Shown: positions 1-64,000 of the stretch, piece by piece
Layout: every line of letters begins with the position of its first letter
Numbering within the stretch: the stretch's first letter is position 1
Assembly: GCA_036510065.1 (NCBI GenBank)
Contig: DATCEO010000112.1
Coordinates: 66,720 to 130,719 of the forward strand
Direction of reading: 5' to 3'
DNA length: 64,000 nt
From: Streptosporangiaceae bacterium
GTDB lineage: Bacteria > Actinomycetota > Actinomycetes > Streptosporangiales > Streptosporangiaceae
The notes under the pieces: generated by a model
What the model was told of the DNA's origin: nothing
The model's input: the letters and a program-made list of their open reading frames with translations, nothing else
Database searches by the model: none
Made by a program: the position numbers and the translations under genes

Positions 1-569
1 CGGTCTGGGCCACGAGCTGGCTCGTCGGCTGGCTCCGCCGGCGCGGTGCGCCCCGGGTGGCCTGGGCGGGCCTGGGCGCCGTATGCACGGCGGCCCTGGT
101 GGTGCCGGCCGTGATCACCACGTTCGGGATCGTCCGCAGCGGCCACGGTCCGCTCGGTCTCAAGCCCGCCGCGGTCGGCCTGGCGGACAAGCGCACCTAC
201 GGCGGGGAGATCGCGGCGGTCGGCCACCTGTGCGCGGCCATTCCCAGCCGCGCATCGGTCGTCTTCGTCGACAGCTCGACGGGCACGATCGGCAACAACT
301 TCGCCGAGGTCGTGCGGGGGATGTGCGGCGTTCCGACCGCCATCATGAGCACCCGGAGCCCGAGCGCCGCGCAGGTGGTCGTGGCCGGCATCCGGCGGGC
401 GGGACGCACGCCGGTGTTCCTGGCCCCGCGTCCCCGGGAACTAACCCCTTACGGGGGCACGGCGCGGCTGATCATGACGCTGCAGAGCGCGCAGGACGGT
501 CATGCGCTGGTCACCGCGCCGAAAAATACCACTAAACTGGCCTACCACATCTGGATGTCGGAGCCCTAG
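1..569 (+). CDS. membrane-anchored protein, C-terminal part (5' end outside window)
   Basis: The frame of ORF 57..569 stays open back to nt 3. It has one hydrophobic helix (GLGAVCTAALVVPAVITTFGI) followed by a soluble domain. Its stop lies 2 nt before the GT2 gene, suggesting one operon. No family recognised. Confidence 0.45.
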   Translation, partial: VWATSWLVGWLRRRGAPRVAWAGLGAVCTAALVVPAVITTFGIVRSGHGPLGLKPAAVGLADKRTYGGEIAAVGHLCAAIPSRASVVFVDSSTGTIGNNFAEVVRGMCGVPTAIMSTRSPSAAQVVVAGIRRAGRTPVFLAPRPRELTPYGGTARLIMTLQSAQDGHALVTAPKNTTKLAYHIWMSEP

Positions 570-571
570 CA

Positions 572-1543
572 GTGACCGTCCCTCTCGGCAGTACGCCCGC
601 CGACAGTCCTGAAATCGGAGTATTGTCTCCCGCCGTGAGCGAAACGTCCACACAGATGCCGTATGTCACCATCGTCCTGCCCTGCCACAACGAGGAGGGC
701 CACGTCATCGCCGAGGTGGCGCGGATCTGCGAGGCCATGGACCTGAGCGGCTACCCCTACGAGCTGGTGGCCTACGACGATGCCTCCACCGACTCGACGC
801 TGCTCCGGCTGCAGGAGGCCGCGCCCGACTACCCGCAGCTGCGGATCGTGCACTTCCACCGCAACGGGGGATCGGGCACCGTCCGGCGCATCGGCACCCA
901 GCAGGCCCGCGGCGAGATCGTCGTGTGGACCGACGCCGACATGACCTACCCGAACGAGCGGATTCCCGAGTTCGTCCAGATGCTGGAGAAAGAGCCGCAC
1001 CTGGATCAGGTCGTCGGGGCCAGGACCAGCGAGGAGGGCACCCACAAGATCCTTCGGGTCCCGGCCAAATGGTTCATCCGTAAGCTGGCTGAGGTGCTGA
1101 CCAACTCGCCGATCCCGGACCTGAACTCCGGCCTGCGGGCATTCCGGCGCGAGGTGTCGCTGCCCTACCTCCGGCTGCTGCCGCCCGGCTTCTCCTGCGT
1201 GACCACGATCACGATCGCCTTCCTGTCCAACCAGCACGACGTGCGGTACGTGCCGATCGACTACGCCAAGCGGGCCGGCACGTCGAAGTTCAAGTTCGTC
1301 CGGGACGCCTACCGCTACATCCTTCAGGTGCTGCGGATGGTGATGTACTTCAACCCGCTCAAGGTGCTGATGCCGCTGGCGCTCACCCTGATCACGCTGG
1401 GCATCGGCAAGTTCATCTTCGACCTGATCGTGCACCCGTTCCTGATCGCGGTCGACACGGTCCTGGTCCTGGTCACCGGGCTGATCATCGCCACCCTCGC
1501 GCTGCTGGCCGACCTGATCGTCCGGTCCAGGGGCGACACGTGA
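572..1543 (+). CDS. family 2 glycosyltransferase (polyprenyl-phosphate sugar synthase, GtrB/DPM1-like) with C-terminal TM helices
   Basis: Motifs VTIVLPCHNEE, YDDASTDST and WTDADMTYP. The tail is hydrophobic (LMPLALTLITLGIGKFIF..., LVLVTGLIIATLALLADLIV). The start could instead be ATG 656. Confidence 0.85.
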   Translation: MTVPLGSTPADSPEIGVLSPAVSETSTQMPYVTIVLPCHNEEGHVIAEVARICEAMDLSGYPYELVAYDDASTDSTLLRLQEAAPDYPQLRIVHFHRNGGSGTVRRIGTQQARGEIVVWTDADMTYPNERIPEFVQMLEKEPHLDQVVGARTSEEGTHKILRVPAKWFIRKLAEVLTNSPIPDLNSGLRAFRREVSLPYLRLLPPGFSCVTTITIAFLSNQHDVRYVPIDYAKRAGTSKFKFVRDAYRYILQVLRMVMYFNPLKVLMPLALTLITLGIGKFIFDLIVHPFLIAVDTVLVLVTGLIIATLALLADLIVRSRGDT

Positions 1544-1630
1544 CCCGTGCGGCCCGCCCGGGGCCGCCTCGGGCGGTCCGCTAGCAAGCGCCTGCGTGAC
1601 AACCTCCCGCGAGAGAACAAGGAGAGCACA

Positions 1631-2965
1631 GTGGCCCGTCGCGTTACCGTGCTGGGAACCGGGTATCTCGGCACCACGCACGCTGCGTGCATGGCCGAGC
1701 TCGGCTTTGACGTGCTCGGCGTGGATGTCGACGCGGCCCGGATCGCCGCGCTGGCCGATGGCCAGCTGCCGTTCTACGAGCCCGGCCTGGAAGCGTCGCT
1801 GGAGCGCGGCGTGCGCTCGGGGCGGCTGCGCTTCACCACGTCGTTCCAGGAAGCAGCGGACTTCGGGGACGTGCACTTCTGCTGTGTGGGCACGCCGCAG
1901 CGCTCCGGGTCGAGCGGAGCCGACCTGTCCCAGCTGGATGGCTGCATCGAGGCGCTGGCGCCGCTGCTGAGCCGGCCGTGCCTGATCGTGGGGAAGTCCA
2001 CCGTCCCGGCCGGGACCGCGGCCCGCCTGGCCGAGCTGCTGGCGCGGCTGGCCCCCGCCGGCACCGACGCCGAGCTGGCCTGGAACCCGGAGTTCCTGCG
2101 CGAGGGCCACGCCGTGACCGACACGCTGCGGCCCGAGCGCATCGTGGTGGGCGTCCGCTCAGCCAGGGCCGAGGCGATCCTGCGGGAGGTCTACGCGGAG
2201 CCGCTGGCGGCCGGGGTGCCGTTCGTCGTGACCGACTTCGCCACCGCGGAACTGGTCAAGGTGGCAGCGAACGCCTTCCTCGCCACGAAGATCTCGTTCA
2301 TCAACGCGATGGCCGAGGTCTGCGAGGCGGTCGGCGCGGACGTCGCCAGCCTGGCCGAGTCCCTGTCCTACGACCACCGCATCGGGGGCGCCGGCATGCG
2401 GCCCGGCCTCGGCTTCGGCGGTGGCTGCCTGCCGAAGGACATCCGGGCCTTCGGGACCTGGGCCGCGGAGCTCGGAGCGGGCGAGGCCGTCTCGTTCCTG
2501 GCCGAGATGGACACCATCAACACCCGGCGCCGGACCCGGATGGTCGAGCTGGCCAGCGAGCTGGCCGGGGGATCGCTGGAAGGCCGCAACGTCGGCATCC
2601 TCGGCCTGGCGTTCAAGCCGGACTCCGACGACATCAGGGACTCGCCGGCGCTCGACGTGGCCATGGGCATGCACCGGCTCGGCGCCCGGGTGACCGCCTT
2701 CGACCCGGCCGCGATGGACCGGGCCCGGCAGGCGCACCCCGAACTGGAGTACGCCAGCTCGGCGCTCAGCGCCGCCACGGACGCGGACGTGCTGCTGGTG
2801 CTGACCGAGTGGCCTGAGTTCCGGCAGGTCGATCCCGAGGTCATCGGCAAGGCGGTGGCCCGGCGCAACATCGCCGACGGCCGCCACCTGCTAGATCCGG
2901 CGCTCTGGCGGGCGGCCGGCTGGACCTACCGGGCGCTCGGCCGACCCGCCGAGGCCGCTTTCTGA
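1631..2965 (+). CDS. UDP-glucose/GDP-mannose dehydrogenase family protein (UDP-glucose 6-dehydrogenase-like)
   Basis: Rossmann N-terminus VTVLGTGYLGTTHAACMA and catalytic Cys region GFGGGCLPKDI. AAGGAG lies 6 nt upstream of GTG 1631. The ORF-track start at 1547 was judged too far upstream. Confidence 0.9.
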   Translation: MARRVTVLGTGYLGTTHAACMAELGFDVLGVDVDAARIAALADGQLPFYEPGLEASLERGVRSGRLRFTTSFQEAADFGDVHFCCVGTPQRSGSSGADLSQLDGCIEALAPLLSRPCLIVGKSTVPAGTAARLAELLARLAPAGTDAELAWNPEFLREGHAVTDTLRPERIVVGVRSARAEAILREVYAEPLAAGVPFVVTDFATAELVKVAANAFLATKISFINAMAEVCEAVGADVASLAESLSYDHRIGGAGMRPGLGFGGGCLPKDIRAFGTWAAELGAGEAVSFLAEMDTINTRRRTRMVELASELAGGSLEGRNVGILGLAFKPDSDDIRDSPALDVAMGMHRLGARVTAFDPAAMDRARQAHPELEYASSALSAATDADVLLVLTEWPEFRQVDPEVIGKAVARRNIADGRHLLDPALWRAAGWTYRALGRPAEAAF

Positions 2966-3027
2966 CCGCAGGTGGCCCCTGGGCCAAGGTTCTCGACTAG
3001 TAACGGCCGCGGCGGCCGGCCCCGGCG

Positions 3028-3381
3028 TTAGCTGTCCGCCTGGCCCGGCGGATCCGAAGGGCCGGGGGTGGCGTCGAGCAGCGCGCTGGACCCGGCCGCG
3101 CGCGTGGTCACGTCATCGCAGCGCTCGCGGAAGCGGTCCAGCGACTCGCCGTCGCCGATCGGCACGCTGGCCTCCAGCCGGCTGCCGTCCCGGACCTCGG
3201 GCAGGTCCAGCACGCGGTCCACGAGCTCGGCCCGCCTGCCGGGGGCCACGTGTCCCGAGGAGGCGTGCAGCGAGGCGCGGGCCGCCCCGTCGCCCTCCTC
3301 CGGCATGCTGACGTCGGCGGCGGCGACCGTGCGATCGCCTTCCTTGATCTCGACGTGCCGGCGCGTCACGCGATCGGTCAT
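3028..3381 (-). CDS. hypothetical protein
   Basis: 117-aa ORF with a GGAGG Shine-Dalgarno upstream of the ATG and coding-like third-position GC. No family recognised. Confidence 0.5.
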   Translation of the reverse strand: MTDRVTRRHVEIKEGDRTVAAADVSMPEEGDGAARASLHASSGHVAPGRRAELVDRVLDLPEVRDGSRLEASVPIGDGESLDRFRERCDDVTTRAAGSSALLDATPGPSDPPGQADS

Positions 3382-3458
3382 TTATCTGCCTCCAGCTAGT
3401 GCTCGCGGGCCTCCGTACCTCCGTACCTCCGTGCCCGGCGGGCCGGGCATGAAACGCC

Positions 3459-3983
3459 CTAGTGCCCGGCCGTTAGTGATTCCGGCGACGGCCGGTCGAC
3501 GATGAGCTTCTCGAGCCGGTCCAGCCGGTCGCCGAGATCCTGGGTGGTGACCACGTCGGCCAGGGCCAGCCGGACCGCGGACAGCTCCCGGGCCAGGAAC
3601 TCGGTGTCGGCCTGGGTGCGGGCCGCCACTTCCCGGTCGCGCTCGATACTGGCCCGGTCGCGGTCGTCCTGCCGGTTCTGAGCCAGCAGGATCAGCGGCG
3701 CCGCGTAGGCGGCCTGCGTGGAGAAGGCCAGGTTGAGCAGGATGAACGGATACGGGTCCCAGTGCCGGACCAGGCCGGTGATGTTCAGCGCGATCCAGAC
3801 GATCACCAGCAGCGTCTGGCCGACCAGGAACCGACCGGTACCCAGGAACCGGGCGACGCTCTCCGAGAACTGGCCGAAGGCGTCAGCGTCATAGCGCGTC
3901 CCCACCCGCGGGGCCGCGCCGCGCGGGGCGGACAGGTCGGAACGGTCGCCGGGCAGCAGCGAAGACAGGGGCGGCATCCTCAT
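3459..3983 (-). CDS. DUF1003 domain membrane protein
   Basis: Two TM helices followed by the motif LNLAFSTQAAYAAPLILLAQNRQDDRDR and a coiled C-terminus. Its start overlaps the upstream stop as ATGA. Confidence 0.8.
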   Translation of the reverse strand: MRMPPLSSLLPGDRSDLSAPRGAAPRVGTRYDADAFGQFSESVARFLGTGRFLVGQTLLVIVWIALNITGLVRHWDPYPFILLNLAFSTQAAYAAPLILLAQNRQDDRDRASIERDREVAARTQADTEFLARELSAVRLALADVVTTQDLGDRLDRLEKLIVDRPSPESLTAGH

Positions 3984-5182
3984 GCGGTCTCCTTTGTCCG
4001 CCAGCCCGCAGGCAGGAGACGGTCCAGGACGTCATCGACGGTGACCGCGCCGAGTAGGCGGCCGGCCTCGTCGCAGACGGCCACGCCGATGAGGTTATAG
4101 GCGGCCAGCCGCCGGGCTACCTCGCGCTCGGAGAGCTCGGGGCGGACGAAGGCGCTCTCCTCGATGCACTCGCCGACGGTCGCGGACGGCGAGTGGCGCA
4201 GCAGCCGCTGGAATCCGACCGTGCCCAGGTAGCGGCCGGTCGGGGTCACCGAGGGCGGCTCGCAGACGTAGACCTGCGCGGCTGACGTGACGGCCCGGTC
4301 GGGCTCGCGGATGCGGGCCAGCACCTCGGCCACGGGGGCATCGGGCGGGACGATCAGGGGCTGGGAGGTCATCAGGCCGCCCGCGGTCGTGGCGTCGTAG
4401 TGCAGCAGCCGGCGGATGTCGGCCGCCTGGACCTTCTCCATGGCGGCCAGGAGGCGCTCCCGCTGCTCGGGCGGCATCTCGGCGAGCAGGTCAGCGGCGT
4501 CGTCCGGCTCCATCTCCTCGACCACATCGGCGGTGCGCTCGAGCCCCAAGCCGGCCAGGAACCGGATCTGGTCCTGCTCGGGCATCTCCTCGAGCACGTC
4601 GGCCAGCTCCTCGTCCTGCAGCGCCTCGGCGAGCTGGGTGCGCCGGCTGGCCGACATGGCCTCGACCGCGTTGGCCAGGTCGGTCGGGTGCATTTCCCGC
4701 AGCTGGACCAGTTGCTCGGCCAGCGGGCCGGCCTTGAACAGCTCGCGGTGGCGGTCCCACCGAACGATCACGGGCGTGTGATGGCGCAGCCCTCGGCCCT
4801 GGCTGATGGCCAGCACCGCGACCTCCCAGCCATCCCGGCGCCGCTCGGAGCGGGCGATGCCCACATCCAGGACGCTGCCAGCGCCTGCCGGGCTGCCGTA
4901 CAGCTCGGACGCGAAGATCTCCCCGGTCCGCCTGCTGAACCGCCTCAGGTCAACGGTGCCGCCGCGCAGGTGCGCGCCGTCGAGGCTGATCTCCGCGACG
5001 CGCCCCAGGTTGACGAAGATCTGCCGCCGCTGCAGGGTGACCACGAGCCCCAGCACCCAGGGCGGCTCGCCGCCTGCCGTGGGCAGGATGACGACGTCCC
5101 GGATCCGCCCGACTGGCATCCCCTCGCCGTCGAGCAGCTGGCGGCCCGTCAGCCGGGACGTGAAGACCGGGCTGGCGGTCAT
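3980..5182 (-). CDS. PRC-barrel / MgtE-N / tandem-CBS domain protein (soluble, lacks an MgtE membrane domain)
   Basis: Acidic MgtE_N-type repeats (DLANAVEAM..., DVLEEMPEQDQIRFL, VVEEMEPDDAADLLAEMPPEQRERLL) followed by a CBS pair (GGLMTSQPLIV..., NLIGVAVCDEAGRLLGAVTVDDVLD). Confidence 0.8.
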   Translation of the reverse strand: MTASPVFTSRLTGRQLLDGEGMPVGRIRDVVILPTAGGEPPWVLGLVVTLQRRQIFVNLGRVAEISLDGAHLRGGTVDLRRFSRRTGEIFASELYGSPAGAGSVLDVGIARSERRRDGWEVAVLAISQGRGLRHHTPVIVRWDRHRELFKAGPLAEQLVQLREMHPTDLANAVEAMSASRRTQLAEALQDEELADVLEEMPEQDQIRFLAGLGLERTADVVEEMEPDDAADLLAEMPPEQRERLLAAMEKVQAADIRRLLHYDATTAGGLMTSQPLIVPPDAPVAEVLARIREPDRAVTSAAQVYVCEPPSVTPTGRYLGTVGFQRLLRHSPSATVGECIEESAFVRPELSEREVARRLAAYNLIGVAVCDEAGRLLGAVTVDDVLDRLLPAGWRTKETA

Positions 5183-5278
5183 GACCGATCACGCTGTGAC
5201 ATCGCCGGGACCTCCTCGCCTCACCCGCCAGCACGTTCGAGACCCTATCTCCTGCGGCGAGTCGGCCGGTCCGGGGAG

Positions 5279-5644
5279 CTAGCGCTCCCAGGGCGGGGTG
5301 TCACCCATCTTCTGGTAGTACTTGGCCAGGTGGCTCTTGACCCGGTCGATGTCGCCGGCCGGCAGGTCGATCCCGCCCCGGGCACCTTGCATGATATTCC
5401 CGGCCGCGATGATCGCGCGGGGCACCGCACGGATCTTGCCTTCGACGATGTCGGCGATGAGCAGCTTGTAAGCGGTGAAGTTGTCCTTGCTGGCGCTGTC
5501 GTACCAGACGTGCGCGTCGCGGTACTTGTCGTTGGGCTCGTCCTGCGCGTCCGCCCAGGCCCGGACCCGCTTCTCCGCCGCGCCGCCATCCCAGTGGCGG
5601 TCGCCGTCGGCCAGCGGGTAATCCTGAAATGCCGTGACAGCCAT
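5279..5644 (-). CDS. conserved hypothetical protein
   Basis: 121-aa ORF with an SD-like AGAGGTG upstream and no TM segment. Family not recognised. Confidence 0.55.
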   Translation of the reverse strand: MAVTAFQDYPLADGDRHWDGGAAEKRVRAWADAQDEPNDKYRDAHVWYDSASKDNFTAYKLLIADIVEGKIRAVPRAIIAAGNIMQGARGGIDLPAGDIDRVKSHLAKYYQKMGDTPPWER

Positions 5645-5772
5645 GTCGCACCTCTGCCCTTTCGGTGGCCTCAGCTTCCGTGGCGTCTGCCTTCCCCGGC
5701 TGGGGGACGGAAAACCGGCAGGCCGCTGGCCGGGCTGGCGGCAAGCGGGGCAGGCGGGCCTACGCTGGTGCG

Positions 5773-6561
5773 ATGAAGGCGACGATGCCAGGCGCCACCT
5801 CCAGCGGCCAGGACGTGGCGCGGCGGCTGCTCGACGACGGTTACGTCGTCGTCTCCGGCCTGCTGAGCGGGGCCGAGATCGAGGCCGCCCGGGCCGACCT
5901 GAGCCGGGTGCTGGCCACCACGCCGACCGGCCGCAACCCCTTCGAGGGGCACGCCACCCAGCGGGTCTACGCCCTCTTCGCCAAGACCCGGACCTTCGAC
6001 GCGGCTGCCGTCCACCCGCTGCTGCTGGCGGTGCTCGACCAGGTGCTGGGGCACTACCAGCTCAGCGCGCCGGTGGGCATTCGCATCGGACCGGGGGAGC
6101 AGGCTCAGCTGCTGCACCGTGACGACGCGGTATACCCGCTCCCGCAGCCGGGACCGCCGGTGGTGGTCAACACCATGTGGCCGCTGGATGAGTTCACGGC
6201 GGCCAACGGCGCCACCAGGTTCATTCCCGGCAGCCACCGCTGGCCGGCCGGCCGGGCGCCGGCCCCGGCCGACCCGGTGCTGACCGCCACCATGACCCCC
6301 GGCTCGGCCATGTTCTACCTCGGCAGCCTCTGGCACGGCGGCGGGGCCAACGCCACCGCCGCGCCCCGCCTCGGGGTGATCCTGGAGTACGCCGCCGGCT
6401 GGCTGCGCCCGCAGGAGAACCACTGCCTGGCCGTGCCGCGCGAGGTGGTGCGGCAGCTTCCGCAGCGGCTCCAGGAGCTGCTCGGCTACAACATCTACCC
6501 GCCGTTCCTGGGCTACGTCGACGGGACCCACCCGCGCCGGGTGCTGTCGGCGGGGGAGTGA
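5773..6561 (+). CDS. phytanoyl-CoA dioxygenase (PhyH) family Fe(II)/2-oxoglutarate oxygenase
   Basis: Motifs LLHRDD (HxD), GATRFIPGSHRW and SLWHGGGAN. The start was chosen at ATG 5773 (MKATMPG); the ORF-track extension back to 5665 is Arg/Gly-rich and unlikely to be coding. Confidence 0.8.
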   Translation: MKATMPGATSSGQDVARRLLDDGYVVVSGLLSGAEIEAARADLSRVLATTPTGRNPFEGHATQRVYALFAKTRTFDAAAVHPLLLAVLDQVLGHYQLSAPVGIRIGPGEQAQLLHRDDAVYPLPQPGPPVVVNTMWPLDEFTAANGATRFIPGSHRWPAGRAPAPADPVLTATMTPGSAMFYLGSLWHGGGANATAAPRLGVILEYAAGWLRPQENHCLAVPREVVRQLPQRLQELLGYNIYPPFLGYVDGTHPRRVLSAGE

Positions 6562-6621
6562 CCCGAGAACCAGGGCCGTCCGCCGGCGATGAGTCCCGGG
6601 CCGCCGTTTCGTCAGACCCAC

Positions 6622-6657
6622 CAGGTAGCTTCGGCGGCGCAGGTAGCTTCGGCGGCG
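6622..6657. repeat. perfect 18-bp tandem duplication (CAGGTAGCTTCGGCGGCG x2)
   Basis: Read directly in the intergenic leader upstream of the ABC ATPase gene. Confidence 0.9.
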
Positions 6658-6770
6658 GCGGGCCCGGTGCTGGACCCGTGGCGGTCTTTGATTAGCTGGG
6701 CGGTGACCCAGCCGGTAGGTTTTTCGTGATGCGGGGGCCCCGTGGCCGGCCCGCCTGATCAGGAGGAACG

Positions 6771-7820
6771 ATGACGCAGATCGGCGCGGTGCCCGCGAGT
6801 TCGGGGCCGGCCATCCTGGTGGAAGGCCTGACCAAATCGTTCGGCGACGTGCACGCGCTGCGTGGCATCGACCTGTCGGTGCCGCGGGGGACGGTGCTCG
6901 GCGTCCTCGGTCCCAACGGCGCGGGCAAGACCACCGCCGTGCGCATTCTCACGACCTTGCTGCAGCCCGACGGCGGGCAGGCGCTGGTGGAGGGGCGCGA
7001 CGTCGTGCGGGAGGCGGCGGCGGTTCGCCGGCTGATCGGGCTGTCCGGGCAGTCGGCGGCCATCCAGGAGGAGCTCACCGGCCGGGAGAACCTGGAGATC
7101 ATCGGGCGGCTCTACCATCTGGCCTGGCCCGATGCGCGCCGCCGGGCCACCGAGCTGCTTGAGCAGTTCGACCTGACCGAGGCCGCGGACCGGGCGGCCA
7201 AGAACTACTCCGGCGGCATGCAGCGCCGCCTGGACCTGGCGGCCAGCCTGGTCGGCCGGCCCCGGGTCCTGTTCCTGGACGAGCCCACCACCGGCCTGGA
7301 TCCGCGGTCCCGGCTGGGGATGTGGGACATTATCCGGTCGCTGGTGGCCGGCGGTACGACGCTGCTGCTCACCACGCAGTACCTGGACGAGGCCGACGAG
7401 CTGGCCGACGAGATCGTGGTCATCGACCATGGCCTGGTCATCGCGGCCGGGACGTCGGAGGAGCTCAAGGGCCGGGTCGGCGGGGACGTGCTGGAATTCA
7501 CGGTGCCCGACCGGTCCCGGCTCAGCGACGCCGTCGCGGCCATCGCGAGCATCGGCGATGGCGAGCCGCATGCGGATAAGGAGACTGGCGTGGTCAGTGT
7601 CGGGGTCGGCGGGCGTGGCTCGGAGGCGCTTGTCGAGGCCGTGCGCCGCCTCGACGCGGCCGGGGCGGAGACCCGCGGGCTGGCGCTGCGGCGGCCGTCC
7701 CTCGACGACGTCTTCCTGGCGCTGACCGGGCACGCAGCCGAGGAGGACGAACAACCGAACGGCCGCCGCCGGGGCCGCCGGAAGGGCGGCAAGAAGGACC
7801 CCGCGCAGGTGTCGTCATGA
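6771..7820 (+). CDS. ABC transporter ATP-binding protein (DrrA/daunorubicin-resistance-like)
   Basis: Walker A GPNGAGKTT, signature YSGGMQRRL, Walker B LFLDEPTTGLD. Strong SD (CAGGAGGAACG before ATG). Confidence 0.92.
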   Translation: MTQIGAVPASSGPAILVEGLTKSFGDVHALRGIDLSVPRGTVLGVLGPNGAGKTTAVRILTTLLQPDGGQALVEGRDVVREAAAVRRLIGLSGQSAAIQEELTGRENLEIIGRLYHLAWPDARRRATELLEQFDLTEAADRAAKNYSGGMQRRLDLAASLVGRPRVLFLDEPTTGLDPRSRLGMWDIIRSLVAGGTTLLLTTQYLDEADELADEIVVIDHGLVIAAGTSEELKGRVGGDVLEFTVPDRSRLSDAVAAIASIGDGEPHADKETGVVSVGVGGRGSEALVEAVRRLDAAGAETRGLALRRPSLDDVFLALTGHAAEEDEQPNGRRRGRRKGGKKDPAQVSS

Positions 7821-8644
7821 CCGCCGTTACCGCGCCCGCGGCGCTCCCGCCGCTGGAGGATCCCGGCCTGTTCACCCGCGGTCGCTGGGCCGTCAGCGAC
7901 ACCCTCACCATCACCCGGCGCAACCTGCTGGTCTGGATGCGCGTGCCGGCCTACATCGTCTTCACCGTGATCCAGCCGGTCATGTTCACGCTGATGTTCC
8001 GCTATGTCTTCGGCGGCGCGATCCAGGTGCCGGGCGTGCCCGGCGGGTACGTCAACTTCCTGATCCCCGGGATCATCGCGCAGACCGCGGCGTTCGCCAC
8101 GTTCGGCACGGCCATCGCGCTGGCCCAGGAACTGAAGAAGGGCGTGATCGACCGGCTGAAGTCGATGCCGATGTCCCGCTCGGCGGTCCTGGCCGGCCGG
8201 CTGGTGGCCGACACCGCGCGGATGACCGTGACGATCCTGATCGTCCTCGGGGTGGGGTACGCGGTCGGCTTCCGGTTCCAGAACGGCGCCGCCCCCGCCG
8301 TGCTCATGGTCGTGCTCGCGATCGTGTTCGGCGTGGCGATCTGCCTGATCGCCGCCTTCACCGGGCTGGCCATCGGGGACGAGGAGTCGGTGCAGGCGTT
8401 CGGGCTGATCTGGCTGTTCCCGCTCACCTTCCTCAGCTCGGCGTTCGTCCCGATCTCCTCCATGCCGGGCTGGCTGCAGGCCTTCGCCAACAACCAGCCG
8501 GTCACCTACGTCGTCGACACGATGCGCGCGCTGGCGCTCGGCGGCCCGATCCAGGCCAGCCTGCTCAAGAGCCTCGCGTGGATTGTCGGGATCTTCATCG
8601 TCTTCGCGCCGCTGGCCGTCCGCGCCTACAAGCGGGCGGGCTGA
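7817..8644 (+). CDS. ABC-2 type transporter permease (DrrB-like)
   Basis: Six hydrophobic segments. The start overlaps the ATPase stop by 4 nt. Confidence 0.85.
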   Translation: MTAVTAPAALPPLEDPGLFTRGRWAVSDTLTITRRNLLVWMRVPAYIVFTVIQPVMFTLMFRYVFGGAIQVPGVPGGYVNFLIPGIIAQTAAFATFGTAIALAQELKKGVIDRLKSMPMSRSAVLAGRLVADTARMTVTILIVLGVGYAVGFRFQNGAAPAVLMVVLAIVFGVAICLIAAFTGLAIGDEESVQAFGLIWLFPLTFLSSAFVPISSMPGWLQAFANNQPVTYVVDTMRALALGGPIQASLLKSLAWIVGIFIVFAPLAVRAYKRAG

Positions 8645-8698
8645 GCCCGGAGCTCGCGGGCCTGCCGCCGCGGCCATGGGCTGGATACGCTCAGCCCA

Positions 8699-9180
8699 TG
8701 GACAGGGATGAGCGGCGGCAGTTCGTCCGGGACCACCGGACCTGCGTCTTCGGCTATGCCCGCCAGGCCGACGGCCCGGCGATGACGATCGTCTACTACG
8801 TGATGGACGGGGACGACCTGCTGGTCTCGACTATGGCCGACCGGGGAAAGGCCAGGGCGGTGCAGCGCGACCCGCACGTCAGCCTGTGCGTGCTGGACGA
8901 GAAGTGGCCGCCCACCTACCTCCAGGTCTACGGCACCGCGGTCCTGGACCCGGACGAGGAGCAGGCCGCGGACCTGCTGCGCAAGGTCGTGGAGCTGATG
9001 GCCGGCCAGCCGGTGCCCGCTGAGCGGCACGAGCAGATCGCGCAGATGGCGCGGGAGGAGAAGCGCGTCGTCCTCCGGGTGACGCCGTACGCGACGTTCG
9101 CGACGCCGCCGCGCCACGTGAACACGATGGAAGACATCGACACGCTCTCGCACTGGACCAGCTCGAGCCAGCCCTGGTGA
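8699..9180 (+). CDS. PPOX-class (pyridoxamine 5'-phosphate oxidase family) probable F420-dependent oxidoreductase
   Basis: MDRDERRQFVRDHRTCVFGYARQADGPAMTIVYY...GKARAVQRDPHVSLCV is typical of the split-barrel PPOX family. Start taken at ATG 8699. Confidence 0.72.
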
Positions 9181-9243
9181 CCGGCTGCCCGGCCGGTTAG
9201 GGTAAAGACCCGCCGTGGCAGCCAGCGATCGAAGGAGATCGAC

Positions 9244-10782
9244 ATGCACGGTTCGCAGCCCAATGCCACCGTCGATCGGCTAGCGCAGGGCCGCGCGGTC
9301 GTCTTCCGCGGCGCCACGGTCCTCACCGTCGACCCGGCGGCCGGTAGCACAGCGGCGGGCGCCGCCAACGGGGCCGGCGGCGCGAGCGGGGTCATCGAGA
9401 ACGGTGACGTGCTGGTCATCGGGGAGCAGATCCAGGCCGTGGGCCGATCCCTTGCGGCGCCCGACGACGCGGTCGAGATCGATGCCTCCGGCGGCATCCT
9501 CATGCCGGGGATGGTCGACACGCACCGGCACATGTGGCAGACAGCCCAGCGGGGCCTTGGCGCCGACTGGTCGCTGACGAACTACTTCTACTTCTACTAC
9601 GTCAACTGGGGGCACGTCATGCGCCCGGAGGACGTCTACGCCGGCAACCTGCTGGCCGCGATCGAGTCCGTCGACGCCGGCGTCACGACCACGGTGGACT
9701 GGTCGCACGGGCTGCGCACCGTGGACCACGCCGAGGCCGCCGTGGACGCGCTCGAGTCGGTGCCCGGCCGGTTCGTGCTCGCCTACGGCAACCTGGCCCA
9801 GGCGCCCTGGGAGTGGGCCACGAGCCCGGAGTTCCGTGACTTCGTCGAGCGCCGGCTGGCCAGCCGCGGCGACATGCTGGGCTGGCAGATCGCATTCGAC
9901 GTGACCGGTGACCCGCAGTTCCCGGAGGAGGCGGCCTTCGCCGTGGCGCGCGAGCTGGACGCGACCGTGACCACCCACAGCGGGGTCTGGGCGGTCACGA
10001 CCGACGACAGCATCCGGCTCATCGCCGAGCACGGGTACCTCACCGACCGGCTCCGGCACGTGCACGTGTCCAGCCTGTCCCCGGACTCCTACCACCGCAT
10101 CGCCGCGTCCGGCGGCCAGGCGTCGGTGGCGGCCGAGAGCGAGTGCAGCGCCGGGCAGGGGTTCCCGTCCAGCTGGGAGCTGCGGCAGTACGGCATCCCG
10201 ATTTCGCTGTCGGTCGACACCTGCGTGTGGTGGAGCGCGGACATGTTCTCCGCCATGCGCGCCACCCTGAACGCCGACCGGATCCGCGAGCACCAGCTGG
10301 CCCACGAGCGCGCCGAGACCGTGATGAACCTGCAGCTCAGGGCCGAGGACGTGGTGCGTTACGGCACCCAGGGCGGCGCCGACCACATCGGCCTGGGCGA
10401 CCGGATCGGCAGCATCACGGCGGGCAAGCAGGCCGACCTGGTGCTGGTGCGCAATGAGCGCTCGCCGGTCATGTTCCCCGTCCTGAATCCGGCCGGCCAC
10501 GTGGTGTTCCAGGCCCAGCGCGCGGACGTGCACACGGTCATGGTGAATGGACGGGTGCTGAAGTACGAACATCAGCTGCTGCTCGACGACCAGGTGGCCC
10601 GCGCGCGCCGCGCGATCGCCGAGAGCGTCGAGCACGTCCGGTCGGCGATGGGCGACGAGGCGTGGCAGGCGGCCATGCACCCGGAGAAGGTGAGCGTCCA
10701 GCCGGTGGACAACCCCTACCAGTACAGCGATTTCCAGCCCGCGGAGCCCTCGCGCCCGGAAACCGCCCACGAGCCGTCCTGA
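9244..10782 (+). CDS. amidohydrolase family protein (metal-dependent hydrolase/deaminase-like)
   Basis: MPGMVDTHRHMW (HxH metal motif) and a later ...VTTHSG... region. Strong SD (GAAGGAGATCGAC before ATG). Confidence 0.85.
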   Translation: MHGSQPNATVDRLAQGRAVVFRGATVLTVDPAAGSTAAGAANGAGGASGVIENGDVLVIGEQIQAVGRSLAAPDDAVEIDASGGILMPGMVDTHRHMWQTAQRGLGADWSLTNYFYFYYVNWGHVMRPEDVYAGNLLAAIESVDAGVTTTVDWSHGLRTVDHAEAAVDALESVPGRFVLAYGNLAQAPWEWATSPEFRDFVERRLASRGDMLGWQIAFDVTGDPQFPEEAAFAVARELDATVTTHSGVWAVTTDDSIRLIAEHGYLTDRLRHVHVSSLSPDSYHRIAASGGQASVAAESECSAGQGFPSSWELRQYGIPISLSVDTCVWWSADMFSAMRATLNADRIREHQLAHERAETVMNLQLRAEDVVRYGTQGGADHIGLGDRIGSITAGKQADLVLVRNERSPVMFPVLNPAGHVVFQAQRADVHTVMVNGRVLKYEHQLLLDDQVARARRAIAESVEHVRSAMGDEAWQAAMHPEKVSVQPVDNPYQYSDFQPAEPSRPETAHEPS

Positions 10783-10796
10783 CGGAGGGAGCAGCC

Positions 10797-11192
10797 GTGC
10801 CCGCAGCCGAGGAAGCCGCCGCGCAGGTCCGCGCGGCGGAGGACCGGCGGTACGCCGCGATGCTGGCCGCCGACGCGACCGCGCTGGACGACCTACTCGC
10901 GGATGGCCTCGTCTACACCCACTCCAGCGGCGCACGGGAGAACAAGCAGGAGCTGCTGGCCAGGATCGGCGGCGGCGAGCTGCGCTATGTCCGGCTGGAG
11001 CACCCGGTGAGCCAGGTGGTCGTGCTCGGCGACGCCGTCCTCGTCCTCGGCGAGATGCACGGGGATGTCGTGGTCGGCGGCCAGCCCAGGCGGCTGGACA
11101 ACGCCGTCGTGGCGGTCTGGGCCGCGCAGGACGGCGGCTGGCGGCTGGCCGCCTTCCAGGGCACCCCGCTGCCCACATCACTGCCCGGCTGA
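10797..11192 (+). CDS. nuclear transport factor 2 family (DUF4440/SnoaL-like) protein
   Basis: About 130 aa with AEDRRYAAMLAADATALDDLLADGLVYTHSSG...WRLAAFQGTP. GGAGGGA SD upstream of GTG 10797. Confidence 0.68.
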   Translation: MPAAEEAAAQVRAAEDRRYAAMLAADATALDDLLADGLVYTHSSGARENKQELLARIGGGELRYVRLEHPVSQVVVLGDAVLVLGEMHGDVVVGGQPRRLDNAVVAVWAAQDGGWRLAAFQGTPLPTSLPG

Positions 11193-11396
11193 CCGACCGC
11201 TCGGCCAGCCGGCCCGGCCATGGCCAGAGCGGCGAGATGGTCTGACCATGATGAGGTTATCTTTCAGTCAATGCCAGGTATCCCCCGCTGCGCATCGCTA
11301 CGGTCAGCTTGGTCATCTGGTGGTCGGCCGCGAGCTTAGGGTGGCGAGATGACCGGGTTCTGATCGCGTGACAGAAGTGGCCGGGAGAGTCGTCGG

Positions 11397-12590
11397 ATGA
11401 CAGCGGCAGCCGCATCGCCAGAGCGGGCCTCGCCGCCTCCTGCCGGCCCCGCGCCCGATGGGGCGGGGAGGCCGACCCTCAGTGACCGGCTGCCGCGGGC
11501 CTGGCTCTTCCCGCTCCTGGCGTTCGCGGTCAGCTGGCTGCTGATCCTGGCCACCTGGTACGGCTCCGACCTGATCTATGGCCACAGCCATCCGTGGTCC
11601 TGGCATTTCATCTTCAAGGACGCCAAGTACTACCTGGGCATCGCCCAGAGCGGTTATGCCGCGAAATCACCCTTCCCGTGGGGACGCGGCACGGCGATCG
11701 GCCGCCGGACCGCCTTCTTCCCGTTGTTCCCGCTGCTGATCCGGCTGGCCAGCTACCTGACTGGCGGCAACGTCCTGATCGCCGGCCTGCTGGTCAGCGT
11801 GCTGGCCGGAGCCGCGTCGGCGCTCGGCGTCTGGCTGGTGGCCGCCCGCGTACGTGACCGTTATGTCGCCGATCGCGCCGTCATGCTGTACTGCCTGTTC
11901 CCGGGGGCTATGACGTTCGGCCTGCTGTACTCCGAGCCGCTGGCCGTGGCGCTTGGCGCGGCAGCGCTGCTGGCCGTCCTCAGCCGGCGCTGGCTGCTCG
12001 CCGGGATCATCGGCGCCGTCAGCACGGCAGAGCGGCCGACCATGATCGTTCTCGTCGCGGTCTACGGCGTGGCCGCGGTGCAGGCGATCTGGACTCGCCG
12101 TGAATGGCGTGCCCTCATCGCGCCGGCGCTCACCCCGCTCGGCATGCTGGCCTTCTTCGCCTATCTCGGCCGCCGGTATCACGACTACGCCTTCTGGTTC
12201 CGGGCCGAGAAGGACGGCTGGAACCAGCAGGTCAGCTGGGGCGCCCACACTCTCCGCATCGTCCTGTGGGCCGATCCGGGCACCTCGAAGTACGTGGTCT
12301 TCAACGTCGTGCTCATCTTCATGTTCGTCGCCGCCGTGGCCGGGGTGGCCTTGATGCTTGCCGCTCGGCTGCCGGTGCCGGTGAGCCTGTTCGGCATTCT
12401 CGTGGTCGCGGTGTCCATCGCGGACGGCAGCACCAAGCCTCGCTTCATCTGGGCCGCCTTCCCGCTGTTCATTGGCGCGGCCGCGAAACTGCCGAGGATC
12501 CTGTACTGGCCGCTGCTCACCGTGTCAGCCGGGGCCCTGGCCTTCCTGATCGGCTGGTGGCCGCACCACTACTACGGGCCTGCGCCCTGA
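11397..12590 (+). CDS. polytopic membrane protein, PIG-V/mannosyltransferase-like
   Basis: At least 8 TM helices. The motif FKDAKYYLGIAQSGY resembles the WDxxxYxxIAxxGY signature of the Mannosyl_trans2 family. Confidence 0.6.
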   Translation: MTAAAASPERASPPPAGPAPDGAGRPTLSDRLPRAWLFPLLAFAVSWLLILATWYGSDLIYGHSHPWSWHFIFKDAKYYLGIAQSGYAAKSPFPWGRGTAIGRRTAFFPLFPLLIRLASYLTGGNVLIAGLLVSVLAGAASALGVWLVAARVRDRYVADRAVMLYCLFPGAMTFGLLYSEPLAVALGAAALLAVLSRRWLLAGIIGAVSTAERPTMIVLVAVYGVAAVQAIWTRREWRALIAPALTPLGMLAFFAYLGRRYHDYAFWFRAEKDGWNQQVSWGAHTLRIVLWADPGTSKYVVFNVVLIFMFVAAVAGVALMLAARLPVPVSLFGILVVAVSIADGSTKPRFIWAAFPLFIGAAAKLPRILYWPLLTVSAGALAFLIGWWPHHYYGPAP

Positions 12591-12614
12591 GCCGACCCGC
12601 CGCGAGCGGACCAG

Positions 12615-14450
12615 CTAGTCGACGTGCCGGGCGGCGCCCTGGTCGGCGGACAGGGCCATGGCCGCGTAGGCCCGCAGCGCCGGGCTGACGGGGCGGTCGC
12701 GCTGGGCCGGCTGCCAGCCGGCCTGGTCGGCGGCCGCGCGCCGCCGCGCCAGGACCTCGTCGTCCACGACCAGGCTGATCGACCGGACCGGGATGTCGAT
12801 CTCGATGAGGTCGCCGTCCTCGACGAGGCCGATCAGGCCGCCGGCGGCGGCCTCGGGGGAGACGTGCCCGATCGACAGCCCGCTGGTGCCGCCGGAGAAC
12901 CGGCCGTCGGTGACCAGCGCGCAGGTCTGGCCGAGTCCGCGGCCCTTGAGGAAGCTGGTCGGGTAGAGCATCTCCTGCATGCCAGGCCCGCCGCGGGGTC
13001 CCTCGTACCGGATGACCACGACGTCGCCGGGCTGGATGCGCTTGCCCAGGATCGCGTCGACGGCCTCCTCCTGGCTCTCGCTGACCCGGGCCGGGCCGCG
13101 GAAGGTGAGCCGGTCCGCGGCCACGCCAGCGGTCTTGACGATCGCCCCGTCGGGGGCCAGGTTGCCGCGCAGGACGGCCAGGCCGCCGTCGGTGCTGTAG
13201 GGGGTGGCCGTGGACCGGATGCAGCCGCTGACCGCGTCGACGTCCAGGCTGTCCCAGGTCGCGGTCGAGGAGAACGCCTCGGTGGTGCGCACGCCGCCGG
13301 GGGCGGCGGAGAACAGCTCGAGCGCCTGCGGGGTGGCGGTGCCGCTGCGCACGTCCCAGGCGGCCAGCCAGTCTGCCAGGCCGGCGGCGTGCACGGCGTG
13401 CACGCCGCGGTCCAGCAGGCCGCCGCGGTCCAGCTCGCCGAGGATCGCCGGGATGCCGCCGGCCCGGTGGACGTCCTCCATGTGGTAACTCGAGCTGGGC
13501 GCGACCTTGCAGATGCAGGGCGTCACCCGGCTGAGCTCGTCGATCGCGGCCAGGTCGAAGTCGACCTCAGCCTCGCGGGCGGCCGCCAGCAGGTGCAGCA
13601 CCGTGTTCGTGGAGCCGCCCATCGCGATGTCCAGGCGCATCGCGTTGCTGAACGCGGCCCGGCTGGCGATGCTGCGCGGCAGGACGCCCGCATCGTCTTT
13701 CTCATACCACCGGCGGCACAGGTCGACGATCAGCTCGCCGGCGCGGACAAACAGGTCCCGACGCAGAGCACTCGTCGCCAGCGTCGAGCCATTGCCAGGC
13801 AGCGACAGGCCGAGCGCCTCGGTCAGGCAGTTCATCGAGTTCGCGGTGAACATGCCCGAGCACGACCCGCAGGTCGGGCAGGCCGAGCGCTCGATCGAGG
13901 CCAGCTGGTCGTCGCTGACGCTCGGGTCGGCCGACGCGGTCATCGCGTCGATCAGGTCCAGCCCGGTGCGGGCGACGCCGTCGGTCACGACGGCCTGGCC
14001 GGCCTCCATCGGGCCGCCGCTGACGAACACGGTCGGGATGTTCAGCCGCATGGCCGCGATGAGCATGCCGGGAGTGATCTTGTCGCAGTTGCTGATGCAG
14101 ACCAGCGCGTCGGCCTGATGGGCCTGGACCATGTACTCAACCGAGTCGGCGATCAGCTCGCGGCTGGGCAGGCTGTAGAGCATCCCGCCGTGGCCCATCG
14201 CGATGCCGTCGTCGACCGCGATCGTGTTGAACTCGCGGCCGACACCGCCCGCCGCGGCCACCGCGTCGGCCACCAGCGCGCCCATGTTGCGCAGGTGCAC
14301 GTGGCCGGGCACGAACTGGGTGAAGCTGTTGGCGATCGCGACGATCGGCTTGCCGAAGTCATCGTCGGTCATGCCCGTGGCCCGCCAGAGGGCACGAGCC
14401 CCGGCCATGTTGCGGCCGTGCGTAGAGGTCCGCGAACGCAGAGCAGGCAC
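12615..14450 (-). CDS. ilvD: dihydroxy-acid dehydratase
   Basis: Colinear IlvD motifs [56 protein letters not shown] and [18 protein letters not shown] upstream of GTG 14450. The 20-codon upstream extension in the ORF track was rejected. Confidence 0.96.
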
Positions 14451-14482
14451 CGTCGTCCTCCCGGTTATCTCAGTCCATGCGC

Positions 14483-14514
14483 GCTTGCGCCCAGGCACGC
14501 TTGCGCCCATGCAC
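14483..14514. repeat. 16-bp tandem duplication (GCTTGCGCCCAGGCAC / GCTTGCGCCCATGCAC)
   Basis: Read directly in the ilvD 5' leader; 15/16 identical. Confidence 0.85.
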
Positions 14515-14571
14515 GCAGTCAGCCTCGCCCGATCATGCTAGTCGCCATGGCCGCGGCGGCAGACCCGGGCG

Positions 14572-15576
14572 TCACGGCGCCAGGTTGGCCCAGACGAGCC
14601 TGGACACGCCCTGCGTCGTGGTGATCCCGTAGTCGAACCCGAAGGTGCCGGGACCGGCCGGGTCGTCGGTGGTGAGGACGGCCAGGGCGTAGTTGCGGCC
14701 CCGGCCGCGCACCCAGCCGATGCTGTTGACCTGCCACGGGCAGGAGGCGTCCTGCTGGGTGCAGGTCGGAACGTACTTCCAGCCGTTCTTGAGCGCCACC
14801 GTTATCCCTGGAACCGGGTTGGCGTAGTCGGGCGGCTCGCACGCGCTGCCCCACGGGCCGCAGCTGACGCCCCAGCGCTGGCCAGGGGTGACGCTCTCCA
14901 TCAGGCCGAGCCCGTAGGCTCGCGCGGCGGGCGACAGCACGCGGCCGGGATAGGCGAGGGCCCGGGCGATGGCCACCTGGTCGGCGGCGCTGGTCGTCGT
15001 GTTGCCCCAGCCGTAGTAGCTCGGCGTCTGGCAGCCGACGGTGGTGCCGCGCGTCGGGATCAGGGTGTTGAACGCCGTCAGGGCGCGGCAGCCGCCGCCG
15101 AAGTAGAACAGCGATGTCGCGGCCACGTTGTCGCTGACGGTGATCATGTTCTTCATCAGGTACTGGATCGAGTACGGGATGGCAGCCGGGATCGGGCGCG
15201 ACCTGGACTGATACCGCCGCAGCCACATGGCCAGGATGTCGGCCTTGACGATGCTGGCGGTGTACTGCGCCTGCGGAGCGCCAGAGAACAGGTAAGTCCG
15301 GCCGGTGCGCCGGTTGTAGAGCGCGACCTGCGCTACGCCCTGGCGCGAGGCCAGGTAGGCGGCCACCCCGCGCAGCGGGCTGGCGATTAGCGGCTGGGCC
15401 GCGCCCGGGCCCGTGACGGGCCTTGAATCTGGTAACGCCTGGCTGGGGCCGCGGACACTCGCCGCGCCGGCGCGGCTGCCGCTGGCTGATAACAGGCCGG
15501 CCCCGGTGGCCATCGTCGTGAGCACGAGCCCCAGCCGGATGAACCGCGCTAGGCGGGCCGAGTTCGATCCCCGCAT
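14572..15576 (-). CDS. secreted class A beta-lactamase-like serine hydrolase
   Basis: Signal peptide MRGSNSARLARFIRLGLVLTTMATGAGLL. S-x-x-K (ASIVK), SDN (VSDNVAAT) and K-N-G (ALKNGW, in place of KTG). Start taken at ATG 15576, preceded by a GGGGGAAG SD. Confidence 0.8.
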   Translation of the reverse strand: MRGSNSARLARFIRLGLVLTTMATGAGLLSASGSRAGAASVRGPSQALPDSRPVTGPGAAQPLIASPLRGVAAYLASRQGVAQVALYNRRTGRTYLFSGAPQAQYTASIVKADILAMWLRRYQSRSRPIPAAIPYSIQYLMKNMITVSDNVAATSLFYFGGGCRALTAFNTLIPTRGTTVGCQTPSYYGWGNTTTSAADQVAIARALAYPGRVLSPAARAYGLGLMESVTPGQRWGVSCGPWGSACEPPDYANPVPGITVALKNGWKYVPTCTQQDASCPWQVNSIGWVRGRGRNYALAVLTTDDPAGPGTFGFDYGITTTQGVSRLVWANLAP

Positions 15577-15737
15577 GCTTCCCCCATACCGGCGTGAGTC
15601 CTGCCGCGTGCTGGGGAAGCTATCAGTGCAGCGCCGTCGAGCGTGGGATCTGCCCACGTCAACGGCACTGCGGCGGGTTCTGCTGGCGCGGGACGTGGCG
15701 CGCGCGGCACTGCGCGGCGTCACAGGCCGGCAGGGAG

Positions 15738-16007
15738 CTAGTCCCTGGGCGCCGCCCGCCCGGCGAAGGCCGGGGCGTGCAGCTCGGAGGCCGCCCGCCG
15801 CTCGTTGAGGACGTAGCGGATGTCCGCGGTCTCATCTTCGTCGTAGCGCTCGAGAATGGCATCCAGCTCGATGAAATCGGTCGCGGTCCTGATTCCGGCC
15901 AGCTCGCGCCGGAGGATCTTGCGTGCTGAGCGGGTGTCACGCATACCGCGCAGCTCCGCCCAGATCTGCTTCAGCAGCAGGCTCGGCGAGTACGTGGTGC
16001 CCTGCAT
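15738..16007 (-). CDS. small hypothetical protein
   Basis: 89-aa ORF lying between the LysR-divergent promoter and the hydrolase gene. No family recognised. Confidence 0.45.
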   Translation of the reverse strand: MQGTTYSPSLLLKQIWAELRGMRDTRSARKILRRELAGIRTATDFIELDAILERYDEDETADIRYVLNERRAASELHAPAFAGRAAPRD

Positions 16008-16111
16008 GTAACCGTCCTAACGGGTCGTCGTCTTGTGGGTCTCATCTACTCTCGCCGATTTTGATCCATGCGTCCAATGCCTAGTTCACATATGATCTAT
16101 GCTTATGAGTT

Positions 16112-17032
16112 ATGGGTATGGATACGGATGTGCTGCGCTGGTTCCAGCAGGTCGCCGACGGCACGACGGTGACCGAGGTGAGCGAGCTGGAGTCGGTCAC
16201 TCAGCCGGCCGTCTCGCGAGCCCTGGCCCGGCTCGAGGTCGAGGTGGGGACGCCGCTGCTGCGCCGGTCCGGGCGGACGCTGCGGATGACACACGCCGGC
16301 GCGACGTTTAAGCGACATGTCGACTCGATGCTGCATCAGCTCGACGACGGCATCGCGGCCGTGAATCAGCTCATCGAGCCGGAGACCGGCGCGGTCGCCC
16401 TGGCCTTCCAGCACTCGCTGGGCACCTGGCTCGTGCCCGACCTGGTCCGCAGCTTCCGCTCGGCCCATCCGGCGGTCCGGTTCCTGCTCACTCAGGTGCG
16501 CGACGAGCTCGTCTCCGCCCCGCTGGACGGCGGCCAGGCCGACCTGGAGATCGGCAGCCGCCGCCCGGCCGATCCCGCGCTGGAGTCGAGCCTGCTGGCC
16601 GTCGAGCCGCTGCGGGTGGCCGTGCCGCAGGATCACGAGCTGGCCACGCGGCCGGGCCTCGCGCTCGCGGACCTGTCCGGCGAGCCGTTCGTGGCGCTGC
16701 GGCCGAACTCCGCCCTGCGCAAGCTGAGCGACGAGCTCTGCGACGAGGCCGGCTTCCACCCCGACGTGGTCTTCGAGGGCGATGATCTGTCCACCGTGCG
16801 CGGCTTCGTGGCGGCGGGCCTGGGCGTGGCCATTGTCCCGGCACCCCGGGCCGGATCGCCGGAATCGGCGACCGGGCCGCTGCGCTACTGCGAGATCCTC
16901 GACGTCTGGGCGGCTCGCGAGATCACCCTGACCTGGTCGACCGAGCGCCGGCTGCTGCCGGCCGCCGAGCAGTTCCGGCGGCACGTCCTGGCCCGGGCCT
17001 CGGCCGGCCGGGTGCCGGCGCTGACCAGCTGA
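16112..17032 (+). CDS. LysR family transcriptional regulator
   Basis: N-terminal wHTH LRWFQQVADGTTVTEVSELESVTQPAVSRALARLE plus a LysR substrate-binding domain. Confidence 0.9.
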   Translation: MGMDTDVLRWFQQVADGTTVTEVSELESVTQPAVSRALARLEVEVGTPLLRRSGRTLRMTHAGATFKRHVDSMLHQLDDGIAAVNQLIEPETGAVALAFQHSLGTWLVPDLVRSFRSAHPAVRFLLTQVRDELVSAPLDGGQADLEIGSRRPADPALESSLLAVEPLRVAVPQDHELATRPGLALADLSGEPFVALRPNSALRKLSDELCDEAGFHPDVVFEGDDLSTVRGFVAAGLGVAIVPAPRAGSPESATGPLRYCEILDVWAAREITLTWSTERRLLPAAEQFRRHVLARASAGRVPALTS

Positions 17033-17062
17033 GGGACGGCCCCGGCGCGCCCCCGAGGCCGG

Positions 17063-18109
17063 TCAGCCCAGGCGGCGCCGGCGGAGCCGCCAGAAGCAGA
17101 ACCCGGCCAGGGCCAGGGCGAGGATCACGAAGATCGCGGTCTCGTACCACTGAAAGGCCCAGTAGCGGCTGGCGGGCTGATAGGTGACGACCTGCCGGAG
17201 GTGCAGCCTGGCCAGCGAGGCCGTGCAGGCCTGCGGAGGCGCGGTCTGGCTCGCGCAGGCCTGCGGGGGCGGGCCGGTGAATGGGCGCCCGGCCGGGGTG
17301 ACGGTCTGATTGGACAGGACCCAGGCGCCGGGCCGGTCCACTGCCCCGACCAGGATCATCTGGCCGCCCGCCCCGGTCATCTCGGTGGTCAGGTTGCCGT
17401 TGACATTGAGGGCGGCGTCCGCACGCATCGGCGTGATGAGGTGCGGCCGGACCCACAGCGGCATCACCAGCTGGACCAGGGCGAAGACCGCCAGGGTCAC
17501 GGCCATGGCGGGCAGGGTGCGTCGGATCAGGACCCCGGCGGTGACGCCGAGGGCGAAGGCGAACGCGGCGTAGCCGACCGGGGCGAGGCCGTGCGCGCCG
17601 AACAGGTTGGGATCGAGCCAGTTGAGGCTGAGCGAGGTGTCCGGGGCGGCCTGCTGGCCCGCGCGGTAGATCGGGGCGGCCCACCAGGTGACCATGAGGG
17701 TGAGCAGGCCGGCGGTGGCCATCGCGGCCAGGCCGATCAGGCCGAGCTTGACCGCCAGCCAGCGGGTCCGGGTGACGCTCTGGCTCCAGGCCAGCCGCAG
17801 CGTGCCGGCCTCCAGCTCGCGGGTGATCAGCGGCGCGCCCCAGAACAGGCCGATGCCGGCCGGCGCCCCGTACACCACCGCGATGCCCACGAAGGCCAGC
17901 ACCTCGGAGATCGAGCCGTGCAGCCCGCTGGCGAAGCTCGCGGTGGCCCGCGCGCAGTCGCCGTGGGCCTGGCAGTCCGGGACGCCGCTGCTGGCATACA
18001 AGCTGGCCAGGTGCGGGCCGGTGACCGCCAGCAGGACCGCCAGCACCGTCAGCCCGCCGGCCGCCACGATTGTCTGGGCGCGGAATTGGCGCCAGGTCAG
18101 CCACAACAT
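17063..18109 (-). CDS. ABC-2 family transporter permease (paralogue A)
   Basis: Six TM segments. Roughly two-thirds identical by eye to the adjacent permease. Conserved extracytoplasmic cysteines (PDCQAHGDC; QACASQTAPPQAC). Confidence 0.8.
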   Translation of the reverse strand: MLWLTWRQFRAQTIVAAGGLTVLAVLLAVTGPHLASLYASSGVPDCQAHGDCARATASFASGLHGSISEVLAFVGIAVVYGAPAGIGLFWGAPLITRELEAGTLRLAWSQSVTRTRWLAVKLGLIGLAAMATAGLLTLMVTWWAAPIYRAGQQAAPDTSLSLNWLDPNLFGAHGLAPVGYAAFAFALGVTAGVLIRRTLPAMAVTLAVFALVQLVMPLWVRPHLITPMRADAALNVNGNLTTEMTGAGGQMILVGAVDRPGAWVLSNQTVTPAGRPFTGPPPQACASQTAPPQACTASLARLHLRQVVTYQPASRYWAFQWYETAIFVILALALAGFCFWRLRRRRLG

Positions 18110-18158
18110 TGCGGTTCCTCCGGATGCGGGTAGGACTGGGACAGGTGGGGAACAGCGG

Positions 18159-19202
18159 TCAGGACAGGCGGCGCTGGCGGATCCGCCAGAAGCAGAACCC
18201 GGCCAGGGCCAGGGTGAGGACGGCGAAGATCGCGATCTCGTACCACTGGAACGCCCAGTAGCGGCTCGCGGGCTGATAGGTGAGCACCTGCCGCAGGTGC
18301 AGCGCGCCCAGCGAGTTCTGGCAGGCCGTGAAGGAGTTCGTCTGGCTCAGGCAGGCCGCGGTGGGCGGCCCGGTGAATACCTGACCGGCCGGGGTAATGG
18401 TCTGGTTGGACAGGACCCAGGCACCCGGTTCGGTGGCGCCGCCGATCACGGTCATGGTGTTGTTGTTGGTGATCATCAGGCCGTTGATGTGCTGCGGGCT
18501 GACCGCCACTGTGGTCTGAACGGGCGTGATCAGGTGCGGCCGGACCCACAGCGGCATGGCCAGCTGAACCAGGGCGAAGATGGCCAGGGTAACGGCCATG
18601 GCGGGCAGGGTGCGGCGGATCAGGACCCCGGCGGTGACGCCGAGGACGAAGGCGAAGGCGGCGTAACCGATCGGGACGATGCCGCGCGCGCCGAACATCA
18701 GCGGGTCGAGCCGGTCGAAGGCGGTCGCGTGGCCGCCGCCCATGGCCAGGGTCCGGTCGAGTGGGCTGGCCCACCAGGTGATCATGAGGCTGAGCAGGCC
18801 GGCGGTGGCCATGGCGGCCAGGCCGATCAGGCCGAGCTTGACCGCCAGCCAGCGGGTCCGGGTGACGCTCTGGCTCCAGGCCAGCCGCAGGGTGCCGCCC
18901 TCGATCTCGCGGGTGATCAGCGGCGCGCCCCAGAAGACGCCCATGACGGCCGGGGCGAGGAACATGATGCCGAGACCGAGGTAGAACAGCACCTCGTAGA
19001 ACGTGCCGTTCTTCAGCTGGCTGACGAAGTTATCGGCCGCCGTCCCGCAGTTGCCGTGAGCGTGGCAGTCCGGGATGCCGCTGCTGGCATACAAGCTGGC
19101 CAGGTGCGGGCCGGTGGCGGCCAGGGCGATGGCCAGGATGGCCAGGGCGGCGGCCGCCACGATGGTCTGGGCGCGGAACTGGCGCCAGGTCAGCCAGGTC
19201 AT
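18159..19202 (-). CDS. ABC-2 family transporter permease (paralogue B)
   Basis: Tandem paralogue of 17063..18109 (MTWLTWRQFRAQTIVAA..., PDCHAHGNC, AACLSQTNSFTAC). Overlaps the ATPase stop by 4 nt. Confidence 0.8.
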   Translation of the reverse strand: MTWLTWRQFRAQTIVAAAALAILAIALAATGPHLASLYASSGIPDCHAHGNCGTAADNFVSQLKNGTFYEVLFYLGLGIMFLAPAVMGVFWGAPLITREIEGGTLRLAWSQSVTRTRWLAVKLGLIGLAAMATAGLLSLMITWWASPLDRTLAMGGGHATAFDRLDPLMFGARGIVPIGYAAFAFVLGVTAGVLIRRTLPAMAVTLAIFALVQLAMPLWVRPHLITPVQTTVAVSPQHINGLMITNNNTMTVIGGATEPGAWVLSNQTITPAGQVFTGPPTAACLSQTNSFTACQNSLGALHLRQVLTYQPASRYWAFQWYEIAIFAVLTLALAGFCFWRIRQRRLS

Positions 19203-20095
19203 CGCTGGGTCTCCAGGGCAGGCTTGCGGGCGGGCGTGGCCGCGGCGGCCTGGCTCATGTAGGCCAGGACCAGGTCCTCCAGGCTGATCTCGTCCACGGT
19301 CCAGCCGGGATCCACAATCGGGCCGTCGGCGCGGACCAGCAGGGTGGTCTGCCGGTCGGTGTGACTGGCCGAGATGACCTGCCAGTCGGGCGGGAGCGTG
19401 GCCGGGTCGCGGCGGGCCCCGGTGAGCAGGCGGTGCTTGGCCAGCAGGTCCTCGACCTCGCCGGCCACCCGCACCCGGGAGGCGACCAGGACGATCAGGT
19501 AGTCGCAGACCCGCTCCAGGTCGGCGACCAGGTGCGACGACATCAGGACGCTGACCTCGTGCCCGGCGGTGAACTCCATCAGGCCCTGCAAGAACTCCCG
19601 GCGGGCCAGCGGGTCCAGGCTGGCGATCGGCTCGTCCAGGATCAGCAGCTCGGGCTGCTTGGCGATGGCCAGGGTCAGGGCCAGCTGGGCGCGCTCGCCG
19701 CCGGACAGCTTCCCGGCCCGCTGCGCGGGGTCCAGTCCCAGCTGCTCGATCCGGCCCCGGGCCAGCTCATCGTCCCAGCCGGGGTTCATCCAGGCCCCCA
19801 GCTTCAGGTGGTCAGCCACCGACAGGCCAGCGTAGGTGGGCGTGTCCTGGGCGACGAAGCCGACGCGGGCGAGCTGCGCCGGGCTGCTCGCCGGCTCGCC
19901 GCCGAGGGTCTCGATGCTGCCCGAGGTGGGCGCCAGCAGGCCGGTGGCCAGGTTCAGCAGCGTCGTCTTCCCGGCCCCGTTGGGGCCGACCAGGCCGACG
20001 ACGTGCCCGGCCGGGATGCTCAGCGTGCAGTCGGTCAGCGCCCAGCGCTTCCGGTACCGCTTGCCGAGGCCCCGGGCTTCGAGGATGGCGGTCAT
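19199..20095 (-). CDS. ABC transporter ATP-binding protein
   Basis: Walker A GPNGAGKTT, signature LSGGERAQL, Walker B LILDEPIASLD. Confidence 0.92.
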   Translation of the reverse strand: MTAILEARGLGKRYRKRWALTDCTLSIPAGHVVGLVGPNGAGKTTLLNLATGLLAPTSGSIETLGGEPASSPAQLARVGFVAQDTPTYAGLSVADHLKLGAWMNPGWDDELARGRIEQLGLDPAQRAGKLSGGERAQLALTLAIAKQPELLILDEPIASLDPLARREFLQGLMEFTAGHEVSVLMSSHLVADLERVCDYLIVLVASRVRVAGEVEDLLAKHRLLTGARRDPATLPPDWQVISASHTDRQTTLLVRADGPIVDPGWTVDEISLEDLVLAYMSQAAAATPARKPALETQR

Positions 20096-20484
20096 AGTGC
20101 TTTCTCCTTAGTGGTGGCCCGAAAGGTAGTCAGGAAGAGGGCCTCGATGCTTTCGTTGTCCATCCCGGCCCCGCGCGCCCCGGCGAGCCAGAGCTCCAGC
20201 TCGCGGCGCAACGGGCCGTGCGCGGCGAGCGAGGAGTCGGTCAGGGTCCGGGTAATGAACGTCCCCACGCCGGGCTTGGCCGCTGCCAGGCCCTCGTACT
20301 CCAGCTCCCGGTAGGCCTTGAGCACGGTGTTGGGATTGATCGCCAGCCGCGCCACCACGTCCTTGACCGTGGGGAGCTGGTCGCCCTCGCGCAGCAGGCC
20401 CAGCCGGAGTGCTTGCCGCACCTGGTGAATCAGCTGCAGGTACGGGGAGACGCCGGAGCGGCCGTCGAGGTGAAACTCGATCAA
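20092..20484 (-). CDS. GntR family transcriptional regulator (short YtrA-like subfamily)
   Basis: 130 aa with wHTH LPTVKDVVARLAINPNTVLKAYRELEYEGL. First gene of the GntR-ATPase-permease operon. Confidence 0.9.
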   Translation of the reverse strand: MIEFHLDGRSGVSPYLQLIHQVRQALRLGLLREGDQLPTVKDVVARLAINPNTVLKAYRELEYEGLAAAKPGVGTFITRTLTDSSLAAHGPLRRELELWLAGARGAGMDNESIEALFLTTFRATTKEKAL

Positions 20485-20499
20485 CGTTCCTCACTTCAT

Positions 20500-20511
20500 C
20501 TAGTTAACTAG
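20500..20511. promoter_or_regulatory. perfect 12-bp palindrome CTAGTTAACTAG, candidate GntR/YtrA operator
   Basis: Sits in an AT-rich patch 16 nt upstream of the GntR start codon. Function is inferred only. Confidence 0.35.
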
Positions 20512-20567
20512 CACAATAGCAGCTCAGTACTAATGGCGCATCAAGATTGGGATGCGGCCCTCGGCGC

Positions 20568-20649
20568 GGCCCACAATGGAACCGTTTTGGGCGTTAGCGG
20601 CCCACGCGCTGTCGCGTTAGCGCCCGGGACGGTTCGGATGTGGGTCGAT
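20568..20649. repeat. left 82-bp terminal inverted repeat of the mosaic island
   Basis: Reverse complement of 36653..36734: 70/82 identical ungapped, with the outer 26 nt identical (GGCCCACAATGGAACCGTTTTGGGCG). Confidence 0.8.
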
Positions 20650-20710
20650 CGCGGGCACATGGACGTGTAACGGCTTGGTCGCTCTGGGTGGGATGGCCGT
20701 GGTCGTCCCG

Positions 20711-22325
20711 TTACCGTGCGCCGGCCGGTTGAGTTCCTGACGGATGATGAGGCGGCGGCCTACGGCCGGTACGCGGCGAGCCCGTCCTTGATGCGATCGC
20801 GTGGATGCGCGAGCGGAAGATCCTGCTTCCTGGCGTGTCGCGGCTGGCACGGCTGGTCGCGCGGGTGCGCGATGACACGACGCACCGGCTGTGGGCTGAG
20901 CTGGAGGGGCTGCTGACTCCTGCCCAGCGGCGCGTGCTTGACCGCCTGCTGGAGGTCCCGCAGGGGAAGAGGGTGTCGGACCTGGAGCGATGGCGCAAGG
21001 GGCCGCCGCCGCGCGGCAGCGGCGCGGCGATCATCGCGGCCCTGGACCAGGTGGCGGAGATCCAGTCGCTCGGGCTGGCCAGCCTGGGCGCCGAGTCGGT
21101 GATGCCGCCGCGCCGGCTAGGCGATCTGGCCCGGTACGGGATGACCGCGGACGCCTGGCTGATCCGCCGGCACCCCGACGACCGGCGGCTCGCGACACTG
21201 CTCGCCACGGCCCGGCACCTGGAGGCCAAGTCCGTCGATGACGCCCTGGAGCTGCTGGACCTGCTGATGTCGGCCGAGCTGCTGAACAAGGCGCAGCGGG
21301 AAGCGGACAAGGACAAGGCCCGCAAGCACCCTCGGCTGGCCAGGGCGGCGGCCCGCCTCGCGGTGGCGGTGGAGGCGCTGTTCGGCTCCGACGGCTGGTG
21401 CGCCCCGGATGAGGAGCCGCGGGTGTCGCAGGTATGGGAGGCGATCGAGGCAGTCATCTCGCGCGCCGACCTGCGCTCCGTGCTTGCGGTGGTGAGCGAG
21501 ACCGTCCCGCCGCCCGGCGCCGAGGACCCCGACGACTGGCGGGCCGAGCTGCTCAGCCGGTACCAAACGGTGATCGGGTTCCTGAAGGTGCTGCCGGCCG
21601 TGATCTCGTTCGGCGCGACCGCCGAGGGCGCGCCGGTGCTGGCCGCGATGCGGGCACTGCCCGACGTGCTGGCTTACCGCAGCCGGCTGCCCGCCCCGCT
21701 GGTCCCCGGCCGCCTCAATCAAGGCCGGCGTGGTGACCGGCCCGTGGCGGCGGCTGGTGTTCGGCCACCCCGCGCACGAGGGCGGCGCGGTCAGCCGGCA
21801 TGCCTACGCCTTCTGCGTGCTGGAGCAGTTCTGGCGGGGCCTCAAGCGCCGCGACATCTACGCCGACGCCTCCACCCGGTGGCGCAACCCGCAGGCCCGG
21901 CTCCTGAAAGGCGAGGCGTGGACCGGAGCAGTACGAGCAGTTGCGGTCGTTCCCGGAGATCAGCAGGGATGAGTTGTTCCGGTACTTCACGTTGACGCCG
22001 GCGGATGCGGCGTTTGTGGATCCGGGCGCTGGGCGGGGGCCGGGTGATCGGCTTGGGATGGCAGTCCAGCTCGCGACGTTGCCGTGGCTGGGTTTTGTGC
22101 CCGACGGTGTGGCCTCGGCTCCACCGGCGGCGGTGGGCCGCCTGGCGGAGCGGCTGGGCTTGGATCCGGGGGCGCTGCGGGGGCATGGGAGGCGGGCGCA
22201 GACCCGCTCGGATCATCTGACCGCAGGGCAGGGAAGAACTCCATACCGCCCTGACCGAGATGGAGAACGCCCTGGCGGGCGCGCTGCCCGACGACACCGG
22301 GGTTGAGGAACCTGCGGACAGCACT
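20711..22325 (+). pseudogene. Tn3-family transposase, N-terminal fragments (frameshifted and rearranged)
   Basis: DUF4158-type start VRRPVEFLTDDEAAAYGRY. The reading continues in other frames (ILLPGVSRLARLVARVRDD..., RHAYAFCVLEQFWRGLKRRDIYADASTRW). A second DUF4158 fragment (FPEISRDELFRYFTLTPADAAFV...LGMAVQLATLPWLGFVPD) is inserted near 21925. There is no continuous ORF. Confidence 0.8.
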
Positions 22326-22382
22326 TATCGCTGAGAATGATCGTGGTTGTGGCTGGCGAAGAGTAGAGGGTTTGGGGGCAGG

Positions 22383-23291
22383 TCAGCGGCGGTCGCGGCG
22401 GCGTCTGGCGGCGCGGATCTCGGCGTCGGCGACCTCGTCGGTAAGCAGGGTGTAGAGCTGGGTGGTCTCGGTGGAGGGGTGGCCGAGGCGGCGGCGGACG
22501 ACTTCGATGGAAACGCAGGCGTTGATGAGTTCGATGGCGTGGGCGTGGCGGAGCTGGTGGATGTCGATCTCGACTCCGGCAGCTTCGCAGTAGCTCTCCC
22601 ATCGGTGGTGGACGGCGTCGTAGGACAGGGGACCTCCGTTGCCGTTGATGCTGGCGCGGAAGGCGGGGCCGAACCGGTACCCAGCACGGGTGAGGTAGAG
22701 CTTGAGGAGGGCGACGTAGCCGCGGTCGTCGAGGAGGACGGTGCGGACGGTGCCGCCCTTGCCGTGGATGCGGACGTGCTCGTCGTCTTGGCGGAGGTCG
22801 AAGTCTTCGAGGTCGAGGCTGCAGACTTCGGCGGCGCGTGCTCCGCAGACGTAGATCGTCTCGAACAGGACGCGGTCGCGGAGCCGGTCGAGGGGGACGT
22901 CTTTGCGCGGCCGTCTGCTGCAGATCTTGCCCAGGACCTTGGCGACGTCGTCGGCCGCGGCGGGCCTGGGCAGGGTCTTGGGCACCTTGATGGTGTCGAT
23001 CTTGTCCATGGGGTTGGTGTCGAGGCCGTCCTGGCGGACGGCCCAACGGCAGAAGGAGGAGACGGCGGCGCGTTTGCGCTTGCGGGTCGCGGCCGACAGT
23101 TCGCTGATGTCGGCGAGGAACGCGCGGATCGGGTCGGCGGTGAGGTCGGCGAGTTCGCCGTCGCAGTGGGCGGTGAACTGGAGGAGGTCGCCGCGGTAGG
23201 CGCGGACGGTGTGGGCGGAGGCGTTGGCGTTCTTCTGGTCGGTGAGGAAGTCGTCCAGGTGCCGGGCGAGCGGGTGGTCGCGGCCGAGCTG
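22383..23291 (-). CDS. tyrosine recombinase/integrase (XerC/D-like) with no canonical start for its N-terminal domain (probable pseudogene)
   Basis: Catalytic domain motifs: ARAAEVCSLD, HGKGGTVRTV, HQLRHAHA, LGHPSTETTQLY. The open frame extends up to the stop at 23292-23294 and encodes the core-binding domain (SAHTVRAYRGDLLQF). The first ATG/GTG/TTG in that frame is at 23009. Confidence 0.75.
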   Translation of the reverse strand, partial: QLGRDHPLARHLDDFLTDQKNANASAHTVRAYRGDLLQFTAHCDGELADLTADPIRAFLADISELSAATRKRKRAAVSSFCRWAVRQDGLDTNPMDKIDTIKVPKTLPRPAAADDVAKVLGKICSRRPRKDVPLDRLRDRVLFETIYVCGARAAEVCSLDLEDFDLRQDDEHVRIHGKGGTVRTVLLDDRGYVALLKLYLTRAGYRFGPAFRASINGNGGPLSYDAVHHRWESYCEAAGVEIDIHQLRHAHAIELINACVSIEVVRRRLGHPSTETTQLYTLLTDEVADAEIRAARRRRDRR

Positions 23292-23407
23292 TTATCTCGC
23301 AACCATTCTCGACTCTCTCAGCGCCTAGATCGAGTACTTCGGCGAGCCGCTTGCCGCCGAAGTCGTCGAGGAGCCGTTGTCCGACCCGCAGATGAACAGG
23401 CTCCGCG

Positions 23408-24145
23408 TCAGTATGGGGTGAGGACGTCGAACTCGTTGCCCTCGGGGTCGGCGAGGCACGTCCACGGCACGTCGCCCTGGCCGAGGTCGATGTCGGTGGC
23501 GCCGAGAGCCCGCAGCCGGGCCACCTCCGCCGCTTGATCGTCACCGGGGTACGGCCGGAGGTCGAGATGGACGCGGTTCTTCACGGTCTTCGCGTCGGGC
23601 GTGCGGAGGAACTCCAGATACGGGCCGACCCCCTTGGCGGAGCGCAGCACCGCATGATCGTCGGTCACCTCGTGCAGGGTCCAGTCCATCGCCTCGCCCC
23701 AGAACCGGGCCATGGCCCGCGGATCCGCGCAGTCGACCACCACCGCGGCCATCGGACCGGTGTCCCGGTAGATCGATCGGGGCTCCGCCACGCAGAACTC
23801 GTTGCCCTCCGGGTCGGCCAGGACCGTCCAGGGGACGTCGCCCTGGCCCACGTCGGCGGGCGTCGCGCCGAGATCCTGGAGGCGCGCGACCAGGTCCGCC
23901 TGATGGACGGCAGAGGTGGTGGCGAGGTCGATGTGCACGCGGTTCTTCACCGTCTTGGGTTCCGGGACGGCAATGACGTCGACGCAGACGGCGACCGGGT
24001 CGGGATAGACGAAGCCCTCGGGTTCGAGGTTGGTCACGCCGGGTTCCTCGCTGGAAACGCCCCAGCCGAGCACCTCCGCCCAGAACCGGCCGAGGGCGGA
24101 GTCATCCCGAGCATTCATCGCAATCTGAACAAGCCGCGTCGCCAT
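23408..24145 (-). CDS. VOC family protein with two tandem glyoxalase-like domains
   Basis: An internal duplication gives two halves: FWAEVLGW...KNRVHIDL...DVPWTVLADPEGNEFCV and FWGEAMDW...KNRVHLDL...DVPWTCLADPEGNEFDV. Confidence 0.8.
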   Translation of the reverse strand: MATRLVQIAMNARDDSALGRFWAEVLGWGVSSEEPGVTNLEPEGFVYPDPVAVCVDVIAVPEPKTVKNRVHIDLATTSAVHQADLVARLQDLGATPADVGQGDVPWTVLADPEGNEFCVAEPRSIYRDTGPMAAVVVDCADPRAMARFWGEAMDWTLHEVTDDHAVLRSAKGVGPYLEFLRTPDAKTVKNRVHLDLRPYPGDDQAAEVARLRALGATDIDLGQGDVPWTCLADPEGNEFDVLTPY

Positions 24146-24199
24146 GCCGCCGATCTTAAGCCCGCGTGAATGAACCGCGAGGAACCGCAGGCCTTCGGC

Positions 24200-24482
24200 T
24201 CAACCGGCGGTACCGGGCAGGTCGGGGACTTCGCCGAACTGCCGAAGGCCCCGGTCGGGTGCGGAGGCGGTGATGGCGTAGCGGCCCAGGGAAGTTGATG
24301 TGGGCGTGGCCGAGTGGACTGAGGCGGGCGACATCTTCGTCCTTGACCGGGACGCCCTCGGCGCGGAGCTGGTCGACGGCCCCTGACAGGTAGCGGGTGT
24401 TCCACAGCGCGACGGCGCTGACGACCAGGCCGACTTCTTCGGCCAGCTTGACCGGGACTGGCTGGGAAAGTTTCTCCGGCAC
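24200..24482 (-). pseudogene. Tn3-family transposase C-terminal fragment (frameshifted)
   Basis: LVVSAVALWNTRYLSGAVDQLRAEGVPVKDEDVARLSPLGHAHIN, then in another frame LGRYAITASAPDRGLRQF...*. Confidence 0.7.
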
Positions 24483-24483
24483 C

Positions 24484-24830
24484 GGATCGCGGATGAAAGG
24501 GTCCTGCGGCTGATCGGCAAGTGGCTGGCCGCAGGGGTCGTCGAGGACGGGACCTGGGCGGAGACTGACAGGGGATCACCGCAGGGGTCATCGGTTTCGC
24601 CGCTGCTCGCGAACGTGTACCTGCACTACGTCCTGGACCTGTGGGCCGACTGGTGGAGGCGCCGGCACGCGCACGGTGATGTGATCATCATCAGGTTCGC
24701 GGACGACTTCATCGTCGGGTTCGAGCACCGGCAGGACGCCGAGCGGTTCCGGGACGAGCTGGGCGGCAGGTTTGTCCGGCTCGGGTTGGAACTGCACCCG
24801 GCGGAAAACCGGCTCGAAACGGGCACGGGC
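24484..24830 (+). pseudogene. group II intron reverse transcriptase fragment (left part)
   Basis: SPQGSSVSPLLANVYLHYVLDLW...IIRFADDFIVGFEHRQDAERF...LELHPAENRL, including the RT domain 5 ADD motif. Lacks the N-terminus and is cut at 24830 by the nested transposon. Confidence 0.7.
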
Positions 24831-24878
24831 TGTGATCTTCAGAGCTTGATGGCGCGAAATCTTTCGCGCTAAATGGCG

Positions 24879-25775
24879 TTACATGACCCCGATAACGAGG
24901 GATTCGCGGGCGGCGTCGACGACTTCGCTGGTGACAGTGTTGAGTTGGTTGATGTCCATGATGCGGTGGATCTGAGCCATCAGCCGGGTTGTGAGGCGGA
25001 AGTTTCCGCTGGTCGCGCGCAGGATTGCAGCGCGGGCCTCGTTGGTGGTGAAGTCGGCCGCGTCGTCCAGGCCGAGGTGGGGCCAGCGGCGGGTGATGAC
25101 GAAGGTCTGCTCGTCGGCGGTGAGTGGCTGGTAGTGGTGGAGGAATCCGACGCGGCTGTAGAGCTGGGGGTAGCGGGCGAGGCGGCGTTCGATGCCAGGC
25201 ATGCCTATCAGGATGAGGCCGATACCGGTGCGGTCGTGGTGGTCGCGCAGCGCTTCCAGGCTGGGCATTTTGAGACGGTCGGCTTCGTCGACGATGAGCA
25301 GTTCGGCGAAGGGGCCACCGCGTGACGCAAGTTCGGTGGGGCCGCGGTCGGGGTGCAGGGTCTCCTCGATGCACCAGCTGAGCCTGTTGTGCAGGTCGGC
25401 GACTTCCTTGTCGACGACGCGAGGTGTGTTGTGGACCTTGGGCGTGTAAAAGACGGTCCGTGCCGCGATCGCGGACGCGGGGGCCTCGCCGTGCATGAAC
25501 GTGAAACGACGGACGGCTGGCTCTGTTTCTTTCCACTCGCTGTACTGGAGCGCTGACAAGGTCTTGCCCACACCCGGCGGCCCGTAGCACAGGCCGATGT
25601 AGCGGTCGCGGCGCACGGCGTCGCAGAACTCGGCGAAGCGGCGGTGCTGCTTGGTGACAATAAACTCAGTGTGGGGTTGCACGGGTGACTGTGCCTGTCC
25701 AGGTTCGGTGCTGTGCTCACCGGCCGGGTCCGGAGCGGTCACGGTGGGGGCCTGGCCGGTGTCCTGTGATGTCAT
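24879..25775 (-). CDS. tniB: TniB/TnsC-like AAA+ ATPase (transposition helper)
   Basis: Walker A GPPGVGKT and Walker B LLIVDEADRL. Lies immediately downstream of the DDE transposase gene. Confidence 0.85.
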   Translation of the reverse strand: MTSQDTGQAPTVTAPDPAGEHSTEPGQAQSPVQPHTEFIVTKQHRRFAEFCDAVRRDRYIGLCYGPPGVGKTLSALQYSEWKETEPAVRRFTFMHGEAPASAIAARTVFYTPKVHNTPRVVDKEVADLHNRLSWCIEETLHPDRGPTELASRGGPFAELLIVDEADRLKMPSLEALRDHHDRTGIGLILIGMPGIERRLARYPQLYSRVGFLHHYQPLTADEQTFVITRRWPHLGLDDAADFTTNEARAAILRATSGNFRLTTRLMAQIHRIMDINQLNTVTSEVVDAARESLVIGVM

Positions 25776-25784
25776 GCCGGAGGG

Positions 25785-27227
25785 TCAGTCCTCTCGGTAC
25801 AGCTTGAGGGTGCGCTGCGGGACGGGCGGCCTGCCGGGAGCGGCCGGCGCAGCGGGCGGCCCGGTGACTGTGCGTGCGGCCGGATCCTGGTAGCCGGGCT
25901 GGTGAACGGCCAGGAGCTGGTCGACGGCCTTGCTGCGGTCGCCGATGCTGCGCCGCAGCTCGCGGCGGCGGGCGTTGCGCGCGGCGGTGAGCGTCTTGAG
26001 CGCGACGGCTTGCCCGGCGAGTTCGGGGCAGATCACCCGGCACAGGAATGCGCCGTCGTGGAAGACCCGGATCTCGGCCAGGTCGCGGGGGTCGTAGCGG
26101 ATCAGGACGTGCTCGCCGACGTAGGCGGCCAGTACCGGGTCGAGGTAGCGCAGGCCCTGGAAGTGCACGCCGTCGGGATGGATCTTGCGGGGCTTGGCGA
26201 CGGTGAGCAGCAGCAGGTCCAGTTGCTCCAGCGAGTCGGGCATGCGAGGGAGGAACCCGCCGGCTGACCAGCGTCTGGCCGGGGCCTGGCGGGTTTCGCT
26301 GTGCACGCGATGGTTGTAGTCGCCGACCAGGAACCTCCCGATCGCGGCGTCGAGCTCGGCCAGGGTCAGCCGGGCCTGCCCGGCGCGGCCGGGTGTGCCT
26401 GGCGGGCCGTAGCCGGGCAGCGTGGACAGGCACATCTGGTTGACCGTGCTGAATAGCCGCTCGATCTTCCCGCGGCCGCGGGGCTGGCCCGGCAGGGAGA
26501 ACGCCAGCCGCATCTTGATGTCGGCGGCGACCTGCTCAAGGTGCGCCGAGGTGAAGTCGCTGCCGTGGTCGGTGTAGAAGACACCGGGAATGCCGCATAC
26601 CGGCCATCCGGGGTCGGGCTTGCGCCAGATCGCCTGGCGCAATGCCAGCGCGGTGTTGAAGGCTGATGGCGCCTCGAGGGTGACGGCGTAGCCGGCCACC
26701 GCCCGGGAGTGGTCATCTTCGATCGCGGTCAGCCATGGGCGCGCTGTCTGCTGGCCGGGGGTGAGGACCCAGATGTCGAGCTGGGTGTGGTCGGCCTGCC
26801 AGATCCCGTTGGGCGTGCTTGCCTGCCTGCGGTACACCAGGTCGAACACCGCCTGGTAGCGCTTGGTGCCCTCCAGCGCGAGCGTCCGCATGGCCGGGTC
26901 CATCCCGGCGATGACGGAGTACACCGCGCTGTAGGACGGGACTGGCCACCCCTGGGCGGTGGCCACGCCGGTGACCGTGCGGTGGATCGCTGCGGCGCTG
27001 GGAGCGGGCGGGCGCAGCGCCAGGCCCTCGATCAGCGCCACCAGGTCATCGGGCATCCGGCGGCCGCGGTCTGCGCGGGCGGTGCGGGCCAGCCCGGCGA
27101 TCCCGCCGGCGTGGTAGCGCCGCAGCCACCGCTGTGCGGTGCGCAACGGAACCGCGGCCTGGCGTGCGGCTTCGGCCAGGGTGACGCCGTCGTGCAGGTG
27201 CGGTGCCAGCACCGCATGCCGGCCCAT
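25785..27227 (-). CDS. tniA: TniA/TnsB/MuA-family DDE transposase
   Basis: N-terminal HTH (TLAEAARQAAVPLRTAQRWLRRY). DDE core: IWQADHTQLD, FYTDHGSDFTS, RGKIERLF. Mu-transposase-type C-terminal region. Start is uncertain; the ORF is open up to 27401, overlapping the resolvase gene. Confidence 0.85.
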   Translation of the reverse strand: MGRHAVLAPHLHDGVTLAEAARQAAVPLRTAQRWLRRYHAGGIAGLARTARADRGRRMPDDLVALIEGLALRPPAPSAAAIHRTVTGVATAQGWPVPSYSAVYSVIAGMDPAMRTLALEGTKRYQAVFDLVYRRQASTPNGIWQADHTQLDIWVLTPGQQTARPWLTAIEDDHSRAVAGYAVTLEAPSAFNTALALRQAIWRKPDPGWPVCGIPGVFYTDHGSDFTSAHLEQVAADIKMRLAFSLPGQPRGRGKIERLFSTVNQMCLSTLPGYGPPGTPGRAGQARLTLAELDAAIGRFLVGDYNHRVHSETRQAPARRWSAGGFLPRMPDSLEQLDLLLLTVAKPRKIHPDGVHFQGLRYLDPVLAAYVGEHVLIRYDPRDLAEIRVFHDGAFLCRVICPELAGQAVALKTLTAARNARRRELRRSIGDRSKAVDQLLAVHQPGYQDPAARTVTGPPAAPAAPGRPPVPQRTLKLYRED

Positions 27228-27288
27228 CGCCTGCCGGCGTTGCGCGGTGCTCAGCTCAGCCAGCCCGGGGACCGCCGCGGCGTCGTCG

Positions 27289-27867
27289 TTATCCGGCAGC
27301 CCTGGCGAGGTGCCGGTAGATCGTGGGGCGGGTGACGCCGAACTCCGCGGCGATCTCAGCGACCGTATAGCGCCGTTTCCCGTCTTCGCCGGTTTCCTCA
27401 TACATCTCCCGTGCCAGCCTGACCTGCCGCGTGCCCAGCTTTGGTTTCTGGCCCCCGGTTCGGCCGCGGGCGCGGGCGGCGGCCAGGCCGTCCATCGTCC
27501 GCTCCGACATCAGGGCGTGCTCGAACTCGGCGATCGAGCCCAGAATCTGGAAGAACATCCGCCCGACCGCGGTGGAGGTGTCGATGCCCTGGTCCAGCAC
27601 GACCAGGTCCACCTCCCGGGCCCGCAGGAACCTGGACAGCTCGATCAGGTGCTCCAGCGAGCGACCCAGCCGGTCGAGCTTGGTGATCACCAGCTGGTCA
27701 CCCGCCCGGTTGGCCGACAGCAGCGCCCGGTCTAGTTCCGGCCGGCGGGCCAGCTTTCCGGATGCCCTGTCGATGAACACCTCATCGCATCCCGCGGCCC
27801 GCAAGGCGTCGCGCTGCGCTTCGGGGTGCTGATCGCGAGTGGATACCCGCCCGTAGCCGATCCGCAT
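27289..27867 (-). CDS. serine recombinase (resolvase/invertase family)
   Basis: MRIGYGRVSTRDQ (catalytic Ser), VITKLDRLGRS, and a C-terminal HTH TVAEIAAEFGVTRPTIYRHL. Confidence 0.9.
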   Translation of the reverse strand: MRIGYGRVSTRDQHPEAQRDALRAAGCDEVFIDRASGKLARRPELDRALLSANRAGDQLVITKLDRLGRSLEHLIELSRFLRAREVDLVVLDQGIDTSTAVGRMFFQILGSIAEFEHALMSERTMDGLAAARARGRTGGQKPKLGTRQVRLAREMYEETGEDGKRRYTVAEIAAEFGVTRPTIYRHLARAAG

Positions 27868-27917
27868 ACCCTCACAGTATCGCGAACACCCGGGCGCGTG
27901 ACATTGCTGCGTACACG

Positions 27918-27934
27918 GCATGTGTTACACATGC
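27918..27934. promoter_or_regulatory. perfect 17-bp palindrome GCATGTGT-T-ACACATGC, candidate res/operator site
   Basis: Starts about 50 bp upstream of the resolvase start codon. Function is inferred. Confidence 0.3.
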
Positions 27935-28376
27935 GGCCAGCGCAGATGCCGACGGCCAGACTGTGTATCACGGACGTTCGTTACCGCGACGGCTATGACG
28001 ACCGCCCTGACCTGGCTGCGATGGTCAGACAGGGGGGCCGTACGGGCGGATGCGGGGGTTCAGGTCGTTGAGGCACTGCACGTTGGTCGGCGACGAGGTC
28101 GAACGCCGCCGGGTCGCTGCGGCCCAGCCGCTCGACGTATTCGCGCACTACCTGTTCAGGTGTCAATTGATATGCCCCGTCCGGCGCTGAGCTTCGGCTG
28201 GCGGTTCTGGCGGGTGTCGTTGACGACAGCTGCGCGCCGGCGTCGCCGGGATATTGCGGATTGACGTGGACGCAGCTGGCCTGCGAGGAAGGTCCACCTG
28301 GCGGAGTAAGGGCTCAGTATCCAGCAGGGACCCGGCGCCAGGGCGTGGACGACCGCAGCTGCCAGGGGACGGAGGT

Positions 28377-28868
28377 TCATGGCGTTCGCGTCTCGGCGTC
28401 GATCTCACGGCTGCGGCGCTGCGCGGTTTCGCGTGGGTCGTCGATCCGGGTGACCTGGTCGTCGGCGAGCTGGCTGTGGTGTTCGACGGTGTAGAAGCGC
28501 ACCTCGTGGCCGTCGGGGTCGTGCAGCATCGGAAGGATCCAGCCGATGCTGGCGAAATGGACGCCGCCGTGCTGGTCACCGAGGTCGGTCAGCCGCTGGG
28601 CGAGGGCCTCGATGGCTGGCTTGCCGGGCACGCCGATCGCGAAGTAGTCGAAGCCGGCGGCTGCCGCGGCCCGGCCGGGATCCAGCCGGAGCGCGAGGTC
28701 GGGACCGCCGTTCGGGTGCCGCATCGCGATGCCCATCAGGGTTCCCGCCTCGACGAACTCGACCTGGGTCTGGTAGCCGAGCCGGGTCTGGTACCAGGTG
28801 ACGGATCTGGCCAGATCCGTCACCGGAAGCTTCAGGTGGTGGACCCCGGCGAGTGCTGGTGCGGTCAT
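28377..28868 (-). CDS. VOC family protein (glyoxalase/bleomycin-resistance/dioxygenase fold)
   Basis: GVHHLKLPVTDLARSVTWYQTRLGY...DYFAIGVPG...MLHDPDGHEVRFY. Confidence 0.8.
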   Translation of the reverse strand: MTAPALAGVHHLKLPVTDLARSVTWYQTRLGYQTQVEFVEAGTLMGIAMRHPNGGPDLALRLDPGRAAAAAGFDYFAIGVPGKPAIEALAQRLTDLGDQHGGVHFASIGWILPMLHDPDGHEVRFYTVEHHSQLADDQVTRIDDPRETAQRRSREIDAETRTP

Positions 28869-28883
28869 GACACCCCTCCTGAG

Positions 28884-28914
28884 TGCAGTTCCACTGTAAT
28901 GCAGTTAGACTGCA
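28884..28914. promoter_or_regulatory. two adjacent 15-bp palindromes (TGCAGttccaCTGTA, TGCAGttagaCTGCA), candidate TetR operators
   Basis: Located in the 50-bp divergent region between the VOC and TetR genes. Read directly; function is inferred. Confidence 0.45.
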
Positions 28915-28918
28915 CTTC

Positions 28919-29590
28919 ATGGCTCGAGATGTCAACCCGCTTGCCGCAGCCCGCCGGGGCCGTCGCGTCGCAGATACCGAGAGCCGGCTGCTGCAGGCGG
29001 CCAGCCGGCTGTTCATCCGCGATGGCTATTCCGCGACGACGCTCGCGGCCGTTGCCGAGGCAGCCGGCGTCGCGCCGCGCACCGTCTACGTCCGCTTTGG
29101 GACCAAGGCGGCGCTGCTCAAGCGCGCGGTCGACGTCGCCCTGGTCGGCGACACCTCGCCCGTCGACGTCGCCGGACGGGAGTGGATGCAGCGCTCGATG
29201 ACCGCGCCCACCCTGGACGAGCGAATCGCCGCTGGCGCCCGCGGAGCCCGCGACATGATGCATCGAGTCGGCCCGCTGCTGGCCGTCGCCGCCCAGGCCG
29301 AACCCGTCGAGCCCGTCATCGCCGCCGCCGCCCAGGCCGGACGAGAAGCCACCCGCGACTCGTTGCGGCGGTTCTGGACCACGGCCGCCGCCGACGGCCT
29401 GCTCGGGCCCGGCGCCGACGTCGACTGGCTCGCCCAGACCGCCGCCCTCGTCGGCGCCGCCCAGACCTACCTGCTCGCTGCCCGCACTCTCGGCTGGGAC
29501 CCCGACGCCTACGAGCGCTGGCTGATACTCACCTGGCACCGACTCGCCGCCGCCGCAGCGTCCACCCGGACGGACCCACCGCCCGCGTAG
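28919..29590 (+). CDS. TetR/AcrR family transcriptional regulator
   Basis: HTH region LLQAASRLFIRDGYSATTLAAVAEAAGVAPRTVYVRFGTK. Start taken at ATG 28919. Confidence 0.85.
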   Translation: MARDVNPLAAARRGRRVADTESRLLQAASRLFIRDGYSATTLAAVAEAAGVAPRTVYVRFGTKAALLKRAVDVALVGDTSPVDVAGREWMQRSMTAPTLDERIAAGARGARDMMHRVGPLLAVAAQAEPVEPVIAAAAQAGREATRDSLRRFWTTAAADGLLGPGADVDWLAQTAALVGAAQTYLLAARTLGWDPDAYERWLILTWHRLAAAAASTRTDPPPA

Positions 29591-29756
29591 TCGCCTGCCA
29601 GCCCAAGACGACTCATGCTGAGGCCGCCGCCGCGCGCCTCCGGGCCCCTCAGAGAACCGTTCCGGTAGGGGATCGGTTGTGGGACGAGGACGACGGCTCG
29701 GCGCTGACCGCCAGATAGCGCTGCGAAATTACCGCCACTTACCGCTGACAGTCACA

Positions 29757-30080
29757 CACGGGCCAAGCTTGCCGAGATGGCTGGCCGCCGTGGTACGCGG
29801 GCACCAGGCCTGTTACGCGGTGCCCGGCAACAGCGACGCGGTGAACGCCTTCCGCACCCAGGTGATACGGCACTGGCGCAAGGCGCTGCGGCGCCGCAGC
29901 CAGAGAACCCGGCTCACCTGGGCCAGGATGAACCGCATCGCAGCCCGGTGGATACCCCCGACCCGCACCGTGCCCGCAGGCGCGCTTCGCCGCCCCGCAC
30001 CCAAGGTAGGAGCCCAGTGCGGTAGTTCCGCACGCCGGGATCTGCGCGGGGGGCCGCCCGCAAGGGCGGTCCCTACCGCG
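29757..30080 (+). pseudogene. group II intron reverse transcriptase fragment (right part, maturase/X region and C-terminus)
   Basis: RWLAAVVRGHQACYAVPGNSDAVNAFRTQVIRHWRKALRRRSQRTRLTWARMNRIAARW. This resumes the RT interrupted at 24830, but about 70 aa of the RT are missing and the frames do not join. Confidence 0.65.
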
Positions 30081-30468
30081 ACCCTTACTGGATCAAGCGG
30101 CGCCGCTGCGCGACGCCGGGCCCCGGCCGCGCTCGCACCGGGCGTGCGGCACCTACGGCGCCGACCCGGCGCGCCGCGTAGGGCCACACAGCATCCACTG
30201 ATCCGCCGGGCTCAATCGCCACATGGCACACCGTGCTAGGCATGGCCCGTCTTCCTCGGCGTATCAGTGTCCCGGTCACGGCCGCCCACTGGCCCGGCGA
30301 CCGCTTCCTAAGCCCAGGTGACGAGCTCGGGCGCGGAGCGTCTCAGGATCTTCGGATCCAAGAAGCCTGGCGCGCAGTGGTCATGTCGTGGATGGTCTCG
30401 CGCAGTTCACTGACGCCGAGTCTGAGATTCAGGACCCACCTCGCCGTTGGCCGCCAACTACGCCTGGC

Positions 30469-31707
30469 TTAGACCTCCGCTAGTCGCTTGGCGAGGTATC
30501 GCCGTTCGGCGTCGGTGGGCGCAAGATCAAGGGCACGTCGGTAGGCAATCTCGGCCTGCTGGTTGCGGCCGAGGCGTCGGAGTAGGTCGGCACGGGTGGC
30601 TGGCAAAAGGTGGTAGTCGGCGAGAACGCCACTCTGCTCGAGTTTCTCAACGATGAGAAGCCCGGCTTCCGGCCCGTCGGCCATCGCCACCGCAACGGCT
30701 CGATTAAGCGCGACGACAGGGGACGGAACCATCTCGGCCAAACGGCGGTAGAGGTCGGCGATCTCAGCCCAGTCGGTATCTGCCGCAGTTGGTGCGGCGG
30801 CGTGGCAGGTCGCGATCGCAGCCTGGAGCTGATAAGGACCTTGTCGCCGCAGGCGAACTGCATCGTCGAGCACGGCAGTCGCTTCGCCGATCGCGGCAAT
30901 GTCCCATAGACGGCGATCCTGGTCCTCCAGCGTCACAAGGTCACCGGCGGCATCGACCCGAGCCGGACGGCGGGCGTCGTGGAGCATCATCATGCTCAGC
31001 AGTCCGAGTGCCTCCGGCTCATCCGGCATCAGCTCGACGAGTAGGCGGCCCAGGCGGATCGCCTCTGCGCACAGGTTCTGACGCACGAGGTCAGCGCCTG
31101 CGCTCGCGCTGTAACCCTCGTTAAACAAGGCGTAGATGACGGCGAGCACAGCCATCAGCCGGTTCGGAAGCTGGTGAGCTGGCGGGACCCGGTAGGGGAC
31201 GGCAGCGTCGCGGATCTTTCCCTTTGCACGCACCAGGCGCTTGGCCATCGTCTCGGTCGGCACCATGAACGCGCGGGCGATCTCCGATGTGGTCAGACCA
31301 GCCAAGGTTCGGAGCGTCAACGCGACCTGGGCCTCGACAGGCAATGCAGGGTGGCAGCAGGTGAACATCAAACGGAGCCGATCATCTCCGATTCCGTTGT
31401 CATCGAAGCGGCTTTCCTCGTCGCCGAGCGCTGACATCGCGGCCTCCCTCAGCTTGGCGTCGCCCGCCTTCTCCCGCCGTATCCGGTCAACGGCCCGGTT
31501 CCGCGCGGTGGTCTTGAGCCATCCCGCCGGGCTGGTCGGAATGCCATCCCGGGGCCAGCGCTCGAGCGCCTTGGTAAATGCGTCCTGGGCGCACTCCTCG
31601 GCCAGATCCCACTGGCCGGTGACCCTGATCAGGTACGCGACAACGCGTCCCCACTCAGATCGGAACGCCTCGGCGACCGCCGCCTGTACGTCGGCTATAT
31701 CTCCCAT
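30469..31707 (-). CDS. ECF sigma factor with long C-terminal extension (ECF42-like)
   Basis: Region 2 ([26 protein letters not shown]), [17 protein letters not shown], region 4 ([31 protein letters not shown]), then a C-terminal extension of about 200 aa. Overlaps an upstream YCII gene by 13 nt. Confidence 0.85.
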
Positions 31708-32030
31708 ACGGGCCTGACCTCGATAGACCCGTAACAGGCAGCGGGGATCTTCGCGGCGATCTCAATCGCTCCATCGAGGTCCTCGCAGTCAACGATGTAG
31801 AAGCCAGCAATCTGCTCCTTCGTCTCAGCGAAGGGGCCGTCGGCGATCACCATGTCCCCATCCCGAACGCGCACCGTCGTCGCGCTCGTCGTCGGGCGGA
31901 GGCGCTCACCCCCGACAAGCACCGCCCGGGCAGTCATCTCGTCCTCGAATGCGGCGAACGCCTGAGTCCTGGCAGGGTCGGTCCCCACCACCTTCGTCTC
32001 GTCGTGGCAGATCAGCAGCGCGTAACGCAT
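31695..32030 (-). CDS. YCII-related (DGPF) domain protein
   Basis: [11 protein letters not shown]...[41 protein letters not shown]. Start taken at ATG 32030. Confidence 0.8.
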
Positions 32031-32227
32031 GGGATTGGCTCCTCCGGGCTCGGTCTCGTCCTTAAGACGAACGATGAGCCGTTCAATGGACAGCGACGCG
32101 AGCAAATCCTGGCCTTAGAACCTCAACGGGTGCCTGTTTGCTCTTCCGGTGTCCAGACGACGTGATGTCGATCGTCTCTTAGGCAGTCAGGCCACACGGG
32201 TCGGACCTCACCGAAAGGGAAAAAACG

Positions 32228-32545
32228 ATGAACGTGTATCTGCTTGTCCACCGTCACCCGGTGAACTACACCGGTACCGCCGCCACCGCTGCCGCCTGGG
32301 AAGCATGGTTCGAGGAGTTGGGGCCCAACCTCGTCGATCGCGGCAACGCCGTCTTCGATCGCACAGCCGTCGGAACCACCGGATCCGACCTCCCCCTCGG
32401 CGGCTACACGATCGTCACCGCGGAAAGCGTCGATGCAGCCATCGCTCTGGCCGAGAGCTGCCCCGTCCTGGCCGCCGGCGGTGGTGTCGAAGTCGGAACC
32501 CTCACAGCCGTGCCAGGACGCCAGCATCCCGCCCGCACGTTCTGA
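32228..32545 (+). CDS. small YCII-like protein
   Basis: 105 aa: MNVYLLVHRH...GGYTIVTAESVDAAIALAESCPVLAAGGGVEV. AAAGGGA SD. Divergent from the YCII/sigma pair. Confidence 0.55.
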   Translation: MNVYLLVHRHPVNYTGTAATAAAWEAWFEELGPNLVDRGNAVFDRTAVGTTGSDLPLGGYTIVTAESVDAAIALAESCPVLAAGGGVEVGTLTAVPGRQHPARTF

Positions 32546-32699
32546 GTTACCTCGGCAATTGCCGCATCCAGCTCGTCGTCTCCCAGGCCTCACACATCCA
32601 TACTGGCCGAGATCACGGAGCGCCGCAGCGCAGAGCGCCCGTATAGCGGGTGCTCTGGCTTTTTTCATATCAATGCAGCTCAACTGCATATCCGTTGGA

Positions 32700-33048
32700 T
32701 TTCTCGTCAGGACTACTGGCACCCCCTTCAAGACCCTGCACATCCTCAGCTACATCGACGAGACCTACCGCCGCGACATCAAGGGCATCCGCAACCTCCA
32801 GGAAGGACGGCACGCCCTCGCGCGGAAGATCTGCCACGGGAAGAAGGGTGAGCTGTATCACCGGTACGAGCGCGGCCTGGAGAACCAGCTCGGCTCCCTC
32901 GGCCTGGTGCTGAACTGCGTCACGCTGTGGACGACCGTCTACCTCGACGCCGCCGTCCGCCAGCTCAAGGCCCAGGGCTGCCCGGTCCTGGCCCCGGCGC
33001 CATCCGCGAGCTGCGTGACCCCGGCGGCCCTGACGAGGACGACGAGTA
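32700..33048 (+). pseudogene. Tn3-family transposase C-terminal fragment (internally deleted)
   Basis: TLHILSYIDETYRRDIKGIRNLQEGRHALARKICHGKKGELYHRYERGLENQLGSLGLVLNCVTLWTTVYLDAAVRQLKAQG, then in a shifted frame IRELRDPGGPDEDDE*. Confidence 0.72.
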
Positions 33049-33049
33049 A

Positions 33050-33300
33050 GCACGTTTCTGCGGCAGCCGGGCCCGCGGATGTCGATGCCGGGCCCGAGCG
33101 GGCTGTGGCCGCTGGAAGGTTGTGCTGCCGATCGGATGGCCGCCGGCGCGGAAGTACAGGTGCTGTCCGCCGCTCGCGGTGATCACGGTCAGGGTGTCCG
33201 GCCAGCCGTCGCTGTCCGGCCCGCCGGCGTGCTGCTGGCACAGCGTGTGGATTGGATGTGCTCGCGCTTCGCTGAAGCGCAGCGTTGCCGAAGTCAGCAT
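33050..33300 (-). pseudogene. bifunctional DNA primase/polymerase (prim-pol) N-terminal domain fragment
   Basis: LTVITASGGQHLYFRAGGHPIGS, then in another frame GPGIDIRGPG. Truncated at both ends. Confidence 0.45.
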
Positions 33301-33944
33301 GCGGGGGGCCGTTGCATGGCGTCGCAGCGTAGGCCGTCGAGAAGGACGGCGACGATGCGCTGGTTGTGTTCGGGTCCTCGCCCGGGGACGGGCTGGGACA
33401 GCTGAGTGATGGCGTGCAGGAGATCCTCGGCGCTGATGTCATCGCGAACCGCGCCGTCGGCCACTGCGGCGTCGAGCAGTACCGCAAGGGTGGGGCCGAG
33501 CCGCTGCAGGAAATAGCCGGGCAGCCCCTCGAACGCCGGATCGCCCGAGTGCAGCGCTGAGGCGAGTCCGCGTTTGGTCGCGAGCAGTTCGGTGAACCGG
33601 TGGATCCACTTGATGAGCGCTTCCGCCGGCTCGTGCCCGGCGATCAGGGACGGGCCCGCGTCGGCGACGGCGTCGATCCCACTTTCCACGACGGCTTTGA
33701 CCAGGTCAGAGCGCTGCGGGAAGTGCCGGTACAGCGTGCCGACTCCTACGCCGGCCAGGTCGGTGATCTCCTTCGCCGGTGCGTCCACGCCGGAGGTGGC
33801 GAAGACGGTCCTCGCGGCCTCGATCAACGCATCGACATTGCGTCGCGCGTCGGCGCGGCGCCGGCGCGGCGTCGGTTCGCCACCGCCCGGCTCCGCGGAG
33901 CCGGGCGAGGAGACTCCGGCCTGTGTCCTGTTCTGAGACACCAC
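33294..33944 (-). CDS. TetR/AcrR family transcriptional regulator
   Basis: HTH region LIEAARTVFATSGVDAPAKEITDLAGVGVGTLYRHFPQRSDL. GGAGGTG SD upstream of a GTG-GTG start (33944 or 33941). Confidence 0.85.
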   Translation of the reverse strand: MVSQNRTQAGVSSPGSAEPGGGEPTPRRRRADARRNVDALIEAARTVFATSGVDAPAKEITDLAGVGVGTLYRHFPQRSDLVKAVVESGIDAVADAGPSLIAGHEPAEALIKWIHRFTELLATKRGLASALHSGDPAFEGLPGYFLQRLGPTLAVLLDAAVADGAVRDDISAEDLLHAITQLSQPVPGRGPEHNQRIVAVLLDGLRCDAMQRPPAC

Positions 33945-33959
33945 ATCACCTCCGCTTGC

Positions 33960-34007
33960 GTAACCGGAAAAGCTTTCCGTATACTTCTGGAAAGATTTTC
34001 CGGTTAC
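33960..34007. promoter_or_regulatory. nested palindrome: perfect 12-bp arms GTAACCGGAAAA / TTTTCCGGTTAC around inner CTTTCC-N10-GGAAAG; candidate TetR operator
   Basis: Read directly in the divergent region between the TetR and aldo-keto reductase genes. Confidence 0.5.
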
Positions 34008-34056
34008 CGCAGCGTACGGCATCCACCCGGTGCCGACCACCACAGGGAGTGAACCC

Positions 34057-35076
34057 ATGCAGTACCGCACCCTCGGCCGGACCGGCATCCAGGTCACCCC
34101 CTACGCCCTGGGCACCCTGATGTTCGCCACCGTCATGGGCAATGCCCCCGAGGACTCGGCCCGCATCATCCACAAGGCGCTGGACGCCGGCATCAACTTC
34201 ATCGACACCGCCGACGCCTACGGCGACTCCGAGGACGTCGTCGGCAAGGCGTTGGAAGGGCGCCGCGACGACGTCGTGCTCGCCACCAAGTTCGGCCGCC
34301 CGACCGGCCGGGACCCCAACCACCAGGGCGCCTCACGGCGCTGGATTGTCACCGCCGTGGAGAACTCGCTGCGCCGCCTGCAGACCGACTACATCGACCT
34401 CTACCAGCTCCACCGTCCCGACCCCGGCACCGACATCGAGGAGACCCTCTCCGCGCTGACCGACCTGATCCGCAGCGGCAAGGTCCGCGCGATCGGCGCG
34501 TCGATGACCCCCGCCTCCGACATCGTCGAGGCCCAGTGGGTCGCCGAGCGGCGCGGCCTCGCGCGATTCCACACCGAGCAGCCGTGCTACTCCATCCTCA
34601 ACCGCGGCATCGAACGCGAGATCCTGCCCGCCACCCAGCGCTTCGGCATGGGCGCCCTGGTCTGGGGCCCGCTCGGCCAGGGCCTGCTCACCGGCCGCGT
34701 ACGCAAGAACCAGGACAACAACCTACGGCGCGCCGGCCTGGTCCAGCATCTCAACGACGAACGCCGCCTCGACGCGGTCGAAAAGCTCATCCCCCTCGCC
34801 GCCGAGGCAGGACTGCCCATGACCCACCTCGCGATGGCGTTCACCATCGCCCACCCTGGCGTCACCAGCGCACTGATCGGCGTCCGCACCATGGACCACC
34901 TCGACGGCCTGCTCGCCGGCCTGGACGTCACCCTCACCGACGACGTCCTCGACCGCATCGATGAGATCGTCCCGCCCGGCACCGACGTCGGCACCCTCGA
35001 CCAGGCCTACCAGCCCCCAGCCCTGGCAAACCCGGGCCTGCGTCGCCGCCTCCCGGCCGAACGCGCCGCAGCCTGA
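34057..35076 (+). CDS. aldo/keto reductase
   Basis: MQYRTLGRTGIQVTPYALGT, INFIDTADAYG, IDLYQLHRPD, GKVRAIGAS. Confidence 0.9.
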   Translation: MQYRTLGRTGIQVTPYALGTLMFATVMGNAPEDSARIIHKALDAGINFIDTADAYGDSEDVVGKALEGRRDDVVLATKFGRPTGRDPNHQGASRRWIVTAVENSLRRLQTDYIDLYQLHRPDPGTDIEETLSALTDLIRSGKVRAIGASMTPASDIVEAQWVAERRGLARFHTEQPCYSILNRGIEREILPATQRFGMGALVWGPLGQGLLTGRVRKNQDNNLRRAGLVQHLNDERRLDAVEKLIPLAAEAGLPMTHLAMAFTIAHPGVTSALIGVRTMDHLDGLLAGLDVTLTDDVLDRIDEIVPPGTDVGTLDQAYQPPALANPGLRRRLPAERAAA

Positions 35077-35231
35077 CCTCAGCTCCCGCGCATCACACCA
35101 GAAAGGTTCCGTCACCAGCGACATCACCGGAAAACGACGGCCGGGACGTCTCGCCCCCGGCTCGAGCGGTCGCTGACCGCCTACGTGGGGCTGCGCCCCC
35201 CCGGAAGGCCTCCCGGCATGGCTCACCCGTT

Positions 35232-35290
35232 CTCAGCGGATAACGACGCTTCCGGCACCCCGGAAGCCGGGGCGGAACTCAGCGGATAAC
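35232..35290. repeat. two perfect 13-bp direct repeats CTCAGCGGATAAC flanking a 7-bp-stem hairpin (CTTCCGG-cacc-CCGGAAG)
   Basis: Read directly at 35232-35244 and 35278-35290, with the hairpin at 35249-35266. Lies just upstream of the SD (AAGGAG) of the small gene/integrase unit. Confidence 0.8.
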
Positions 35291-35303
35291 AAGGAGCGGG
35301 GCC

Positions 35304-35726
35304 GTGGACCTGGACAAGACCTGCGCCGAGCTCGGGATTCCCGGCCCTGCCCCCTGCCCGCCCTGGTGCACGGGGAGCATGCCGACTCCGGCGCCGGGCC
35401 CCGCCGCAAGGCCGTGATCTTCCACGGGGCCAGCGCCATCGGCGGCGACATCCCGGTGGGCCGGTGAGGTGGTCACCCTTGGCCTGAACTGGGCGGAGCG
35501 CTTCGAGGACGGCAAGTGGCACCCTCCCCGGGACGAGGACGTCATCGCCTTCCTCCAGGTCGGGACGGACTACATCCCGGTCGAGGCCACTGACCGGAAC
35601 ATGGCCGGGCTGGCCGCGATCGCCCGGCTAATCTCTCCCGGCGTCGATGAGCGGCTCAGGCAGGTCCTGCAGCTGCTCTGGGAGACGCACGACGCCCGGC
35701 AGGCAGGCCAGGGCGACGGCCGGTGA
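35304..35726 (+). pseudogene. small hypothetical protein (CPPWC motif) upstream of the integrase, apparently disrupted
   Basis: A GTG at 35304 follows AAGGAG, and there is an in-frame TGA at 35412-35414. The middle reads better in another frame (EHADSGAGPRRKAVIFHGASAIGGDIPVG), implying two compensating indels. Only 35469..35726 is an uninterrupted ORF. Confidence 0.35.
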
Positions 35727-36619
35727 CCGCGCCCGTCGTGCCGCTGGGGGCCGCCGGCGACGGTGCGTCGGCCGCTGCCGAGGCCCTCGCCGCGGTGAGC
35801 CGGCACCTTGACCGGTGCAAGCTGGCAGCCCGCACCGTCAGGGCCTACAAGCGGCAGTCCGCCGCGTACGCCGACTGGCTGGCCGCGCACGCTGCCGATC
35901 ACGGCGACGCGTTCACCGGCCTGGTCGGCGTCGAGGGAGCCGTCACCGCCTGGAAGCGGGACCTGATCACCGGCCGGTCCAGCCCGGCGACGGTCAGCCA
36001 GGCGCTGGCCGCCGTCACCCTGATGTACCAGCAGGCCGGCCTCCGCATCGGCGTCAAGCGGGTGCGCATCCCCAGGCCCGGCGAGCCCGACGCGCTCACT
36101 CCCCAGCAGGAGGCCGCCCTCCGCCGCGCGGCCGCCCGGCGCGGCCCCCGCGACGCCGCGATCATCGCCGTGCTGCTGGACGCCGGCGCGCGAGCCGGAA
36201 AGTGCGCCCGCCTGGACGCCGAGGACTTCGCGATCACCGCCACACCGGCGAGGTCCGCCTGCACGGCAAGGGCGACGAGGTCCGCTTCGTCCCGCTGTCC
36301 CGGCGCCCCGGACCTGGCCCCGGCCTGGCTGGACATGCGGGACCGCGATCCCGGCCCCGCATGGACAGGGCAGCGCGGCCCCCTTACGATCTCCGGCATC
36401 ACCCAGGTCGTGCTCGCCGCCGGCGCCGACGCCGGCATCAAGGGCCTGCGACCCCACCGCTGCCGGCACACCTTCGCCACGCGCCTCCGCCAGGGCGGAG
36501 CCGACCCCGCCCAGGTCCAGGCCATGCTCGGACACAAATCCATCGACACAGCGGCCCGGTACTTCCGCTCCGGATCAGCCGGGAACGCCGCCGTCATCGA
36601 GCGCATATTCGACCGCTGA
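35723..36619 (+). CDS. tyrosine recombinase/integrase, with a probable pair of compensating frameshifts (about 36240 and 36300)
   Basis: RTVRAYKRQSAAY (core-binding domain), ARAGKCARLD, HRCRHTFAT, LGHKSIDTAARYF. The conserved segment EVRLHGKGDEVRFVPLS is encoded in a different frame between about 36243 and 36298. Confidence 0.75.
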   Translation: MTAPVVPLGAAGDGASAAAEALAAVSRHLDRCKLAARTVRAYKRQSAAYADWLAAHAADHGDAFTGLVGVEGAVTAWKRDLITGRSSPATVSQALAAVTLMYQQAGLRIGVKRVRIPRPGEPDALTPQQEAALRRAAARRGPRDAAIIAVLLDAGARAGKCARLDAEDFAITATPARSACTARATRSASSRCPGAPDLAPAWLDMRDRDPGPAWTGQRGPLTISGITQVVLAAGADAGIKGLRPHRCRHTFATRLRQGGADPAQVQAMLGHKSIDTAARYFRSGSAGNAAVIERIFDR

Positions 36620-36652
36620 CCAGCCGACCACCAGTAAGTCACCGCGGTGTCT

Positions 36653-36734
36653 ATCGACCCACATCCGAACCAGAGTGGGCGGTAACGCGGCGGCGCACGG
36701 CCCGCTAGCGCCCAAAACGGTTCCATTGTGGGCC
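36653..36734. repeat. right 82-bp terminal inverted repeat of the mosaic island
   Basis: Reverse complement of 20568..20649 (70/82 identical). Confidence 0.8.
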
Positions 36735-36780
36735 AAGCCCCGATGCCGGTAACGGTGCTGTCACGAGCCCCACATGCCGG

Positions 36781-36933
36781 TTAGGTGGCTGCTCGAGCCT
36801 GGATGCGGTCGAGGGCGTGATGGACGGTCGAGCGGCCGATGGAGAAGAGCTCGGCGAGCTCGGCGCGGGCCGGTGGGCGCCGCGGCAGCTGGGCATAGCC
36901 GGTACCGATGGATCGTTCTATGTCCCCGCTCCT
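36781..36933 (-). pseudogene. start-less HTH-domain remnant (recombinase/regulator C-terminus-like)
   Basis: A 51-codon open stretch ...ARAELAELFSIGRSTVHHALDRIQARAAT* with no ATG/GTG/TTG. Lies just outside the right inverted repeat. Confidence 0.25.
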
Positions 36934-36995
36934 CCGCTATGACACCCACCTGGGGCTCGCGGGGAGGTGCGACACGAGCCGCTTCATTAGGCTGG

Positions 36996-37772
36996 TCACG
37001 CGTCCCGCAGGCGGAGTATCAGTCCGCCGGTTAGCAGGGCCCCTGCGGCCCAGGCGGCGAGTACGCCGAGGCCCGCCCATGGGCTGATGGGCAGGTTGCG
37101 CAGGCCGGTGGTGGCCTGGATGGCCAGCCCGGCTGTCATCGGCCCGATCTGCTGGATGTGCCGTGCCAGATGCGAGTTGTTGACGACGGCACCGACGATC
37201 GGGAAGAGGTAGAGCAGCCCCAGGACTATCCCGATGGTCATCGCGGAGTCCCGCACGGCGGCGGCGACGCCGAGGCTCAGCAGGGCGATCAGGGCTAGGT
37301 AGAGGACCGAGCCGAAGGCAGCGCGCAGCACCGGACCGTCGGCTAGGGACAGCAGCGGGTAGCCGTGTGCGGGACTGATGCCGCGGCCGGGCAGGATGAG
37401 CCGCCCGGCCAGCAGGGACGCAACGACGGCGATGGTTCCGGTTATCAGGACTGGGCCGGTGAGAATTGCTGCCTTGGCGGCCAGGACGGTGACCCGGCGG
37501 GGCATCGCCACCAGGGTGGTGCGGATCATCCCGGTGCTGTATTCGCTGCTGATGACCAGGACGGCCACGATGGCGATGACGACCTGGCCGAGGGAGATCC
37601 CGGTGAGGCTGATCTTGGCAGGGTCTTCGGCGCAGTGCCCGGACGGGCACGTGACGGCCGCGGCCGCCGCGGCGCTCACAGTCGCGGTCAGCGCGATGGC
37701 GGCGAGCAGCAGCCATCCGGTGCTGGCGAGGGTGCGCAGCTTCGTCCATTCCGCGTGCAGTGCCTGTCTCAT
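36996..37772 (-). CDS. ABC-2 family transporter permease
   Basis: MRQALHAEWTKLRTL... with six TM segments. ATGA overlap with the upstream permease stop. The ORF-track extension to 38204 was rejected. Confidence 0.8.
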   Translation of the reverse strand: MRQALHAEWTKLRTLASTGWLLLAAIALTATVSAAAAAAVTCPSGHCAEDPAKISLTGISLGQVVIAIVAVLVISSEYSTGMIRTTLVAMPRRVTVLAAKAAILTGPVLITGTIAVVASLLAGRLILPGRGISPAHGYPLLSLADGPVLRAAFGSVLYLALIALLSLGVAAAVRDSAMTIGIVLGLLYLFPIVGAVVNNSHLARHIQQIGPMTAGLAIQATTGLRNLPISPWAGLGVLAAWAAGALLTGGLILRLRDA

Positions 37773-39346
37773 GCGTCCCTCCTGCGCAGCAGGAAGCCGG
37801 CCAGTGCCAGCGCGAGTGCGGCGTAGCCGCAGAGAACGGCGAGGCCGGCCCAGGGTGCCAGGGGGTAATAGCCCCACATCGGCGTGTAGGTGCTGCTCAC
37901 TTGCGCGTACTGCGGAATGGTCTGCTGGATGGCGAAGCCGGCAGCCGGTGTGAGCCGCAGCAGCCACTGCGCGGTGCCGGCGGGCAGGCCGGAGGACGTC
38001 GCGAGGATGTAGGGCAGGACGATCGCGGTGATGACGACGGTCACCGCCCCGGCGCTGTGCCGCAGGATGGCGCCGATGCCGAGGGCGAAGACGGCGGCCA
38101 CGGCGAGCAGCGCCGCGGTGCCGGCTATCACGCGCAGCTCGGTAAGCGCTGTCACCGGGAATATGGCATAGCCGTTGGCGCGCAGGAACCGGTCTCCGAG
38201 CCACACCGCGGCGGAGGCGCCGGCTAGCCCGGCGACGAAGGTGACGGCGCCGAGGACGAGGGCCTTGGCCGCCAGGACCCGGCCGCGCCGCGGGCTCGCG
38301 GCGAGGGTGACGCGGATCAGGCCCCGCCGGTACTCGGCGGTGATAAGCAGGACGCCCACCACGACCACTGCGATCAGCCCGGCGAACGCGCCTACGAGGG
38401 CGCGGTCGATGGTCTTGGCGCCGTCGGCGTTTTCTCCGCTCACGGCAGGCGCTATGTCGCCCGAGCCGGTAACGGTGAAACTGCTGCCAGCCTGGTGCGA
38501 CCCGGCCGTGGCCGCGATGGGGTAGGTGCTGGTGCTGCCTCCTGCGAAGGCACTGATCCAGGCGCCGCTGGGCCAGCCTCCGTGCAGGCTGACCCGGTCG
38601 AAGGTGGCGGTGGCCGAGGTGGGGTCATCGGTTCCGCTTCCTCCGGTGAGTTGCTGAGCCGGGGGCGGCGCGTATTGCGGGGAGGTGGCAAAGAGCCCGG
38701 CCTGCACGGTCGGTGGTAGCCCGGCCAGGTGCACGGTGCCGACCCTGGCCCAGTGAGTGCCGTCGCCGGAGTCGTAGCCGGTGAGGGTGTCACCGGCGCG
38801 GGTCAGCCGCAGCCAGCGCGGGGATGCCGCAGACACGCTGCCCGCGCTGCCGGCCATGTCCTGGGTGTAGTTGTACTGCATCCGCACCCCATGGCCGCCG
38901 GTGACCATGATCGCCGCGTACGCCGATCCTTGCCTGCTGCTCTCGGTGACAATGAGCCCGGCCTTCGACCACGGCTGCAAGCCGGGCCGCGTAGGCGCAT
39001 GCGGGGGCCCGCTCAGCTGGATCACGCCGGCCAATGAGGTGACGCGCACGGTGATGCTGCCGTCTCCGGACAACGGCCGGTGCACGAAGTAGAAGCTGTC
39101 TGTCACCGCTTCGCCGTCCGGCCCCGCCGGGATGACAGGATGACAAACAGCACCGAAGCAACCGTTGTGGCTATTGAGCCCGGTCAGCACCCCGATCAGC
39201 ACGGTCACCAGCATCGCGGCGGCGGCGCCGATGACCCAGCCGCGAACCGTCCGGAACTTGGTCCACTCGGCATGCAGCAGCTGCGCGAAGCCGGCGTGCC
39301 CGGTTGGCGCGGCCGGCCGGTACGGGGTAATCGTGGGTCTGGTCAT
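37769..39346 (-). CDS. ABC-2 family permease with a large extracytoplasmic beta-sandwich (ConA/LamG/DUF1349-like) domain
   Basis: N-terminal TM, then an ectodomain of about 270 aa (GDGSITVRVTS..., WSKAGLIVTESSRQGSAYAAIMVTGGHGVRMQYN, PRWLRLTRAGDTLTGYDSGDGTHWARVG, VQAGLFATSP), then a five-TM ABC-2 core. Confidence 0.78.
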   Translation of the reverse strand: MTRPTITPYRPAAPTGHAGFAQLLHAEWTKFRTVRGWVIGAAAAMLVTVLIGVLTGLNSHNGCFGAVCHPVIPAGPDGEAVTDSFYFVHRPLSGDGSITVRVTSLAGVIQLSGPPHAPTRPGLQPWSKAGLIVTESSRQGSAYAAIMVTGGHGVRMQYNYTQDMAGSAGSVSAASPRWLRLTRAGDTLTGYDSGDGTHWARVGTVHLAGLPPTVQAGLFATSPQYAPPPAQQLTGGSGTDDPTSATATFDRVSLHGGWPSGAWISAFAGGSTSTYPIAATAGSHQAGSSFTVTGSGDIAPAVSGENADGAKTIDRALVGAFAGLIAVVVVGVLLITAEYRRGLIRVTLAASPRRGRVLAAKALVLGAVTFVAGLAGASAAVWLGDRFLRANGYAIFPVTALTELRVIAGTAALLAVAAVFALGIGAILRHSAGAVTVVITAIVLPYILATSSGLPAGTAQWLLRLTPAAGFAIQQTIPQYAQVSSTYTPMWGYYPLAPWAGLAVLCGYAALALALAGFLLRRRDA

Positions 39347-40275
39347 TTCGTGGCCTCCCTGGCCGGCGCGGCGCGGTACTCGGCCGCGTCCCGGGTGAGT
39401 TCCATGTAGGCCTCCTCCAGCGTCGCCCGGTGCGCCGACACCTGCGAGAACGGCACCGCGCTGTCACCGAGCAGTTCCACAATCCGCTCCGCGGCAAGCC
39501 CGGAGATGGTGAGAGTGTCGCGGCCGGTAGCCGCCACGGTGGCGCCCGCGTGCGCCAGCACCGTCATCGCCTCCGAGCGGGCGCTGGTCCGCAGCGTGAC
39601 CTGGTCACCGGACGCGGCCGCGATCAGTTCCTCCACGCTGGTGTCGGCGATCACCTTGCCGCGGCCGACCACCACCAGATGATCCGCGGTGTCCTCCAGC
39701 TCGCTCATCAGGTGGCTGGAGACCAGCACCGCGCGGCCCTGCGCGGCCAGGGACCGCAAGAAGCCCCGCATCCAGACGATGCCCTCGGGATCCATGCCGT
39801 TGAACGGCTCGTCCAGCATCAGCACCGGCGGGTCGCCGAGCAGCGCCGCCGCGATCCCCAGCCGCTGCCGCATGCCCAGGGAGTAACCGCCGGCCTTGCG
39901 CCGGGCCGCCGACTCCAGCCCGGCCTGCCCGATCACCTCATCGACCCGCCGGGCGGTCAGACCCTGGGAGTGGGCCAGCCACATTAGGTGGTTACGGGCA
40001 GTCCGGCTGGGCTGCAGCGCGGCGCCATCCAGCAGCGACCCGACGTGGCTGAGCGGGTGCCGCAGCGTCTGGTAGGGGCGCCCGCCGACCAGCGCGGCGC
40101 CTTCATCGGCCGCGTCCAGGCCCACGATCACCCGCATCGTGGTGGACTTGCCCGCGCCGTTCGGGCCGACGAACCCGGTGAGCTGGCCCGGCAGGGCGGT
40201 GAACGACATCCCGTCCAGTGCCACGATCGGCCCGAAGCGCTTATGCAGGCCACTGACCTCGATAGTTGCTTCCAT
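39343..40275 (-). CDS. ABC transporter ATP-binding protein
   Basis: Walker A GPNGAGKST, signature YSLGMRQRL, Walker B LMLDEPFNGMD. Confidence 0.92.
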   Translation of the reverse strand: MEATIEVSGLHKRFGPIVALDGMSFTALPGQLTGFVGPNGAGKSTTMRVIVGLDAADEGAALVGGRPYQTLRHPLSHVGSLLDGAALQPSRTARNHLMWLAHSQGLTARRVDEVIGQAGLESAARRKAGGYSLGMRQRLGIAAALLGDPPVLMLDEPFNGMDPEGIVWMRGFLRSLAAQGRAVLVSSHLMSELEDTADHLVVVGRGKVIADTSVEELIAAASGDQVTLRTSARSEAMTVLAHAGATVAATGRDTLTISGLAAERIVELLGDSAVPFSQVSAHRATLEEAYMELTRDAAEYRAAPAREATK

Positions 40276-40434
40276 GCCAGAAGGCTAGGGAAAGAGGGCA
40301 CGCAAGGTCGTCACGCTGGGGAGCGGTCTTCGCCGTCGCTGGCACGAGGGAACATCCGCTGCCGCGCATCCCTCTTGCGGGGGACAGCGGTGTCCCTGGC
40401 CAGGGGGACGCCAGCGCTCCGGCCAGCGGCGACA

Positions 40435-41529
40435 ATGGCCTACGTGGGAACAGCGAGTGACGGGCACGGCGGATGGGCCGATGCGGGACAGCGGATCGCC
40501 ACGTCCCCGCGCGCCCCGGCCGCCGCCGTGGCGCTGCTGGGGCTGGCCGCGGTGACCGAAGCGGTCACGCGGTCCGCGGCCGCCAGCGTAAGCGGGCAGC
40601 CCCTGGTGCTCAGCCTGCTGGCCGAGCTCACCGTCCTGTACCGGCTCGGCCGCACCGGCCCGCAGCGCCGCGGCGCCCAGCTCCTGGCCGTGGGGCTTGC
40701 CGCCCCGTTCCTGGTGCTGGCGCTTGCCGACCCTCGTTCCGGAGGCTCTGAGCAAGGGATCCTCACCGTGCTGCTGGCTTCGCTGGCCCCGGCGGCAGCG
40801 CTGGCCGGGATCGCCGTGCGGGCACGCCGCGAGGCACTGATGCACAGCGCCGCCCGGCAGGCCATCGCGAGCACCCTGATGGAACACACCGCGCGCGGGG
40901 AACGGGCTCGCATCGCCCGCGAGCTCCACGATGTCGTCGCCCACCACATTTCCATGATCGCTGTGCAGGCGGAGACGGCCCGGCTTGCCACCCCCGGAAT
41001 GCCGGCCGCCGGCGCGCAGCGGCTGGCCGAGATTGGCGACACCGCCCGGGCAGGCCTGACCGAGATGCGGCGGCTGCTCGGCGTCCTCCGAGAGGATGCC
41101 GATGCCGATGCCGCGGACCGGCAGCCGCAGCCGGGCCTGCGGCAGCTCAACGAACTGCTCGACAACGCAAGGGACACCACCGGCGCTAGCGCCCGCCTCA
41201 TCGTCTCCGGCCCCCCGGCCACGCTCGACCCCGGTGTCGAACTCGCCGCCTACCGCATCATCCAGGAAGCCCTCACCAACGCCCGCCGCCACGCCCCGGG
41301 CGCCGCCATCGACGTGGAACTGCGCTACACAAATGACACCCTGCGGCTGCGCATCCGCGACAACGGGCCCGGGCCGCCAGCCGCCGCAGCGCACGGCAGC
41401 AGCCACGGGCTGGCAGGCATACGTGAACGCGCCGCAGCCGCCGGCGGCGAACTGCGCACCAGCCCAGCACCCGGCGGCGGCTTCCTGATCGAGGCCACGC
41501 TGCCGGCCAAAGGCGAGGCGGCCGCATGA
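40435..41529 (+). CDS. sensor histidine kinase (HisKA_3 / NarL-partner type)
   Basis: TM-rich N-terminus, H-box ERARIARELHDVVAHHISMIAVQAE, and HATPase region IIQEALTNARRHAPG...DNGPG...GHGLAGIRERA. Start is approximate. Confidence 0.85.
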   Translation: MAYVGTASDGHGGWADAGQRIATSPRAPAAAVALLGLAAVTEAVTRSAAASVSGQPLVLSLLAELTVLYRLGRTGPQRRGAQLLAVGLAAPFLVLALADPRSGGSEQGILTVLLASLAPAAALAGIAVRARREALMHSAARQAIASTLMEHTARGERARIARELHDVVAHHISMIAVQAETARLATPGMPAAGAQRLAEIGDTARAGLTEMRRLLGVLREDADADAADRQPQPGLRQLNELLDNARDTTGASARLIVSGPPATLDPGVELAAYRIIQEALTNARRHAPGAAIDVELRYTNDTLRLRIRDNGPGPPAAAAHGSSHGLAGIRERAAAAGGELRTSPAPGGGFLIEATLPAKGEAAA

Positions 41530-42217
41530 ACACTCCGCCCCCCCGGGTCCGGATCATCGTCGCCGACGACCACCATGTGGTGCGCACCGGCTTCGCCGCA
41601 CTGCTCGACACCCAGCCAGACTTCAGCGTCATCGGCACCGCCCGCGACGGGGCCGAGGCGTGCGGGTCTGCCGCGACCTCTCCCCCGACGTCGTCCTCAT
41701 GGACGTGCGCATGCCCGGCATGGACGGCATCGAGGCCACCCGGCAGCTCGCCAGCGCCGGCCCGGGCGGCCCGCGGATCCTCATCCTGACCACCTTCGAC
41801 CTGGACCAGTACGTCTATGACGCGCTGCGCGCCGGCGCCAGCGGTTTCCTGCTCAAGGACGCCACCGCCGAGCGGCTCTTCGACGCCGTGCGGGTCATCG
41901 CCGCCGGCGACGCGCTGCTCGCCCCGGCCGTCACCCGCCGCCTCATCAGCGATTTCACCCGACTCCGGCCACCGCCGGACGCCCCGCCCGCAGCCGTGCT
42001 CGCAGAGCTCACCCCGCGCGAGACCCAGGTCCTCCGGCTGATAGCCGCAGGCCTGTCCAACCCCGAGATAGCCGCACGGCTGGTAGTCACCGAAGAAACC
42101 GTCAAGACGCACGTCAGCCGCATCCTCAGCAAGCTCGGCCTGCGAGACCGGACCCAAGCAGTCGTTACCGCCTACGAAACCGGGCTGGTCGTGCCGCACT
42201 CCCGCGAGCCGGGATAG
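41526..42217 (+). pseudogene. NarL/LuxR-family response regulator with an apparent 1-nt frameshift near 41660
   Basis: The receiver N-terminus RVRIIVADDHHVVRTGF...GTARDGAEA is in frame 1. VRVCRDLSPDVVLMDVRMPGMDG... and the LuxR HTH (LTPRETQVLRLIAAGLSNPEIAARLVVTEETVKTHV) are in frame 2. The two parts join perfectly if one G is added at GAGGCG^TGCGG. Confidence 0.75.
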
Positions 42218-42306
42218 TCCCGGCCAATCTCCGCCGGGGACAGGGCGCCGGTCGCATTAAGTAAGCATCCGGGCTGGGGCGCGGACGGAGGCGCGGAGCG
42301 AGGGCG

Positions 42307-44163
42307 TTACTCGGTCTGTGCGATTAGCTGGCGGGCTTGCTGCGCCTGCCCGATCAGGGACAGGGCGAGCACGGCGCCCACGCCCTCGCCCGCGCGCAGC
42401 CGCAGGTCCAGCAGGGGCTCCAGGCCGAGCGCGTCCAGCACGCGCTGGTGCGCGGGCTCGGCGCTCAGGTGCCCGGCAACGAGGTGATCTTGGACCTGCG
42501 GGCGGTGACGCACCGCCACCAGCGCGCTGACGCTGGTCAGCAGGCCATCGAGGATCACCAGGCCGCCGGCCGCGGCCGCGCCCAGGCAGGCTCCGGTGAG
42601 GAACGCCTGCTCGGGTCCGCCGATCCCGGCCAGCAGATCCTCAACATCGCCGCGGGCCAGCCGGCCGGGCGGCGGCCGCCGGCCGCCCATCCGGGCCAGC
42701 GCCTGGGTGAGGACGCCCTGCTTGCGGGCCACGATGGTGGAGTCGCTGCCGGCGCCGCGGCCGGCTACCAGGTCAGGCGTCGCTTCCAGCAGGGCCGCGG
42801 CCAGCGCCGCGGCGACGGTCGTGTTGCCGATGCCGACCTCGCCCAGGGCCACGGGGCCGACGGCGGCCAGCTCGCGGCCCGCCTGCTCGCCCGCGGCCAG
42901 CAGCCCGGCCACGGCGTCCCGCTCCAGAGCGTCGGCACTGGCCAGGTCGCCCCGCGCGCCGGCCGGCCGGGCATCTTGCCAGCCCTGGATCTCCTCGCCG
43001 TCGATCCCGCAGTCGACCAGGCGGACGCGCAGCCCGGCGGCGCGGGCCATGGCCGCCCCCTGACCCTGCCCGGCGGCGAGCGCGCGGGCGACCAGGCGGG
43101 TGGTGCTGCGCGGGAACGCGCTGACGCCCAGGCCGGCGACCGGGTGATCGGCGGCGGCGATGAGCAGGGTGCCGGCCCGGCCGCCGACGGCGGCAGCCGG
43201 GAAGCCGGGCACGGACCCGGCGCGCAGCAGGGTGTCACCGAGCAGCCCGAGCGAGCCGGGCGCGGCCAGCAGCCGGTCCTCGCTGTCGCGGGTCCGGACG
43301 CGCGCGATCGCGGTAGCGGCGGTCGGGGCCCCGGTGGTCGGGGGCGCTGGGGAGGCGGTGGCCGGGGCCGCGGTCATGGCGGCGGCCGGGGCCGCGGGGG
43401 AGCGGTCCCGGGGCGCAGCCGGGGCCGCGGCCTCCGGCCAGCGATCGGCGACGATGACGTCGGCCAGCGGAAGCCGACTGGACCAGCCGTGCCGCTCCAG
43501 CCCCGGGGCCGGCGGCCGCTCGTCCGGCCAGCCCAGGCACAGCCAGCCCAGCGTTACCACGTCCTCGGGCAGGTGCAGCAGCGCTGCCAGCTCGGCCGGA
43601 TCAAACAGGGTGACCCAGCCCAGGCCCAGCCCGTGAGCCCGGGCGGTCAGCCAGATGTTCTCGATGGCGCAGGCGCACGACCACAGGTCGGTGTCGGGGA
43701 AGGTGGCCCGGCCCAGAACGCCCGTCGGCCGGGCGCGCCGGTCGCAGCAGACCACGATGCCCACCGGGGCCTCGCGGATGCCGTCGAGCTGCAGGCTGCG
43801 CAGGTGGCGGGCGCTGTCGGGATCGAGCTGCCGCGCCTGGGCCAGGCGGGCCCGGTCGGCCATCACCGCCGCGGTGGCCCGCAGGGCGCGGTCGGCCACC
43901 ACGATAAACCGCCACGGCTGAGAGTGCCCGACACTCGGCGCCGCGTGCCCGGCCGCGAGCACCTGCGCCACGATCTCGTCACTGACCGGATCGGGCCGGA
44001 ACCGGCGGACGTCGCGGCGCCCGGCGATGACCTCCCGCAGCGCCGCCTGAGTGGCCGGCGAGAGGGCCCAGCTCGCCGGGTCGCTGGCGCGCTCGGCGCT
44101 GCTGGTCGCGTCCCCGATCAGCGGCCGGGGGCGGGGCCACCGCATCGGCGTCTCGGCCGTCAT
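42307..44163 (-). CDS. bluB/cobT: BluB-CobT fusion: 5,6-dimethylbenzimidazole synthase fused to nicotinate-nucleotide--DMB phosphoribosyltransferase
   Basis: The N-terminal half has BluB-type nitroreductase motifs (RRDVRRFRPDP, APSVGHSQPWRF, LQLDGIREAP, GWVTLF, WLCLGW, RLPLADV). A Pro/Ala-rich linker follows. The C-terminal half has CobT motifs (GEVGIGNTT, GGPEQAFLTGACLGAA, LRAGEGVGAV). Confidence 0.85.
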   Translation of the reverse strand: MTAETPMRWPRPRPLIGDATSSAERASDPASWALSPATQAALREVIAGRRDVRRFRPDPVSDEIVAQVLAAGHAAPSVGHSQPWRFIVVADRALRATAAVMADRARLAQARQLDPDSARHLRSLQLDGIREAPVGIVVCCDRRARPTGVLGRATFPDTDLWSCACAIENIWLTARAHGLGLGWVTLFDPAELAALLHLPEDVVTLGWLCLGWPDERPPAPGLERHGWSSRLPLADVIVADRWPEAAAPAAPRDRSPAAPAAAMTAAPATASPAPPTTGAPTAATAIARVRTRDSEDRLLAAPGSLGLLGDTLLRAGSVPGFPAAAVGGRAGTLLIAAADHPVAGLGVSAFPRSTTRLVARALAAGQGQGAAMARAAGLRVRLVDCGIDGEEIQGWQDARPAGARGDLASADALERDAVAGLLAAGEQAGRELAAVGPVALGEVGIGNTTVAAALAAALLEATPDLVAGRGAGSDSTIVARKQGVLTQALARMGGRRPPPGRLARGDVEDLLAGIGGPEQAFLTGACLGAAAAGGLVILDGLLTSVSALVAVRHRPQVQDHLVAGHLSAEPAHQRVLDALGLEPLLDLRLRAGEGVGAVLALSLIGQAQQARQLIAQTE

Positions 44164-44197
44164 GATGCCTCGGTCATCATGATGCCTCGGTCATCAT
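44160..44197 (-). promoter_or_regulatory. tandem 17-nt duplication of the bluB-cobT initiation region, creating two mini-uORFs (MMTEAS)
   Basis: The minus strand reads ATGATGACCGAGGCATC twice, then ATGACGGCCGAG (the gene start). The second uORF stop overlaps the main ATG as ATGA. Confidence 0.6.
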
Positions 44198-44526
44198 GAC
44201 ACCGCTGATCATGACGGCGGTGACCATGACGTGGGCGGCCGTGACCGCGGCGGCCGTGCTGAGCACGGGGCTCCTCCCTCGGGGTCCGCGCCCCTGGTTG
44301 CGGTAACGACGACGGCCGGAGTCTGCTGGCCTGACCACGCCAGACGCGGTCGGCTGTGCTCCCTGACCGCCGTGGTCCTGACGAGAGTGCCCGGCGCTGT
44401 GCGGCGCGTCAAGTCCGCGCCGTGCGCCTGCCGCGGGACGGCCGGCCACCGCGCCGCGGGACCGGTCGGCGGGCGCGCCGCGGGGGCGGCTGGCCGGCGC
44501 GCCGCGGCCGGGGCCAAGATAGGGCC

Positions 44527-45498
44527 ATGCGAGCTGTCGTGGTTGATAAGCATGGTGGTCCGGACGTCCTGCGGCCGGAGCAGTGGCCTGACCCGACTCC
44601 GGGGCCGGGCCAGATCCTGGTCGACGTGGCGGCGGCCGGGGTCAACTTCATGGACATCTATCAGCGCGAGGGCCGCCCGCCCTACGGCGGCAACCTGCCG
44701 TACGTGCCGGGCAGCGAGGGCGCCGGGGCGGTCGCGGCCATCGGCCCCGGGGTATCGGACCTCGCCGTGGGAGACGGGGTGGCCTGGTGCGGGCTGCCGG
44801 GCTCCTACGCCGAGCGGGCCGTCCTGCCGGCCGATCGCGTCGTTCCCGTGCCCGAGGGCCTGGACCTGGAGATCGCCGCCGCCGTCATGCTGCAGGGGAT
44901 GACCGCGCACTACCTGTGCCACAGCACCTATCCGGTGGCCTCCGGCGACGTGACCGTGGTGCACGCCGCCGCGGGCGGCGTCGGGCTGCTGCTGACGCAG
45001 ATGGTCGTCATGCGCGGCGGCGTGGTCGTGGCCACCACCTCGACGCAGGCCAAGGCCAAGCTGGCCGCCGAGGCAGGCGCGCAGCATGTAACGAGCTACG
45101 AGAACTTCGGCGCGGTGGCGGCGGAGGTCAGCGGCGGGCCGGGCGCCGCGGTGGTCTACGACGGGGTCGGGCAGGCGACCTTCGATGCCAGCCTGGCCGC
45201 GCTGCGCCCGCGCGGGTACATGGTCTTGTACGGGGCCTCCAGCGGGCCGGTGCCGCCGTTCGATCCGCAGCGGCTCAACACCGGCGGCTCGCTGTACCTC
45301 ACCCGGCCGACGCTGGTGCACTACATCGCGCGCGGCGACGAGATGCTGCAGCGCGCCCACGACCTGTTCAGCTGGATCGCGGCTGGCCGGCTGAAGGTCC
45401 ACATCGGCGGCCGGTACCCGCTCGCCGAGGCCGCCAGGGCACAAGAAGACCTCGCCGCCCGGCGGACGACCGGGAAGCTGCTCCTGCTGCCGCACTGA
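44527..45498 (+). CDS. NADPH:quinone oxidoreductase (zeta-crystallin-like MDR family)
   Basis: MRAVVVDKHGGPDVL..., GVNFMDIYQREG, PYVPGSEGAGAV, AAGGVGLLLTQ. Start taken at ATG 44527. Confidence 0.9.
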   Translation: MRAVVVDKHGGPDVLRPEQWPDPTPGPGQILVDVAAAGVNFMDIYQREGRPPYGGNLPYVPGSEGAGAVAAIGPGVSDLAVGDGVAWCGLPGSYAERAVLPADRVVPVPEGLDLEIAAAVMLQGMTAHYLCHSTYPVASGDVTVVHAAAGGVGLLLTQMVVMRGGVVVATTSTQAKAKLAAEAGAQHVTSYENFGAVAAEVSGGPGAAVVYDGVGQATFDASLAALRPRGYMVLYGASSGPVPPFDPQRLNTGGSLYLTRPTLVHYIARGDEMLQRAHDLFSWIAAGRLKVHIGGRYPLAEAARAQEDLAARRTTGKLLLLPH

Positions 45499-45499
45499 G

Positions 45500-46120
45500 G
45501 AGAAGCGCCAGCGGATCCAGGCCGGGCTCAGCAACTCCAGGGCGATGCTGGCCAGGGCGACGATCAGCGCCGCCCGGAACTGCGGGATGAGACCATGTGA
45601 CCGGGCTCCGCCAGTCCCGGCCATGGCTCGCTGACCCGGGCGTAGCGGAGGGCAACGTCCAGCCGGGCGGTGCCCACCGACTGGGAGCGCGGGAGCAGGA
45701 ACGGTCCGAGCAGCAGCAGGAGCGCCGCGACGGGCAGGGCGACCAGGAACACCGAGCCCCACCAGAAGTGTTCGATGAGGGTACCGGCGACGATCGGAGC
45801 GAGCAGGCCGCCCGATGCGGTCGCCAAGCACGCCCATGTGATCAGCGATCCGGCTCCCAGGAACACGTAACTGTCCACGATCCACAGCAGTTGCGCAGCG
45901 CTGGGCCGCAGGTCGGCGGTGAGCCGGGGATGGCCAGGTTGAGCGCCTGTGCGTCGAACGACACCAGCAGGCACGGCAGCGCCAGCAGTCCCAGCGCCGC
46001 CCATTCGCGGACAGCGGCCGCCGGGGTCGTAGCTGGGGTTGACCTCGGTCAGGACCAGGCCCGGCGAATGACGGGTGGGCTCCAGCAGCCCTGCCCGGCG
46101 CAGGGCAGTCGGCGCCTGGT
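45500..46120 (-). pseudogene. MFS (EmrB/QacA-type) transporter remnant, frameshifted and internally deleted
   Basis: REWAALGLLALPCLLVSFDAQALNLAIP in one frame. RLTADLRPSAAQLLWIVDSYVFLGAGSLIT...LIEHFWWGSVFLVALPVAALLLLLGPFLLP in another. Only about 0.6 kb remains. Confidence 0.55.
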
Positions 46121-46125
46121 CCTGC

Positions 46126-47658
<1,533 letters not shown>

Positions 47659-47915
47659 TCATTGAGAGTGGCAAGAAGCGGGTAACCTCCTTGCCTTTGG
47701 CTTTTGTCGTCCGCTGTGGACGGACAAGCGCCTTGACCATCTCCGGTCCCCGAGCTGCGACGCGGCGAGCGGCGCAGCCGCTCCAGCTCCAGCTCCGGCA
47801 CCTGCCGCGCCAGCACGGTGACGCCGGGCAGCAGCACCCGATGACGACGCAGTCACCCCGCCGCCTGTTCGAACGGGGCCACCGGACCCTATGCCCTGCG
47901 CGGCATCGTGCCGGG

Positions 47916-48527
47916 TCATCCGCCAGCCGCCGCCGGGAGATGAACCGTCATCAGCAGCTCGGCGCCGTCACCGCCGCCTCGGTAGGAATGCGCCGCGTCG
48001 GCCGCGAAGGTGGCGGTCAGGCCGGGCCCGAGGTCGTAGCCGGTGCCGTCCACTGTAATGACGGCGGCGCCGGCGATCACGGTGACGGTCTCCACGACGC
48101 CCGGCGGGTGCGGATGGCTCTCGTAAGCCTCGCCCGCGGCCAGGTGCCACCGCCATAGCTCCACCGGTGCCGCGGTGGGCGTGGTGAGCAGCAGCCGGGC
48201 GCTGCCGCCGCCGGGTCCCCGCCAGAGCGGCTCGGTCGCCGCGGCGTCGCTGATCCGCACCCGCCGCGGGGCGCGGCGCTCGACGAGCGCCGAGACCGAG
48301 ACGCCCAGCGCGTCGGCGATCCGGACCAGCGTGGCCAGATTCGGGTTGGCCGCGGCGTTCTCGAGCGCTACCAGCGCCCCCTTGCTCACCCCGGCGCGCG
48401 CCGCGAGCTGATCGACCGACAGGCCGCGCCCGCGCCGCAGCCCGCGCACGGTCGCCGCGACCGCTGACATCACGGCGGGCTGGCCGGCCCGGTCGCCGGT
48501 CTCTGAACGGTCGTTTTGATGAACCAT
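47916..48527 (-). CDS. XRE-family HTH regulator with C-terminal cupin domain
   Basis: LSVDQLAARAGVSKGALVALENAAANPNLATLVRIADALGV, then a cupin region (HPHPPGVVETVTVIAGA...). The start may instead be ATG 48470. Confidence 0.8.
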   Translation of the reverse strand: MVHQNDRSETGDRAGQPAVMSAVAATVRGLRRGRGLSVDQLAARAGVSKGALVALENAAANPNLATLVRIADALGVSVSALVERRAPRRVRISDAAATEPLWRGPGGGSARLLLTTPTAAPVELWRWHLAAGEAYESHPHPPGVVETVTVIAGAAVITVDGTGYDLGPGLTATFAADAAHSYRGGGDGAELLMTVHLPAAAGG

Positions 48528-48549
48528 ACGGTCAGTATATGGTGGGCGG

Positions 48550-49404
48550 ATGCTCGCCGTCATCCTCGCTGTCGTCAGCTCGCTCGGGTACGGGTTGGCG
48601 GACTTCGCGGGCGGCCTGGCGACGCGGACCGTGCCGGTCCTGCGCGTCGTCGCGGTGACCGCGCCGGTCAGCCTGGCCGCCGACCTCGTGCTGCTGCCGC
48701 TGCTCGGCGGGCGCTGGTCGGCCGGGGCCCTGGCCTGGGGCGCCGCGTCCGGGCTGGCCTCGGCGGCAGCGTTCGCGCTGCTGTACCAGAGCCTGGCGCT
48801 GGGCCCGATGGGCGTGCTGTCGCCGGTGACGGCGGTCGTCTCGGCCGTGCTCCCCGCCGCGGCCGGCATCATCGAGGGCGAGCGGCTCAGCGCGCTGGCC
48901 GGCGCCGGCATCTTCCTGGCCATCCTGGCGGTGATCGCCGTCAGCGCGGGCCCGGGGGAGCGGGGCCGCCGGCCGAGCGCCACCGCCCTGGGCCTGGCCG
49001 TCACGGCCGGCGCCGCCATCGCCGCCCAGCTAGTCTGCCTGAACCAGACCCCGCACGACAGCGGGGTCGTCCCGCTGATCGTCGGGCGCGCGGTATCGGC
49101 GGCGCTGCTGCTTGGTGCGGCCAGCCTGCGCCGCGGCGGGGCGGCGGCTGGGCTGCCCAACCGGCAGCGGCGGCCCGCGTTGCGGCTGGCCGTCGGCGCG
49201 GGCATCTTCGACGCGGCCGCAAACCTCGCGTTCCTGCTCGCGGTCCGCAGCGGCAGCCTCATCGTGGTGGCGGTGATCAGCGCTCTGTATCCCGCCGGGA
49301 CCGTCCTGCTGGCCCGCCGCTTCCTCGACGAGCGGCTCACCCGCACCCAGCTCGCCGGCCTGCTCACCGCCGCGGCCGCGGTCAGCCTCCTGGCCGCAGG
49401 ATGA
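48550..49404 (+). CDS. EamA/DMT family transporter
   Basis: Ten hydrophobic segments in two EamA-like halves. Divergent from the XRE-cupin gene. Confidence 0.85.
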   Translation: MLAVILAVVSSLGYGLADFAGGLATRTVPVLRVVAVTAPVSLAADLVLLPLLGGRWSAGALAWGAASGLASAAAFALLYQSLALGPMGVLSPVTAVVSAVLPAAAGIIEGERLSALAGAGIFLAILAVIAVSAGPGERGRRPSATALGLAVTAGAAIAAQLVCLNQTPHDSGVVPLIVGRAVSAALLLGAASLRRGGAAAGLPNRQRRPALRLAVGAGIFDAAANLAFLLAVRSGSLIVVAVISALYPAGTVLLARRFLDERLTRTQLAGLLTAAAAVSLLAAG

Positions 49405-49423
49405 GCCGCGGTGAACCAGGGTC

Positions 49424-49807
49424 CTAGCCGGGCAGCGGCAGCCGCGTCCGGAGCAGGCAGAACTCGTTACCCTCGGGATCGGCGAGGACGTGCCAGCTCT
49501 CCTGGCCGCTCTGGCCGACGTCGGCCGCGGTCGCGCCGGCGGCCAGGAGCCGGGCCAGCTCGGCATCCTGGTCACGGTCTGTGGGGCTGACGTCCAGGTG
49601 CAGGGGAAGCTTGCCGGCCTTCGAGGCGGACGCCGGGCTGAACACGATCGTCGGCTGCAGGCCGCCGAAGCCGACCCCCGGCGGGCCGATCTCGATGCTG
49701 CCGTCCTGCTGCTCAAGCACGACGAACCCGAGCACCTCGCACCAGAACGCCGCCAGCCGTTCCGGCTCCCGCGCGTCTATCACGAGCTCGCTGATCCGGC
49801 AGGCCAT
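49424..49807 (-). CDS. VOC family protein (single glyoxalase-like domain)
   Basis: FWCEVLGF...LHLDVSP...SWHVLADPEGNEFCL. Same family as each half of 23408..24145. Confidence 0.8.
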   Translation of the reverse strand: MACRISELVIDAREPERLAAFWCEVLGFVVLEQQDGSIEIGPPGVGFGGLQPTIVFSPASASKAGKLPLHLDVSPTDRDQDAELARLLAAGATAADVGQSGQESWHVLADPEGNEFCLLRTRLPLPG

Positions 49808-49848
49808 ATCTCCACCCTCAGAAAGTCATCCGGTCACCGGACCGCCGG

Positions 49849-50283
49849 CTAGCCGCGCGGTCCCTGCTGCCAGACGCCGACCACGTTCCCGGCCGGGTCG
49901 CGGAACGTCGCGACCCACAGATCACCCTCGGGATAGGGGGCCATGGCCACGCTGCCGCCGCGCTCCGTGACGCTCTCCAGGATGTCGTCGAGCCGGTCCA
50001 CGTAGATGTAGGGCAGCATCCCGGAATCGCCGGAAGCGGGCCGGTCGGTGACAAAGGCGCCGATCACGTGGCCGGTTCCGTCCTCGAAGCTCGGGTGCTC
50101 GGGATGGTCGCGAACGCGCCAGCCGAACACCGAGGCGTAAAACCGCGCCGACTGACCCGGATCGGCGGCGGGAATGTGCAGGTAAGAGACGCCCGAGATG
50201 CGGAACACTCGCGACGGCCCGCCGTCCGCGGGCTGGGCCTGCGGGCTAGCTGCCGCCGGGTAATCAGTGGCCGAGGAACTCAC
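49849..50283 (-). CDS. VOC family protein (glyoxalase/bleomycin-resistance fold)
   Basis: SYLHIPAADPGQSARFYASVFGW...ATFRDPAGNVVGVWQ. Confidence 0.8.
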   Translation of the reverse strand: MSSSATDYPAAASPQAQPADGGPSRVFRISGVSYLHIPAADPGQSARFYASVFGWRVRDHPEHPSFEDGTGHVIGAFVTDRPASGDSGMLPYIYVDRLDDILESVTERGGSVAMAPYPEGDLWVATFRDPAGNVVGVWQQGPRG

Positions 50284-50336
50284 CTGCCATCCTTCCTTCC
50301 CACATCGTCAGGAACTACCGGGTAGTGGACCGGGCC

Positions 50337-51851
50337 TTAGCGCAGCCACCGCCGGTACTTGGGCCGTGAGGCGTGCCGCCAGGCCTTCCACGCGCGGCGC
50401 TGCAGGTCCAGCGCCCGGCAGGCCTCCTGCCCGTACAGCAGGCCGAACGTGAAGGCGTTGTCACCGGCCCGGTGGGCGCGCAGGCCCAGCTCCCGGATCC
50501 TCGCGCGCGCCACGAACGTGTCCTGGTGGTCGCCGAGCACGGACTGCATCGTCTTCATCCGGCTGACGTAGCGGCTGGCCGGCTTGCCGGTGACCGGCAC
50601 CATGACCTCGGCCGCGTAGCGGGCGCGCTTAGCGGCCTTCCGGGCCTCATGCAGCGCGCCATCACGCTCCGGGCCGGGCGGCCGCTGCTCGGCCCGGCCG
50701 ATGCGCTTGCCCACCCGCCGGTCGGCCTTGGCGATCGGGCCCAGCAGGGCGCTGGCGCCGCGGGCTTCGGCTTCCGTCAGCGGGGGCTCGGCCAGCAGCC
50801 CGTCCAGATCGTCGAGAAGCGCGAAGTAACGAGGCGAATCCAGGGCCTTGAGCGCCGCCCGGCGGGCGGCGGCGTTCTGCGGGGCCAGGATCTCGGTCAG
50901 GGTGGCCTGCACGGGCCCGAGGACGAGCTCCGGCGGGAGCTGCTCGACCGACGTCGTGACGTGCTCCGCGAACACCTCACCGTCCCGGGCCTCGCCCAGG
51001 ACCTGGCCGAGCCACCGGAGCTCCCCGACCAGGTGAGCGGTGGCCGCCGGGTCCACGATCACGGCGAAGCTCTGCAGGGTCGCGCGCAGCCGCCGGCTGG
51101 CCACCCGCATCTTGTGCACGGAATCCGGCTCTTCCCGGCGGATCATCGGGTCGGCGGCCCTGAGGGCATCAGCATGGGCGCTCAGGTAGGCCAGTACGAT
51201 CTCGCCCGCCGGCGATCGGGATGTCAGCCGCGGGGGGCGGGCGGGCGGCGGCAGCCGTCCGGCCAGGACTCGCTGGAGTTTCGCGGAGCGGTCGGAGGGA
51301 CGCAGTCCGGCCTCCCGCAGCCGCTTGTCGACGGCCTGCAGCAGTTTCCGGTCGCCGCCGGTGAGCTCCACCTCGATCTCGCGCCACCGCGTCAGCGCGG
51401 TGACGCTGCCCAGGCTCTGGGCGGACACGTCGTCATCGACGACCTCGGCCAGGGAGGTGCCGCCCTCGTCGAGCAGCAGCCGCCGCCGGCGCACGGTGGC
51501 GATGCGGGCCACGGGCCGCAGCGGGGAGGTGCGGGTGTACACGCGCACCAGCCGGGCCAGCTCGGCCGGCGCGCTGCGGCCGCGGCCCAGCGGAAGGTGC
51601 AGCTCGGTCCGCGAATCCGGCCCCGCCGGGAGCTTGAGATGCCAGCCCGCGTCGGAGCCGCCGCGCCGGCGGCGCAGGGTGATCCCGGCGCTGAGCAGCC
51701 GGAGGTCGTCAGTGTCGAAGTACTCAGCCTCCAGGCTGAATTCCTCCGGCTCCGAGACCGCGCCCACGTGCGGCAGGCCAGTCAGGTCGGGCAGCGCGGT
51801 GCCTGGCTCGGCCTCGTACTTGCGTTCGGTCTCGCGCATTTCGGTAAGCAT
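50337..51851 (-). CDS. CYTH and CHAD domain-containing protein
   Basis: N-terminal CYTH (ETERKYE..., FDTDDLRL, TLRRR) and C-terminal CHAD (VHKMRVASRRLRATLQ..., ALHEARKAAKRARYAAE). Confidence 0.85.
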   Translation of the reverse strand: MLTEMRETERKYEAEPGTALPDLTGLPHVGAVSEPEEFSLEAEYFDTDDLRLLSAGITLRRRRGGSDAGWHLKLPAGPDSRTELHLPLGRGRSAPAELARLVRVYTRTSPLRPVARIATVRRRRLLLDEGGTSLAEVVDDDVSAQSLGSVTALTRWREIEVELTGGDRKLLQAVDKRLREAGLRPSDRSAKLQRVLAGRLPPPARPPRLTSRSPAGEIVLAYLSAHADALRAADPMIRREEPDSVHKMRVASRRLRATLQSFAVIVDPAATAHLVGELRWLGQVLGEARDGEVFAEHVTTSVEQLPPELVLGPVQATLTEILAPQNAAARRAALKALDSPRYFALLDDLDGLLAEPPLTEAEARGASALLGPIAKADRRVGKRIGRAEQRPPGPERDGALHEARKAAKRARYAAEVMVPVTGKPASRYVSRMKTMQSVLGDHQDTFVARARIRELGLRAHRAGDNAFTFGLLYGQEACRALDLQRRAWKAWRHASRPKYRRWLR

Positions 51852-51896
51852 CAGGTCTGCCCTACCCCGCCAGCGGCAGGTGACACAATGCGCCGG

Positions 51897-54800
51897 TCAC
51901 GCCGCGGCGATGGCCGTGGCGCCGAGCAGGCTCTTGATATCGGCCATGAAGCTGCTGCTTGCCTGGACCGGGAAATCGCAGAGGTCCATGAGCAGCGGCG
52001 TGTCGCCGGAGCGCTCCAGCCTGAGCACGACCGGGGTACCGCCGGGGTGGGCGGTCAGGATGTGCCTCAGCTCGGCGGTGAGCTCGGCGGTGATCTTGTC
52101 GTGGTGCAGGGCGATGACGACCGGGGGCCCGCTGCTGCCGCGGACGGCGGCCAGGTCCAGGAGCGCGAGGTCCTGGGCGAAGATGCTGACGGTGCCGTCC
52201 CGGTCATTGATCCGGCCGCGGACGCTCACCGCCGCGTCCTCGGTCAGCTCGGCGGCGAACTGGCCGTAGACCTTGGGGAAGAACAGGACCTCGACGGCCG
52301 CGTCGAGGTCCTCGATGGTGACGATCGCCCACGGGTTGCCGCTCTTCTTGTTGATCCGCCGGTCCACCGACACGATGATGCCCGCGACCTGCACGTCGCC
52401 CTCGGCGCGGCCGGACGCGAGCAGCTCGGCGATAGCGATGTCCCGGTTCCGGGCCAGGATCCGCTCGGCGCCGTCCAGCGGATGCCCGGAGACGTACAGG
52501 CCGAGCATCTCCCGCTCGGCGGCCAGCAGCAGCTTGCGCGGCCACTCCTCGGCGGTGAGCTTGAAGTCCAGGCCGATGCGGGGCTGCGCGGCCGCGTCGC
52601 TGGGCTCGGTCGCGGCGAACAGGTCGAACTGGCCGATCGCCTCCTGGCGCTTGACGCCGATGACCGCGTCGACGGCCTGCTCCTGGACCAGGAACAGCGA
52701 CTTGCGGGTGTGGCCGAGCGAGTCGAAGGCGCCCGCCCGGATCAGCGACTCCACCACCCGCTTGTTGCAGACGGCGATCTCGGACTTGTCGAGGAAGTCC
52801 GCGAACGAGGCGTAGCTGCCCTCGCGCTGCCGGGTCAACACGATCGAGTTGACGACGTTGGCCCCGACGTTGCGGATGGCCCCGAGGCCGAACCGGATGT
52901 CGGTGCCGACCGGGGAGAAGTCCAGACGCGACTCGTTCACGTCCGGCGGCAGCACCTTGATGCCGAGCTTGCGGCACTGCGCCAGGTAGACCGCCATCCG
53001 GTCCTTGTCGTCGCCCACCGAGGTCAGCAGCGCGGACATGTACTCGGCCGGGTAGTTGGCCTTGAGGTAGGCGGTCCAGTAGGACACCATGCCGTAGCCG
53101 GCCGTATGGGACTTGTTGAACCCGTACCCGGAGAACGGCACCAGGACGTCCCAGACCGCCTTGGTCGCCTGGTCGGAGAAGCCGCTGGCCTTCATCCCGG
53201 CGGCGAACTCCTCCCAGTTCGCGTCCAGGACCTCCTTCTTCTTCTTGCCCATGGCCCGGCGCAGCAGGTCGGCCCGGCCGAGCGAGTACCCGGCCAGCTG
53301 CTGGGCGATGGCCATGACCTGCTCCTGGTACACGACCAGGTGATAGGTCTCCCCGAGAATGGGCTCCAGGGCCCGCTCCAGCTCGGGATGGATCGGCTCG
53401 ACCTTCTGCCGCCCGTTCTTGCGGTCGGCGTAGTTGATGTGGGTGTTGGCCGCCATCGGGCCGGGCCGGTACAGCGCCAGCACGGCCGCGATGTCGCCGA
53501 AGGCCGTCGGCGCCATCAGCTTCAGCAGGCTGCGCATCGGGCCGCCGTCGAGCTGGAAGACGCCGAGGGTGTCGCCGCGGGCCAGCAGTTCGTAGGTGGG
53601 CTTGTCGTCCAGGGGGAGCTGGTCCAGCTCGATGTCGATGCCCCGGTTGGCGCTGACGTTGGCGATCGCGTCGGCGATCACCGTCAGGTTCCGCAGCCCG
53701 AGGAAGTCCATCTTGAGCAGCCCCATGTCCTCGCACTGGACAAAGGGGAACCCGGTGATGATGGCGCCGTCGTCCTCGCGGCGGTGAATCGGCAGCACGT
53801 CCGCCAGCGGCTCGGACGACAAGATCACGCCGGCGGCGTGCACGCCGGTGCCCCGGGTCAGCCCCTCGATCCCGCGGGCCGTGTCGAGGATCTTCTTGAC
53901 CTCGGCGTCCTCCTCGTACAGCGCGCGCAGCTCGCCGGCCTCGCTGTAGCGGTCGTGGCTGGGGTCGAAGATCCCCGATAGCGGGATTTCCTTGCCCATG
54001 ACCGCGCCCGGGAACACCTTGGTGATCTTGTCGCCCAGCGCGTACGGGAAGCCGAGGACCCGGCAGGCGTCCTTGACGGCGGCCTTGGCCTTGATGGTGC
54101 CGAAGGTCAGGATCTGGCAGACCCGGTCGTCGCCGTACTTCTCCGTGACATAACGGATCATGTCACCGCGGCCGCGCTCATCGAAGTCCAGGTCGATGTC
54201 GGGCATCGTGACCCGCTCGGGGTTGAGGAACCGCTCGAAGATCAGCGAGTGCTCGATCGGATCCAGGTCGGTGATGCCCAGGACGTAAGCGACCATCGAT
54301 CCGGTGGCCGAGCCGCGGCCGGGGCCCAGCCCGATCTTGGCGCGCCGGGCGTAGTGGCAGATGTCGGCCACGACCAGGAAGTAGGCCGGGAAGCCCATCC
54401 TCTCGATAACGCCGAGCTCGTACTCGATGCGGTCCAGGACCTCGCGGGAGGGCCGGTCGCCGAAGCGCTGTCCCACGCCGTCGGCCACTTCCTTGCGCAG
54501 CCAGGAGGACTGCGTCTCGCCGTCGGGCACCGGGTACTTCGGCATCCGGTCGACATGGGTGAACACCTCGTCGTAGGGCTGCACCCGCTCGGCGATCAGC
54601 AGGGAGCTGTCACAGGCGCCGGGCACCTGCTCGTCCCAGATCCGGCGCATGTCGTCCGGGCTCTTGATGTAGTAGCCGTCGCCGTCGAGCTTGAACCGCT
54701 TCGGGTCATCGATGGTCTTGCCGGTGCCGATGCAGAGCAGCACCTCGTGCGACGCCGACTGGTCCTTGGTGACGTAGTGGCTGTCGTTAGTCGCCAGCGG

Positions 54801-55466
54801 ACGCAGGCCGAGCTTCTGGCCAATGTCCAGCAGGCCGGCCCGGACCGACCGCTCGATCGCCAGCCCGTGCTCCATCAGCTCCAGGAAGAAGTTCTCCGGG
54901 CCGAAGATGTCGCGGTAAGTGGCGGCCGCCTCCAGGGCCTTGGCCGGCTGGCCGAGCCGCAGCCGGGTCTGCACCTCGCCGGACGGGCAGCCGGTGGTCG
55001 CGATGATGCCCTCGGAGAGCTCGGCGATCAGCTCGCGGTCCATCCGCGGCTTGCGGTAGAAGCCCTCCAGCGACGCCCGGCTCGACAGCCGGAACAGGTT
55101 GCGCAGCCCGGTAGCGCTGGCGGCCAGCATGGTCATGTGGGTATAGGCGCCGCCGCCGGAGACGTCGCCGCCCTCGCCGTCCATGTCCACGTCGCGGCGG
55201 CCGCTCTCGCCCCAGAACACCGGCTTCTTGTGGAACCGGGACTCCGGGGCCACGTAGGCCTCGATGCCGATGATCGGCTTGACGCCGGCCTTGCTGCCCT
55301 GCTGGAAGAATTCGTAGGCGCCGAACATGTTGCCGTGATCGGTCATCCCGACGGCGGGCATGCCGAGCCGGGCGGCCTCGGCCATCAGGGGGGTGATCTT
55401 GGCGGCGCCATCCAGCATCGAGTACTCGGTGTGCACGTGCAGATGTACGTACGAACTCGCCGCCAC
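51897..55466 (-). CDS. dnaE: DNA polymerase III subunit alpha
   Basis: 1189 aa with PHP domain [14 protein letters not shown]...MTDHGNMFG, the polymerase core and an OB fold. GTG start preceded by a GAGGAGGG SD. Confidence 0.97.
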
Positions 55467-55838
55467 GAACCCTCCTCGCCACCCCGGACTGAGGTCACCC
55501 TAGACCCACCCGAGGGGCCGGCTGGGGATGGTTTGCGGAGTGTCTGAGACCGGTTCGGAGTGTCCCCGCCCGACTGCGCGCCGTGGCGGCGAGCCGGGGT
55601 CGCCAGGCGGCGGAACCTGGCGTCAGCTGGCCAGCAGGACGGCTGGCGGGAGGCAGACCAAGGCCACCGCCGCGGCGCAGACGGCGGCGGCGCGGAGCCG
55701 GGACAGTGGCGGCGGGGGAGCGGCGAGCCGGGCCGCGCGCGCCGCGATCTGGCTGTCGGGGGCGCCGCGTCGGCGAGACGGCGCAGCGCCGCGGCCAGCG
55801 CTCCGGGGCGACGGCAGCCGCCGCTGAGCTGACCGGGA

Positions 55839-57026
55839 TTACTCGTGGTCGGGCTGGACGGGCACGTTCTGGTGAGCCGCCTGCTCGTGAGGCGCCTGCT
55901 CGGGCGCCGCCTGCTCGGGCGCCGCCTGCTCGGGCGCCGCCTGCTCGTGCGCTGCCTGCTCGTGCGCTGCCTGCTCGGGCGCCCCCTGCTCGTGAGCGTG
56001 CTCGCCGCCCCCGAACGGCACGACGTCCTCCGGGAACTGCGGCGTCGTGGCGGGCGCCTGCACGCCCGGCGGACGGTCGTTGTAGGTCACCTCGACCTGC
56101 TGCTCCGGGCGGCGCTGGTTCTGCAGCGCCTGCAGGGCCATGCTCGCCCGGTCGGCCTCGGTCAGCGGCGGCTGCACCATGGCGCGCGGCCACAGCCGCC
56201 AGGCCAGCACAGTGTTCAGCTCGGCCGCATACACGGTGACCTCGACGCCGAGGTACACCCAGGCCAGCAGGGCGAGCACGGTCGCGAAGATGCCGTACAC
56301 CGCGGCGGTGCGCAGCGAGTGGTGCACCAGGATCGCGCCGAGCTCCTGCAGCACGGTCCAGGCCACGCCCCCCGCGATGGCTCCGGGCACCAGCCGCCGC
56401 AGCTCGATGGCCTTGGGCGTCAGCACCCGGAAGGCAACCAGGTAGATGCCCGCGTTCGCCACCGCGGACAGGATCTCGGCCACGACGGTAACCAGCACCG
56501 CGTGGCGCTCGAAGGAGATCAGGGCGGCCAGCAGGGTAGTGGCCAGGACACCGAGTCCGAGCACGCCCATGAACAGGGCCGCCCGGCCGAGCCGGGGAAA
56601 GTAGCCCACCCGGGCCGGCCCGGGGAGATTCCACACCTGCTGCATGGTGAAGATGCCCGCCTGCGCCAGCCGGGTGGTGCCCCAGATCAGCACGGCGATG
56701 CCGGTGATCAGGCCGATGATGCTAGACCGGCGCAGCTGGTGCACGTTCCCGGTGAGCTGCGCGCTCATCACCGGGACCTGTTTCGCCACGGCCTGCAGGG
56801 CCTCATGCTGGATGCCAGGGTCGGACGAGGCGACGAGGCCGAGGATCGTGGCCAGGATGAGCAGCAGCGGGAACAGGGACACGAAGCCCGCGTAGGCCAT
56901 GTTGGACACCAGCACCCCGCCGTTGTCGTCGCCGAACTTCTTGATGACGCCGAAGACAAAGCCCGCGATGCGGTTGTGCTGCTGAACCTGGTCCACCTTG
57001 CGGACCACGGCCTCAATCGGGTTCAT
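55839..57026 (-). CDS. YihY/BrkB (virulence factor BrkB) family membrane protein with a C-terminal pentapeptide-repeat tail
   Basis: NGGVLVSNMAYAGFVSLFPLLLI and six TM segments. The C-terminus reads HEQGAPEQAAHEQAAHEQAAPEQAAPEQAAPEQAPHEQAAH. Confidence 0.85.
   Translation of the reverse strand: MNPIEAVVRKVDQVQQHNRIAGFVFGVIKKFGDDNGGVLVSNMAYAGFVSLFPLLLILATILGLVASSDPGIQHEALQAVAKQVPVMSAQLTGNVHQLRRSSIIGLITGIAVLIWGTTRLAQAGIFTMQQVWNLPGPARVGYFPRLGRAALFMGVLGLGVLATTLLAALISFERHAVLVTVVAEILSAVANAGIYLVAFRVLTPKAIELRRLVPGAIAGGVAWTVLQELGAILVHHSLRTAAVYGIFATVLALLAWVYLGVEVTVYAAELNTVLAWRLWPRAMVQPPLTEADRASMALQALQNQRRPEQQVEVTYNDRPPGVQAPATTPQFPEDVVPFGGGEHAHEQGAPEQAAHEQAAHEQAAPEQAAPEQAAPEQAPHEQAAHQNVPVQPDHE
55876..55995. 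repeat. eight tandem 15-bp units (consensus GCCGCCTGCTCGGGC) inside the yihY-like 3' end
   Basis: Read directly. Encodes the (H/P)EQAA repeats on the minus strand. Confidence 0.9.
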
Positions 57027-57176
57027 CCGCGCCCGCCCTCCCTGGTGTGCCCCTCGCGATGCCCGGGGACAGGCCTGCTAAACAACTGCGATGCTCGCCG
57101 GGTAGCGACAGCTGAGCGGCCGTGACCGGGGCGGGTAGGGTTAATTGGTGTCGTCAACAGGAGAGGTCCAGACGCT

Positions 57177-58763
57177 GTGAGTACGTCGGCCCAGCTGCCC
57201 GATGCCCCGCCGGAGCCGGACGGGCGGGACGAGGGCAGCGCCGCCACTGCGGGCTGGCCGGAAGGACAGGGCGGCTACAACTTCGTCGTCGTCGCCAGCC
57301 GGCTGCCCGTCGACCGGGTGGAGACTCCCGCCGGCGACGTCGAGTGGCGGGCCAGCCCCGGCGGGCTGGTAGCGGCGCTGGAGCCGGTGGTCCAGGAGGC
57401 GAAGGGCGCGTGGGTGGGCTGGCCCGGCGACGCCGGGGTCGCCCCGGAGCCGTTCGATTCGGAGGGCATGCACCTGGTGGGCGTTGGCCTGTCGGCCGAC
57501 GAGGTGCGCGATTTCTACGAGGGGTTCTGCAACGCCACGCTCTGGCCGCTGTATCACGACGTCATCGCGCCGCCGGAGTTCCGCCGCCCATGGTGGGAAG
57601 CTTACGTGGCGGTCAACCGGCGCTTTGCCGAGGCCGCGGCCGCCCAGGCCGCTCCCGGCGCGACCGTCTGGGTGCACGACTACCAGCTGCAGCTGGTGCC
57701 CGGCATGCTGCGCGAGATGCGCAGCGACGTGCGCATCGGCTTCTTCAACCACATCCCCTTCCCCGGCTACGAGATCTTCGCCCAGCTGCCGTGGCGCCGG
57801 CAGATCGTCACCGGGCTGCTGGGCGCCGACCTGGTGGGCTTCCAGCGCCAGGGTGATACGGCCAACTTCCTGCGCGCCTGCCGCCGGGCGGCCGGGCTGA
57901 CGACCCGCGGCTCCCTGGTCCGCGTCCGGGACGCGGCCGCCGATGACGCCGACGGCCGGCAGGTCCGTGCGGCGGCCTTCCCGATCTCGATCGACACGGC
58001 CGCCTACGAGAAGCTGGCCTGCCGGGAGGATGTCCGGGCGCGGGCGCGGGAGATCCGTGAGGCACTGGGCAAGCCCAGCCTCGTGCTGCTCGGCGTCGAC
58101 CGCCTCGACTACACCAAGGGCATCCTGCACCGGCTGACCGCCTACGGCGAGGTCCTGGACGAGGGCCGCCTCGGCGTGCCGGAGGCGGTCCTGGTGCTGG
58201 TGGCCAGCCCCAGCCGGGAACGGGTCGAGCAGTACCGCCTGCTGCGAGACGAGGTGGAGGTAACGGTCGGCCGGATCAACGGCGAGCACGCCGAGCTGGG
58301 CAATCCTCCGGTGCAGTACCTGCACCAGTCCTACCCCCGCGAGGAAATGGCGGCGCTGTTCCTGGCCGCGGACGTGATGCTGGTGACCTCGCTGCGGGAC
58401 GGGATGAACCTGGTCGCCAAGGAGTACGTAGCCTGCCGCAGCGACGAGACCGGCGCGCTGGTGCTGAGCGAGTTCACCGGGGCGGCCGACGAGCTGAACG
58501 GCGCCTTCCTGGTGAACCCGCACGACATCGAGGGCCTCAAGGACACCATCGTGCGCGCGGCCACGGTGCCGCCCGCCGAGGCGCGCCGGCGGATGCGCTC
58601 CATGCGCCGCCGGGTCCGCGAGCACGACGTCGCCTACTGGGCCGCGAGCTTCCTGCGCGCGCTGGAGAAGTCGCCCGACCACGTGCCAGGCCACGCTCCG
58701 GCAGGCACGGAACAGCTCGGCCCGGAAGTTCCAGGCACGGACCACTCAGGCACGGACCACTGA
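57177..58763 (+). CDS. otsA: alpha,alpha-trehalose-phosphate synthase
   Basis: GT20 motifs: FVVVASRLPV, GFCNATLWPLYHD, VWVHDYQLQLVP, LGVDRLDYTKGI, DGMNLVAKEYVA. Confidence 0.92.
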   Translation: MSTSAQLPDAPPEPDGRDEGSAATAGWPEGQGGYNFVVVASRLPVDRVETPAGDVEWRASPGGLVAALEPVVQEAKGAWVGWPGDAGVAPEPFDSEGMHLVGVGLSADEVRDFYEGFCNATLWPLYHDVIAPPEFRRPWWEAYVAVNRRFAEAAAAQAAPGATVWVHDYQLQLVPGMLREMRSDVRIGFFNHIPFPGYEIFAQLPWRRQIVTGLLGADLVGFQRQGDTANFLRACRRAAGLTTRGSLVRVRDAAADDADGRQVRAAAFPISIDTAAYEKLACREDVRARAREIREALGKPSLVLLGVDRLDYTKGILHRLTAYGEVLDEGRLGVPEAVLVLVASPSRERVEQYRLLRDEVEVTVGRINGEHAELGNPPVQYLHQSYPREEMAALFLAADVMLVTSLRDGMNLVAKEYVACRSDETGALVLSEFTGAADELNGAFLVNPHDIEGLKDTIVRAATVPPAEARRRMRSMRRRVREHDVAYWAASFLRALEKSPDHVPGHAPAGTEQLGPEVPGTDHSGTDH

Positions 58764-58789
58764 GGCACTGGGCACTCAGGCACGGGGCT

Positions 58790-59443
58790 CTAACTGCCGG
58801 GCAGGCCGAAGGCGTCGCGGGCGAACTCGGCGGCGAGGCGATGCCACCGCGCGGCCCCGCGCAGCATGGCGTGGTCGCCGCCCGGCACCGGCACGGTGGT
58901 CACCTGCGTGACGGCCCGGGCCCGCTCGGCGAACGCCCAGGTCTGAGCCGGGCTGGTCACTGTGTCGCGGTCGCCGTGCGCCAGCAGGACCCGTCGTCCG
59001 GCGAGCTGACCGACCGGCTCGCCCGGCGGCAGCCACGGCGCCAGCCCGGCCACCGCCCGCACCTGCGGGTGGCCCGCCGCGCGGAGGGCGGCACGCGCGC
59101 CCATCGAGTGGCCGATGAGCGCGACCGGCACGTCGCCCAGCCGCCGGGCCGCCTCGTCGAGCCACTGCTCCAGGTCGGCAACCGGTGACGCCAGCCCGGC
59201 GTTCCAGCCGCGGACCCGGAACCGCGGCCGGCAGACCGCGATCCCGCCGTCGGCCACGGCCCGCCGCACCGCCCGCGCCACCGGGATCATCCGCACCACG
59301 CTCAGCTGCAGCGGCGTGGTGGGCTCCGCGCTCACCGAGCGGCCGCCGTGCAGCACCACGACGAGCCCGCAGGGCCCGGCGCCGGCTCGCGCCGCCGCGT
59401 CGTCCTGGCCGCGGGCCCCGGCCTGCGGCCAGGCGCTGCTCAC
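58790..59443 (-). CDS. alpha/beta hydrolase
   Basis: VVLHGG... and the nucleophile elbow LIGHSMGARAAL, with a later GDRD...GGDH. Overlaps the upstream gene by 4 nt. Confidence 0.72.
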   Translation of the reverse strand: MSSAWPQAGARGQDDAAARAGAGPCGLVVVLHGGRSVSAEPTTPLQLSVVRMIPVARAVRRAVADGGIAVCRPRFRVRGWNAGLASPVADLEQWLDEAARRLGDVPVALIGHSMGARAALRAAGHPQVRAVAGLAPWLPPGEPVGQLAGRRVLLAHGDRDTVTSPAQTWAFAERARAVTQVTTVPVPGGDHAMLRGAARWHRLAAEFARDAFGLPGS

Positions 59444-59712
59444 TGCTGCCGCAGTCGCTTGCTCCGGGCCTGCAGCTCGTCGATGAGCTCGGACGCCTGC
59501 GCCTTGGACAGCCCCTCGGGCACGTCCGCCCCGGCCTCGCGGGCCAGCGTCCGCAGGTAAGACTCCTGCGGTGCGGTCATCGGCTCGTCACCGGTCACCC
59601 AGTCCTGCGGGTCTTTCTGCAGCGGCCCGCTGCTCCCGGCCGGCCCGTCGCTCCCGGCCGGCTCGCTGGCCTGCGCTGGTCCCTCATTGGCCTGCGCTGG
59701 TCCGTCGCTCAC
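59440..59712 (-). CDS. DUF3072 domain-containing protein
   Basis: DPQDWVTGDEPMTAPQESYLRTLAREAGADVPEGLSKAQASELIDELQ. Confidence 0.7.
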   Translation of the reverse strand: MSDGPAQANEGPAQASEPAGSDGPAGSSGPLQKDPQDWVTGDEPMTAPQESYLRTLAREAGADVPEGLSKAQASELIDELQARSKRLRQQ

Positions 59713-59786
59713 ACGCCCCTCCTCATTCGGTCAGCGCAGGGAGCTACCCGCCTGCCGCGCCAACCACGGTCTCCTCCGCGCCCCCC

Positions 59787-60977
59787 TTAGCGGTCCGTCC
59801 CGGACCCGGCTCCCAGGGTGCGGGTAAAGCCGGGCGGGATGACCACGTCATCGCGGGTCAGCTCGTGCACGGAGGAGCGCCCGAGGCCCAGGAGCGCGGA
59901 GTCGATCCCGCCGCGCAGGATGTCCAGCACATTCTCCACCCCGGCCTGGCCGTTGGCCGCCAGCCCCCACAGGTACGCGCGGCCGATCATGACCGCGCGG
60001 GCGCCCAGCGCCAGCGCCTTGACCACGTCACTGCCGCGCCGGATGCCGCCGTCGAGCAGCACCTCGACCTGGTCGCCTACCGCGTCGGCGACGGCGGGCA
60101 GCGCCCGGATCGTGGCCGGGGTGCCGTCCAGGTTGTTGCCGCCGTGGTTGGAGACGGAGATCGCGGTGACGCCCGCATCGACCGCCCGCCGGGCGTCGTC
60201 GACCCGGGTCACGCCCTTGAGCATGAACGGGCCGCCCCACTGCTCCCGCAGCCAGGCCACGTCCTCCCAGGTAGGCAGCGGCGCCTGCATCCACTCGCCG
60301 TACGCGCCGAAGAACGTCGGCGCCGCCTCGCCCGGCTTGGCCAGGTTCGGCGTGGTCAGGTCGGGCACCCAGCCGCCCCGCAGGTACTGCCACACCCAGC
60401 CCGGCCGGGTCACGGCCTGCGGCGCGAAGCGCATCATCGCCTGCAGGTCCATCTTCTCCGGGATGATCGGGCTGCCCCAGTCCCGGCCGTTGGAGAACGA
60501 CCAGTCCAGCGTCACGATCAGGCCGACCGTGCCGGCCCGCCGGGCGCGCTCCATCCGCTGCACGAGCACGTCGCGGGTGCCCATCCAGTACATCTGGAAG
60601 AAGGTCTGCGGGTTGGCCGCCGCCACTTCCTCGATCGGCTTGCTGGCGAACGAGCTCAGGCTCATGACGGTGCCCCGGGCCGCCGCCGCCCTGGCCACGG
60701 CTACCTCGCCGTCAGGGTGCACGGCCTGCACGCCGGTCGGCGAGATGATCACGGGCAGCGAGACCGGCTGTCCCAGCACGGTGGTCGCGAGCTCGCGCTT
60801 GGCCGACAGCCCGGCCACGTGCGGGGCGAACCCGAGCTCGGCGAAGGCCTGGACGTTGTCCCGGGCGGTCAGCCCTTTTTCCGAGCCGGCCACCAGGGCG
60901 CCGTAGACCGGGGCGGGCAGCCGCCTCCTGGCACGCCGCTGGGCCTCGGCTACCGTCTCGAACCACTTACTGGCCAT
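59787..60977 (-). CDS. FMN-dependent alpha-hydroxy-acid oxidising enzyme (LldD / pre-mycofactocin synthase MftD-like)
   Basis: ISPTGVQAVHPDGEVAVARAAA, FMLKGV, ISVSNHGGNNLDG, LLDGGIRRGSDVVKALALGA. Confidence 0.88.
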   Translation of the reverse strand: MASKWFETVAEAQRRARRRLPAPVYGALVAGSEKGLTARDNVQAFAELGFAPHVAGLSAKRELATTVLGQPVSLPVIISPTGVQAVHPDGEVAVARAAAARGTVMSLSSFASKPIEEVAAANPQTFFQMYWMGTRDVLVQRMERARRAGTVGLIVTLDWSFSNGRDWGSPIIPEKMDLQAMMRFAPQAVTRPGWVWQYLRGGWVPDLTTPNLAKPGEAAPTFFGAYGEWMQAPLPTWEDVAWLREQWGGPFMLKGVTRVDDARRAVDAGVTAISVSNHGGNNLDGTPATIRALPAVADAVGDQVEVLLDGGIRRGSDVVKALALGARAVMIGRAYLWGLAANGQAGVENVLDILRGGIDSALLGLGRSSVHELTRDDVVIPPGFTRTLGAGSGTDR

Positions 60978-61031
60978 CGGCTGTCCTCCTCGCGAGCGGT
61001 CAGGCCGACATCAGCGCCGCGCTAGCCGCCG

Positions 61032-61054
61032 TTATTGGCACACAGTGACAATAA
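61032..61054. promoter_or_regulatory. AT-rich 23-bp near-perfect palindrome TTATTGGCAC-ACA-GTGACAATAA
   Basis: Arms match 9/10. Lies in the divergent region between the LldD/MftD-like and GST genes and overlaps the ORF-track GTG start at 61045. Confidence 0.4.
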
Positions 61055-62214
61055 TGGCTGGCGGGCCGCATGCCAAGCTAGAGACCGGTCCGCTACGAGC
61101 CGGTCGCGGCAGGAGAATGAGGCAGGCTCAAGAAAGCGAGACAAGGGTGTCGGACACGGATCAGGCCGGCGGGACCGGTAACGGCGCGGGAGCGGGCCAG
61201 GCCGGGGCGGCCCAGCGGCAGGCCGGCGAGTTCACCCGCGATCAGCGCTACATCACCACCCGCATCACGGCCGACGGGCGCGACGGCTACCCGGTCGAGC
61301 CCGGCCGGTACCGGCTCATCGTCAGCCGCGCGTGCCCGTGGGCCAACCGGGCTAGCATCGTGCGCCGCCTGCTCGGGCTGGAGCACGCGCTGTCGATGGG
61401 CATCGCCGGGCCCGTGCACGACGCCCGGAGCTGGAGCTTCGACCTGGATCCCGGCGGCCGCGACCCGGTCCTGGGCATCGAGCGGCTACAGGAGGCCTAC
61501 GTCGCCCGCTACCCCGGCTACCGGCTCGGCATCACCGTCCCGGCCATCGTCGATATCACGACGGGCCAGGTCGTGACTAACGACTTCGCGCAGATCACCC
61601 TGGACTTGTCCACCCAGTGGAAGGCCTACCAGCGCGCGGGCGCGCCCGACCTGTACCCCGCCGGCCTGCGGGAACAGATCGACGAGATCGCCGAGCTGGT
61701 GTTCCGGGACGTGAACAACGGGGTCTACCAGGCGGGATTCGCGGGGTCGCAGCGGGCCTACGAGGCCGCCTACCGCCGGCTGTTTGCCCGGCTGGACTGG
61801 CTGTCCGCCCGGCTGGCGGGCCAGCGGTACCTGGTCGGCGACACGATCACCGAGGCCGACGTGCGGCTGTTCACCACGCTCGTCCGGTTCGACCCCGTGT
61901 ACCACGGTCATTTCAAGTGCAACCGGCAGAAGCTGGCCGAGCTGGCGGTGCTGTGGGCCTATGCCCGTGACCTGTTCCAGACGCCGGGATTCGGCGACAC
62001 CATCGACTTCGATCACATCAAGCGGCACTACTACCAGGTGCACCGCGACATCAACCCGACCGGGATCGTCCCGGCCGGCCCGGATCTGGCGGGCTGGCTG
62101 GCCCCGCACGGCCGGGAGGCGCTGGGCGGCCGCCCGTTCGGCAGCGGCACGCCCCCGGGACCGCCGCTGCCGGACGAGACGGTCCCGGCCGCGCACACGC
62201 CGCTGGCGGCATGA
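61045..62214 (+). CDS. Xi-class glutathione S-transferase / glutathionyl-hydroquinone reductase (YqjG/ECM4-like)
   Basis: GRYRLIVSRACPWANRASIVRRLLGLE (CPWA active site), VPAIVD, and a C-terminal GST domain. The true start is probably downstream (ATG 61054, ATG 61117 or GTG 61147). Confidence 0.82.
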   Translation: MTIMAGGPHAKLETGPLRAGRGRRMRQAQESETRVSDTDQAGGTGNGAGAGQAGAAQRQAGEFTRDQRYITTRITADGRDGYPVEPGRYRLIVSRACPWANRASIVRRLLGLEHALSMGIAGPVHDARSWSFDLDPGGRDPVLGIERLQEAYVARYPGYRLGITVPAIVDITTGQVVTNDFAQITLDLSTQWKAYQRAGAPDLYPAGLREQIDEIAELVFRDVNNGVYQAGFAGSQRAYEAAYRRLFARLDWLSARLAGQRYLVGDTITEADVRLFTTLVRFDPVYHGHFKCNRQKLAELAVLWAYARDLFQTPGFGDTIDFDHIKRHYYQVHRDINPTGIVPAGPDLAGWLAPHGREALGGRPFGSGTPPGPPLPDETVPAAHTPLAA

Positions 62215-62448
62215 GCCGCCGCCGGCTGCCCATCCCGTGATGATCAGGGCGACGGTAGGGCAGACGGCGCGGCGCGGTCCAATTCATCGGCGTTCGCACC
62301 GCCCCCGGACGGCCTCTGCCACCACGTGTTCGCCGTCGACCGGAAATTCTCCCGGCGCTGCGGCCCGGGGTGTCGATCTGGCGGCTCGCCGTTCGTGTAG
62401 GGGGTAAGAAGCCGGCCTCAGGCCGGCGACCATCCCCAGGAGGAACCG

Positions 62449-62805
62449 ATGACGCAGTACCTGCTGAGCGTTTATCAGCCCGACGGTCCCATTCCGCCGC
62501 CCGAGGTGCTTGGCCCGATGACGGCCGAGCTCGGCATCCTGAACGACGAGCTGCGGGCCGCGGGCGCGTGGGTCTTCTCCGGCGGGCTGCACCCGCCGGA
62601 GACCGCCACGGTGGTACGGCTCAAGGACGGTGACGTGCTGCTGACCGACGGCCCGTTCACCGAGGGCAAGGAGCACCTGGGCGGGTTCACGATCATCAGC
62701 GTGCCTGACCTGGACGCCGCGCTGGCCTGGGCCCGCCGCTTCACGAAGATCACCGGGCTGCCGACCGAAGTGCGGCCGTTCGCTGACCGCAGCCAGGGCC
62801 GCTAG
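62449..62805 (+). CDS. YciI/YCII (DGPF) family protein
   Basis: MTQYLLSVYQP...DGPFTEGKEHLGGFTIISVPDLDAALAWARR. Strong SD (CAGGAGGAACCG before ATG). Confidence 0.85.
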   Translation: MTQYLLSVYQPDGPIPPPEVLGPMTAELGILNDELRAAGAWVFSGGLHPPETATVVRLKDGDVLLTDGPFTEGKEHLGGFTIISVPDLDAALAWARRFTKITGLPTEVRPFADRSQGR

Positions 62806-62810
62806 CCGGC

Positions 62811-64000
62811 GTGCCGGCCGTCGGCGGCCCGCAGATCGCGCGGGTGTTCCGCGCGGAGTACGGCCGCGCGGTCGCCGCCCTGATCGGTGTCTTCGGTGAC
62901 GTCGACGTCGCCGAGGAGGCCGTCCAGGAGGCCTTTGCCGCAGCGGTGGCCCGGTGGCCGTCCCGGGGCATCCCGCCCAGCCCGGCCGGGTGGATCATCA
63001 CGACCGCCCGGCGCCGGGCGATTGACCGGCTGCGCCGCGAGGCCGCACGGCCGGACCGGCACGCTCAGGCCGCGCTGCTGCACGAGGGCGGGGAGCCAGC
63101 ACAGGAGGGGCCCGTGCGCGATGACCGGCTGCGGCTGATCTTTACCTGCTGTCATCCGGCCCTGGGCGGCGCCGCGCAGGTGGCGCTGACGCTGCGGCTG
63201 CTGGGCGGCCTGACCACCGCCGAGATCGCGCGGGCCTTCCTGGTGCCCGAGCCGACCATGGCCCAGCGGCTGGTCCGGGCCAAGGCGAAGATCCGCGCGG
63301 CGCGGATCCCGTACCGGGTCCCGGCGGAGGGCGAGCTGCCGGACCGGCTGCGGACCGTGCTCGCGGTGGTGTACCTCATCTTCAACGAGGGCTACACCGC
63401 GAGCTCGGGTGACCAGCTGGTCCGCCCGGATCTCTGCGCGGAGGCTATCCGGCTCGGGCGGGTCCTGGCCGAGCTGATGCCCGACGAGCCGGAGGTGACC
63501 GGCCTGCTGGCGCTCATGCTGCTCACCGAGTCGCGCCGGCCGGCTCGCACGACCGCCAGCGGCGGCCTGGTCCTGCTGGCCGAGCAGGACCGGGGCCGCT
63601 GGAACCAGGCGCTGATCGTAGAGGGCCAGGCCCTGGTCCGGCGCTGCCTGCGGCGCGGCCGCCCCGGGCCGTACCAGATTCAGGCGGCGATCAACGCCGT
63701 GCACAGCGATGCGCCGACCACCGCCGCCACCGACTGGCCGCAGATCCTGGCCCTCTACGACCAGCTCCTGGCCCTCGCGCCGAGCCCGGTAGCGGCGCTG
63801 AACCGGGCGGTGGCGGTGGCCGAGGTGCAGGGCCCCGCCGCGGCGCTGGAGCTCGTGGACGACCTGCGCCTGGATGGTTACTACGTGTTTCACGCCATCC
63901 GGGCGGACCTGCTCCGCCGGCTGGGCCGCGCCGCCGAGGCCGCGCTGTCCTACGACGCGGCCATCGCCTGCACCCAGAACGCCGCCGAGCGCGAGTTCCT
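62811..64000 (+). CDS. ECF sigma factor with C-terminal extension (ECF42-like), 3' end outside window
   Basis: Not in the ORF track because no stop is reached. Translating from GTG 62811 gives VFRAEYGRAVAALIGVFGDVDVAEEAVQEAF, WIITTARRRAIDRLRRE, LRLLGGLTTAEIARAFLVPEPTMAQRLVRAK and YLIFNEGY... This is colinear with the island sigma at 30469..31707. Confidence 0.85.
   Translation, partial: MPAVGGPQIARVFRAEYGRAVAALIGVFGDVDVAEEAVQEAFAAAVARWPSRGIPPSPAGWIITTARRRAIDRLRREAARPDRHAQAALLHEGGEPAQEGPVRDDRLRLIFTCCHPALGGAAQVALTLRLLGGLTTAEIARAFLVPEPTMAQRLVRAKAKIRAARIPYRVPAEGELPDRLRTVLAVVYLIFNEGYTASSGDQLVRPDLCAEAIRLGRVLAELMPDEPEVTGLLALMLLTESRRPARTTASGGLVLLAEQDRGRWNQALIVEGQALVRRCLRRGRPGPYQIQAAINAVHSDAPTTAATDWPQILALYDQLLALAPSPVAALNRAVAVAEVQGPAAALELVDDLRLDGYYVFHAIRADLLRRLGRAAEAALSYDAAIACTQNAAEREF

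Follow-up and report, generated by a model that had tools for sequence, protein, structure and literature searches.

Could a transposon that encodes a transposase, an AAA+ ATPase and a resolvase, and no TniQ, have inserted into the remains of a group II intron of an uncultured bacterium, and if so, to which family does it belong? The question was raised by a first-pass annotation of the DNA analysed here, a stretch of 64,000 nucleotides (the window), which proposed a TniQ-less transposon with a target duplication in a dead group II intron reverse transcriptase (RT). The best explanation, in which we have high confidence, is that window positions 24831-29756 are a Tn552-family unit transposon, and that the intron RT gene of its host, an uncultured high-G+C bacterium, was already dead when the transposon landed in it, after the lineage of this host had split from that of a metagenome contig, L040. 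The family name is taken from the closest characterised relative, Tn552 of Staphylococcus aureus.

The transposon is 4926 bp long, starts with TGTGATCTTCAG and ends with CTGACAGTCACA, and its tips are TGTGA...TCACA. A perfect duplication, CACGGGC, stands on both sides of it, and its flanks both derive from a single group II intron RT.

24423-24823, plus strand: left piece of the RT relic, matching LtrA residues 209-339, with a 140-bp deletion at about 24798-24801
24824-24830, no strand: left target-site duplication copy, CACGGGC, single copy in the empty-site contigs
29757-29763, no strand: right target-site duplication copy, CACGGGC, single copy in the empty-site contigs
29764-30079, plus strand: right piece of the RT relic, frameshifted after a match to LtrA residues 409-478, with a 53-bp deletion at about 29776

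The empty site, GAAACGGGCACGGGCCAAGCTTGCC, was found in four metagenome contigs (L038-L041), among which L040 is syntenic with the window, 99% identical to it on the left and right flanks, and uninterrupted at the site. This empty allele proves that 24831-29756 is a genuine insertion. Since the empty site contains a single CACGGGC, the target duplication is real and 7 bp long. A 5-bp duplication, CGGGC, had been offered as the other way to read the borders; it was rejected, because the right tip that it requires would mismatch the TGT...ACA tips that are conserved among the relatives, and it is also excluded by the empty site. The flanks do come from the same RT, as had been proposed, but they are not contiguous, with about 69 aa absent between them and their frames differing. 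This gap is due to the two deletions hugging the element, 140 bp at about 31 bp to its left and 53 bp at about 20 bp to its right, neither of which is present in the empty-site allele.

The exact element was found at this one site only, in more than 20 metagenome contigs whose copies differ by no more than 4 substitutions, and no second copy was found elsewhere. In one sublineage (contigs L028, L032 and L035), an insertion of 1 nt at about 25549 shifts the frame of the ATPase gene. The copy, fixed at a single site, is decaying in one sublineage, and its insertion at the site, which had been called fairly recent, is recent in a relative sense only. Then, could the family be assigned correctly while the copy is a fixed, decaying relic that is no longer mobile? 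This alternative, which concerns present activity alone, comes close to an even chance without reaching it. It agrees with the single site in every carrying contig, the truncated ATPase of the sublineage, end repeats that match at only 30 of 48 positions, and the deletions accumulated in both flanks, which arose at about the time of the insertion or later. However, the transposase, ATPase and resolvase genes of the window copy are all intact with their catalytic residues in place, the duplication is perfect, the copies are hardly diverged, and imperfect ends are usual in the Tn552 family, such as those of Tn6870, which match at 39 of 48 positions (PMC7698968).

The assignment to the Tn552 family is based in the first place on the core genes.

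24879-25775, minus strand: p271-like AAA+ ATPase, 298 aa (Pfam AAA_22, E 3e-18)
25785-27227, minus strand: p480-like DDE transposase, 480 aa from Met59 (Pfam rve and Mu-transpos_C)
27289-27867, minus strand: serine resolvase, 192 aa from MRIGYGRVST (PF00239, E 1e-42)

The open frames of the transposase and the resolvase reach up to 27401 and 27921, respectively. The transposase aligns collinearly over its full length with p480 of Tn552 (480 aa, 46% identity), with D146, D220 and E256 invariant, and an S. aureus plasmid gene is matched by tblastn with 47% identity (E 1e-119). The ATPase carries the Walker A motif GPPGVGKT and the Walker B motif LLIVDEAD, both aligned in p271 of pSJH901 (43% identity over 269 aa, E 1e-74), and the resolvase is 41% identical to BinL (E 2e-41). 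The proposed architecture is upheld by these alignments and the Pfam matches, although the names TniA and TniB are loose, the transposase being of the p480 type and the ATPase of the p271 type, which matches neither of the Pfam profiles TniB (PF05621) and IstB_IS21 (PF01695). The p271-like ATPases are found on 787 PLSDB plasmids, with Staphylococcus foremost, and also in Mycobacterium, Microbacterium, Clavibacter and Rhodococcus; enterobacterial tniB is absent from these 787 matches. No TniQ is encoded within the element, whose five genes are accounted for by Pfam, and no TnsA, TnsD/TniQ or TnsE genes occur within 24831-29756. A TniQ homologue was not found in the remnant at 27868-28376 either, the ORFs of the spacer (about 455 bp) giving zero Pfam matches even at E up to 10.

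The authentic Tn552 in pSJH901 (contig L037, 1339-7883, 6545 bp, tips TGTCAC...GTGACA) has the order bla genes, binL, p480, p271, end. The order resolvase, transposase, ATPase, end in the window is exactly Tn552's own and not a variation on it, with the cargo on the resolvase side. In the two elements, moreover, the three core proteins are homologous (p480 46-47%, p271 43%, BinL 41%), the transposase has 480 aa, the tips are TGT...ACA, each end has a tandem pair of sites of about 24 bp, and TniQ is lacking, which is normal for Tn552. In contrast, the terminal repeats are about 120 bp in Tn552 and 48 bp here, and the element has a high-G+C host, G+C-rich sites (..TGGCG), VOC/TetR cargo where Tn552 carries blaZ-blaR1-blaI, a location outside any res site for the window copy, and a 7-bp instead of the reported 6-bp duplication. 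Tn552 duplications made in vitro are 6-7 bp long. Published sizes are 6 bp for both Tn552 and Tn6870, with 10-bp repeats in sin res sites (PMC3276174, PMC7698968).

Elements of the Tn5053/Tn402 family (tniA, tniB, tniQ, tniR) resemble the transposon in the rve plus Mu-transpos_C transposase superfamily, the AAA+ partner, the serine resolvase, the arrayed end sites and the liking for res sites. Could it then be a 'res hunter' of that family that lost tniQ? The same three kinds of protein and the resolvase genes adjoining its relatives would be expected, and yet this origin is very unlikely. The transposase shows only about 29% identity (E 1e-17) to the Tn402/Tn21-type TniA and to TnsB, versus 47% (E 1e-119) to p480, while the ATPase lacks a match to PF05621 and has no enterobacterial tniB among its plasmid matches. 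Moreover, Tn5053/Tn402 elements need TniQ, make 5-bp duplications and have another gene order, whereas the window has the order of Tn552, a 7-bp duplication and no TniQ remnant. Even less probable is an IS21-like element (IstA/IstB) carrying passenger genes, to which a weak match to the NCBIfam IS21 profile (NF033546, 30.7 bits, E 2e-7) might point. This score is far under the 160-bit IS21 cut-off, Mu-transpos_C is present and IstB_IS21 unmatched, and a resolvase and multi-site ends are foreign to IS21; the profile scores and the end-to-end collinear alignments with p480 and p271 refute this reading, in agreement with the first-pass annotation. As for Tn7-like elements and phages Mu and B3, they also have a DDE transposase whose C-terminal domain is of the Mu type, an AAA+ partner that binds the target, and TG...CA ends with several binding sites, whereas the element has no TnsA, TnsD/TniQ/TnsE or phage genes and carries a resolvase, which implies a cointegrate route.

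The ends of the Tn552-family transposon provide further evidence.

24831-24878, plus strand: ATPase-proximal terminal repeat, tip TGTGA, with presumed transposase-binding sites at 24831-24854 and 24855-24878
29709-29756, minus strand: cargo-side terminal repeat, tip TGTGA read inward, with two tandem 24-bp sites at 29733-29756 and 29709-29732

Read as inverted repeats, the tips match at 9 of 12 positions and the terminal 48 bp at 30 of 48. The tips are thus as first described, while the weaker similarity noted over about 45 bp is really that of a tandem pair of 24-bp sites at either end. Each end of Tn552 reportedly has two 23-bp direct repeats to which p480 binds. The two-site pattern (GNGNTNNNTGGCG, 11 N, GNGNTNNNTGGCG) matches both element ends and nowhere else in the 64 kb, where 0.04 matches are expected by chance with one mismatch allowed, and it also marks the ends of four independent relatives (L001, L002, L003 and L011). 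The M. avium and M. gordonae relatives have exactly the same ATPase-side tip, and the first and last bases of the M. gordonae contig, L003, lie exactly at the element tips. Ends of this structure are shared by relatives in Mycobacterium, Micromonospora, Chloroflexota, Armatimonadota and Proteobacteria; there are relatives in which the same ends have different flanks, although no second copy of the exact element was found. The direct repeats readable beside the relatives are inconsistent, since some relatives have repeats of 8-10 bp and others have none. A chance origin of the inverted tips and 7-bp repeats, around genes that form no mobile unit, has a negligible probability, since nothing favours it beyond the modest 9/12 tip match, the two-site ends are kept in relatives from five phyla, and the empty-site allele refutes it.

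The rest of the element comprises a candidate res region and the cargo.

27868-28010, minus strand: putative res site and promoter region ahead of the resolvase gene, suggested by conservation and palindromes
28377-28868, minus strand: VOC / glyoxalase-fold protein, cargo, 163 aa (PF00903)
28919-29590, plus strand: TetR-family regulator, cargo, 223 aa by the gene calls of the metagenome contigs (PF00440, E 1e-15)

The candidate res region holds an imperfect palindrome at 27907-27945, and about 130 bp upstream of the resolvase are conserved with three Mycobacterium relatives. On the M. avium plasmid pS1-3a, the homology to the M. gordonae element ends inside the equivalent region, suggesting that one mycobacterial copy recombined within its own presumed res. 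This would parallel the Bin-mediated truncations published, along with res-site hot spots, for Tn552 (PMC3276174). Tn552 (PMC3276174) and the mycobacterial relatives alike insert next to resolvase genes; in the mycobacterial plasmid relatives, the tips are 79-82 bp upstream of the plasmid resolvase genes. The target of the window copy is not a res site. The cargo had been read correctly as a VOC protein plus a TetR regulator, both confirmed by Pfam. The former has only weak FosA and dioxygenase matches, and the ORF of the latter runs from 28883, divergent from the VOC gene.

Is a Tn552-like element with non-bla cargo poorly documented, as had been supposed? Published examples and the 787 PLSDB plasmids contradict this (PMC7698968, PMC10674219). 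For example, Tn6870 of Listeria is Tn552-like and has cadA6 cargo, 48-bp inverted repeats and 6-bp direct repeats (PMC7698968), and plasmids pKB112/pTZC1 of Cutibacterium acnes, an actinobacterial host, carry a module of recombinase, 'Tn552 transposase' and AAA ATPase genes (202, 476 and 271 aa) beside erm(50) (PMC10674219). Both are Tn552-like units with non-bla cargo, likened to the element by their published descriptions, and differ from it in cargo and host. Such elements are already described, one module being in an actinobacterium, and within this known family the element is an ordinary one.

By analogy with Tn552, Mu and Tn7, transposase protomers would bind both sites of each end and pair the ends, and the transposase would nick the 3' CA ends and join them to the target with a 7-bp stagger. 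The ATPase would act as a MuB/TnsC-like target-DNA partner, and TniQ would not be needed. Replication through the element would produce a cointegrate, which the resolvase would resolve at the res region that precedes the resolvase gene.

More tentatively, the element may lie in a coherent, cross-phylum and essentially undescribed branch of the Tn552 family, a reading that we put forward as possible and rather doubtful as a whole. The branch may extend over Actinomycetota, Chloroflexota, Armatimonadota and Alpha-, Gamma- and Deltaproteobacteria, with shared 24-bp ..TGGCG sites, and its members may choose targets by the transposase and the p271-type ATPase alone, favouring plasmid res sites, with 7-bp chromosomal insertions elsewhere and varied metabolic or detoxification cargo. 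If this is true, two-protein targeting without TniQ would offer a simple model of the way in which AAA+ partners sense DNA bound by a resolvase.

The element runs from 24831 (TGTGATCTTCAG) to 29756 (CTGACAGTCACA), spans 4926 bp and is flanked by the heptamer CACGGGC at 24824-24830 and again at 29757-29763. In these boundaries, as well as in the 9 of 12 matching positions of its inverted tips, the sequence agrees with the first-pass annotation. A query for the empty site joined the two flanks through a single CACGGGC, and the site so predicted was matched exactly in four of the metagenome contigs searched. The metagenome contig L040, which carries the empty site, is syntenic with the window, with 99.1-99.8% identity on both sides reaching into the neighbouring Tn3 fragment and the VOC gene. 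Therefore, the element is an insertion. The duplication had been read as either 7 bp or 5 bp (CGGGC); the empty site, together with the TGT...ACA tips that are kept across the relatives, sets it at 7 bp, and the shorter reading is rejected. We also considered that the 7-bp repeat could be a coincidence arising from a transposon-made adjacent deletion, an idea prompted by 69 residues missing from the interrupted reverse transcriptase (RT), but the empty-site allele has an intact target heptamer and the idea was consequently rejected. Tn552 duplications formed in vitro may be 6-7 bp. Published values are 6 bp for Tn552, for which repeats of 10 bp are also described where it lies in sin res sites (PMC3276174), and 6 bp for Tn6870 (PMC7698968).

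The two flanks do belong to one RT, as was first proposed, but they are not adjacent pieces of it. Compared with the Agrobacterium LtrA protein, the left flank corresponds to residues 209-339 and the right flank to residues 409-478, in different frames, so that about 69 residues are missing between them. Comparison with L040 and a second contig, L039, attributes this gap to two deletions of the window lineage that are absent from both: one removed 140 bp and stops about 31 bp short of the left end of the element (window 24798-24801), and the other removed 53 bp from a point about 20 bp beyond the right end (window ~29776). L040 has its own distinct 147-bp deletion (window 24550-24696), and the relic is 5'-truncated beside a Tn3 transposase fragment. 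The RT is thus a pseudogene, decaying separately in each lineage. The intron family itself apparently lives on in related organisms, since contigs L038 and L039 encode an intact 489-aa group II intron RT (L039 630-2099) with about 95% DNA identity to the relic, in another genomic context. The neighbourhood of the element is a graveyard of mobile DNA. A C-terminal fragment of a Tn3-family transposase (window 24156-24482, minus strand) directly adjoins the RT relic, a tyrosine recombinase gene lies nearby (window 22383-23009, minus strand), and a second PF01526 fragment is found past the sigma-factor gene in matching contigs.

Within the element, the genes follow the order resolvase, transposase, ATPase on the minus strand, with the cargo, a VOC protein and a divergently oriented TetR regulator, located between the resolvase and the right end. 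The profile matches agree with the order and cargo first described.

Genes of the transposition module
Resolvase, minus strand: PF00239, E 1e-42
Transposase, minus strand: rve and Mu-transpos_C
ATPase, minus strand: AAA_22, stop codon abutting the left end

Gene calls in public assemblies give 480 aa for the transposase and 192 aa for the resolvase; the full 538-aa transposase ORF had no match in the look-up, and the form on record is the 480 aa from Met59. The VOC cargo protein shows only weak similarity to FosA and dioxygenases. The description of the element as TniQ-less also stands: no TniQ/TnsD signal was detected in any ORF of the 455-bp spacer, which lies in the stretch singled out for this check, or elsewhere at E up to 10.

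Its proteins place the element in the Tn552 family. The transposase is 47% identical (E 1e-119) to the Staphylococcus aureus gene adjoining binL and bla, and 46% identical end to end to the 480-aa p480, with D146/D220/E256 invariant, compared with about 29-30% (E ~1e-17) for Tn402/Tn21 TniA and TnsB. The ATPase is 43% identical to p271 (E 1e-74), and the resolvase 41% identical to BinL. The ATPase matched neither Pfam TniB nor IstB_IS21; the Tn21-type plasmids checked for a reference TniB carry a truncated tniB, and the comparison with TniB consists of this Pfam result and of the absence of enterobacterial tniB carriers among the 787 plasmid records matching the ATPase. An IS21/IstB-like transposase or ATPase, the alternative named in the first-pass annotation, does not agree with these results, and the IS21 and IS481 NCBIfam models scored far under their cut-offs. 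In plasmid pSJH901, authentic Tn552 occupies L037 1339-7883 (6545 bp, tips TGTCAC...GTGACA) in the order blaZ, blaR1, blaI, binL, p480, p271, end. The core layout is the same as in our element, and bla occupies the place of the VOC and TetR genes. The absence of TniQ is therefore the normal state of the family and not a loss.

The weaker similarity noted over about 45 bp at the ends is present, but it is structured: each end is composed of two tandem 24-bp units, and 30 of the terminal 48 bp match.

End sites of the element
Left end, 24-bp units: TGTGATCTTCAGAGCTTGATGGCG + CGAAATCTTTCGCGCTAAATGGCG
Right end, 24-bp units, reading inward: TGTGACTGTCAGCGGTAAGTGGCG + GTAATTTCGCAGCGCTATCTGGCG
Search pattern for the element tip: TGTGAYCTTCAGNGNTNNNTGGCG

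The two-unit pattern (24 bp apart) has exactly two matches in the 64-kb window, one per end and in opposite orientation, where 0.04 would be expected by chance with one mismatch permitted, although this count is circular on its own because the pattern was built from these very sites. The same pattern is likewise located at the ends of four independent relatives, namely M. avium plasmid pS1-3a (L001), a mycobacterial relative (L002), a Mycobacterium gordonae contig (L003) and an Armatimonadota relative (L011), and the proposed check for the same ends with different flanks was borne out for relatives of the element. The sole other one-mismatch match in the window, at 34605-34641 (minus strand), has neither a partner nor a TGT tip and is probably due to chance.

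p480 binds two direct repeats of 23 bp per end. Boundaries, duplication, gene content and homology are observed for the element, and the steps of its movement can be proposed by analogy with Tn552, Mu and Tn7. The transposase would bind the four 24-bp sites, cleave at the 3' CA and carry out strand transfer with a 7-bp stagger, with the ATPase as its target-DNA partner; a cointegrate would be formed and then resolved by the resolvase at an upstream res. The element reveals no new mechanism.

A protein-guided scan found 17 relative loci, whose hosts are Mycobacterium gordonae, Micromonospora, Arthrobacter, Chloroflexota, Armatimonadota, Acidobacteriaceae, Methylomicrobium and several Alpha- and Deltaproteobacteria. 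For the p271-like ATPase, a library of 1.8 billion proteins yielded 251 cluster representatives at E up to 1e-30. Mycobacterium and Micromonospora hold the relatives closest to the element, which, together with the 66-73% G+C found across the region (the element being the same as its flanks), suggests an actinobacterial host. In members from actinobacteria and staphylococci the resolvase gene lies upstream of the transposase gene, and in several from proteobacteria it is found downstream of the ATPase gene. By megablast, similarity to plasmids of M. avium and M. paragordonae starts exactly at the left tip. L003 (4062 bp) has both termini exactly at the two tips, which suggests a multicopy repeat in the M. 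gordonae genome.

Direct repeats around the relatives are inconsistent and were therefore not used to set the duplication length of the family; none were found at relatives L012 and L013. The relative in Armatimonadota measures 8486 bp, lies between direct repeats of 8 bp, CTTCCCCC, and has four tandem 24-bp sites on the transposase-proximal side (7864-7959) and two at the other end (16302-16349). Methylomicrobium lacus has plasmid and chromosomal 8535-bp composites (L008 889-9423, L009 4285-12819) that are 99.6-99.97% identical. Their immediate flanks differ, with direct repeats of 10 bp and 9 bp, and several of their ends are nested or in tandem, which suggests that they were active recently and also inserted into sister copies. 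The flanks of the 9086-bp relative on L015 (5229-5242 and 14329-14342) form a perfect 14-bp inverted repeat, GGAGCAGGTCTCAT / ATGAGACCTGCTCC, possibly a palindromic insertion site or the result of a later inversion.

Insertion of Tn552 has its hot spots in res sites, and truncated variants arise through Bin-mediated recombination (PMC3276174). Both the resolvase-adjacent siting and the homology loss of the mycobacterial relatives mirror this published biology (PMC3276174). On the M. avium plasmid pS1-3a, a second resolvase gene belongs to the plasmid, and the ATPase-side tip lies 82 bp upstream of it (L001 1100-1182); in M. paragordonae the cargo-side tip is 79 bp upstream of another resolvase gene. 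The corresponding positions in L002 are 8734-8814. Identity between the M. avium copy and the M. gordonae element is 99.97%, but the match stops about 157 bp upstream of the resolvase gene of the M. avium copy itself (L001 4423), within palindrome-rich DNA that is conserved among these elements and is presumed to be res; the Tn552-delta variants known from staphylococcal plasmids are a parallel case. The target in the window is not a res site.

Look-ups of three exact sequences, those of the ATPase, of the transposase and of the sigma factor next to the element, led to the same insertion site in every contig, and found no second copy of the exact element. The copies are at most 4 substitutions apart. 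In three assemblies (L028, L032 and L035), the ATPase is truncated by a 1-nt insertion at ~25549, outside any homopolymer, and a fourth contig has the same shortened ATPase, judged from gene calls. A C-to-T change at 26263 is linked to the ~25549 insertion. The insertion took place after the L040 lineage had split off; the copy is nonetheless fixed, and it is decaying in part of the population.

Several Tn552-like elements with other cargo have been published, for example Tn6870 of Listeria, with cadA6 cargo and 48-bp inverted repeats (PMC7698968), and a transposon of Pseudomonas putida (PMC3894933). On a plasmid of Cutibacterium acnes, erm(50) is adjoined by a recombinase / 'Tn552 transposase' / AAA ATPase module (PMC10674219); an actinobacterial record of the family therefore already exists, and Clavibacter plasmids are annotated with 'Tn552 transposase' (PMC5358740). 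Tn552 is classed with Tn7, Tn5090 and Tn5053 by its arrayed end sites (PMC8649781). The view that this architecture with non-bla cargo is poorly documented must be qualified by Tn6870 and the C. acnes module, but it is a fair one, since none of the papers found deals specifically with the high-G+C branch; in the literature on Tn552 and Mycobacterium, Tn552 appears only as a mutagenesis tool. Although the practical value is modest, Tn552, usually seen as a staphylococcal penicillinase transposon, has well-preserved relatives with other cargo, both in uncultured high-G+C bacteria and across several phyla. Such genes are at present labelled only 'Mu transposase C-terminal domain protein / AAA family ATPase / recombinase', and a base-pair-exact example with its ends, 7-bp duplication and empty site could improve their annotation.
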